Positions 1-64,000 of a stretch of 64,000 nt of DNA are shown here, one piece after another. Within the stretch, counting starts at the first letter, position 1, and each line of letters starts with the position of its first letter. This DNA is from a virus (lineage: Duplodnaviria > Caudoviricetes), in the IMG/VR virus record IMGVR_UViG_2879998633_000003, positions 50,741 to 114,740 of that record; one strand, given 5' to 3'. The position numbers were made by a program, and so were the translations under genes. The notes beneath the pieces were generated by a model that saw only the letters and a program-made list of their open reading frames with translations, made no database searches and was not told where the DNA came from.

Positions 1-10
1 CCTTGCGACG

Positions 11-1294
11 ATGCCTATGGATTTTGATATCTATAATTTTCCGGCATCAGTCCACCGCCGCGCGAAGGAAATAGTACAGAAGAAAGAAAGTCCATTTAAA
101 GAATGGTCTGCAGCATTACGGAGCACACCAGGCATCCTTGATTATTCCCGTGCAGCGATTTTTGCACTGATCAGGGAAGCATCCAGTGGAATAACTCCTT
201 TTCCAGATCGGTTGCGTGGCTACATCAACGCGAATCTGACTGAACATAAGCATGATACCCCAAGCGCTGAAACGCTTGCCAAGGCGGGGCATATTCCATC
301 TGCTGCAGTCACTCTGGATGCAATAAACCAAGCAATCGCCGGAGAGGATAGCAGCGCAAAGCTGGAAACACTCTCCTCCGACTTTAAAGCAGTTGGTACC
401 GAACTGGTAAAAGAGGCTCAAAAGCAACGTCCAGACGCTAATCAGGTTCTGGCCTCCGAGCGCGGCGAATATGTTGAAGGGATTAGCGACCCTACGGATC
501 CGAAGTGGGTAACCGAAGACCTTACCAAGACCAGGCAGCCTGAAGTTTCAAAAATTGGGGACGGAGTATTTTCCATTGACGGTCTTGTTGACGTTACGGG
601 CAAGGTTAACCAAAAAGAAAAAACAGATGAAGTTGTTCATCAAACAGATGCTGTAGATATTGAATCCGGTCCTCATAATAAGGAGGAAGATCAGCCAATT
701 GATTATGTTCACGTTATGGTTGATCTGGAAACCATGGGTAAAAAACATAACGCCCCTATCGTCGCTATTGGTGCGGTTGTTTTTGACCCGGCAACCGGCT
801 CTATTGGAGAAAGTTTCTATAAAGTCGTATGCCTTGAATCCTCTGTGAACTGGGGCGCCGTAATCGATCCATCTACTGTTATCTGGTGGCTTAAGCAGTC
901 CTCCGAAGCACGCTCTGCAATCGTAAATGATGATGCTATCCCGTTGCTGGATGCATTACTCCAGTTCAGAGAATTTGTTTCTGATAATGTCGCTGGTGGG
1001 AGCAAAAAGGCGCAGGTATGGGGTAACGGTGCGTCATTCGACAACTCTATTCTGCGTTCTTCTTACGATTGCATTGCTGAAGATTATCCGTGGGAATACT
1101 GGAACGATCGGGACGTACGAACAATGGTAGAGATCGGCCAGGCCATTAGCTTCGACCCCAAAACAACGATCCCGTTTGAAGGGTCTCGTCACAATGCCCT
1201 CGCTGATGCTATTCATCAGGCCCGCTATATATCAGCGATCTGGCAGCGAATAATTGCCGGCAATCAGGTGCTGCAAAAATTGATGCAAAACTGA
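11..1294 (+). CDS. Phage exonuclease VIII/RecE-like protein with C-terminal DEDDh 3'-5' exonuclease domain (5' end probably outside the window)
   Basis: HVMVDLETMG, WGNGASFD and HNALADA motifs. Confidence 0.8.
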   Translation: MPMDFDIYNFPASVHRRAKEIVQKKESPFKEWSAALRSTPGILDYSRAAIFALIREASSGITPFPDRLRGYINANLTEHKHDTPSAETLAKAGHIPSAAVTLDAINQAIAGEDSSAKLETLSSDFKAVGTELVKEAQKQRPDANQVLASERGEYVEGISDPTDPKWVTEDLTKTRQPEVSKIGDGVFSIDGLVDVTGKVNQKEKTDEVVHQTDAVDIESGPHNKEEDQPIDYVHVMVDLETMGKKHNAPIVAIGAVVFDPATGSIGESFYKVVCLESSVNWGAVIDPSTVIWWLKQSSEARSAIVNDDAIPLLDALLQFREFVSDNVAGGSKKAQVWGNGASFDNSILRSSYDCIAEDYPWEYWNDRDVRTMVEIGQAISFDPKTTIPFEGSRHNALADAIHQARYISAIWQRIIAGNQVLQKLMQN

Positions 1295-1346
1295 TTTTTT
1301 ATTTTCAGATACTGGCCCAGCAATGGGCCATAATGAGGTAAAACAT

Positions 1347-1592
1347 ATGCTCCAGATGTTAACCCTTGAAGAGTGGGCAAACGAGAAATACAGAAGCAAT
1401 CCTCCAAGTGTTTCCACTCTCAGGAATTATGCAAAACAGAATATGTTTTCTCCCCCAGCCAAAAAAGAAGGTCGATTCTGGCGCGTCAGGGAGGATGCTG
1501 AGTTGGTCGGTACATTGACCACTCCTGTAGTAAAGAAAAGCGACCCTGTTCTTTTGCAGAGGATTTTGAACGATGGCTGCCAGACCACGTAA
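1347..1592 (+). CDS. xis: Excisionase (prophage 1)
   Basis: TLEEWA...PPAKKEGRFWRV winged helix; overlaps int start; GAGG RBS before ATG 1347. Confidence 0.85.
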   Translation: MLQMLTLEEWANEKYRSNPPSVSTLRNYAKQNMFSPPAKKEGRFWRVREDAELVGTLTTPVVKKSDPVLLQRILNDGCQTT

Positions 1593-2700
1593 AAATAATA
1601 TATCTATTCCAAATTTATACCCGCTCTTCAGTAGAAAGGTTAATAAAGTATACTGGCGTTATAAGCACCCGATAACTGGTAAGTTTCATAGTCTAGGAAC
1701 AGACGAAGCAGAGGCCACGGCAATAGCTATTGAAGCAAATAAAAGACTGGCGGAACAACAAACCCGCCAGATAATGGCAATCACTGACAGAATTTCCACC
1801 AGCTCAGGAAAATCAATATCAACTAACACTTGGCTTGAACGTTACTGGAAGATTCAGCAGGAAAGATTAAAGTCCGGAGATATTAAAGAAAATACTGTCA
1901 AACAAAAAGCAAAACCAGTATCTCTGCTTAAGGAACGGGTAGGAATGAAATTAATATCCGCTGTCAATGTTCGAGATGTTGCGCAAATTCTTGATGAATA
2001 TTTAGCGGAGGGACAACCCAGAATGGCTCAAGTCATTCGCTCTGTCCTAATAGATGTTTTTAAAGAAGCTCAGCATGCGGGAGAAGTACCTCCTGGTTAT
2101 AACCCTGCACTAGCAACTAAACAACCTCGTAGAAAGATCACTCGCCAGCGCCTCACTCTTGAGGAATGGCAAAAGATTTTTGATATAGCCGATGAAAATC
2201 ACAAATACATGGGGAACGCCATGCTTTTAGCCATAGTAACAGGGCAGCGACTAGGTGATATATCCCGTATGAAATTCTCGGACATCTGGGACGATCATCT
2301 ACACGTTGAGCAAGAGAAAACCGGAAGCAAAATCGCTATACCATTAGCTCTGCGTTGCAACGCAATCAACTGGAGCCTCCGAGATGTAATCAGTCGTTGC
2401 CGGGATTATGCAGTAAGCCCTTATTTGGTTCATTTCTTTAGAACCACCTCACAGGCTGAGCGAGGAGCACAGGTGAAACCCAGAACACTGACCATGAATT
2501 TCAGCAAGGCAAGAGACAGTGCAGATATTGACTGGGGACAAGGTACACCGGCAACTTTCCATGAACAAAGATCGCTTTCCGAGCGGTTATATAAAGCCCA
2601 AGGTATAAACACGAAAGATTTACTTGGACATAAAACTCAACAACAAACGGATAGGTACCATGATGATCGTGGGAAGGGGTGGACAACGGTGGCCTTATGA
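1573..2700 (+). CDS. int: Tyrosine integrase, phage 21/lambda type (prophage 1)
   Basis: MAARPR arm-binding N-terminus; TGQR, HEQR, LLGH, catalytic Y (TDRY). Confidence 0.95.
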   Translation: MAARPRKNNISIPNLYPLFSRKVNKVYWRYKHPITGKFHSLGTDEAEATAIAIEANKRLAEQQTRQIMAITDRISTSSGKSISTNTWLERYWKIQQERLKSGDIKENTVKQKAKPVSLLKERVGMKLISAVNVRDVAQILDEYLAEGQPRMAQVIRSVLIDVFKEAQHAGEVPPGYNPALATKQPRRKITRQRLTLEEWQKIFDIADENHKYMGNAMLLAIVTGQRLGDISRMKFSDIWDDHLHVEQEKTGSKIAIPLALRCNAINWSLRDVISRCRDYAVSPYLVHFFRTTSQAERGAQVKPRTLTMNFSKARDSADIDWGQGTPATFHEQRSLSERLYKAQGINTKDLLGHKTQQQTDRYHDDRGKGWTTVAL

Positions 2701-2716
2701 GGTTTTTCGGGAGGGG

Positions 2717-2750
2717 TTTTGATAACTTATTTTGATAAAATTTTGATAAC
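2717..2750 (+). repeat. Three tandem TTTTGATAA repeats, probable Int arm-type sites
   Basis: Copies at 2717, 2730 and 2741 between int and att. Confidence 0.6.
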
Positions 2751-2769
2751 CGTTCGAAAACTAATAATA

Positions 2770-2796
2770 AAAACGGGAACCACCAGGTTCCCGTTC
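2770..2796 (-). terminator. Intrinsic terminator after the icd 3' end
   Basis: AACGGGAAC-caccag-GTTCCCGTT with a T-run on the minus strand. Confidence 0.7.
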
Positions 2797-2817
2797 TGAC
2801 ATAATCTGGGGGCCAGA

Positions 2818-2981
2818 TTACATGTTCGCGATAATCGCGTCGCCAAACTCTGAACATTTCAGCAGTTTAGCGCCTTCCATCAGACGTTCAAAGTCATAGG
2901 TCACGGTCTTGGCGGCGATAGCGCCTTCCATGCCTTTGACGATCAGGTCTGCGGCTTCGAACCACTGCATGTGGCGCAGCA
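2818..2981 (-). pseudogene. icd: Displaced 3' end of isocitrate dehydrogenase, with att core TGCTGCGCCA (2972-2981)
   Basis: Translates to [53 protein letters not shown]; similarity stops at 2981. Confidence 0.93.
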
Positions 2982-3161
2982 ATACATATTTGAAAATTGG
3001 CTAACATGCTGAATTTAAATGCAAATAGAAGCATCAAAGAATAAGTTGCATACAAAAAATGCCATGTGGTAACTTATTGAAACTACTATAGTTGCTTTTC
3101 GTTTTGGGGAAGGAATATCCTGTTCTATCCCTCAATGAAAATACTTATTTAAGAGTTTTCT

Positions 3162-3746
3162 ATGGATTGGTTAACGTTTTTCAGTAAATTGATTGAACAC
3201 TGCACGTGGCCGGGTATTCTCCTTTTCATTGCGATCAGATATCGAAAAACTATCGTTGCACTAGCTAGCTCTTTGAGTTCTATTAAAGTTGGAGATTTTG
3301 TTGACGCCAACTTTAGTCGCGAGGCAGCAAAGATAGCTACCGTCAGTGAAGTTGAACTACCTCCGTCGGGAGTTGATTTTGAACAGCAGGAGGTTGAAAA
3401 TAAGTTGCTAGAACTCCCCCCAAGGTTAGCGATTTTAGACGCTTGGAAAATTGTTGAAAATTCAATTGATGAGTTCATAGTTAACAAAAATGTTGGCAGT
3501 ACCGCTATGTCAAGTGGATACCCCTCCAAGTTACCACCGATCAGAAAAATTTCAGAGCTACGCCGAGCTGAATACATAACCGCTCATCAAGCTGAGATGT
3601 TAGATAGTTTAAGAAAGTTAAGGAATGAAGTTGTACATGGCCCATATGGTTTAGAACCATCGCAAGTTGATGCAATTAACTATGTAAAATCCGCGCTTGC
3701 ATTCTCTAACTTATTTAAAATGAACATTAATCTCGACAATAAGTAG
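3162..3746 (+). CDS. N-terminal TM + HEPN-like protein, candidate defence effector
   Basis: Hydrophobic WPGILLFIAI; C-terminal LRKLRNEVVHG (Rx4H); AT-rich. Confidence 0.6.
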   Translation: MDWLTFFSKLIEHCTWPGILLFIAIRYRKTIVALASSLSSIKVGDFVDANFSREAAKIATVSEVELPPSGVDFEQQEVENKLLELPPRLAILDAWKIVENSIDEFIVNKNVGSTAMSSGYPSKLPPIRKISELRRAEYITAHQAEMLDSLRKLRNEVVHGPYGLEPSQVDAINYVKSALAFSNLFKMNINLDNK

Positions 3747-3956
3747 AAACGCTGCCATGCGGGGCAAATCCTCTCGTGCCGTCCAAAAATCCCTGAGAAA
3801 CCAGCCCTTTAAGACTGGTTTTTATTCTTTTTTTTTGTACGGGGAGAAATGGGGGAGAATCCCCCATCAATCGCAACCTTTCCGAGCTCTTTTCCGCTCA
3901 AAGAAATGTTCACTTCTCTGTCTTCTATACTTCCCGTATGACTACTGGAGGTAACC

Positions 3957-4271
3957 ATGTGCGGACGCTTTGCTGAATCACAGTCACGCGAAGAATACCT
4001 GGCTTATCTTGCCGAAAAAACTGAGCGGGATATCGCCTATGATCCAGAACTAATCGGCCGGTACAACGTGGCGCCAGGGACTAAAGTTTTGCTCCTGAGC
4101 GAACGCGATGAACAGATGCACCTCGATCCGGTCCACTGGGGTTACGCGCCAGGGTGGTGGGATAAACCACCGCTGATTAATGCACGAGTTGAGGCCGCTG
4201 CGGCCGATCAGGGGGTTGTCGATATTCATGACCGCCGGCCGCTTGTCCTGGCGCCGCCCGGGAATAGATGA
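3957..4271 (+). pseudogene. SRAP/YedK family peptidase, internally deleted copy
   Basis: MCGRF start; INARVE joined directly to AAAADQG...IHDRRP. Confidence 0.85.
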
Positions 4272-4498
4272 TGCAGGATGTCACGGGGGCTGGCAGTTGA
4301 TAATGAGCACCTGTAAATCCATAACGTCCGCAATGTGGCCGGAGCATACATCATATACATCTTTCTGGTTTTACCGAGTTGCAGTGTAGTATCAATCTGC
4401 GTGAATAAGTTACCGTCAAAACTACAAAGTTCTGTTAATATACGAAAGAAGTAATAATAAATGGTGAAGCCCCAACTTACAGAGAGGATCCTCGCACC

Positions 4499-5476
4499 AT
4501 GAAACTTTACATAACTGGAAACGGATTTGATTTACACCATGGCCTTGATACCAGCTATTGTTCTTTTGCCTATTTTTTGCGATCTCACCAGAGGGATTCG
4601 TACAACAACTTAATTGAGTTTGTCGGTTTCACAGAACTCCCTGAAAATATTGACGAACTGAATGAGGATGAACATCGTCTGTGGTGTGAATTTGAAAGTA
4701 ATCTGGCAGGGTTAGATTCTCAGGCTGTACTGGATGCATTTACCGATTATCTCCCAAATCTGGGTGACCCAGATTTTCGTGATAGAGACTGGCATGCATT
4801 TGAAATTGAAATGCAGCGAATTCTTGAAAATTTAACTGATGGTATTTTCACCCAGTTTATGTCGTTTATTTCTCAAGTTAAATATCCAGAGTTTACCGCC
4901 GATAAAATACTGCAACTATGCAACAATGCCCTATTTATAAACTTTAATTACACCAGAACTATTGAATACTATTACGGAATAAAAAGAAACCAGATTCTTT
5001 ACATCCACGGCAATGCATCCTTACCTGGGGATAGGCTTATACTGGGGCATGGGATTGATCCTGAAAATTTCAAAGAGCCTCCTCAAGAGCCGCCCACGGA
5101 CGCAACGGATGAGGAGCTAGAACAGTGGTATCAACACATGTCTGATAATTACGATTTTGCATATGAAATAGGAAAACAGACTCTGAATCGGTACTTTACC
5201 CACTCATTCAAAAATACAGAGGAAGTGATAGATGCAAACCAATCATTTTTCTCTCAACTCAACGCGGTAAACGAGGTGATCATAATTGGACACTCTTTAT
5301 CAGCGGTCGACATGCCTTACTTCGCTGCCATTAAGCAACACGTCCAGCCTAATTCGACCTGGACAGCGACATGGTATCTTGAAAAAGAACGTGATCAACA
5401 CCTACATGCATTGCAGAGCATAGGCATTGAATATCCCCTAATTGTGCCAGTATGTAGCCTGCTGGTAAGGTCGTGA
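4499..5476 (+). CDS. AbiH-family abortive infection protein
   Basis: ITGNGFDLHHGLDTSY, FINFNYT, YIHG, ILGHG and IIGHSLSAVDMPYF motifs. Confidence 0.88.
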   Translation: MKLYITGNGFDLHHGLDTSYCSFAYFLRSHQRDSYNNLIEFVGFTELPENIDELNEDEHRLWCEFESNLAGLDSQAVLDAFTDYLPNLGDPDFRDRDWHAFEIEMQRILENLTDGIFTQFMSFISQVKYPEFTADKILQLCNNALFINFNYTRTIEYYYGIKRNQILYIHGNASLPGDRLILGHGIDPENFKEPPQEPPTDATDEELEQWYQHMSDNYDFAYEIGKQTLNRYFTHSFKNTEEVIDANQSFFSQLNAVNEVIIIGHSLSAVDMPYFAAIKQHVQPNSTWTATWYLEKERDQHLHALQSIGIEYPLIVPVCSLLVRS

Positions 5477-5665
5477 CTACAACGAAAGTAGTGCTCGGCT
5501 AAATAGGCATGTTAGTAAAAGGGGTAATGTTCGCTATTTTATCATATCGGACATTCGCCATCAGTAGGCCAAGCGCGATTGATGACGAATGTCGCTATTC
5601 CTAATACAACCCCATCGTCCAGTGTCTCTCCTTCTATACTTTCATTCTGAAGACTGGAGGTAACC

Positions 5666-6342
5666 ATGTGTGGACGCTTTGCTCAATCACAAACCCGTGA
5701 AGAGTACCTGGCTTATTTGGCTGAAGAGGCCGAGCGGGATATCGCTTATGACCCCGAACCAATCGGCCGGTACAACGTGGCTCCGGGGACTAAAGTTTTG
5801 CTCCTGAGCGAACGCGACGAACAGTTGCACCTCGATCCGGTCCACTGGGGTTATGCGCCTGGGTGGTGGGATAAACCCCCATTGATTAATGCCCGGGTTG
5901 AGACTGCTGCCAGTAGCAGGATGTTTAAACCTCTGTGGCAACACGGTCGGGCGATCTGCTTTGCGGATGGCTGGTTTGAATGGAAAAAAGAAGGCGACAA
6001 GAAGCAGCCATACTTTATCCATCGTGCCGATGGCCAGCCGATATTCATGGCGGCAATCGGGAGTACACCATTTGAACGTGGAGACGAAGCCGAATGCTTT
6101 CTGATTGCCACCGCTGCGGCCGATCAGGGGTTGGTCGATATTCATGACCGCCGGCCGCTGGTTCTTCTGACGCCGGAAGCAGCTCGCGAATAGATGAGCC
6201 AGGCTCCAGGATGTCGCAGGCAGTTGAGATTGCCGGAGATGGTGCAGTGTCCACCGACCATTTCACATGGCACCCCGTTTCCCGCGCGGTGGGTAATGTG
6301 AAAAATCAGGGGCCGAAATTGATTGAGGCTATCAAAGCATAG
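5666..6342 (+). pseudogene. SRAP/YedK family peptidase, second copy; stop at 6191-6193, C-terminal remnant continues (WHPVSRAVGNVKNQG)
   Basis: MCGRF...ADGWFEW...IHDRRP; TAG where W is expected. Confidence 0.85.
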
Positions 6343-6553
6343 CTTATAAAACGTCCGAAATATGCTGTGAGTTCAACATCTCTTGCACTACTCCATGGAA
6401 AACAGATCAAACTAAATAGCCATGCAGATATGCTGGAGTCATGAGGGACGTTTCTCAGGATTTGGTCCGAAGCAGTTGCCAGGAACGCCCCACGCTGCAA
6501 AAGCGCGCTAAGGTCCTTTCAAGGGAGGCAGGAAAAAGATGTTATGGTAAATA

Positions 6554-6742
6554 TCAAACTTCAACAGCAATATTTAGGTCACTATCTGTAGTCACTCGAT
6601 CAATGATCCTGTGAACAATTCTATAGTGTTTGCCATTGTAGCTTTTCATATCACCTGCGGCGTAATTACGCTGTTCGGTTGTTACTACCGAGGGAAGCTT
6701 ATCGCCGTTCTTATCAAAGAATGCCCATTCATAAATATACAT
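6554..6742 (-). CDS. Small hypothetical protein (62 aa)
   Basis: ORF with AGGTGGGG RBS and AT-rich upstream region. Confidence 0.5.
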   Translation of the reverse strand: MYIYEWAFFDKNGDKLPSVVTTEQRNYAAGDMKSYNGKHYRIVHRIIDRVTTDSDLNIAVEV

Positions 6743-7261
6743 AAAACCCCACCTAAGTCATTGTTATTTATATACATCACACCATATTTTTGTTACATCT
6801 ATTTTGATGCAAATTTATGAACGGTTCGCTGCTGGGTTGTTAAGTTTAATTTGGCAGAGTGTGCCTGCAGCTACTATTTTGACATCCGCTCTACGCTCAT
6901 AGCGGACTTCGACCATTTACTATGGAGAACGTGGTCTTTAGTGAATGCTAACCTGTTGCAGTTAGGTTCATTGCGTCTGCCTTACGCCTTCACCTTTAAC
7001 AACGGAGCCTGTTTTCAAGACATCATAACATGATGTGCACCAATTTCCGCATCTTTCGTGTGGTTTGTTGTATCTGTATAACCTGCGAAAACATAGATTC
7101 GAACAAGTTAAAGCCCCATCAGCCCTTCGCAGGGTTGCTTGTTTCAAGCATCCGAGGAACTAATACGCTTTACCCTTCCACGCCCCCTCCCGCAAGGTGG
7201 ATGTTTTCCGTTTCCTGATACAAACTCGTTATGCTTGAACTGCCAAACACTTTAAGCACTG

Positions 7262-7289
7262 TTGACATGTCAATACTAACGCGTATACT
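7262..7289 (+). promoter_or_regulatory. Sigma70 promoter TTGACA-N16-TATACT; the -35 lies in the perfect palindrome TTGACATGTCAA
   Basis: Direct reading. Confidence 0.7.
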
Positions 7290-7526
7290 TTAGGCACGCT
7301 CTTAATTTCAGAGCCATTCTGAGAAAAGCGTTGGGACTATTTACATCCAATCTTCTCAGGAGCTTAAGCAGCGCCAATGTGTCGTGGGGTGCCGGGTTCT
7401 GCCCATTGACCGACGTGGCTTATAGTTAGGAACTCGATGCTAATATTTTGTCGTATCTGGGGATATTTGTCACACTCCGTGACAGTATGTCCAGATTCAT
7501 CGCATCGTTTATATTAGAGGAAACCC

Positions 7527-8432
7527 ATGTCGGATCAATCGATTGTTGTATCAGAAATCCTACCTTCGCTTCTTACTGAACACTCTCCCGAGCTTGGTGC
7601 ACGTCTAAAACAGCGTATTCAGTCTGAATTTGCTGCTCGCAGATTACCTGAGTTTGATCCTCAGAAGGAAGGTTGTCGGAAGTTTGCCGTCTATCTCGAA
7701 AGATTTCATGGCGATATAGCCCGGGTTGTTCGCGTACCTGACGAAAGCGATGTTCGTATCTACAAACAGATGCATTCACATTCTCTTAATACCCAACATA
7801 CTCCACATCCAGTAAATCAGAATGTCATTGTCCGCAATAATGTATGGCAGGCATTCCTTAATCCGGATTCTTCAAGAAAACGTTTTTTTAACAAAAAGAC
7901 AAAAGAGATTATCCATTTTATTCCTTCTCTGGATACTGCCGAGGAAGCTGAGGTTTCTGGCAACCCGCAAGGATTCATTGAAATCATCCCTATTTCAGGA
8001 ACAGAGCAGCTTAGCTGGATGCGAGCATTTTTAGCTGGTGCTCCTCTCGGTGATACTGAGAAAGAAGTTATTTCGTCACAAATTCAGGATAAGTATTCAA
8101 GTGCACTGAATGCTACTTTCACAAAATCACTTGGTATTCATGGTTCGCTGTGGCGCAATCACCGCCTTCCCCGTGTTATGCAATACATGCGCTCATGGGC
8201 CCAAAGAAATGAGGTACCATTCAATGAGTTATGCATTTCTGGTGTAAGTCATTCACTACAGGAGAAAGACGTAGTGTCTTCCCTGCCTGTTAGTGAGCAA
8301 TTTACGCCAACCGAAGCTCTACCGCCAAGACAACTAGCTCATAAGCTACTTGACCTCATGGCTGAAAATGATATTGCACAAATGGTTCTCCCTACAATGA
8401 TGAATACTCTTCTATTTAAATCTCGTCAGTGA
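7527..8432 (+). CDS. Hypothetical protein: OST-HTH/LOTUS-like N-terminus + UPF0158-like domain
   Basis: LGARLKQ...FDPQKEGCRKFAVYL resembles LOTUS; RFFNKKTKEI...IEIIPIS...WMRAF...W...R...W resembles UPF0158; GAGGA RBS. Confidence 0.55.
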   Translation: MSDQSIVVSEILPSLLTEHSPELGARLKQRIQSEFAARRLPEFDPQKEGCRKFAVYLERFHGDIARVVRVPDESDVRIYKQMHSHSLNTQHTPHPVNQNVIVRNNVWQAFLNPDSSRKRFFNKKTKEIIHFIPSLDTAEEAEVSGNPQGFIEIIPISGTEQLSWMRAFLAGAPLGDTEKEVISSQIQDKYSSALNATFTKSLGIHGSLWRNHRLPRVMQYMRSWAQRNEVPFNELCISGVSHSLQEKDVVSSLPVSEQFTPTEALPPRQLAHKLLDLMAENDIAQMVLPTMMNTLLFKSRQ

Positions 8433-8449
8433 CTAGATGAGATTTAAAT

Positions 8450-9328
8450 ATGAATACGATATTTGTTATCGGAATGTTTAAATCTCAGGCAAAACGTTTT
8501 TCTGCTGAATGTAGCCGGAGGGGGACTCGCTGTCGTCAGGTTTTAGCTGACGTTGGAAAACAAGGGGATTTTGTGCTGGTTCCTACCCCCCATGATGCTG
8601 TGCGTTCTTTCCAGGACTGGCTGGATAGTGAAGATGATGAAGAGTACGACAATCTCCACATTATCTTATTACCTTATTGTAAAATTACTCCCGAGATGGA
8701 GATTGAGCTTGAGATAGCAGTTGAGTTGGGTGCAAAACTCATCAAGCCAGAGGCCGGGGTTGACGGATGGCCTGCATCGCTATCTCGTAAGAACAAAGCA
8801 GACACAACCTTTTTAAACACGTTTTTCGGTAAAGTAACCGGCTTGCTGCCTTTAGTATCAGAGCCAGAAGTAAGTATTTCTGCCTATTACAAACAGCTAT
8901 CTTTTGAAAATCCACGTTTAGTTTTCTCTCCCCACGTTTATGCCAATTGTGATGGAATAGCATCACACCGGAAAAGTTTTATGAAGTTTGCTGCTGACTG
9001 CTTAGTAGAGCTGTTGTCGCAGCCCCCAGGATGTAGAGTCGACGCCTACTTCCGCGGAAAGGGGATTGATCATGCGCAAACTGGTGGAATATCAACTCAT
9101 CTAGAAGTTGTCAGCGAAGACTCAAATGTTACACGTGTAAAATATAGCGCTGAAACACACCTTAAAAAAGGTGATAACACAACCAGCACTGCAGCTGTTC
9201 GTATCTATTATCATTTTATCCATCATGATGATGTTAGCTATGTAATTGTTATGTATGCTGGCCCTCATCCTGAGGATGAGGTTCATTGGCAACTACAACT
9301 TCCATCCAGATCAACAGAAATGGCGTAG
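8450..9328 (+). CDS. Hypothetical protein with C-terminal RelE-like nuclease motif
   Basis: HLKKG...VRIYYHF...VIVMYAGPHP; 17 bp after the previous gene. Confidence 0.5.
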   Translation: MNTIFVIGMFKSQAKRFSAECSRRGTRCRQVLADVGKQGDFVLVPTPHDAVRSFQDWLDSEDDEEYDNLHIILLPYCKITPEMEIELEIAVELGAKLIKPEAGVDGWPASLSRKNKADTTFLNTFFGKVTGLLPLVSEPEVSISAYYKQLSFENPRLVFSPHVYANCDGIASHRKSFMKFAADCLVELLSQPPGCRVDAYFRGKGIDHAQTGGISTHLEVVSEDSNVTRVKYSAETHLKKGDNTTSTAAVRIYYHFIHHDDVSYVIVMYAGPHPEDEVHWQLQLPSRSTEMA

Positions 9329-9404
9329 GTTCCCAATTAGTGATCAGTCGGCTCTTCACTCTAATCGGAATATAGAAGCATCGCCACTACTGTTAATGGG
9401 CGAA

Positions 9405-17557: not shown

Positions 17558-20500
17558 CTAAGCTACGTCGCCAGGGTATGTAGCGTCGTCGTATGCGTAA
17601 AAGATTTCTTTATATTCCGGGGCTGTGACCTGGCAAGTACAGTCATCAGACGGGACAATTTCCTGAACGATACCGTGCCGCGCCCCCTTCTCACTGTCAC
17701 AAAACAACAGGCGAGGTAATTCAACATCCGGATCATCCATTATCCAGTCTTCCGGGTGTAGGTCGTCGTTGAACGGTATAGTAAGGGTGAAGTCATCGAC
17801 ACGTGTCGGCGTTAGCAAACGAGTCGACGGCCGTCCCCCCTGAAACTGAATCCAGCAGCGCGGATTAGCATAGCTCCAGTCAAGAAGCTCAGTGACTGTT
17901 AACGTGATAACTTCATCATCGAATGTCACGCCTTCTATCAGACAGCTGATTGTTTTACCCGTCGGAATATCATCAGAAAGAATGATGTGATCGCCAAACT
18001 GATAGCACCAGCCAAGAAGCTCAGTTGTGCATTCATAGGTCCTGCGCTGGTGCAGATATTTCATGAGCCTGCGCATACCTATCCGGTAAGCACGATCTGC
18101 AGTCATTACAATGCCCAGAGAGTACGACTCCACTTTGCGTGGCACAGGATTATCAGCAGTCCGACACTGAACGATTTCTTCTGCCCAGGTAACCGGATTG
18201 ATATATGTGACGTCAACACCGTCATAGTCATCATCGGAAGGGGCCCTGAATGAGGTCTGCATTTCTTCAACCGTATCCTGAGGGGTAATGATCCCGGTCC
18301 AGTTTTTGACGCCTTCACGCCCGGCAGACAAGAGCCCGTCTGACAACAAAAAATAACTCATGCCTGCTTCAGTGATTTTGTCGAAAATATCTTTTGCTGA
18401 AGCACTGTCGCTGCTTGCCTCATAATCAAAATACTCTCCCCTTGACGTCCACCAGGCAGTTTCAAGAGCATTTATTGCAGAGGTGTCGAGCTGATTAGCA
18501 TTAAATCCAAGACTATTTGCCACATGACGGAATGCGCCGCTTATAGTTCTGTTACCTCCACTGTCATATTCACGGGTAGCGATCACGCTGACGCGCCTGT
18601 CAGACTGTGCCGCCAGCTTCCCCCCGGTTTCAACGGTAATTGCCCAGGTTGTTACACCTGAGTAGGATACCGGTCTTGCCAGAAGCCTCCCTCTCAAAGC
18701 CTGCCAGTACATATTGTCGCGCGCGTTATTACTGCCCTGCTCATTGCGTCGACGACAGCGAACCTCTACCAGCCCCGGAGAACTGAGGGTGATCCGCTCA
18801 GTGAAACCTAACCCGTTGATGTTTTTAAGCGCGTACTCTCCCTGGTGACTCACCCACCCCGATCCGGAACCGTAGACGCGATACTGAATCTCCCACTCAA
18901 CATGCCGGAGCCGCTTTTTCCCCTTACTGTCGAAGCCACAGATGCCGTTCGGGAAGGAGAAATTCACCTCGAATGCATCCACCACTTCATTCTCAGGGCA
19001 TACGAGGAAAGGCCCCAGCCAGCTCAGCGTGTCATTGAGTCCGGTGGCCTCATAGTCGATCATCGTCCTGGCGATGAATCCCGGCCATGACTCATCAACG
19101 GCACCGGAAACCAGGCGCTCCACTGTCACCGTTGTGCCGTCTGACGAGACGATCTGGTATTCGTTGCCACGGTGAGCAAGTGAAAGCCGTTGCACCCCCT
19201 CCGGCATGCCGGAGAAAGCCGTTCCCGTAGTGCTGTTATACGCAAGCGTCACGTTTGCCGTTACCGCCGGGCTGCCGCCGGTTGATGCCGTACCGGAGGT
19301 GTAAACCGGGGCATCACCGAAAACGGCTGCAGGCAGCGAGGAGGATGTGATTGCCCCACCAACGAACGGACTGGCCGCCTCGGCTATCAGTACGGTACCG
19401 CCGTTGTCCCGCGCGACCAGACCGGAGCCAGTGAGCCCCTCGGTGATGGCTGCCAGCAGTCCAGACATCGAGATGTAGTTCGCTACCAGCGATACCGTAT
19501 AGGTAGTGCCCTGCCATGTGATCATGAAAGTGCTAGAGCTGGTTGAAAAGTCGTAGGTAACAGGAGCGGCACTGGCCTGAATTTTTGCCGCGCTACCACC
19601 CTCGCCAGGCACCGCCTCCTGACCCGGGGTATAGGACGCAATGACGAGGTCATAATCGACACTGTTGAAACTCAGCGTCACCGGCATACCCGCTACAGGA
19701 GCAAGTTCGGTAAGCAACGAGCTGGCAAAGACACTGTAACCAGAAGAAGCGGAGATCAGATAATTCGTCGGCGCCTTAATTTCAACTATGGCCCTCGTTA
19801 CCCAGCTGTCCGGGAGAGAATTATCATCCTCGTCGTCATCGTCGCCATCATCCGTATCAAGACCTGTAAATGTTACGGATGCACCAGAAACCGTCATGCT
19901 GTCAGCGATAATATCATCGGAATCAGGCGAGGTCTGGGCCATATCCAGCCCTGTTCCGCTTGATGTTCCGCCGACTTCTGTCGAGTTGAACCAGTTTTCA
20001 CTTCGGGGATCAGAAGATACGTCCTCTCCTGGCTGGTACACCTTATCGCTGAAACCATCACCCAGCGAGGCTGCCGGGGTTTCTCCAATCCGTTTATCTC
20101 CTCCCGTAAACGAAAATCTCCCCTGCCCGACGCAAAGAAACATTTCGACCGTCATTCGCGTTGGATCATCGGGGTCAAAACGGGTAACCGGCTGCACCAG
20201 ATAATCAGGATAGATGCGGCATCGACCAAACACCTCACGTATCGGGTCTCCAAGTTTCGCTGTGTTAGCTTTTGCAGGGTTTAGCTCCAGCGAACGACCA
20301 CTACCCGATGAATAACCACCGAGATCGACTTTCGGCCCGAAGAACAACGAGTAGGCTGCGCTGGCAGCTGAAATCGCAACAGATACCCAGACGGCAATTT
20401 CCAGCCCCGTTCCATAAGGAACAGGGTAAATTCTGATATCACTGTCTGGGCTCAACTGGCAAAGCGGCCACTCATCGGGAGAAAGTTGGCGACCATTTAA

Positions 20501-20641
20501 TTCAACGGCAATTGGGTGAGATCTTTCCAGGCTATATCCAGGAACATTTCTGACCATCCATTGGTGCAGCGTAATATTGCCATGTTCATGAGTTTCAAGC
20601 GGTGCTCCGGGTATCCGGGAAGGGTAAATTCTTATCGTCAT
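17558..20641 (-). CDS. Central tail tip/host-specificity protein (J-like)
   Basis: 1027 aa; LGDPIREVFG...YPDY motif; position after NlpC/P60. Confidence 0.85.
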   Translation of the reverse strand: MTIRIYPSRIPGAPLETHEHGNITLHQWMVRNVPGYSLERSHPIAVELNGRQLSPDEWPLCQLSPDSDIRIYPVPYGTGLEIAVWVSVAISAASAAYSLFFGPKVDLGGYSSGSGRSLELNPAKANTAKLGDPIREVFGRCRIYPDYLVQPVTRFDPDDPTRMTVEMFLCVGQGRFSFTGGDKRIGETPAASLGDGFSDKVYQPGEDVSSDPRSENWFNSTEVGGTSSGTGLDMAQTSPDSDDIIADSMTVSGASVTFTGLDTDDGDDDDEDDNSLPDSWVTRAIVEIKAPTNYLISASSGYSVFASSLLTELAPVAGMPVTLSFNSVDYDLVIASYTPGQEAVPGEGGSAAKIQASAAPVTYDFSTSSSTFMITWQGTTYTVSLVANYISMSGLLAAITEGLTGSGLVARDNGGTVLIAEAASPFVGGAITSSSLPAAVFGDAPVYTSGTASTGGSPAVTANVTLAYNSTTGTAFSGMPEGVQRLSLAHRGNEYQIVSSDGTTVTVERLVSGAVDESWPGFIARTMIDYEATGLNDTLSWLGPFLVCPENEVVDAFEVNFSFPNGICGFDSKGKKRLRHVEWEIQYRVYGSGSGWVSHQGEYALKNINGLGFTERITLSSPGLVEVRCRRRNEQGSNNARDNMYWQALRGRLLARPVSYSGVTTWAITVETGGKLAAQSDRRVSVIATREYDSGGNRTISGAFRHVANSLGFNANQLDTSAINALETAWWTSRGEYFDYEASSDSASAKDIFDKITEAGMSYFLLSDGLLSAGREGVKNWTGIITPQDTVEEMQTSFRAPSDDDYDGVDVTYINPVTWAEEIVQCRTADNPVPRKVESYSLGIVMTADRAYRIGMRRLMKYLHQRRTYECTTELLGWCYQFGDHIILSDDIPTGKTISCLIEGVTFDDEVITLTVTELLDWSYANPRCWIQFQGGRPSTRLLTPTRVDDFTLTIPFNDDLHPEDWIMDDPDVELPRLLFCDSEKGARHGIVQEIVPSDDCTCQVTAPEYKEIFYAYDDATYPGDVA

Positions 20642-21018
20642 TGCCAGAACTCCACACGGTTAAACCGACGGACAAATCGCGGAAGAGGTAGAAAGGTGAC
20701 ATTGGTTCCCGGATTACATTCGGCAACCTGCAACTGGCCATCCAGCAAAACTACGATACCAACATGCGTCACGGTTGATCCTGAATAACAAGCTACCCCG
20801 GCCCCGACACAAGGCTCGCAGCGTGTGAGGGATTTCATAAACTTCCTGGCCTCACGATCGAGCCCTCCCTCATCTTTCGTCACGCCGGAAAAATCCGGCC
20901 ATAGCGGGAGAAGGAGATCGCCGCGGATTTCATTGATAATGCCGAAACAGTCGAGCTCAGGATAAACGCGCCCGCCCTTCAGCCATTTGACCGAAAGGTA
21001 TTTATCAGAATGGAACAT
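20638..21018 (-). CDS. NlpC/P60-like tail assembly protein
   Basis: GGR...LDCFG...HVGIV. Confidence 0.85.
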   Translation of the reverse strand: MFHSDKYLSVKWLKGGRVYPELDCFGIINEIRGDLLLPLWPDFSGVTKDEGGLDREARKFMKSLTRCEPCVGAGVACYSGSTVTHVGIVVLLDGQLQVAECNPGTNVTFLPLPRFVRRFNRVEFWQ

Positions 21019-21027
21019 GTGAATACC

Positions 21028-21513
21028 TCAGGAAGACATGTAACGAAGACCGGGATGTTCAGCCAGGTTATAACGGTTACGCGGCCAGGCCGTTTTAAGG
21101 ATGTTCATATATCCGGCAGTTACCTGCACCGCAGTTGCCGTCCACGATCCGGATTTCACATCAAGGGTGTAAGGCGATGCCGCCGGCGCAGATAAATCAG
21201 AGGAGATGTACCGCCGAAAAGTCAGTGTTGCCGATTTCATTTCGTCCAGAATTCTGTCAATCGCATCGGATACGACACCATCGATGTTACTGATGGAAAA
21301 TTTCAGATCTTGCGTTCCGTCGGCATTCCTGGCAGGCAATGCTATATCGATAGCACACCCTTCAAACGTTACCTGCTGTCCGTCTTCTAACGAGACAGTA
21401 ATATTGTCCCACCCGCGGGTAAGCCAGTAGTTCTGATCACCTGCCGTGATCTGCAGCGTGTCGTGAATGACTTCAGAGCCGCTGCTTGCATAAAGTTGCT
21501 CAAGAATTGTCAT
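21028..21513 (-). CDS. Minor tail protein (DUF1833-like)
   Basis: Sequence and position in the tail tip module. Confidence 0.75.
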   Translation of the reverse strand: MTILEQLYASSGSEVIHDTLQITAGDQNYWLTRGWDNITVSLEDGQQVTFEGCAIDIALPARNADGTQDLKFSISNIDGVVSDAIDRILDEMKSATLTFRRYISSDLSAPAASPYTLDVKSGSWTATAVQVTAGYMNILKTAWPRNRYNLAEHPGLRYMSS

Positions 21514-21973
21514 GCTCAGGCCACTCTCTGTTTAGCGCAATATCCAGTAACGACTGACCAGCCAGCCATTCCGGGAAATTCCCCCATCCTGCAGGCGGTA
21601 ACGGACGCTCCCATAACTCCAGCGTTGCGCTGTACTGCCAGTATTTTGGCGCTACCAGAGTCGGTCCTTCGTATATATCAACGAAACGGGCTTTATAGGG
21701 CTTTACACCGATGGGGGTCTGTAATCTCAAATAAAACCAGGACTGTCCATCTTTCAGCACGTCCCGGAAAAAAGCCTCAAATACCTGCGCCAACCCATCA
21801 GTTTTAAAAATCCATTTAACCGAGGCCTGGGTGGGTGTTGAGGTGTATCGCCGCCTTTGCCTTGCTCGACCGGACGTCATTTCCGTTCGCAGTAACGGTG
21901 AGATGGGCTTAAAACCGTACCCGTCCATAAGAGGCATGGGCAGGTACTCATCCGGATAGATAATATCCGCCAT
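21500..21973 (-). CDS. Distal/minor tail protein
   Basis: LRTEMTSGRARQRRRY; follows the tape measure gene. Confidence 0.75.
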   Translation of the reverse strand: MADIIYPDEYLPMPLMDGYGFKPISPLLRTEMTSGRARQRRRYTSTPTQASVKWIFKTDGLAQVFEAFFRDVLKDGQSWFYLRLQTPIGVKPYKARFVDIYEGPTLVAPKYWQYSATLELWERPLPPAGWGNFPEWLAGQSLLDIALNREWPEHDNS

Positions 21974-21993
21974 TAACTTTCCCTCCGGGCAGT

Positions 21994-24900
21994 CTAGCGT
22001 GGTTTTTTGGGCTGTAGATTGGAGTAGATGGCACGACCGAATTTCTTTTGAGGATTATTTACTTCAGCAGTGAGCGTGTTAATTATGCGTCGTTCCAGCG
22101 CAGCATTCCTGCGATCTACTGCCAGCATTGTTGCGTCGTCAGGTTGCCCGCTAAACGTGCTACGGGCATCAACACTGACCGCGATTCGTGGTTGCGCCTC
22201 AATCTGCCTTGCAGCATCCTGGACTGCCGGTGACTCACGTCCAACCGCACGAACCCCCAGCGAACCATCAGCGCCACGGGTCAGGGGCATAATCGCTTCC
22301 GGGCCAGCTTCACCGAACACGCCCGCGCCTTTCGCAAAGGCAAAATATTGGGGAGTGCTGTATACCCCGCCGCTGTATGCGGAAAGTGAAGGCGAATCGT
22401 AGACACCACCGAGGGCATTAAAGGCAAAAGACGATCCGAAGCTTTGCAGCGCAGTTCCACTACTTGCTGCTCCACTTGCTCCACCAAAAAGACTACCGAA
22501 CATCCCACCAGCACCACCGCCGAACGACGCCATAATCGCTTTGGTGATTAACGCCTGTGTTGCCATCTGGATCAGCGTCTTAATCACTGTTTCTCCAAGA
22601 GACATAAAAATGTTCGACATACCGTCTTTAAAGCTGGTTGCCCCGGTAAGAAGGTCTGTCATATTGGTGGAGATCGAGTTTGTGACATTATTCAGAATCT
22701 CGCTGGTCGCCGTCGCTGACATTGAACTCAGGTCAGCAGCCTGATCGGCGTAGTTCATCAGTGAATCGCTGATCCCCGCCCGCCAGTCTGACTGCTGTTC
22801 ATCAGTTTTCTTGTAGTAGTCTTCCTGAATCTGGAGCCGTTCAGCAAGCGTCGCCTGCAGCGCTTCCGTTTGCTGTTTGTACAGGTCCTCAGAAATCTGA
22901 CCTTTGCTGAAATCCCGCTGCAGGTCCCGCTGCTGTTCGAGAAAATCAGTACGAATATCTGCCATTTCCTTCATGCGGTCGCGGGCCTTATCCCCCATCC
23001 CGGCCCCAAGAAAATCAATACTCCCACGGTCACGCGCAGCAGCATTACTATCAGCCAGCCCCTCACGGAACGTTTTTAACTGTTCAGCAATTTTTTTCTG
23101 ATCGATAAGTGCTGCATTGTGCAGAAGCGTTTCTTTTTTATATTGTTCAAGGGTGTGCAGCTCCCCCTGTGTAACCTGATATTTAATTTTTGCCAGCTCA
23201 GTATTCTGGCTTTCCAGGGCTATTTGTTCACGCTGCTGTTTTAGCAAGCGCTTATAAACATCCTCTGCTTTTTCTTCATCAGTCTTGGGCCCCTTCCTTT
23301 TTGGCTTATTGGCTTCGTTATTTCTCCACTCAGCAATTCCATTATTAATTAATTCTTGCCTGGCCTTATAGAACTGCGGTTCATTCGTTAACCCTAAATC
23401 ATCTGCAGCATAGCCAAGCCTGGTGCGCTCTTTGTCTTCACCTTTGCGTTTGGAAAGATCCAAATCTCGGCGACTTTTCTCAAGGGCATTTGTTTGCTGT
23501 GATGTTAAATCAGCCTGAGGCATTCGCATTGGCGCGTTAACCAATCCCTGCCGGGCCATCAGTAAATTATTTCCTAGCCCAAGGAGACGGTTAAATTCTG
23601 TATGCTGACCATTCATCATTATCAAAGATTGATAGGCAGCATTCTGTTCAGCGGCTTGCTGGCGAATAAGAACGACTCGACGATGCTCAATACCCTCAAG
23701 CACCCGTTGAATTTCCTGTGCTTTATCCTGCAGTTGCGTTAAACGCTCCTGCTCTACAGCCAATGATTCAGTTGCAGAGGCCAATCCTTTCGTTGCCGCC
23801 TCTACGCTCGTGAGGTGGTTTATCATAAAACCACCACTCGTAGTTGGCCCCCTGTTGGCGAGCATATATTGATACCCGGCGATATCTTCTTTTAACGCTT
23901 TAACCTTGCTAGATTGTTCCGATATAAGTCGATTTTGCTCTTTTAGTGATTTGCGCGCCTTATCTTCGTTGTCAGAGGCCTCAGTTAGCGTCATCGTTTT
24001 AGATCTGTCGCTAACCTCCTGAATAGTGCTAGCGTACTCCTGAGCTGATTTACGGGCCTGTTCCTGATTCTGATAAACAGCGTACCATGCACCAGCCCCC
24101 AGCATAACTAACCCTGGTATACCACCGATCAGGCCAAGGGCGCCGCTCATCAACCGGGTGCCGACAGAGGTAACGCTGTTAAGGTTATTTTGGGCAGAGA
24201 CCCGACCTGCAATATTACGACCAAGAGCGGACTGAGCCGCAGCCAATTTTCTTTCTGCAATAGCCTGTGCGTCGGCATTTTTTGCAGCCACAAGCCCAGC
24301 CTGAGCCCGCTCCAGAGCTGTTCGTGCTCGTACTTTTTCTGCAGCTGTCCCGGTGGCGAGGGCTGTAGTCAATCGACTCTGTGCCGCGGTAACCCTTGCT
24401 TCTGCGGCCGCGACCCTCTCCTGTTGAGCAGCCTGAACATCTGCACTTTTAGCACTCTGAAGGGCTTGCTGGGCGCGATAAACGGCGGCGCGGGAAGCGG
24501 CAACAGAAGATTGTGCCGCTTTTTCCTGAGCGACTGCAAGAGCCACCTCGGATTTTGCCGCTGAGATAAGTGCGCCAGTAGCACTGCTTGCGCTGGTAAC
24601 AATCCCGCCAAGATACCGTGCTAATCCAATCCCAACCAGACCACCTGCAGCGGTGGTAACCAGTGACATATTATCTGCTACGTCACTGAGGGCCCCGCTG
24701 ACAGCGGAAGATGTAAGAGAATCCAGGGTCTTTGCCAACCCATCAAGGCCACCAGAAAGTGCATCTGTCGCGCCAGTCGCCTGGTTCACCCCACCAATCC
24801 AGGCCATAAAGGAGTTAGTGACTTTTTGCATTGAACCGGAAACTGTCGGAGGTAACGCGGAAAATTCGCCTTGTAACACGCCTAACTGACTGATTAAAGC

Positions 24901-25587
24901 TGGTACGACTTTATCTATCGTGAGTTTCCCCTGATCAGCCATTGCTTTAAGGTCTTTTCGGGCAACCCCCATACCAGCAGCCAGGGCACGGATAACACGA
25001 TCCCCAGATTCGTTAACTGCATTAAACTCCTCACCACGCAAAACCCCCTGTGCAAGCGCCTGGCTAAACTGGGTAATAACAGAACTGGATTCTTCTGTGC
25101 TTGCACCAGAGAGCTTGAGCCCCGTGGATACAGCCTCAGTTATTTTAAGCACTTCATCAGAGCTATATCCAAATTCACGCATAGATGCTGCAGCGCGTGA
25201 AAATAAATTGGCGTTATCAGTAAAAGCAGTACCCGTACTCTGGCTAATCGCCATTAAACGAGTCTGAGATAAAGTGAAATCGTTTGAGGAAACCGAAGCC
25301 TGTTTAAGTCTTGCGTTTACGGAGTTCCACTGGTCAGCAATTTGAGCTAATTTACCAGTGGCAAATGCAGCTGCTGCTGCCGTAGCGGCCCGACCAGCAG
25401 AAGCAAATCCATCCGTTAACTCGGAAAGAGCCTTTTGGCTTTCCTTTGCTGCGATTGCGGCCTGACGACCACCATTCTGCATGGTTTTATAATAATCCTG
25501 CCCCATGCGTGACGCGCGGGCTATCTCAGTCTGGAATGACTGAGAGTTAGCAGAAACTTTAATGATAAGTTCACGCAGGGTTGCCAT
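21994..25587 (-). CDS. Tail tape measure protein
   Basis: 1197 aa, Ala-rich; QALAQGVLRGEEFN; GEAGPEAIMPL. Confidence 0.95.
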   Translation of the reverse strand: MATLRELIIKVSANSQSFQTEIARASRMGQDYYKTMQNGGRQAAIAAKESQKALSELTDGFASAGRAATAAAAAFATGKLAQIADQWNSVNARLKQASVSSNDFTLSQTRLMAISQSTGTAFTDNANLFSRAAASMREFGYSSDEVLKITEAVSTGLKLSGASTEESSSVITQFSQALAQGVLRGEEFNAVNESGDRVIRALAAGMGVARKDLKAMADQGKLTIDKVVPALISQLGVLQGEFSALPPTVSGSMQKVTNSFMAWIGGVNQATGATDALSGGLDGLAKTLDSLTSSAVSGALSDVADNMSLVTTAAGGLVGIGLARYLGGIVTSASSATGALISAAKSEVALAVAQEKAAQSSVAASRAAVYRAQQALQSAKSADVQAAQQERVAAAEARVTAAQSRLTTALATGTAAEKVRARTALERAQAGLVAAKNADAQAIAERKLAAAQSALGRNIAGRVSAQNNLNSVTSVGTRLMSGALGLIGGIPGLVMLGAGAWYAVYQNQEQARKSAQEYASTIQEVSDRSKTMTLTEASDNEDKARKSLKEQNRLISEQSSKVKALKEDIAGYQYMLANRGPTTSGGFMINHLTSVEAATKGLASATESLAVEQERLTQLQDKAQEIQRVLEGIEHRRVVLIRQQAAEQNAAYQSLIMMNGQHTEFNRLLGLGNNLLMARQGLVNAPMRMPQADLTSQQTNALEKSRRDLDLSKRKGEDKERTRLGYAADDLGLTNEPQFYKARQELINNGIAEWRNNEANKPKRKGPKTDEEKAEDVYKRLLKQQREQIALESQNTELAKIKYQVTQGELHTLEQYKKETLLHNAALIDQKKIAEQLKTFREGLADSNAAARDRGSIDFLGAGMGDKARDRMKEMADIRTDFLEQQRDLQRDFSKGQISEDLYKQQTEALQATLAERLQIQEDYYKKTDEQQSDWRAGISDSLMNYADQAADLSSMSATATSEILNNVTNSISTNMTDLLTGATSFKDGMSNIFMSLGETVIKTLIQMATQALITKAIMASFGGGAGGMFGSLFGGASGAASSGTALQSFGSSFAFNALGGVYDSPSLSAYSGGVYSTPQYFAFAKGAGVFGEAGPEAIMPLTRGADGSLGVRAVGRESPAVQDAARQIEAQPRIAVSVDARSTFSGQPDDATMLAVDRRNAALERRIINTLTAEVNNPQKKFGRAIYSNLQPKKPR

Positions 25588-25603
25588 TTTATTTCCTCAG
25601 AAA

Positions 25604-25630
25604 CAAAAAACCCCACATTGTGGGGCTTTT
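25604..25630 (-). terminator. Terminator of the YebO-like moron
   Basis: AAAAAACCCCAC-att-GTGGGGCTTTT. Confidence 0.7.
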
Positions 25631-25647
25631 ATATGATTTCAATATTA

Positions 25648-25889
25648 TTAAATTAAACCAGCTTTTTTCCTTGCTTCTTCCAGATAATCTTTTTCTGGTT
25701 CCTCTTTTTTATGAGCAAGTGCAATCAGAAGATCAATTTGAGCACTTTGCTTTTCAGATATTTCTTTAAGCATAGCGATCTGATCATTAGCTCTTACGCT
25801 TCCTCTGTTCAGGAAATACCAGATAACAAGATCAATAAGGCGAGCAAAAAAAAAAAAAAAAATAATAATATCCAGCCAGTAATAGTCAT
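25648..25889 (-). pseudogene. YebO-like membrane moron, out of frame at a T17 tract (25846-25862)
   Basis: GGAG RBS + ATG 25889 (MTITGWILL); downstream frame IWYFLNRGSVRANDQIAML is YebO-like. Confidence 0.7.
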
Positions 25890-25961
25890 TTAATGCACTC
25901 CGTGTGTCAAAAAAACAACATAACACCTGTAATGAGTGGCATCCACACGAATTATTACTGG

Positions 25962-26267
25962 CTATGCTGACGCAGTCAGCAGCGCCGCTTCCAGCCCTGC
26001 AAATGGATCGCCGCCGTCGTTTACCTCATCCTCTTCTGTGCTCCACTGAAGCTGAGCATCTTCAATGGTGACTTTACTGCCCTGCGCTCCGTAAACCGCA
26101 GATACCAGCTGAGCATTGAGAATATCGCCGCGAATATCGCCGATTGGGCTGATACGGTCGTATTCAGCCCACATCCTGAATTCGCCGACCGTCATGGTTT
26201 GTCGCAGTTCGCCCAGCGTGCGGCCCATCCGGAGCGCCAGCGCCATCAGGAACTGCATGCCAGGCAT
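25962..26267 (-). CDS. Tail assembly chaperone, T portion
   Basis: In the -1 frame relative to the upstream G gene; precedes tape measure. Confidence 0.8.
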   Translation of the reverse strand: MPGMQFLMALALRMGRTLGELRQTMTVGEFRMWAEYDRISPIGDIRGDILNAQLVSAVYGAQGSKVTIEDAQLQWSTEEDEVNDGGDPFAGLEAALLTASA

Positions 26268-26269
26268 TT

Positions 26270-26674
26270 TTACTTTGCTTTAGCATCATCCGCGTCACGA
26301 ATGAGATCAAGTGCCTGCTTCAACAGCCGGGAATGCACAGGGCCATAGATCGCTTCAACCTGTTCGGTGTCATCGACAGTAAAGACGGGCTGCAGGTCGG
26401 TATCCAGCAAAATATCGATGAAAAGCGTGACATCAGCCCGCATCGTGCGGAACGCTCGTTCTGCAGGGGTGAGTTCAGGTACCTCTGGTGCTTCCTGCCC
26501 TTCCGGTGATTTGGGTAGTTCCGGGCTGGCAATGCCCTGCCAACGAATCCAGGCTTCTGCCGATGGCTCACGAATGATGACTTTGGCGTTATCCCACTCC
26601 GGAACGGTGACTTCTTTTTTACGAAAGCCCGCCATCGGGGCCAGTGCCAGTGCTTTAAGACTCAGTTTTGACAT
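26270..26674 (-). CDS. Tail assembly chaperone G
   Basis: Position after the major tail gene; ends GCA AAG TAA. Confidence 0.85.
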   Translation of the reverse strand: MSKLSLKALALAPMAGFRKKEVTVPEWDNAKVIIREPSAEAWIRWQGIASPELPKSPEGQEAPEVPELTPAERAFRTMRADVTLFIDILLDTDLQPVFTVDDTEQVEAIYGPVHSRLLKQALDLIRDADDAKAK

Positions 26675-26704
26675 TAAGTTTATCGCCGGTTTCCCGGCGC
26701 TCCA

Positions 26705-27409
26705 TTAACTGATGGTGACGGTGTGATCAGCAGAGGTGATAACGGTGCCATCGGCATCGGTAACCACGCAGGAATAAACCCCGGCATCACCGGATACAGC
26801 GCTGGCTTTCGTAAACGTTGCGCTGGTCTGGCCGCTGACCGTCGAGGTACCCTTTTTCCAGACGTAGGTATAAGGTGCCGTACCGCCCTGGACGACCACG
26901 CCCATAGTCAGGGCGCTTCCTGCCGCGACCGTTTGGGACGCCGGAAGGTCAGTAGCAAAAGACAGGACTCCTGGGGCATTAATATTGGTGGGTTTGCCTT
27001 TCAGACGTAGCGAGAACGTTGCAGCAACAACACCGTTGGTTTGAGAATCCCAGGTGTGCTGACGTACCTCAGAGCGCATCAGGAATCCATTACCAGACGG
27101 GAAAATAACCTTAAATCCATAAACCCCGTCGTTATCATATGCTGCACGAAGTGCATCCTGCGCCGGGTTGCGGTAGAAGTTACCGGAAAGTGACATTTCA
27201 GACGGAGCAGGAAGGCCGTTGATATTTTCCGTTTCATCCGAACACAGCACTGTTACGTCAATATCGTTTTTCTGACCAGCGGTAAAGCTGGCCTGTTTGA
27301 TAGTGCAACTCAGGTTTAACCAGGTTGCGGTATCCAGCTCTGCCGCGGTGACCGGCACAGAGGTAATCATTACTACCGTTTTTTGGGCACGTTCAAATAG
27401 TGCTGACAT
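26705..27409 (-). CDS. Major tail tube protein with C-terminal Ig-like domain
   Basis: IDVTVLCS; YVWKK...GDAGVYSCVVTD. Confidence 0.9.
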   Translation of the reverse strand: MSALFERAQKTVVMITSVPVTAAELDTATWLNLSCTIKQASFTAGQKNDIDVTVLCSDETENINGLPAPSEMSLSGNFYRNPAQDALRAAYDNDGVYGFKVIFPSGNGFLMRSEVRQHTWDSQTNGVVAATFSLRLKGKPTNINAPGVLSFATDLPASQTVAAGSALTMGVVVQGGTAPYTYVWKKGTSTVSGQTSATFTKASAVSGDAGVYSCVVTDADGTVITSADHTVTIS

Positions 27410-27465
27410 CGCAGCCTCCATAAATGAAAAAACCGCCAGCGGCGGTCGGATTGGATTGGTTTTTG

Positions 27466-27813
27466 TCAGGCAATAACCGTTATTTCGAGGGTTGCCCGAT
27501 GAAGATGGGTTGTCGTGTCGTAGCCAGGAATTTTTGTCACCTCGACAGGTGAAAGCACCTGCAGGCGAGCCAGCGCATCCAGGCGTAACGCCCGGGCTTC
27601 GTCATTCGTTTCAGCCCATACATCAACCTGAATACGCAGTGTCGACTCTGCCTGGCCGCAGAAAACATCCCCGGCAACATCAGTCGGTATCGAGAAAATG
27701 ATGTAAGGCGCGGGAACATCGGGAAGGCCGTCGCTGCCCAGCGATACTACATACGGATAAACCCGCCCGTCTGCCAGCGGCGACAGCAGGTCATAGAGAT
27801 CATCTTCTGTCAT
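27466..27813 (-). CDS. Tail terminator (DUF3168-like)
   Basis: RVYP...PYI...QVDVWA. Confidence 0.8.
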   Translation of the reverse strand: MTEDDLYDLLSPLADGRVYPYVVSLGSDGLPDVPAPYIIFSIPTDVAGDVFCGQAESTLRIQVDVWAETNDEARALRLDALARLQVLSPVEVTKIPGYDTTTHLHRATLEITVIA

Positions 27814-28259
27814 TTAGCCAGCACCTCATCAATAGCCTGATTCATCCGCTGCATCGCCACCTGCGCAGCCTCTTCCATGCGGGTATCAAAGGCAGGACGA
27901 ACAAACGGATGTGCTGGCGCCGTAGATGTTCCCAGCTCCACAAAGCGCCAGTAAAACGCATTCCGCTTGTTGCTGGCCTTCATGGTGTTGTCGCTGTTCC
28001 CCGTTCGGGGGTTAACGCCACGAATATGCACCCCCGATGAAATTTCACCGCGACGGTGGCTTTTCTGGGTGACAACAACAACGTTTTTCTTCAGTTTGCC
28101 GGTTTTCTCCGGAGCGCGATCAATAACCTCCTGGCGGAGCAATTCGGCGCCAGCACGGGTCGACTCCCGGAGCACTTTATTATTTTCGGCCTTGCTGAGC
28201 GTTTGCAGATCGCGGGCGATATCCTGCAGCCCGGAAAAATCCAGATTCACATCAATCAT
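27810..28259 (-). CDS. HK97 gp10-family tail completion protein
   Basis: AFYWRFVELGT...AHPFVRPAF. Confidence 0.88.
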   Translation of the reverse strand: MIDVNLDFSGLQDIARDLQTLSKAENNKVLRESTRAGAELLRQEVIDRAPEKTGKLKKNVVVVTQKSHRRGEISSGVHIRGVNPRTGNSDNTMKASNKRNAFYWRFVELGTSTAPAHPFVRPAFDTRMEEAAQVAMQRMNQAIDEVLAK

Positions 28260-28597
28260 TTTTCGGTCCCCTTTTTGCAAAGAATTTCCAGCCGGGTACC
28301 TTTGCTATCTGGCACCGGAGGCCCGGTGACATTCAATGTCACTCCTTTGTAGGGGCCGTTCAGGACAAGAAGCCGCGATGATGCCGAAATATCTTTTCGA
28401 TATCGAACCCAGACACGAACGGTAGCATCCGCCCTTTCTGCTCCTGCAGTCAGGCTCTCTCGCCCACTGATTCCCTTAACCTCTGCCCAGATAGTGGCGC
28501 CGTCAGACCACTCTTCTGTTGGCTGACCACTCGGTGTTCGTGTAGTAATAAAATTACGGATGGTGATCCGATGCCGCATTGGTCCAATTTTCATCAT
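28256..28597 (-). CDS. Head closure/head-tail adaptor
   Basis: GPMRHRITI...WAEV...SGRE. Confidence 0.85.
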   Translation of the reverse strand: MMKIGPMRHRITIRNFITTRTPSGQPTEEWSDGATIWAEVKGISGRESLTAGAERADATVRVWVRYRKDISASSRLLVLNGPYKGVTLNVTGPPVPDSKGTRLEILCKKGTEK

Positions 28598-28606
28598 CCC
28601 CTCCGG

Positions 28607-28945
28607 CTAAACACCCATTTGAATTCGCCAGGGATTCAGCAACCAGCGTGCGGGTCCTGGAATATCAGGACTCTGATCATCCCCGCGGTTTTCATACAAC
28701 CAGCCCACGATAAGAAGAACCGCGCTCTGAATGGAGGGCGTGATGATAAGAGGACGATCGCCAGCGCTTTCATTCTCAACAGCACTATCCAGAGCAGCCT
28801 GGTCAGAGAAAAAGCGTCGGTTGAGAAACTGCATGGCAGCATCCTCCGCAGCGGCAAGATACCCCTCCACCATCGTTTTATCGATTTCATCATCCAGCCT
28901 GAGATGTTCCATGGCTGTTTCAGTGTTGATTACCGTCATAACCAT
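28607..28945 (-). CDS. Head-tail connector (HK97 gp6-like)
   Basis: HLRLD...AVLLIVGWLYENR. Confidence 0.88.
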   Translation of the reverse strand: MVMTVINTETAMEHLRLDDEIDKTMVEGYLAAAEDAAMQFLNRRFFSDQAALDSAVENESAGDRPLIITPSIQSAVLLIVGWLYENRGDDQSPDIPGPARWLLNPWRIQMGV

Positions 28946-29202
28946 TACCCTTTGGTTTCGGGGGCGCGGTTCATTTTGTTATCAGGGACTTCACCTACTA
29001 TGGTCACCAGCCCGTTACCTTTGAGCTCGGCAGCACGTAAGCGAGAGACATGAAACGGATCATCAGCTGGCGTCCTGAAAATGTCACCATCCATAAAACG
29101 CCGGACAGGCTGAACCTGAATAGTCCCGGACTCTGTGAGTTCTGGCGCCGCATTTACGCCGTCGGGTACAGACGGTTCAGCCACATTTTTTCTGGCCATC
29201 AC
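28945..29202 (-). CDS. Small head-associated hypothetical protein
   Basis: GGAG RBS; lies between capsid and connector genes. Confidence 0.65.
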   Translation of the reverse strand: MMARKNVAEPSVPDGVNAAPELTESGTIQVQPVRRFMDGDIFRTPADDPFHVSRLRAAELKGNGLVTIVGEVPDNKMNRAPETKG

Positions 29203-29244
29203 TATCTCCTCAGAAAGAGAGGGCCGCTAAGCGGCCCTGAATTG

Positions 29245-30465
29245 TCAGCCGCCAGAAGCGGTTACAGTACCGGTGACAAATGCTTCCGGACGATAAACCG
29301 CTAACGCCAGACGCTCTTCCGCACGAATGGTGACCATGTTTTTAATAAAGTCATCTTCGTTCTCAGTGGAGAGCAGCACTTCGATATCCATGCGGTCGAA
29401 GATTTGCGCAGCCATGTTGAAGGCACCAGTCAGGAAGTTGTTCTGCGCCATGGCCTGTGTTTCCACAACAGGGAGACCCCAGATACGAGGAACACCACCA
29501 TTGACCGGCTGCGCGATGATATAGCGACCTTCGTTATCTTTGGTCAGCTCGATGCCTGCCCAGTCAATCGGGTTCAGGACAAAACCAGACGCCGGATATT
29601 CCGCAAGAACGGCCTGAAGAACAGCCAGGCGAAGACGGTCGATCGGCGTGGCATTGGACAGGGTTAGGGCTGGCGCAAATTCTGTTGCCTGCGGCAGAAT
29701 ACCGAGGATATTCGCGCCGGTGCCATCGCCGCTCAGCAGTTGCTGCTCTTCTTTGAAACGAAGACCATACTGAGCGCGGCCATTGATATAGCTGGCCAGA
29801 CCGGGCGCATCGTCCAGGATCTGACGGGACGCTTTAAAGTAATGCGCAATAGTACGAACCGGCGCACTTTTCAAATCAAACCGAATGTCAGATTTTGGTT
29901 TCAGGGCACCTTCCGCCACAGCTGCAGCATTATTGGTAAACCCCGTTTCCTGAACGAATTCAATACCGTTAGATGCGGTAGTGCCGGGGATAAGCAGATT
30001 ACGGATGGTCAGAGTACGTTCCGGCGGGGCGATAATGCCCTGAACACGATCGGAGACCACCAGGCTGTTGGTTGGGCTCGCGCCTGTGCCCGTAGTGGCC
30101 GGCACGTTCATAATATCTTTCTGTTCCAGTTTGACGCGGATGCTCTTACGGGCCGAACTGTCCATACCTTTGAACTCTTCACTTTCGACCACCAGCTCAC
30201 CGAGCGATTTTCGCTGTGCAGGTGCATCGTTCGGGCGGCGTGCACCTTTTTGCTCCAGCTCAGTGAGACGTTCTTTCAGCTCGTTCATCTGATTAAGGCT
30301 TTCGTCCGTTCGTTGTTTCAGTTCCAGCGAAACGGTTTCTCCTGCCTCCATTTTTTTCTTCACGTCTTCGCCAAAGTTTTTGACCTGATCAATCACCATG
30401 GTGAGTTGATTAGAGATTTCGCCAATACTTTGTGGCTGATCATCAGCCGATTTTTTCTGGTACAT
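29245..30465 (-). CDS. Major capsid protein, HK97 family
   Basis: Coiled-coil delta domain; AEERLALAVYRPEAFV. Confidence 0.95.
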   Translation of the reverse strand: MYQKKSADDQPQSIGEISNQLTMVIDQVKNFGEDVKKKMEAGETVSLELKQRTDESLNQMNELKERLTELEQKGARRPNDAPAQRKSLGELVVESEEFKGMDSSARKSIRVKLEQKDIMNVPATTGTGASPTNSLVVSDRVQGIIAPPERTLTIRNLLIPGTTASNGIEFVQETGFTNNAAAVAEGALKPKSDIRFDLKSAPVRTIAHYFKASRQILDDAPGLASYINGRAQYGLRFKEEQQLLSGDGTGANILGILPQATEFAPALTLSNATPIDRLRLAVLQAVLAEYPASGFVLNPIDWAGIELTKDNEGRYIIAQPVNGGVPRIWGLPVVETQAMAQNNFLTGAFNMAAQIFDRMDIEVLLSTENEDDFIKNMVTIRAEERLALAVYRPEAFVTGTVTASGG

Positions 30466-30474
30466 ATAAATCCC

Positions 30475-31182
30475 TTAGAGAATTTTTGGGAGAGAAAACT
30501 GGCTCAGTTGCTGGCGCATCGCCGCAATAGCCGCTTTGGTTTCGCCGTCTTCGCCCCCGGACTCACTCCGGTCAAGCAGATAGGACAGTCCGCGGGAGGC
30601 GACCGCAGCGGACTGACTTTTCGAGAAACCTGCCTCTCGCAGGAACTTCTCAAATTCAGGTAAGGAAGGAAGATCACCGTGTGACAATTTCGACTTAATG
30701 ACGTCGATGCGGGCATCGTCGTTGGCTGGTACGGTAACGATGGAGATTTCAACCAGGTCGAGCTTCGTTAATGTGCGGATCCGGGTTTTCTCATCGTAAT
30801 TCGATTCCCGAACGTAATAGCCAATGGAAAGGCCCGTAATGGCACGGGTTTTCATGCCTCTCCATGCAGTTTTGGCGTAGGCGGCGTCGTCCAGCCACAA
30901 AGCGCCTTCACCAAAAAGCCCATGCTTATCTTCTTTCAGGGTTGAGATATCCCAGTTCCCGATGGGTTCACCAGTGCGATGCTGCCAGAGAACAGGGAAC
31001 GTCCTCCCCTTAGCCCGCGTTTCCTCGATGCTTTCGAGGAATGCGCCCGGCGCCACGACTTCGTTGTAGCTATCCACCACATCGAAAACAGAACCGTATC
31101 CAGAAAAAAGGCCGTCATCGTTGACAGCCTTAATATCGAAGTCGAATGCCTTTACTTTCATGGCTGCGTTTTTCCGGTACAT
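30475..31182 (-). CDS. Prohead protease, HK97 family
   Basis: FSGYGSVF, LWQH, GLSIGY, EISIVTVPAN. Confidence 0.95.
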   Translation of the reverse strand: MYRKNAAMKVKAFDFDIKAVNDDGLFSGYGSVFDVVDSYNEVVAPGAFLESIEETRAKGRTFPVLWQHRTGEPIGNWDISTLKEDKHGLFGEGALWLDDAAYAKTAWRGMKTRAITGLSIGYYVRESNYDEKTRIRTLTKLDLVEISIVTVPANDDARIDVIKSKLSHGDLPSLPEFEKFLREAGFSKSQSAAVASRGLSYLLDRSESGGEDGETKAAIAAMRQQLSQFSLPKIL

Positions 31183-32477
31183 TCCGGCGTCTCCTCTGAT
31201 TTAATGCCAAGCCATTCCCGCAGTGCGTTTTTGGCTGATTCACTGTCGCCGGACTTGCCAAGCTGATCTATCGGCAGCAGGTTGGATTGAACGGTTAGTT
31301 GGTCAGCGCCAGGTTTTGGCTGAAGGTTTTCTTTTTGCCGTGCTTCATTGCGGGTCATCAGACCGTTCTGGGTCATCGTTGAGTAAAAAGCGGCACGGGC
31401 GGCGCTGTCAGCACGTAAGAGACCTTCGATGGAAAACTCTGCGAAGTACTTATTTCTTTCTCCCGGAGCCAGGAGACTTTTACGAATCGCCTGCTCAATA
31501 CGGGTCAGCCATGGACGAAGTGAAAACGTTAAAAAGCCAATCAGCATCTGTTCGACGCCACTTCCCCACATCGTCTGCCCCTGGGCGGTATGTCCAATCA
31601 ACCCCGGCCATACTCTGAACCACCGACAAATCTCTTCGATATTGAAGGCTCTGGACTGCAGCATCTGGGCATCTTCCGGGTTGAGGTCAACAGGCTGAAA
31701 CTTCATTCCCGCTTCAAGAACCATCATTTTCCCGGTATTCATGGAACCGGAAAATTGTTCAACCATGCTTTCCCGTACTTCATTGCGCTGCTCTTTTTTC
31801 AGGATCTGATCCATCGAGAGAACGCCGCTGGGCCGCATACCGTTTTTAAAAACTTTGGCGCTGGCTTCATCTGTTGCCATTGCCAGACCAAGAGTCTGCC
31901 GGGCATAACTGACAGGTGATAGCCCCATCACCCCGTTAGTGCTGAAGGCGCGGATGTGCATGATGTCCCGTTCATCAATGTTTCGGGATGTACCTGAAGG
32001 CCAGTCACGGTAGGTATAAATGGGCCCTCCGCTCTTGCTTAAATCAACCTTCATCCTTTCTGGCCTGAGAGGCACCAGCGAGGTAATACGCTTTCCGGTT
32101 CGATCGATTTCTGCATAAGCATTCCCCCACAAAAGCAGGCTGGCCATGATCATTTCCCAGAACTCCACTGCTGTCATATCAGCATTGGGTTGATTATGGA
32201 GGAGCTCATAAAGCGGGTGATCATTTGCATTCTGGCGACCGTCAGCCGTTTTTTCGTAAAAACCAACAGGCAACGTCGCGATGGTTTCGGATAACAGCCT
32301 TACACATGACCACACTGCCGATAACTGCAGGGCTTTATCAACCGTAACGGATTTCCCTGCTGCGGACTGCCCACCAGCATAAGCAGCCCAGAATTCACCG
32401 TCGGTAAGGGAGATGGGTACGCCGAGCCACCGGCGAACGGCGCTTTTTATCCGGCCTGGCTTCTTCTCTTTATTCAT
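31158..32477 (-). CDS. Portal protein, HK97 family
   Basis: HNQPN, LLWGNAY, MTRNEAR. Confidence 0.95.
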   Translation of the reverse strand: MNKEKKPGRIKSAVRRWLGVPISLTDGEFWAAYAGGQSAAGKSVTVDKALQLSAVWSCVRLLSETIATLPVGFYEKTADGRQNANDHPLYELLHNQPNADMTAVEFWEMIMASLLLWGNAYAEIDRTGKRITSLVPLRPERMKVDLSKSGGPIYTYRDWPSGTSRNIDERDIMHIRAFSTNGVMGLSPVSYARQTLGLAMATDEASAKVFKNGMRPSGVLSMDQILKKEQRNEVRESMVEQFSGSMNTGKMMVLEAGMKFQPVDLNPEDAQMLQSRAFNIEEICRWFRVWPGLIGHTAQGQTMWGSGVEQMLIGFLTFSLRPWLTRIEQAIRKSLLAPGERNKYFAEFSIEGLLRADSAARAAFYSTMTQNGLMTRNEARQKENLQPKPGADQLTVQSNLLPIDQLGKSGDSESAKNALREWLGIKSEETPECTGKTQP

Positions 32478-32483
32478 GGTGAC

Positions 32484-34220
32484 TCACACAATGATGGGAT
32501 TACTGAAAAAGTCGTCGATATCGCCAGAATCATCCTCATAGCCTTCGGAGGCACCGATTGCCATAGCGCCCGCTACAATGCCGTCGATACGCCCGGTACT
32601 TTTTTTCTTGGCAAAAATTCGGTTTTCTTTCTGATCAGCCTCCGTCACTGCTGAAGCCGCATTCCAGCGAAGACAAGGGTTCGTCCTGATGATAATGACG
32701 CTGTCATCAAGCAACTCTTCAAACAATTCGATGGAGTGAGGCATCCACAGCCCGGAATCTTTCGCTTTGTAATACCCTTGCCCATGAGGGATTAAGGGAA
32801 CAGAAACAGATGCTTCCTCAAGCTCCGGCTCAAGATATTTAATGCGATACTGGTCGAAGGCGATGGCCTTGATATCAAACTTCTCCGTCAGATCGGCAAT
32901 ACGCTGGGCAACAAAGCCGTATTTCACCGCTTTGCCTGGCGTAGTGTGGATGTGACCATCGCGCTCCCAGGCGTCATAAGGCACCCGGTCCGTTTTAGCC
33001 CGTTCGAGCAAGGTATCTTTGGGTGTCCAGAACTCCACCAGCAACTTGCGTTGTTTTGGAAAAAACAGCGCCAGGGCAGTCAAATCACGGGATCCCGACA
33101 AGTCCAGGCCACCGTAGCATTCCTCACCCTCCAGCTCATCTGGATCAAAGTTTTCCTCACATCCCATCCAGACATCACTGCTCATCCACGGGTTCGCCGC
33201 GTCAACCCACTGACAGAAGTTGAGACGCCTGACAATACTCTCTTTTGAAGGCATTCCCCGGGCCTGAGTCACCTGCTCACGAAGATAGCTTTCTTCAAAC
33301 GTGTGACCCAGCGAGGGGTTAGCCTTTTTCCAGCAGGACTCATCCTTGAAAGGATCGTCACCTTCATCCAGTGAACAAATAAAGGCGAAAAAACTGTCAT
33401 CTTCTATCGAACCGGCAGATACCTTTCTACCGTATTCGTGATAGTCATAGCAGACGCTGGTTTTATCGTGTCCACTGTTGGTGATCATAAAAATGAGTGC
33501 CTGCCGGCGACCTTTAGTGCCGGCGCGCATCATTTCAACAACCTGATTGCTTTTATGCTCGTGAACTTCATCAATAAGAGCGCAATGTGGTCGTGGACCC
33601 GACTGTCCGTCATCTGAACTAATTGGGCGAAAGAATGAACCAGCCTGAAGAAAAGCCAGGTTCCACTCTTTTCCGGCGCCGCCAGATTTCTGTATGCGTG
33701 CGGAAAGAGCCGGAGACTGATCGACCATCGCCACCGCATCACGAAATAGGACCATTGCCTGGTCTTTTTTCGTAGCAGCAGCATAAACTTCAGCACGAGG
33801 TTCTTTATCCGCAGTGAGACAGTAAAGACCTATCCCGGCAGAAAGGGGGGATTTGCCAGATCCTTTTCCTGATTCCACGTAAACCATTCGGAACCGGCGA
33901 AAACCTCTGGCATTTTTCCAGCCAAAAATCGAACCGACGATGAAACACTGCCATGGAAGCAGAACAAAAGGCGCACCTTCAAAATCGCCCCCGTTGAGCT
34001 TGAGGACTTTCGCAAAATAATCAATGGAGCGCTGTGCTGCCTCAACATCCCAATGGAGCCCTCGTGCATGGCAAGATTCAAGATCCCTGAGATGTCTCTG
34101 GCAGGCATTTCGAATGTCAGGACCGGCCAGTTCTTTTCCAGAGGTTACATCCTTTGCATACTGCGTTGCCGGATCAACCGAAGAACTTGTCGAGCGTGTC
34201 TTCTTCGGGGGTTTCGCCAT
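32484..34220 (-). CDS. Terminase large subunit
   Basis: GKGSGKS Walker A, IDEVHEH, GLDLS, RIDG. Confidence 0.95.
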   Translation of the reverse strand: MAKPPKKTRSTSSSVDPATQYAKDVTSGKELAGPDIRNACQRHLRDLESCHARGLHWDVEAAQRSIDYFAKVLKLNGGDFEGAPFVLLPWQCFIVGSIFGWKNARGFRRFRMVYVESGKGSGKSPLSAGIGLYCLTADKEPRAEVYAAATKKDQAMVLFRDAVAMVDQSPALSARIQKSGGAGKEWNLAFLQAGSFFRPISSDDGQSGPRPHCALIDEVHEHKSNQVVEMMRAGTKGRRQALIFMITNSGHDKTSVCYDYHEYGRKVSAGSIEDDSFFAFICSLDEGDDPFKDESCWKKANPSLGHTFEESYLREQVTQARGMPSKESIVRRLNFCQWVDAANPWMSSDVWMGCEENFDPDELEGEECYGGLDLSGSRDLTALALFFPKQRKLLVEFWTPKDTLLERAKTDRVPYDAWERDGHIHTTPGKAVKYGFVAQRIADLTEKFDIKAIAFDQYRIKYLEPELEEASVSVPLIPHGQGYYKAKDSGLWMPHSIELFEELLDDSVIIIRTNPCLRWNAASAVTEADQKENRIFAKKKSTGRIDGIVAGAMAIGASEGYEDDSGDIDDFFSNPIIV

Positions 34221-34638
34221 TCACTTTCACCTTCGTCCTTGCCGCTGGTGTCAGACCGAATTCAACCAGGTAACTTTTAAAACGACGGTCGGCATCAGCC
34301 AGCATTGAAACTGCCGGGTTGGCCTTTATCAGAAAACCACCCTCGGTCTGGACGGTATAAGTTCTGCCCTCTACAGCGATGGTGTCGCGCAGTTGCAGGA
34401 TATCGGCATAAATATCGCAAAGCCTTTCAAGCGCCAAAGTATCTGCAACGGTGAGAACACCCATACCATCGAGAAGCACAGTCAGCCGACCCCATGCCAC
34501 TTTACCCCAGTCGGTAAGATGAGCTGGGGGGCCTGGAATTTCTTTAGCTGGCGTGGGTTCTTTATCGTTGAGTTTTCGTTTGCCCGGGTTGCCGGTAACC
34601 ACTTTGAGGTGGGTCGGTTTCGGGCGTCGTCCTGCCAT
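34174..34638 (-). CDS. Terminase small subunit, P27 family
   Basis: GRRPKPT...GNPGKR...EFGLTPAAR. Confidence 0.92.
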   Translation of the reverse strand: MAGRRPKPTHLKVVTGNPGKRKLNDKEPTPAKEIPGPPAHLTDWGKVAWGRLTVLLDGMGVLTVADTLALERLCDIYADILQLRDTIAVEGRTYTVQTEGGFLIKANPAVSMLADADRRFKSYLVEFGLTPAARTKVKVNGETPEEDTLDKFFG

Positions 34639-34684
34639 CGGAACCTCCCGGAAAAAAACTTTTCATTTCGCGGTTGTGCACAAA

Positions 34685-34745
34685 AAGGACTGGCGGCGGT
34701 CATTTGGGTTCGAGGTTCTGAACTTTTGACCCGCCCCTCCCACTC
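34685..34745 (-). other. Probable cos region (CGCCGCCAGT at 34689-34698, G-rich block upstream)
   Basis: Lies between HNH and terS as in HK97-type phages; exact overhang is inferred. Confidence 0.5.
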
Positions 34746-34820
34746 AGATGAGAATCGATATCATTTGAATGCTAATGATTTCAAATGACAATCAATTTTG
34801 AGATGTATTGATAATGGTTA

Positions 34821-35162
34821 TCACTTAAACCAATGAGAAGCCGGGTCCAGTGGCATCCCGTTTTCATCGCAGCCGATCACGGTGCCACGCTTCTCCATTC
34901 GCTGCTTCGTTGAGTCGTGGTGCTGCTTACACATCCCTTGCCAGTTCTTCCGGCTCCAGAAAAGCTTTTGTGCCTTCGCTATTGCCTGGCTGTCAGCAGA
35001 GCGCAGAGCCTCTTTCAGTTTGTGCGGGATGATATGGTCAACCACCGTTGCAGCTGTCACCCTGCCTTGCTCCTGGCACATGACGCATAAGGGGTGCGCA
35101 CGCAGGAAGATAAGACGCTCTCGGTCCCACTTGCTGCCGTAGATGCGGGGCTCTTTGTTCAC
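34821..35162 (-). CDS. HNH endonuclease (HK97 gp74-like packaging cofactor)
   Basis: CVMC...VVDHIIPH...NWQGMCKQHH. Confidence 0.9.
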   Translation of the reverse strand: MNKEPRIYGSKWDRERLIFLRAHPLCVMCQEQGRVTAATVVDHIIPHKLKEALRSADSQAIAKAQKLFWSRKNWQGMCKQHHDSTKQRMEKRGTVIGCDENGMPLDPASHWFK

Positions 35163-35217
35163 GTAATCGCTCCTTGAGCATTATCACAGGCGCTCAACGA
35201 GTGCCTGCTGTAATGCC

Positions 35218-35463
35218 TTAGCTGGCCTGCTCAGCGCCGGTATCAAAAAGCGCTAACGCTTCCGTCGACTCCTGAAGCGCTTTGATAGTCCGTGCCACCA
35301 CTTCAGTTTCAGTTACCACGCGGTTGTACTGCTGGATGAACAGCTGATATTTGAGCGGGCTATCCTGGACGAACTCAATAGCCTTAGCAGCGGCTGCGGT
35401 GTCGTAGTTCAGGATGGAAAGCAGATTCAGTCGAATCTGTTCTGCTGGTGTAATCTCTGACAT
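35218..35463 (-). CDS. Hypothetical protein
   Basis: GAGG RBS; 81 aa. Confidence 0.7.
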   Translation of the reverse strand: MSEITPAEQIRLNLLSILNYDTAAAAKAIEFVQDSPLKYQLFIQQYNRVVTETEVVARTIKALQESTEALALFDTGAEQAS

Positions 35464-35529
35464 GTCTTACCTCTGTGCGATGTGGGGAGCATTATTGAAG
35501 CCACTCGGCAGAATGGCTCCTGTAATGCC

Positions 35530-35919
35530 TTACTTAACTGTTTCGATGGTCGCGCCGTGGCTGTTGGTGATGTAAATCTGATCGCCTTTGTAAAGAAACT
35601 GGTATCCAACACCACCAAACTCATGTATGTCCGGGAAAGCTGGCGAAGGAATCCCTGAACAAATAATGGCAATGCAATCAGCCCGGTTTGCTCCAGTACG
35701 CTCGACCGTTAATTGATGCTCATCGCCAACTGGTTTCGTCATATCTTGGTCCTCATAGGACATCGGGATATGCTCAATGATGTCAGGCGCCATAACATCC
35801 AGTTCATCAGCAAGAGCAAAAGCCTGACGCCATTGCTCAGAGCCAGGGCGAGCAACGGTGATTTCTTTTGCCTCATACAATGAGGTGGCGTTGTTAATAA
35901 TCTGCTTAACGGTAAACAT
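35530..35919 (-). CDS. Hypothetical protein
   Basis: AGGAG RBS; GYQFLYKGDQIYITNSHGATI C-terminus. Confidence 0.7.
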   Translation of the reverse strand: MFTVKQIINNATSLYEAKEITVARPGSEQWRQAFALADELDVMAPDIIEHIPMSYEDQDMTKPVGDEHQLTVERTGANRADCIAIICSGIPSPAFPDIHEFGGVGYQFLYKGDQIYITNSHGATIETVK

Positions 35920-36003
35920 TGTCTTCTCCTGCTTCTTGTAATAAAAAGCCCCGCTATTGCGAGGCATCGTATTTACTTGTATTTGATATTTATTGCCAAC
36001 GAA

Positions 36004-36492
36004 TCAACCTGGTAATCCGTCGATGTAGCTAAATATAAAACTGGCATCCATCATATTACTTTGATTAAAGCGGCTTCTTTTTATTGCCTCAAACCCTTCC
36101 TGCTTACTAGGCCAATTATTGCAACAATCATTCATATTGTTGTTTTTTTCAAACCACAGTTTTTTGAAACTGAACTCTTCAGCAACCTTTTCAAAAGCAA
36201 CAACTGTTTTCTTCTGAGTTCGTGTAGCAGTGATGATCACGTTGCATCCCATCTCAGCTAACTCTTTGGTAGATTTTTCAACCTGAGAGCCCAAATCCCC
36301 CAAAGTGGATATCCCAATCTTAAGTCCATCACGCTCAAATACAGCTATAAGATCCTTTTCTCCACCAGGGTGGGGTTTTGCTGCCATAAAGGATGCATAG
36401 CGATCACTTTGCTCAAACAGTTTTATCAGAAATATTAGCGTTTCACTTTTTCCCCTGTTGCTGGAACCGAATACACCCATCATTAAGTTCAT
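36004..36492 (-). CDS. Small P-loop NTPase-like moron
   Basis: GSSNRGKS Walker A at N-terminus; AT-rich; AAGGAG RBS; terminator at ~35944-35965. Confidence 0.6.
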   Translation of the reverse strand: MNLMMGVFGSSNRGKSETLIFLIKLFEQSDRYASFMAAKPHPGGEKDLIAVFERDGLKIGISTLGDLGSQVEKSTKELAEMGCNVIITATRTQKKTVVAFEKVAEEFSFKKLWFEKNNNMNDCCNNWPSKQEGFEAIKRSRFNQSNMMDASFIFSYIDGLPG

Positions 36493-36562
36493 CTTGCAGC
36501 ACTCCTTACTGTGTCGTCTTCCCTGATATAATGCTCATGCTGTGTTGATGCAACAGTTTTTA

Positions 36563-36796
36563 TTAGCTATTAGTAGCTTTGTCGGTTTGTTGCGGGCAGT
36601 TCACCAGCACTGATTTGTTGTGCGCCAGAATGTCGCGCTTGGTCTGACGGTCCATTACGTCGATATCGTGGTCGATCAGGTAGATAATCCGCACCCAGCT
36701 GCACGCGGTATCAACGACTACCGGGGCGGGTAAACTTTCCGCGCAGCTCCCGATCAACATCGTCATCAGGCATATGGCTAACAGTCTGCTGTACAT
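36563..36796 (-). CDS. O-spanin lipoprotein (Rz1-like)
   Basis: Lipobox LIGSC; overlaps the upstream TM gene. Confidence 0.7.
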   Translation of the reverse strand: MYSRLLAICLMTMLIGSCAESLPAPVVVDTACSWVRIIYLIDHDIDVMDRQTKRDILAHNKSVLVNCPQQTDKATNS

Positions 36797-36986
36797 CGCT
36801 GGCCTCTTTCGTGACTTCTGCCTTACGTTCTGCCGCGGCGACGGTGGCGGCGGCGTTCTCTTCGGTGTGCCGCTGATCGGCCTTGGCTTCCGCCTTACTG
36901 GTCCCGCGTGCATGGCCGATGCCGAACGCACCGGCGATAGCTCCCAGCATCACAACCACCAGCCCTGCAATAATTTCGAAACTCAT
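36711..36986 (-). CDS. I-spanin (Rz-like)
   Basis: N-terminal TM followed by Ala/Glu-rich helix. Confidence 0.7.
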   Translation of the reverse strand: MSFEIIAGLVVVMLGAIAGAFGIGHARGTSKAEAKADQRHTEENAAATVAAAERKAEVTKEASDVQQTVSHMPDDDVDRELRGKFTRPGSR

Positions 36987-37157
36987 TGCTGCTGCCCCTT
37001 CAGTTCTCGGCCTTATCTTTCAGTGACGGTTGCCTTACGTATTGCGAGAGCACCGCCAGCACCACCAGAGCGGGGCTAATCATCGATGTGGGGAGCATTA
37101 TCGAAGCCACTAACTTAGTGACTTCTGTAATATCCTCACGTGGGGATGCAGGCTGTT

Positions 37158-37457
37158 TTATCCCTTAGTGGGGTTAACAGCCAGCATCAGGCCGGGCGAC
37201 TGCACGGCATGCCACATACAGGCTTCCTGCATTTTGGTACGCGCGATAGCCATGCAGCGCAAAGCCTCTACTCTCTCGGTTTCGGCCTGACTACCGCGCT
37301 CGACAACTTCAGCCGTTGCAACCTCTCGCTCAGTCTCGAGCAGACTGCAAAAATGCCGGCTGACACCTTTGAGGCGGTTCATGCGCTCAATGTCGCCAGC
37401 GGTTAATGTGCGGTAGCCTTTTACAGTGCTGCCGTCCTGCGGTTTTGCTTCACTCAT
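37158..37457 (-). CDS. Acb2-like anti-CBASS sponge homolog, frameshifted near the C-terminus
   Basis: KGYRTLTAGDIERMNRLK and RCMAIARTKMQ match the Acb2 pattern; 1-nt loss at ~37212. Confidence 0.75.
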   Translation of the reverse strand: MSEAKPQDGSTVKGYRTLTAGDIERMNRLKGVSRHFCSLLETEREVATAEVVERGSQAETERVEALRCMAIARTKMQEACMWHAVQSPGLMLAVNPTKG

Positions 37458-37542
37458 TTCGTAGCCCTTTCGGTTGTATCTGATTTGCTTTTACCGGCTC
37501 GTAGGTGGATATTGTTGGGAGGGAAAGCGTGGAGATAACCAA

Positions 37543-37725
37543 ATGAAACAGATACTTTTTACATGGTTTGCTTTTACAAATACCTATGCCTGCATCACCG
37601 CCAGCATTAACGTGAACAACTCACTAATGCTTGATTCAGCTGTGCCGTGGATTGTTGGGATTTCTCTTGGAGTAATCACCAATTACTTATTGGTTAAGAA
37701 ACTAAAGGAAAGCGGGGTTCTGTAG
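37543..37725 (+). CDS. 60-aa two-TM protein antisense to the late operon
   Basis: GGAG RBS; hydrophobic segments. Confidence 0.6.
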   Translation: MKQILFTWFAFTNTYACITASINVNNSLMLDSAVPWIVGISLGVITNYLLVKKLKESGVL

Positions 37726-37737
37726 CCCTGCCGGTTG

Positions 37738-37923
37738 CTAGCCTGCTTGCTTCTTAACGCTGTCCGGCATCACCGCGCCAACAACGCCAGCCAGCGCTAC
37801 GCCGCCAGCGATGACGGTTTCCTGAACGCCCGGAGGCATCTGATAGCCGAAGACACCAGCAATGACCAGGATAATGCCGCGCCAGGTAGACGGCTCTTTA
37901 AGTCGGTTAATGAGATAGTTCAT
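37738..37923 (-). CDS. Small two-TM holin-like protein
   Basis: RLKEPSTWRG motif plus two hydrophobic helices; follows the endolysin. Confidence 0.6.
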   Translation of the reverse strand: MNYLINRLKEPSTWRGIILVIAGVFGYQMPPGVQETVIAGGVALAGVVGAVMPDSVKKQAG

Positions 37924-37938
37924 AATTTACCTTCAGGT

Positions 37939-47620: not shown

Positions 47621-49467
47621 GCGGCTCGCTCCTGTTTGTTAATGCACATTTCCGGCAGATTGGCCCTAACCAGCGCCTCAGCAAAAGGCGGAGGAACCGC
47701 ATTACCACAACGCGCAACCTGCTTATCCTTCGCATACTTCACACCGCGGTAATCCTGGTCGATGATGTACCACTCCGGGAATCCCTGCGCTCTGTAGAGC
47801 TCATGCGGCTGCAGCATGCGCATGCCGATGTCGACAATGCGGTAAACAATGCCCTTAATCGTCACCAGTTCGCTGACGCCAAAAGAATTTAGGAACTCTT
47901 TAACTTGGTCCGCACGCCGCTCGTCGTAATCATTAGCCGCCAGCAGCGCGCTAACCTCTCCCACATGCTGACCTCCAGCGGTGATTGTCGGCATCGGTTC
48001 ATCAGTGCGCTGACCATCACGGCAGGTACCACGCAATTTTACCAGGTGCGATGTCACAAGAGCGTGATGATCGACGGTAGTCACTGAGTGAGCTGGCTTA
48101 TCAAGCGCAACGCCCGGACCGGTGTAGTTCCCGCCATAGTGTTTCGCCAGGAACGCAGTTGTTACGGCAAACTTATTGCCCCCAGCTGTAACAGTACCCA
48201 ACGGTTTACCAAGATTGAGAACCCGCGGCGATTGCCCTACCCGCTCGCCATACCCCATCTGAATAAGCGTAGCGGTGACAAACTGAGACTTACCCCCACC
48301 ACCAGCGGTAATAGTGGCGCTAGGCTCATCTGCCCGGTGGCCAATGCTGGCGCCGAACTGGCGGGCGATAACCGGGGCAACCACACATGCTCGGGAGTGT
48401 TTTAGGATGGTATGAACTGGTTTGTTGAGTGGACGCGGTTTAGCTTGATACTGGCTACCACCATTTCCAGCCATAAACGGTGCCAGAGTAGGTACCGCCA
48501 ATGCGTAACCATGAGTTTTGGTGATTGTCTGTATTGGTGAATACAACCCCTGCCCACGGAAACAATCATATTTACCGCGTGTCGTAGTGTGGTTGCATTT
48601 AACTATGAATGGGTTATCGCTATCGACCACAAATCTCTGGATACCCCGTGCTATACGCTTCAACGTGTTAACTGCAAGCGGCTTTTTGCGGTCAAATATC
48701 GATGGTGCAGGAATGGACCAGTCGATGCATTCAGCAGCTGTCCGCCATGGCGCCAGTTTTCCGACCTGCACTGCCGGTGATTTCGGATCACCGTGAGTAG
48801 CTTCTGGCCAGACTATCGGTTTCCCGTCCCTTCGCATCACCATGAAAAAGCGCTTACGAATAGTTGGTGCACCATAGTCGCAGGCGCGTAGCTCGCGATA
48901 ATCGACGTCATAGCCCAGCCCGGTAATCAAGCGCCTCGCCTGTTCGCTATCCGGCGATAACTCCAAAAATTCGCAGCATTCCAACAACGCAGGGTGATCT
49001 GCAGGAACTCCAGATGTCAGCATACCTACGAACGCCTGGAACGTTTCTCCAACGCGGTCCGGATCCGGACGCATTTCCGCCGCCAGTAGTGGACCCCACG
49101 TTTTAAACTCTTCGACGTTCTCAAGCATCATTACCCGCGGGCCAACATCCAGCGCCCAGCGAATAACGATCCACGCCAGCCCACGAATCGCTTTTTCAAC
49201 TGGTTTAGCTCCTTTTGCTTTGGAAAAGTGGCGACAGTCTGGGGAGAACCAGGTCAGGCCAACAGGTTTGCCGCTGGTTGCTGCGACAGGAGAAACATCG
49301 AACACACTTTCGCAGTAGTGCAAGGTATCCGGATGATTGGTACGGTGCATGGCAACAGCATTTTCGTCATGGTTAATGGCTATATCGACACTACGCCCAA
49401 TAGCCATCTCAATCCCGGTAGAGGCGCCGCCGCCTCCGGCAAAGTTATCAACGATAATTTCACGCAT
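47617..49467 (-). CDS. C5 cytosine DNA methyltransferase
   Basis: FAGGGG, SPDC, ENV, RKRFF, GNAV. Confidence 0.93.
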   Translation of the reverse strand: MREIIVDNFAGGGGASTGIEMAIGRSVDIAINHDENAVAMHRTNHPDTLHYCESVFDVSPVAATSGKPVGLTWFSPDCRHFSKAKGAKPVEKAIRGLAWIVIRWALDVGPRVMMLENVEEFKTWGPLLAAEMRPDPDRVGETFQAFVGMLTSGVPADHPALLECCEFLELSPDSEQARRLITGLGYDVDYRELRACDYGAPTIRKRFFMVMRRDGKPIVWPEATHGDPKSPAVQVGKLAPWRTAAECIDWSIPAPSIFDRKKPLAVNTLKRIARGIQRFVVDSDNPFIVKCNHTTTRGKYDCFRGQGLYSPIQTITKTHGYALAVPTLAPFMAGNGGSQYQAKPRPLNKPVHTILKHSRACVVAPVIARQFGASIGHRADEPSATITAGGGGKSQFVTATLIQMGYGERVGQSPRVLNLGKPLGTVTAGGNKFAVTTAFLAKHYGGNYTGPGVALDKPAHSVTTVDHHALVTSHLVKLRGTCRDGQRTDEPMPTITAGGQHVGEVSALLAANDYDERRADQVKEFLNSFGVSELVTIKGIVYRIVDIGMRMLQPHELYRAQGFPEWYIIDQDYRGVKYAKDKQVARCGNAVPPPFAEALVRANLPEMCINKQERAA

Positions 49468-50842
49468 GGCTAACCCCCTGCATGCTGCTGACCAGCCCGC
49501 TGGCAATAGTTATGATTTCGGTACTGGGCGTACGCTCAAGCCACAGCTGATTAATGTGTGCCTTCAGCTTATTTTGCTGAGACTCGTTAAGATGATTCAC
49601 GCCTTCGACTCGCTCAAACACCAGGCCTACTTCCAGTGGCCATATCCGGTTTTCGGGTAAGGCCTCTTTGGCAACGGAGAGAGCTTCACGGACATGAGTG
49701 CGGATCAGCCTGCTGTTGAACCAGCTCGCTTGATCCAGTCTACCGACAATATCGATGAACTCAGTTACCGGGCATGTGTCGACAAACTCTGCATACACCG
49801 AGTTCATGCGTTCTATGGTTTCTTCACGTGCAATTGTGGATCCGAGACCAACACCGTTAAGCCAGCCCACCAGCGCTTGTTTCGCAGTTTGTTTGATGAT
49901 CAGGGATTGAGCTGTGGCGATCACTTCTGAGTTAACCGGCGTAAACTCCGGTTTATCCACTGAATCAGCCGCCCAGGTATGACCGAATTTCGACTCGGCG
50001 AAGGTGTACTCGGCTTTATCGCCAAAAGCAGCAACCACGCATGCCCAGGATCGTATGCCGCTTTTCGCAAGGATTTCGTTCTGAAGGAGCGGTATTTCAG
50101 TTTCGGCTTGCTCTGTCTGGGGCAGTTCCATTACTGGACCTGTTGCCTGTTTACCCACGACGTACTGGGCCAGGGCCATACTCGCGCGCCCCTTCGCTTC
50201 AAGAGCCACACGATCGATATAGCTAAAGCGCTCACCTCGCCAGGACTTATCAAATACAACAATCGCCCCGGCAAAGAAGGCGCTGGTCGGCTTCTGCTTA
50301 TCGTCCGCCGGCTTAAACCAGGTAGGCAGATCGAAACCGATGCGACCGCGAATAAAACAGACATGATCCGCATCTTCTGGCCACCATGTCTCACTCGTCG
50401 CTGACTTCACCAGAAAGACATAACGACCACCCTTTTCACGCTGAGCGGATGCATAACTCATGATGTGGGTCATGCCTGTGATCGCCTGCTTTTCGTGATA
50501 CTGAGAACGGCTATACGGCGGATTTCCAAATGCCGCGCCGCCGAGTTCTATCAGTCGCCCCGCCCAGTCCTGCGTCAGGGCATTGTCTTCTGCTGAGTAC
50601 CACGCAGGGCATTTTGCGTTGCTTTCGTCTGCAAAGAGGTCCAGCACCAGCGGGCCATACATAGCGTTAACCCCCCAGAACAACAGATCGGGCGTTCTCC
50701 ACTGGTCGCCCACCTCCTTGAGATAGTGGGCAGGTGCAGCACGTAATGCATCCAGAGCATCACAGTACTGGCTTCTGGTGATTGGGAGTTCGGCCTCATC
50801 CACCAGCATTTCCCCTTCGCTGGTCGTGTTCAGTCGATGCAC
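49460..50842 (-). CDS. Phage N6-adenine methyltransferase (Dam-like) with C-terminal extension
   Basis: WRTP, LDLFA, NPPYS, GRIGF. Confidence 0.9.
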   Translation of the reverse strand: MHRLNTTSEGEMLVDEAELPITRSQYCDALDALRAAPAHYLKEVGDQWRTPDLLFWGVNAMYGPLVLDLFADESNAKCPAWYSAEDNALTQDWAGRLIELGGAAFGNPPYSRSQYHEKQAITGMTHIMSYASAQREKGGRYVFLVKSATSETWWPEDADHVCFIRGRIGFDLPTWFKPADDKQKPTSAFFAGAIVVFDKSWRGERFSYIDRVALEAKGRASMALAQYVVGKQATGPVMELPQTEQAETEIPLLQNEILAKSGIRSWACVVAAFGDKAEYTFAESKFGHTWAADSVDKPEFTPVNSEVIATAQSLIIKQTAKQALVGWLNGVGLGSTIAREETIERMNSVYAEFVDTCPVTEFIDIVGRLDQASWFNSRLIRTHVREALSVAKEALPENRIWPLEVGLVFERVEGVNHLNESQQNKLKAHINQLWLERTPSTEIITIASGLVSSMQGVSHA

Positions 50843-51288
50843 AGATCACCTCCGCAGTAATTCCCGGCTAACAGACACTCAGTGTGTGATTTCCCCATGC
50901 GTGCTTTCCGGAGGCAGGCATTTTTCTGACGAATGTAATATTCAAGAGTTTTTTGGCTGCAGCTTGAGGTACTGAGCTGGTGCCACACAGTAGCGGCCCG
51001 GCGATACAAGCTGCGCTCTTCGAGTTTTTTAGCGGCTTTTTCCTGTTCCAGGTTGCCTCTGGACTTAAAGTCGTCCTGTAGGTCATCGCAGCAGGATGCA
51101 TCATTGATGACTCGATAAATAAAACCGCATGAGGTTGCTTTGGTTTCCAGGCGCCCTTCTGTGTACAGGCGATACACAGCACTTTTCACAGAAACAGGTT
51201 TGCAGTCAGGAAAGGCAGCAATGATATCGCGCATTTTCTGATCTGGGTTTTTAGCAATGAATTCAAAGGCCATTTGAGTAATGTTCAT
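50830..51288 (-). CDS. HTH + PerC-like protein
   Basis: AKKLEERSLYRRAATVW. Confidence 0.75.
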   Translation of the reverse strand: MNITQMAFEFIAKNPDQKMRDIIAAFPDCKPVSVKSAVYRLYTEGRLETKATSCGFIYRVINDASCCDDLQDDFKSRGNLEQEKAAKKLEERSLYRRAATVWHQLSTSSCSQKTLEYYIRQKNACLRKARMGKSHTECLLAGNYCGGDLCID

Positions 51289-52196
51289 CCACGAAACCCC
51301 TTCGGTATGGTCGTTTGCACTGCACCAATTTGGTTGATATCCCGCGGCTTACTTCTGTCCCAGCATTCCCGTGGCGGTCGCCCTTTGGCATCCCAGCGGA
51401 TAGCGCTCTGCAGATAGCCCTCGAATTTTTTAGGCCCAAAAAGTGTCTCGGGGCGCATGTACTGGTATTGCTCGTCGTTGCCATGCCAGTGCTCATGCTT
51501 AACGTCGATAACGAGTTTCAGATCTGGAACGGTATGCCCCTCACGTAGACGTGCCCGAATGTTTTCGAGGGAAGTTTTTGACTTCTGAAACCGGGAGCCA
51601 CTGACCTGATTCAGATGCGTCAGAACTTCGATCGCATGGTTAGTGATCACCACTTCAGGATCCGGCTTATCGTCGGGTTCCGCAGGAGCCCGACAAAAAG
51701 GTTTTTTAGATGACGGATCTAATGACGGATCTAATGACGGATCGCCTTCAACCATTGAGGGGTCCCCCCGCAATATTTGAGGGGATGCAGACCCATTATT
51801 TGAGGCGTCAGAATTTGACCCCTCAAATTTTGAACCCTCAATTTCTGAGGCATCAAATTTTGATTGTTCACGCGGGGTTGCGTAGAAGAGTTTTGCTTCA
51901 GCTGCTGCACGTTCCAGCATATCGACGTTGAGTTTGTAGACGTTCGAATTATTCTTGCCGCCTACGCGACGCTCCTGCTTCTTCAGCCACCCTTTCGCCT
52001 GAAGTTTTTTAATGGCGCTTCGAACAGTGTTCTCGCTCTTTGCCCCGATCTGTCGCTGAATAGTTGTCACAGCAGGCCACGATATTCCTTCGTCGTTGCT
52101 GAAGTCAGCCAGGCGGGCCATGACCGCTATTTCAGATATGATCAGGCCTTTGAAAGCACAGGCTTCCCATACCAGACCGTGTAATTTACTGCTCAT
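51285..52196 (-). CDS. Phage replication initiator (N-terminal HTH + conserved phage C-terminal domain)
   Basis: LADFSNDEGISWP; YMRPETLFGPKKFEGYL. Confidence 0.85.
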   Translation of the reverse strand: MSSKLHGLVWEACAFKGLIISEIAVMARLADFSNDEGISWPAVTTIQRQIGAKSENTVRSAIKKLQAKGWLKKQERRVGGKNNSNVYKLNVDMLERAAAEAKLFYATPREQSKFDASEIEGSKFEGSNSDASNNGSASPQILRGDPSMVEGDPSLDPSLDPSSKKPFCRAPAEPDDKPDPEVVITNHAIEVLTHLNQVSGSRFQKSKTSLENIRARLREGHTVPDLKLVIDVKHEHWHGNDEQYQYMRPETLFGPKKFEGYLQSAIRWDAKGRPPRECWDRSKPRDINQIGAVQTTIPKGFRG

Positions 52197-52365
52197 GGCT
52201 GCCCTCTACTTCCCTGAATTTTCGTTGAAACTGATCGAGTGGGCTAAAACACTCGTGCGGATAGCCTTCCCTGAGGTAAATGACACGATTGGTCTCACGT
52301 TCCCACCGTATGACTCTGACGGGCTTGCCATAGTGGTCTCTGAACTTTCGGTTAACTTCGCGCAT
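52186..52365 (-). CDS. DUF4222-like small protein
   Basis: MREVNRKFRDHYGKPVRVIRWE...VIYLREGYPHECFSPL; 59 aa, below track cutoff. Confidence 0.7.
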   Translation of the reverse strand: MREVNRKFRDHYGKPVRVIRWERETNRVIYLREGYPHECFSPLDQFQRKFREVEGSHEQ

Positions 52366-52537
52366 AACGCTTTTACCCTCCGGTTAAAGACCCCCACAAT
52401 TGCCGTTGCCCGGCTGTGGTTACATGAAACCCATTTACCGCATACCATGCGTTCATACCGAAACAGCGCAGCACCCGTCACCGGACGCATACGTAGTTGC
52501 GGTAACCTGAGATTTACGATTAAATTGCTCATGCGGA

Positions 52538-53086
52538 TTATTTCTCCATACACGTTGATTTATCTGCCACGACGCCCGGAGCTGCACACTCGCGGGCGTC
52601 ACTCTTTTCTGGCTGACAAAAGACACGGAAAAGTAACGTTAAATGCTCCTGCCATTTCGCCATGACCTGGTAACTGTTCTCCTCGATCTGCTCACGTTCG
52701 GCCTGGTCAATAACACCGTCAGCAGTGGCTTTGCGTAGATACTGCGAGTGTTTTCCTATCCACTCGATCGACTCCATCAAGCGCTGGTTAATATCGGCAT
52801 TGTCAACTTCCTCGATATCGGCCAGTGGCACGAATACCCCGTTCGAATGGCGTGCTATCGCATTGGCAATGTGGTTTGATCCACCAGCACGCTGCAGAAC
52901 CATTGCCCAGCCGAGAGGAAAAATCTGATCACCATCGGCGCGTAAACGGTTAAACAATGCATTTTCAGTAACGCCCAGCCACTCCGCTGCTTCCACGTAA
53001 CCACCGTCCAAATCAGTGATCGTTTTTTTTATAGCGGCCACCAGCCATGCCGGCTGCTTATCCACTTTCCATTCAGGTTCATTCAT
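52538..53086 (-). CDS. YmfL-family regulator
   Basis: QPAWLVAAIKKTI...LFNRLRADGDQIFP...ADGVID. Confidence 0.85.
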   Translation of the reverse strand: MNEPEWKVDKQPAWLVAAIKKTITDLDGGYVEAAEWLGVTENALFNRLRADGDQIFPLGWAMVLQRAGGSNHIANAIARHSNGVFVPLADIEEVDNADINQRLMESIEWIGKHSQYLRKATADGVIDQAEREQIEENSYQVMAKWQEHLTLLFRVFCQPEKSDARECAAPGVVADKSTCMEK

Positions 53087-53165
53087 TGGTATTACCTCTG
53101 TTGGTGCCGAACGCGCCTTCGGATATTCTGGGTTTTCCACACCTAAGGACCGAAGGAGGTTCTGT

Positions 53166-53636
53166 ATGGCAATTGATTACGCTAAGATCTTCATCTCTCA
53201 TGTTCGTAATGTTTCCAAAGCCAATAAGTGGTTAACAGAAGGTGAAGCACTCCCTACCTATCGGTCCTGGATCCGTGCTGAGCAGTTGCTGCGCCTTGAC
53301 GTTGTTCTGATTAAGCACAGAGAGCGCTATTCCGCTCCTTGGGAGCCGCTTTTCGGACGTAATGGAATTACTCATCTTCTTGCGACCCGTTACGGCTGGT
53401 CACCTGAGCAAGTGAGGATGCTTTCTTTCGCTGATGTTCTTCTTTCGCTTCAGCAAGATCTGGCAGAAGTGAATATCCCACCGGAAGAACTGGCCCTTCC
53501 TGAATACGTTCGCCAGTCTGACGAATTCGAAATTCTCTCCCGAGGTCAATATCGAACTGAATTGCCACCTTGTCAGGAGCATGAATGGGATCATACGATT
53601 GCAGAGAGAGACCAAGGCCAGCGTAAGCCACAATAA
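53166..53636 (+). CDS. Phage hypothetical protein, antisense to the early right operon
   Basis: AGGAGG RBS, ATG at 53166. Confidence 0.65.
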   Translation: MAIDYAKIFISHVRNVSKANKWLTEGEALPTYRSWIRAEQLLRLDVVLIKHRERYSAPWEPLFGRNGITHLLATRYGWSPEQVRMLSFADVLLSLQQDLAEVNIPPEELALPEYVRQSDEFEILSRGQYRTELPPCQEHEWDHTIAERDQGQRKPQ

Positions 53637-53850
53637 GTGCTTCAGCAGCTTCCAGCTCATTGACCGTACTACGATGCTCTTCCAGTTTTTCCTGGTGGTA
53701 TACGAGGTACAAAATGGCATTGGCTTTCCCAATGAGCCAGTCAGCTAAATCACGCCCTTCGAGCCCGCCGGCCCAAACTTGCGGGCTGTCTTTGAACACC
53801 TTCAGAGTTACTTCATCATTGCTATGATTTTTGCCTGTTACATTGCCCAC
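53368..53850 (-). CDS. Hypothetical protein after cro; overlaps the previous gene tail-to-tail
   Basis: AAGGGG RBS + GTG. Confidence 0.45.
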   Translation of the reverse strand: MGNVTGKNHSNDEVTLKVFKDSPQVWAGGLEGRDLADWLIGKANAILYLVYHQEKLEEHRSTVNELEAAEALIVAYAGLGLSLQSYDPIHAPDKVAIQFDIDLGREFRIRQTGERIQEGPVLPVGYSLLPDLAEAKEEHQRKKASSLAQVTSRNGSQEDE

Positions 53851-53983
53851 GGCTTACCCCTTATCTCTGTGGTGTCATTCATGCTTTATGTGGATTAGTC
53901 TTCTCATAAAGCGTAAGCGTACAGCGTGAACCGTCTGGTCATAATCTGAAGCATCCGACAAAGTGGTGTCCACCAAATAAGTA

Positions 53984-54382
53984 GTGGGAACCAAAGTGTC
54001 AGATATGCAGAAAAATATGACTCCCGGCAGGCGTAAAGGCTGCCCTAATTATTCTCCTGAGTTTAAACAGCAACTCGTTGCTGCCTCCTGCGAACCCGGG
54101 ATATCCATCTCAAAACTGGCGCTTGAAAATGGCATTAATGCCAATCTGCTCTTTAAATGGCGCCAGCAGTGGCGCGAGGGAAAGCTGCTATTACCTTCCT
54201 CTGAGAGTCCTCAGTTACTTCCTGTGACTCTCGATGCCACCGCCGTACAACCAGAACCGCCCGCTGAGGACTCAGAGCTCAGCATCAGCTGTGAGGTAAC
54301 GTTCCGGCACGGGACACTCCGCCTCAACGGCACTGTCAGCGAAAAGCTTCTGACTCTGCTGATACAGGAACTGAAGCGATGA
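53984..54382 (+). CDS. tnpA: IS66 TnpA
   Basis: HTH: YSPEFKQQLV...NANLLFKWR. Confidence 0.9.
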   Translation: MGTKVSDMQKNMTPGRRKGCPNYSPEFKQQLVAASCEPGISISKLALENGINANLLFKWRQQWREGKLLLPSSESPQLLPVTLDATAVQPEPPAEDSELSISCEVTFRHGTLRLNGTVSEKLLTLLIQELKR

Positions 54383-54726
54383 TCCCGCTACCAACAGGCA
54401 CCAAAATCTGGCTGGTTGCCGGTATTACCGATATGAGAAACGGCTTCAACGGGCTGGCTGCAAAAGTGCAGACGGCGCTGAAAGACGAACCGATGTCCGG
54501 CCATGTCTTCATCTTCCGGGGCCGCAGCGGCAGTCAGGTTAAACTTCTGTGGTCCACCGGCGACGGGCTGTGCCTGCTGACCAAACGGCTGGAGCGCGGG
54601 CGCTTCGCCTGGCCGTCAGCTCGCGATGGCAAAGTGTTCCTGACCCCGGCGCAGCTGGCAATGCTGCTGGAAGGCATCGACTGGCGACAGCCGAAGCGGT
54701 TGCTGACCTCCCTGACCATGCTGTAG
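54379..54726 (+). CDS. tnpB: IS66 TnpB accessory protein
   Basis: TDMRNGFNGL...KRLERGRFAWP. Confidence 0.93.
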   Translation: MIPLPTGTKIWLVAGITDMRNGFNGLAAKVQTALKDEPMSGHVFIFRGRSGSQVKLLWSTGDGLCLLTKRLERGRFAWPSARDGKVFLTPAQLAMLLEGIDWRQPKRLLTSLTML

Positions 54727-54775
54727 GCTTCTTTATCCTGGTTGTCGCAGAATAAGCCTGGTAAAATGCTGGCTT

Positions 54776-56314
54776 ATGAATGACATCTCTTCTGACGACA
54801 TCCTTCTGCTGAAACAGCGCCTTGCCGAACAGGAAGCGCTGAACCGTGCCCTGCTGGAAAAGCTGGCAGACCGGGAGCGCGAAATAGACCATCTGCAGGC
54901 GCAGCTGGATAAACTTCGCCGGATGAACTTCGGCAGCCGTTCTGAAAAAGTCTCCCGCCGTATCGCACAAATGGAAGCCGATCTGAACCGGCTTCAGAAA
55001 GAGAGCGATACGCTGACCGGTCGGGTGGATGACCCGGCAGTACAGCGCACTCTGCGTCAGACCCGCACCCGCAAACCGTTCCCCGAATCACTCCCCCGCG
55101 ATGAAAAACGCCTGCGGCCAGCGGGTTCCTGCTGCCCGGAGTGTGGTGGTGCGCTGAGTTACCTGGGTGAGGATGCCGCTGAACAGCTGGAGCTGATGCG
55201 CAGCGCCTTCCGGGTGATCCGGACCGTACGGGAAAAACATGCCTGCACAAAATGTGATGCCATCGTGCAGGCCCCCGCGCCTTCGCGCCCCATTGAGCGG
55301 GGTATCGCCGGACCGGGGCTGATGGCCCGCGTGCTGACCTCAAAGTATGCAGAGCACACACCGCTGTATCGTCAGTCTGAAATATACGGTCGCCAGGGCG
55401 TGGAACTGAGCCGTTCACTGCTGTCGGGCTGGGTGGATGCATGCTGCCGGCTGCTGTCCCCGCTGGAGGAGGCGCTTCAGGACTATGTCCTGACTGACGG
55501 TAAACTCCATGCCGATGATACCCCGGTCCAGGTGCTGTTGCCGGGCAATAAGAAGACGAAGACCGGGCGGTTGTGGACGTATGTTCGTGATGACCGCAAC
55601 GCCGGGTCAGCGCTGGCACCGGCGGTGTGGTTCGCCTACAGCCCCGACAGAAAAGGCATCCATCCGCAGACCCATCTTGCGGGGTTCAGCGGTGTGCTAC
55701 AGGCGGATGCGTACGCCGGGTTCAACGAGCTGTACCGCGATGGCCGGATAACGGAAGCCGCCTGCTGGGCTCACGCCCGCCGTAAAATCCACGATGTGCA
55801 CGTTCGCACGCCGTCAGCCCTGACGGAGGAAGCCCTGAAGTGTATCGGCGAACTGTATGCCGTGGAGGCGGAAATAAGAGGAATGCTGGCGGAACAACGG
55901 CTTGCTGAACGTCAGCGGAAAACGAAACCGCTGCTTAGTACCCTGGAAAGCTGGTTGCGTGAAAAAATGAAAACGCTGTCGCGACACTCGGAGCTGGCAA
56001 AGGCGTTCACGTACACCCTGAACCAGTGGCCGGCCCTGACGTACTATGCAGAAAACGGCTGGGCCGAAGCCGATAATAACATCGCTGAAAATGCGCTGCG
56101 GATGGTCAGTCTGGGTCGTAAAAACTGGTTGTTCTTCGGCTCAGACCACGGTGGTGAGCGGGGAGCGTTGCTGTACAGTCTGATCGGGACGTGCAAACTG
56201 AACGGCGTGGATCCAGAAAGCTACCTTCGCCATGTCCTTGACGTCATAGCTGACTGGCCGGTCAACCGGGTCAGCGAGCTGCTACCCTGGCGCATCACAC
56301 TGCCAACTGAATAA
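54776..56314 (+). CDS. tnpC: IS66 TnpC DDE transposase
   Basis: CPECGG, HADDTP, CWAHARR, DNNIAE. Confidence 0.96.
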   Translation: MNDISSDDILLLKQRLAEQEALNRALLEKLADREREIDHLQAQLDKLRRMNFGSRSEKVSRRIAQMEADLNRLQKESDTLTGRVDDPAVQRTLRQTRTRKPFPESLPRDEKRLRPAGSCCPECGGALSYLGEDAAEQLELMRSAFRVIRTVREKHACTKCDAIVQAPAPSRPIERGIAGPGLMARVLTSKYAEHTPLYRQSEIYGRQGVELSRSLLSGWVDACCRLLSPLEEALQDYVLTDGKLHADDTPVQVLLPGNKKTKTGRLWTYVRDDRNAGSALAPAVWFAYSPDRKGIHPQTHLAGFSGVLQADAYAGFNELYRDGRITEAACWAHARRKIHDVHVRTPSALTEEALKCIGELYAVEAEIRGMLAEQRLAERQRKTKPLLSTLESWLREKMKTLSRHSELAKAFTYTLNQWPALTYYAENGWAEADNNIAENALRMVSLGRKNWLFFGSDHGGERGALLYSLIGTCKLNGVDPESYLRHVLDVIADWPVNRVSELLPWRITLPTE

Positions 56315-56535
56315 CACATCCCCGTCAATACGGTTCTCGCTGTACGCTTACCATAAAGCTCAGGACGAAAAATTAGCTTTCCATTGGTACGATATGCAGC
56401 TTCAGCAGCACGACCTTTAGGGATCAGACTTCCTGGGCGTTTTCTCCATTGATAAAAAGCCTCAGGAGAAACGCCGAAGAAATCAGCTGCCTTATTGGGG
56501 GTTCCGAAGAACGTTTCTAACTCTGTTGTTGTCAT
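56221..56535 (-). CDS. cro: Cro-like repressor; last 8 codons displaced by IS66 (remnant at 53879-53904)
   Basis: HTH divergent from cI; reconstructed native end PELYEKTNPHKA*. Confidence 0.85.
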   Translation of the reverse strand: MTTTELETFFGTPNKAADFFGVSPEAFYQWRKRPGSLIPKGRAAEAAYRTNGKLIFRPELYGKRTARTVLTGMCYSVGSVMRQGSSSLTRLTGQSAMTSRTWRR

Positions 56536-56543
56536 ACACCCTC

Positions 56544-56606
56544 CTAAATTTATTTAGATATTACTTACAAAGCAAATTTAGGTCAATTAAAGCTAAGATA
56601 ATTTAG
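56544..56606. promoter_or_regulatory. OR operators (CTAA-N6-TTAG at 56544 and 56593) and pR (TTGACC-N17-TAATAT, minus strand)
   Basis: Same palindrome recurs at OL. Confidence 0.8.
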
Positions 56607-56629
56607 TTTTCATAACATGGCGAACCACA

Positions 56630-57274
56630 GTGAGCACATTTGGAAGTCGTTTAAAATCATTGAGAAAGGACCGTAAACTTACCCAGAAGCAACTGGGTAG
56701 AGTTGTTGGAGTGACAGATGTCACCATTGGGTACTGGGAGAAAGATCAAAACATACCTGGAGGTGTCTCGCTGACAAAATTAGCGCGGTATTTTGGGGTT
56801 TCTGAGGACTTTCTCCTAACCGGAAAAGAGGAGCTCTCAAACGTAACGCCAGGTAACTTGGGCGCTATGCAGATCCCTATCATAAGCTGGGTGCAAGCCG
56901 GCAGTTGGACATCTGAAAGTGATGCTCGTAATTTAGAGGGCGCCGTGGATTACATTTTAACTAACGGCGCTCATTCGTTTGGTACCTTCGCACTTAAGGT
57001 ACGTGGAAAATCGATGGAGCCGGAGTTCAAAGAAGGAGACACTATCATTGTAGATCCTGACTTGTGTCCAGGCCCTGGTGACTATGTTGTAGCCAAAAAC
57101 GGTAGTGAATACGCCACTTTTAAAAAATACCGTGCAAGAGGTGTCAACGAGGACGGCGAAGAGGTATTCGAATTGGTTCCCTTAAACCCTGATTTTGCTG
57201 CTTTAAATTCTGCTGTAGAAAAAATTTCCATCATCGGTGTTGTTGTCGAACACCGCCGCCAGATGCGACGCTAA
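56630..57274 (+). CDS. cI: CI repressor (HTH + S24 peptidase)
   Basis: VQAG cleavage site, GKSMEP, TFKKY. Confidence 0.93.
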   Translation: MSTFGSRLKSLRKDRKLTQKQLGRVVGVTDVTIGYWEKDQNIPGGVSLTKLARYFGVSEDFLLTGKEELSNVTPGNLGAMQIPIISWVQAGSWTSESDARNLEGAVDYILTNGAHSFGTFALKVRGKSMEPEFKEGDTIIVDPDLCPGPGDYVVAKNGSEYATFKKYRARGVNEDGEEVFELVPLNPDFAALNSAVEKISIIGVVVEHRRQMRR

Positions 57275-57305
57275 TCTTTCTCCCTCCCCTTACCAATGGT
57301 GAAAA

Positions 57306-57358
57306 CTAAAAATATTTAGTATTTTCACCTTGACCAAAAAACTAAATTATTTTAGATT
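57306..57358 (+). promoter_or_regulatory. OL operators (57306-57319, 57342-57355) and pL (TTGACC-N17-TAGATT)
   Basis: CTAAAAATATTTAG and CTAAATTATTTTAG. Confidence 0.8.
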
Positions 57359-57460
57359 TTATTCATCAGCCGCGGACATACCGTACGTCGAAGTGCAGGC
57401 ACTAGAGACATACGAAAACCATGGTGACTCGCTAAGCATTCAACCGAAGAGGCATTCAGG

Positions 57461-57550
57461 ATGGATAAAGAATACGAAGAATATTTTGACAGTCTGGCAG
57501 AAGGTGAAGAAGCACTGAGCTTTGCCGAGTTCTGCGAGGCTCTCTCCTAA
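57461..57550 (+). CDS. 29-aa acidic peptide
   Basis: MDKEYEEYFDSLAEGEEALSFAEFCEALS*; GAGG upstream. Confidence 0.5.
   Translation: MDKEYEEYFDSLAEGEEALSFAEFCEALS

Positions 57551-64000: not shown

Follow-up and report, generated by a model that had tools for sequence, protein, structure and literature searches.

A prophage operon with a conserved structured leader RNA and predicted LOTUS-like and RelE-like proteins

A two-gene operon behind a long leader

The operon is prophage-borne and lies in virus record IMGVR_UViG_2879998633_000003; coordinates are those of the window, the whole 64-kb stretch of this record that was analysed, and all features of the operon are on the plus strand. It is preceded by a sigma-70-like promoter (−35 TTGACA, 7262–7267; 16-nt spacer; −10 TATACT, 7284–7289) that matches the consensus at 11 of 12 positions and is the best of seven promoter-like sites in 6200–9600, a number of sites that is not above chance (7.2 expected). 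In a MAFFT alignment the −10 element aligns by eye with −10-like hexamers of related loci, which are spaced similarly from the first stem-loop. A Shine–Dalgarno-like AGAGG (7516–7520), read from the sequence, sits 6 nt 5′ of the ATG of gene 1 (7527–8432), an open reading frame of 301 amino acids. Gene 2 (8450–9328, 292 amino acids) follows after 17 nt, in keeping with a first-pass annotation that had described two tightly linked genes.

The same annotation had placed the −35 element inside a perfect 12-bp palindrome, and the palindrome is present as placed (7262–7273). It was considered as an operator and rejected, because such palindromes occur in the window at chance frequency (19, against 14.65 in shuffled sequence) and no homologous locus has one at its −35. 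Palindromes upstream of the genes in other loci proved to be hairpins of the leader RNA.

The surroundings include genes for a lambda-type integrase (1573–2700), a DUF4145/HEPN-like protein (3162–3746), AbiH (4499–5476), an SRAP protein (5666–6193) and a UmuDC-like pair (9405–11106) named from its translation alone. AbiH is a defence neighbour of the module. Invertase and tail genes are also found around the module.

Predicted folds of the two proteins

In a structure model of the gene 1 protein, residues 1–82 (nt 7527–7772) are predicted to form a LOTUS/OST-HTH domain, which is a winged helix-turn-helix fold. A UPF0158-like middle domain (about residues 100–235; nt 7824–8231), a low-confidence linker and a conserved pair of C-terminal helices (residues 267–300; nt 8325–8426) follow. 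The N-terminal domain superposes best on TDRD5 (Z 9.1, r.m.s.d. 2.6, 76 of 81 residues aligned), with further LOTUS matches to TDRD7 (Z 8.0), MARF1 (7.4), Tejas (7.2) and Oskar (6.8), and DNA-binding winged-helix regulators are also among the structural matches. Foldseek gives probabilities of 0.87–0.98 for the TDRD5 and TDRD7 LOTUS rows and no match at E 0.001.

At the sequence level the evidence comes from the family, represented by an alignment of the window protein and 54 relatives (n = 55). Twelve of these sequences match the OST-HTH family (PF12872) at E 0.01 (best 5.7e-08) and 17 match UPF0158 (PF03682; best 4.3e-07). The window protein has no OST-HTH, UPF0158 or other match in Pfam (at E 1) or NCBIfam, and a profile search of PDB sequences with gene 1 returned nothing. 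The LOTUS-like domain proposed for gene 1 holds at the level of the modelled fold. We know of no function for the UPF0158 family.

The AlphaFold2 model of the gene 2 protein (pLDDT 92.9) has a Rossmann/flavodoxin-like N-terminal domain (residues 1–138; nt 8450–8863) and a RelE/YafQ/YoeB-like C-terminal domain (residues 152–277; nt 8903–9280). All seven structural matches covering the C-terminal domain are RelE-superfamily toxins, aligned over 81–88 residues of chains that are 84–95 residues long, with Z-scores below 8, a range that can reflect a common arrangement: 4q2u_B (7.8; r.m.s.d. 3.1, 86 of 90 residues aligned), 3bpq_D (7.3), 7v6w_F (7.3), 2a6q_E (7.2), 4ls4_A (6.6), 2kc8 (6.5) and 1wmi_C (6.5). 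Foldseek returned no match at E 0.001 and no RelE-type row, and a profile search of PDB sequences returned nothing relevant. For the N-terminal domain, the best ESM Atlas score was 0.78, to unnamed clusters that gave no lead, and the top structural rows for residues 1–138 included no CARF entry.

The C-terminal motif noted in the first-pass annotation, HLK.G...RIYY...GPHP, is real and is conserved as HLK.G...R.YY...GPHP. Across 63 sequences, six positions never vary (H237, G241, R251, Y253, G271 and H273), and at least 90% of the sequences keep K239, D242 and P274. Within the RelE-like domain, the conserved His, Lys, Arg, Tyr and His residues fall in the region of the sheet; RelE/ParE toxins carry catalytic basic, histidine and tyrosine residues on the sheet and C-terminal segment, and the conserved residues of gene 2 may correspond to those of RelE, YoeB or YafQ. 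The model points to a RelE/ParE (BECR)-type fold at the C terminus, agreeing at fold level with the RelE-like assignment made earlier. The window protein belongs to no Pfam (E 1) or NCBIfam family, and none of the 63 gene-2 relatives matches a RelE/ParE-type Pfam family at E 0.1. In PADLOC, two HEC-07 models match gene 2 weakly (E 0.0015 and 0.0036) and over their last 30–75 residues only; weak matches to this RelE-like end were seen in 7/63 and 3/63 members of the gene-2 family. These are the only matches of either window protein in PADLOC, Pfam or NCBIfam, consistent with the earlier statement that the pair fits no named system. As far as a literature search reached, the gene pair and its RNA have not been described.

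The leader is a conserved structured RNA

The predicted transcript begins with a terminal stem-loop (7298–7314) that has a 5-bp stem, read from the sequence; related loci have a hairpin of differing sequence at this position, as judged by eye in a MAFFT alignment. It is followed by hairpin 1 (P0, 7319–7359; −12.7 kcal/mol, z −2.18, 4 of 200 shuffles as stable), whose basal GAGA/UCUC-type stem recurs by eye among relatives. RNAalifold found no consensus pairs in the alignment of P0 and the 5′ stem-loop, so that both elements are placed by inspection alone.

Downstream lies a conserved core (7362–7436), defined by a covariance model, covariation in two helices and pseudoknot complementarity. It contains helices P1 (7362–7369/7418–7426), P1b (7371–7373/7414–7416) and P2 (7382–7388/7402–7409) and a probable pseudoknot (7393–7400/7429–7436) recognized from complementarity. 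The junctions of the core are unpaired and their nucleotides near-invariant. The core is followed by hairpin 2 (P3, 7435–7507; −26.7 kcal/mol, z −3.80, none of 200 shuffles as stable), which has nested stems at 7435–7440/7502–7507, 7455–7460/7491–7496 and 7468–7473/7479–7484, an apical ACUCC loop and a U-rich run after it (7508–7515). Both hairpins, and the three nested stems of the second, are exactly as the first-pass annotation described them. Two nucleotides of the outer stem of P3 in the window also belong to the 3′ strand of the pseudoknot. The entire 235-nt leader is no more stable than its shuffles (z −1.26, 23 of 200).

Covariation was assessed across 25 distinct leaders. Pairing is retained in 92.0% of cells for P1 and P2, compared with 71.2% in shuffled alignments (reached in 0 of 500), and both sides of a pair have changed in 81 cells, compared with 23.9 in shuffles; slid controls pair in 26–42%. 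P3 has eight consensus pairs across 20 loci, seven of which show compensatory change. For the pseudoknot, a per-sequence analysis finds a loop–tail helix of 5–11 bp in all 25 leaders, in many sequence variants, and the complementarity is significant over 17 types (Fisher P 3.9e-9). The signal is weak on a fixed-register alignment (76.7% pairing, 70.4% when shuffled and 71.9% at a slide of −1), a count that is diluted because the second covariance model left sequences out of register.

Many relatives have a GC stem and a U-run in P3, read from their sequences, and P3 in these loci resembles an intrinsic terminator. A terminator scan of the window called none at P3, which lacks a clean U-tract there. 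The overall layout is riboswitch-like, with a structured core in which P1 and P2 covary, then a conserved hairpin that is U-tailed in many loci. The core is conserved in its nucleotides while the proteins are only 30–40% identical. Rfam 15 gave no match at E 1 in 6200–9500 and none for the leaders of nine related loci, and Tandem Repeats Finder detected no array in 7100–7526 and two trivial repeats inside gene 2. RNA libraries yielded two low-depth contigs (7465–7689 and 8450–8645), which may be DNA carry-over, and no read of the one raw-read RNA run mapped to the stretch. We conclude that the leader is a conserved structured RNA, newly recognized and outside Rfam. The RNA component that the first-pass annotation had raised as a possibility is the strongest part of that proposal: the leader is conserved, covaries and is exclusive to the operon.

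The RNA and the gene pair occur together

A covariance model of the leader (R1) matches the window at 7349–7459 with 79.3 bits. It gives a single match per locus, directly upstream of gene 1, in 27 of 29 sources, a count that includes the seeds, which match by construction; the other two sources have no match because their upstream DNA is missing. An independent viral contig has a match (E 4.5e-17) upstream of a gene-1 homologue. Five whole genomes contain one match each, which is the leader, with no second copy, and a search of 150 other genomes gave no match. When genome contigs were scanned for a DNA pattern of the core, at least 120 stretches were listed, of which 80 were turned into loci; none of these 80 is a true R1 match, one being partial (E 0.58), and they are neither a fair sample nor evidence of absence. 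The RNA is thus seen solely before this operon type, in 28 loci, and is exclusively linked to the gene 1–gene 2 pair.

The two genes also remain together wherever this can be checked. Of the 21 loci found with gene 2, 20 have a homologue of gene 1 immediately 5′ of the gene-2 homologue, and the last lacks it because its contig starts within gene 2. Seven further loci were found with gene 1, of which five have a full gene-2 homologue and one is on a contig that ends after gene 1. In another locus (L029), the partner of gene 1 shares only the N-terminal domain of gene 2, and the RNA and gene 1 are retained; this is a swap of the effector domain, seen in at least one relative, with the rest of the module in place. 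Genomes of Myxococcota type carry a divergent sister family with an equivalent organization: a gene-1 homologue (hhalign 97.6%), a RelE-like partner and its own conserved leader, which has a GACGACGU stretch and a terminator in common with the present one.

Defence genes adjoin the pair in several of these loci: AbiH in the window, and Ppl-like (L002), PDC-S02 (L163), PDC-M28C (L157) and DUF4062 (L026) genes elsewhere. Neighbours were scanned in eight loci, and in three of them no recognizable defence gene was found. Searching phage, plasmid and E. coli collections with the 2.2-kb locus and with gene 2 gave no match, which is no measure of rarity, and gene 2 alone as a locus query found no relatives in viral and genome collections.

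A proposed model for RNA-level control of a predicted nuclease

Most probably the operon encodes a RelE-type toxin together with a LOTUS partner protein that binds the operon's own leader. We put at about even the chances that the RNA, the LOTUS protein and the RelE-like protein form a prophage module in which RNA-level feedback acts on a nuclease effector for phage defence. One promoter would give rise to a structured leader of about 210–230 nt followed by two co-translated genes, the leader running from the 5′ stem-loop through P0 and the pseudoknotted core (P1–P2–PK) to a terminator-like P3 just before the ribosome-binding site. Gene 2 would provide the effector, a RelE-fold RNase behind a Rossmann-like domain that would stop translation by cutting mRNA, and we infer that gene 1 is the partner that keeps this effector inactive. 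The N-terminal LOTUS domain of gene 1 would bind the leader core, and this binding would set transcription read-through at P3 into both genes, with RNA-level feedback substituting for the feedback through a DNA operator that classical type II toxin–antitoxin systems use. A phage that upsets this balance would free the nuclease and shut down the infected cell.

A bolder version, which we put forward only tentatively, is that this bacterial LOTUS domain has the leader as its natural RNA ligand and that the RNA and both proteins work as a single ribonucleoprotein immune switch. In this version the LOTUS/UPF0158 protein would read the pseudoknotted RNA, present in terminator-driven excess, and would license or restrain the RelE-type nuclease; such a dedicated, non-repetitive RNA subunit would be unlike types I to VIII, retrons and CRISPR.

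The leader might act in other ways. It could be terminated to give a stable small RNA that serves as a stoichiometric third subunit, an RNA–LOTUS particle restraining the nuclease or presenting its trigger and the terminator setting the ratio of RNA to protein. Type III systems and retrons do use an RNA, the order of RNA, terminator and effector genes resembles type III toxin–antitoxin loci, and the RNA is better conserved than the proteins, is retained in the divergent sister family and persists with gene 1 and the gene 2 N-terminal domain where the effector domain is swapped. We nonetheless consider this unlikely, given a leader free of tandem repeats, a nuclease fold that is RelE-like and not ToxN-like, and RNA libraries whose two low-depth contigs give no sign of an abundant short transcript. 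A riboswitch, in which the pseudoknotted core would bind a small molecule such as a nucleotide signal of infection or stress and switch P3, with genes 1 and 2 as cargo, would account for the aptamer-like layout, the near-invariant unpaired junctions ahead of a terminator-like hairpin before the ribosome-binding site, and the 2-nt overlap of the pseudoknot with the outer stem of P3 in the window. However, metabolite riboswitches usually control several unrelated gene families, whereas this RNA was seen before a single type of operon (28 loci; a single copy per genome in five whole genomes, none in 150 others), and its first downstream gene bears a predicted RNA-binding domain, which fits a protein ligand; we rate a riboswitch as rather unlikely.

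Two further readings would make the operon more ordinary. The gene order and tight spacing are typical of a type II pair, in which the winged-helix LOTUS domain of gene 1 would act on DNA to repress the promoter and the leader would be a stabilizing or attenuating 5′ untranslated region without a specific partner. DNA-binding winged-helix regulators among the structural matches and the palindrome spanning the −35 fit this, but such palindromes are no commoner than chance and this one is not conserved, and a passive untranslated region would not hold unpaired nucleotides invariant and helices covarying at 30–40% protein identity, which makes the reading improbable. It is a little harder still to credit that gene 2 is not a toxin and that a non-catalytic or differently targeted BECR-fold domain serves prophage regulation and not defence. 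The modest Z-scores, the lack of sequence-level RelE/ParE membership and a prophage site beside UmuDC-like genes and SRAP, related to DNA damage rather than defence, would suit such a role; the conserved His/Lys/Arg/Tyr/His set in the sheet region, the defence genes adjoining the pair in unrelated genomes and the weak matches to HEC-07, a defence protein, over its RelE-like end all speak for a toxin.

If the toxin module with a leader-binding LOTUS partner is correct, the leader would represent a new class of structured RNA, with two covarying helices, a probable pseudoknot and invariant junctions, absent from Rfam and confined to a single operon. It would also offer a natural partner for bacterial LOTUS domains, the leader and gene 1 being a specific candidate pair. 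A 2010 study predicted that OST-HTH/LOTUS domains bind RNA (PMC2848206), and, as far as our search reached, the literature gave no defined natural bacterial RNA partner for them. The multidomain RelE-type toxins that have lately been recognized, such as HEC-07 and Cami1, would gain an RNA-controlled version, prophage-borne and beside AbiH.

Comparison with known systems

The module resembles a new toxin–antitoxin-style defence unit with a dedicated RNA. It can be compared with the type II RelE-superfamily pairs RelBE, YefM–YoeB and DinJ–YafQ: chains of YafQ, YoeB and RelE are the structural matches of the gene 2 C-terminal domain (Z 6.5–7.8), and the two-gene operon, with the partner gene first, sits on a mobile element. 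Classical type II antitoxins are small RHH, Phd or HTH proteins, whereas the partner here is a 301-residue LOTUS/UPF0158-like protein. Gene 2 differs in having an extra Rossmann-like domain of 140 residues and no Pfam RelE/ParE match, and the operon differs in its dedicated conserved RNA and terminator-like hairpin. The terms LOTUS, OST-HTH, UPF0158, Rossmann and flavodoxin are all missing from the searchable text of a Pfam-based survey of the RelE superfamily (PMC11980606).

HEC-07 is the only PADLOC family matched by gene 2 and its relatives, and only weakly (E about 1e-3). It is described, in the accessible part of the source, as an Hma-embedded candidate, a multidomain protein with AdoMetDC-like, thioredoxin-like and RelE-like domains and a conserved histidine in the RelE-like end, from a set of HEC systems tested for phage defence; no LOTUS partner or RNA is described there (10.1101/2024.01.29.577857). 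The architecture is not shared, HEC-07 being a single protein with model lengths of 526–553 compared with 292 residues for gene 2.

Fusion of a Rossmann-type domain to a RelE-type nuclease recalls Cami1, reportedly a CRISPR-associated CARF–RelE ribonuclease that is activated by cyclic oligoadenylate in antiviral defence. The association with CRISPR and the activation by cyclic oligoadenylate set Cami1 apart; the gene 2 N-terminal domain may still be CARF-like, although its top structural rows include no CARF match. In type III toxin–antitoxin systems (ToxIN), a tandem-repeat antitoxin RNA lies upstream of the toxin gene, and the combination of RNA element, terminator and toxin gene in one transcription unit is common to both; the present module lacks tandem repeats, has an additional protein and has a RelE-like rather than a ToxN-like fold.

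A LOTUS domain paired with an RNase is also found in bacterial fusions of OST-HTH to a DUF88/LK-nuclease domain. The OST-HTH domain of these fusions is predicted to recruit RNA substrates, and conserved gene neighbourhoods are reported not to tie the fusions to other RNA-processing systems that are known (PMC2848206). The two activities are joined in one chain in those proteins, whereas here the LOTUS protein and the predicted nuclease are encoded by separate genes and accompanied by a dedicated RNA.

Leader RNA of the operon

The main result is a conserved structured RNA that forms the leader of gene 1. As a whole the leader is not unusually stable (z −1.26 against shuffles) and it contains no tandem repeats. 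When the DNA preceding gene 1 in five metagenomic loci was aligned, a stretch nearly identical to 7360–7436 of the window emerged, despite the gene-1 proteins of these loci being only about 37% identical, and the element is found 5′ of gene 1 in every locus with upstream DNA. RNAalifold predicts two helices from 24 distinct leader sequences, with compensatory change in 11 of 16 pairs. The core comprises P1 (7362–7369 with 7418–7426, + strand), P1b (7371–7373 with 7414–7416, +) and P2 (7382–7388 with 7402–7409, +). Across 25 distinct sequences, in a model-fitted alignment whose fitting to the structure favours the pairing figures, P1/P2 pairing is present in 92.0% of cells against 71.2% after shuffling (0/500), 81 cells are changed on both sides against 23.9 (0/500), and the covariation score is 0.617 against 0.220. 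We argue that this signal is real because pairing is 26–42% in slid controls, in which the 3′ partners are moved by 1–3 columns, and because the RNAalifold call is independent. P1 and P2 are established, and the leader covariation across homologous loci that the first-pass annotation had put forward as a check is present.

The segment immediately 3′ of P1 is complementary to the P2 loop, forming in the window a helix of 8 pairs, 2 of them G–U (7393–7400 with 7429–7436, +). A contiguous loop–tail helix of 5–11 pairs can be drawn in 25/25 sequences (at least 6 pairs in 22), and in 13/25 it is better than 95% of loop shuffles. Many sequence versions of it occur, centred on GUUC/GAAC (for example GAGUUC/GAACUC, UGGUUC/GAACCA, CGGUUUC/GAAACCG, GGGUUU/AAACCC, GAGUC/GACUC and CAGGUC/GACCUG). 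The mean length is 7.44 bp when loop and tail come from one sequence and 6.35 when they are mismatched. Combining 17 types by Fisher's method gives p 3.9e-9, a significance overstated by the relatedness of the types. On the fixed-register alignment, in which about 40% of rows are shifted by one column, pairing is weak (76.7% against 70.4% shuffled, 1/500; 71.9% with a slide of −1). A pseudoknot between the P2 loop and the 3′ tail of P1 is probable.

The core is followed, ahead of the ribosome-binding site, by hairpin P3 (7435–7507), which has the three nested stems exactly as first listed and a stability that no shuffle reaches (z −3.80, 0/200). Its position and form are conserved, with 8 consensus pairs over 20 loci and compensatory change in 7 of these, and its apical loop is often ACUCY. 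Read from the sequences, P3 in many loci (for example L001, L002, L005, L011, L016, L017 and L022) has a GC-rich stem with a U run behind it, the look of an intrinsic terminator. The P3 of the window is longer than that of its relatives; UUUAUAUU comes after it, and no terminator was called there by the consensus scan. On the 5′ side, the P0 hairpin (7319–7359) is of modest stability (z −2.18, 4/200 shuffles). Both P0 and a 5′ stem-loop (7298–7314) have counterparts of different sequence in relatives when judged by eye, and RNAalifold returned no consensus for this region on a gappy alignment.

The leader RNA is exclusive to the operon within the sources searched. A covariance model of the core (R1) gave 27 matches in 29 sources (282 kb), one per locus and all just upstream of gene 1, where seeds match by construction and the two unmatched sources lack the upstream region. 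A viral contig outside the training set (L031) matched with E 4.5e-17, 75 nt upstream of a gene-1 homologue. Five whole genomes carrying the operon each contain exactly one match, the leader, and 150 other genomes of one class contain none; no true match occurs in 80 loci (600 kb) among the loose DNA-pattern matches listed. Rfam 15 has no match at E 1 to the leaders of the window and nine related loci. The possible RNA component mentioned in the first-pass annotation can thus be identified as a conserved, covarying leader that R1 matches only before gene 1 in these sources.

Proteins of the module

Gene 1 (7527–8432, +) encodes a 301-aa protein that matches no Pfam, NCBIfam or PADLOC model. 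A word-indexed search recovered 115 relatives. Among 55 aligned sequences (the window protein and 54 relatives), 12 match Pfam OST-HTH and 17 match UPF0158 (E 0.01). In an AlphaFold model built from these 55 sequences (mean pLDDT 84; disordered at residues 83–97 and 240–261), residues 1–82 superpose on the LOTUS domain of TDRD5 (Z 9.1, rmsd 2.6, 76/81 aligned) and on those of TDRD7 (Z 8.0), MARF1 (7.4), Tejas (7.2) and Oskar (6.8), bearing out at fold level the OST-HTH/LOTUS-like domain originally proposed from motifs. Foldseek lists TDRD5 and TDRD7 at probability 0.87–0.98 with E above 0.1. The protein continues with a middle domain (about residues 100–235) and a conserved C-terminal helical pair (residues 267–300); the fold-search lists were filled by LOTUS matches.

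Gene 2 (8450–9328, +; 292 aa) has no Pfam or NCBIfam match, and in PADLOC it matches only two HEC-07 models, weakly and at their C-terminal end (E 0.0015 and 0.0036); these matches recur in 7/63 and 3/63 relatives. Parts of a preprint (10.1101/2024.01.29.577857) describe the matched HEC-07 segment as a RelE-like RNase domain. An exhaustive search yields 119 representative relatives with an E cutoff of 0.001, 69 with 1e-10 and 43 with 1e-30. The structure model from 63 sequences (pLDDT 92.9) has no Foldseek match at E 0.001. Among the 50 matches listed by an independent search, 43 cover residues 1–139, which resemble generic Rossmann/flavodoxin-like folds (Z up to 8.1), and all 7 rows covering residues 152–277 are RelE-superfamily toxins (YafQ, archaeal and E. 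coli RelE, two YoeB and an H. pylori toxin among them), with Z 6.5–7.8 and 81–88 residues aligned on chains of 84–95. Because Z below 8 can reflect a common arrangement, according to the tool's own warning, the model gives fold-level support for a RelE-like C-domain, short of proven homology. The motif from which a RelE-like nuclease was first proposed is the best conserved part of the family, with H237, G241, R251, Y253, G271 and H273 invariant and K239, D242, T244, A249 and P274 conserved in 90% or more of the 63 sequences. Pfam RelE/ParE families are matched by 0/63 sequences.

Linkage and effector exchange

The pair co-occurs elsewhere, as the first reading had asked. Of 21 loci retrieved with gene 2, 3 of them duplicates of others, 20 have a gene-1 homologue immediately upstream; the contig of the 21st begins within gene 2. 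Seven further loci were found with gene 1; five have a full gene-2 homologue downstream and in one the contig stops after gene 1. Locus L029 retains the leader RNA and gene-1 homologue and encodes a 234-aa partner (3325–4029) whose first 130 residues are homologous to the gene 2 N-domain (hhalign 98.5%, E 3.7e-15). Its last ~100 residues are unrelated to gene 2 and match no Pfam family. L029 is an effector swap, so that the N-domain is the constant part and the RelE-like domain acts as an effector that can be exchanged.

In about 40 representatives of 240–260 aa, similarity to gene 2 is confined to its RelE-like half. Six loci of this sister family, from Myxococcota and similar MAGs, extend far enough to show the preceding gene, which in all six encodes a protein of ~275–330 aa; the L157 protein is a homologue of gene 1 across 250 columns (hhalign 97.6%, E 3.8e-12). 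A well-conserved leader of their own, with a promoter, hairpins, a common GACGACGU stretch and a clear terminator ahead of the ribosome-binding site, lies about 300 nt upstream of position 2650 (L157–L163). R1 does not detect this leader, a candidate second RNA motif. The divergent family keeps the same plan.

Metagenomic contig L017 carries, ~200 nt beyond the 3′ end of the gene pair, a match to Rfam sRNA-Xcc1 (2932–3018; 68.9 bits against a gathering score of 53). Given the association of this sRNA with integron cassettes, the L017 pair may be part of a cassette array.

Genomic setting

The promoter, palindrome, both hairpins and two tightly linked genes lie exactly where they were first placed. 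The sigma-70-like promoter (−35 7262–7267, −10 7284–7289, +; 11/12 consensus matches) scores highest of 7 promoter-like sites in 6200–9600, a number in line with shuffles (7.2). The perfect 12-bp palindrome containing the −35 (7262–7273) is given no weight: such palindromes are near shuffle frequency (19 in the window against 14.65) and none is present at the −35 in any related locus compared. Genes 1 and 2 are 17 nt apart. Only two RNA-library contigs map to the locus, at low depth (7465–7689, spanning P3 into gene 1, and 8450–8645); they are given no weight, since DNA can occur in such libraries.

In the 114,740-base virus record the module has a lambda-type integrase on one side and tail-fibre genes on the other, and is near a DUF4145/HEPN-like ORF, AbiH (E 3.1e-23), SRAP, a UmuDC-like pair and an invertase. 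In unrelated genomes the neighbours of the pair include a Ppl-like ATPase (E 1.6e-29), PDC-S02/Mrr (3.2e-86), PDC-M28C (4.2e-30) and a DUF4062 protein; 3 of the 8 loci checked, the window included, have no recognisable defence neighbour.

A 427-aa ORF immediately upstream of the integrase (11–1294) has a C-terminal Rv2179c-like 3′–5′ exoribonuclease domain (E 2e-69). The 194-aa ORF 3162–3746, which adjoins the integrase, matches DUF4145 (E 9e-06) and RiboL-PSP-HEPN (E 7e-04) weakly and PADLOC not at all; it is possibly a further small defence or toxin gene. SRAP ORFs at 3957–4271 (104 aa) and 5666–6193 (175 aa), one piece N-terminal and the other lacking the end of the Pfam model, flank the AbiH gene (4499–5476), which looks as if it lies beside or inside a split or duplicated SOS-response-associated peptidase gene. 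Overlapping UmuC-like (441 aa) and UmuD-like (144 aa) ORFs, named from their translations (9405–11106, −), converge on gene 2, 77 nt from its stop, placing error-prone-polymerase cargo and defence genes in one prophage island. A resolvase/invertase with an HTH_7 domain (12225–12803, −) adjoins a 658-aa ORF without a Pfam match (12882–14858, +) immediately before the large tail genes, a layout that corresponds to an invertible tail-fibre (host-range) switch.

Proposed function and relation to known systems

The anatomy of the module is that of a toxin–antitoxin-like defence unit with RNA-level control, for which we infer all functional steps. The effector would be a RelE-fold nuclease behind a Rossmann-like domain, and its constant partner a protein with an RNA-binding-type LOTUS domain. 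The partner's own leader is the sole conserved RNA in reach and precedes a terminator-like hairpin. In the simplest and most likely reading, the LOTUS protein would bind the core, thereby tuning read-through, and would also restrain the nuclease. That the core is instead a small-molecule riboswitch is a live alternative, but the RNA is exclusive to one operon and a LOTUS protein is present, which favours a protein ligand over a metabolite. Also live is a terminated leader that serves as a stable RNA subunit of a complex.

The module would work like RelE-type type II systems, from which it differs in toxin architecture, type of partner and the RNA, and its sequences fall outside every RelE/ParE family. 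In the accessible portion of a Pfam-based survey of the RelE/ParE superfamily (PMC11980606), LOTUS, OST-HTH, UPF0158, Rossmann and flavodoxin are nowhere mentioned. The founding OST-HTH paper (PMC2848206), in its accessible portion, describes bacterial LOTUS domains as almost always fused to a DUF88/LK-nuclease domain, and reports no conserved gene-neighbourhood link to other known RNA-processing systems. HEC-07 shares with gene 2 only the weakly similar RelE-like end. No description of the gene pair or the leader RNA was found in the literature, supplementary tables excluded; with PADLOC matches limited to the HEC-07 end, the initial impression that the pair matches no named system stands. 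The three-part module is real, conserved and rare; its proteins add new members to known folds and combine these folds in a new way, and its leader RNA is a new motif.
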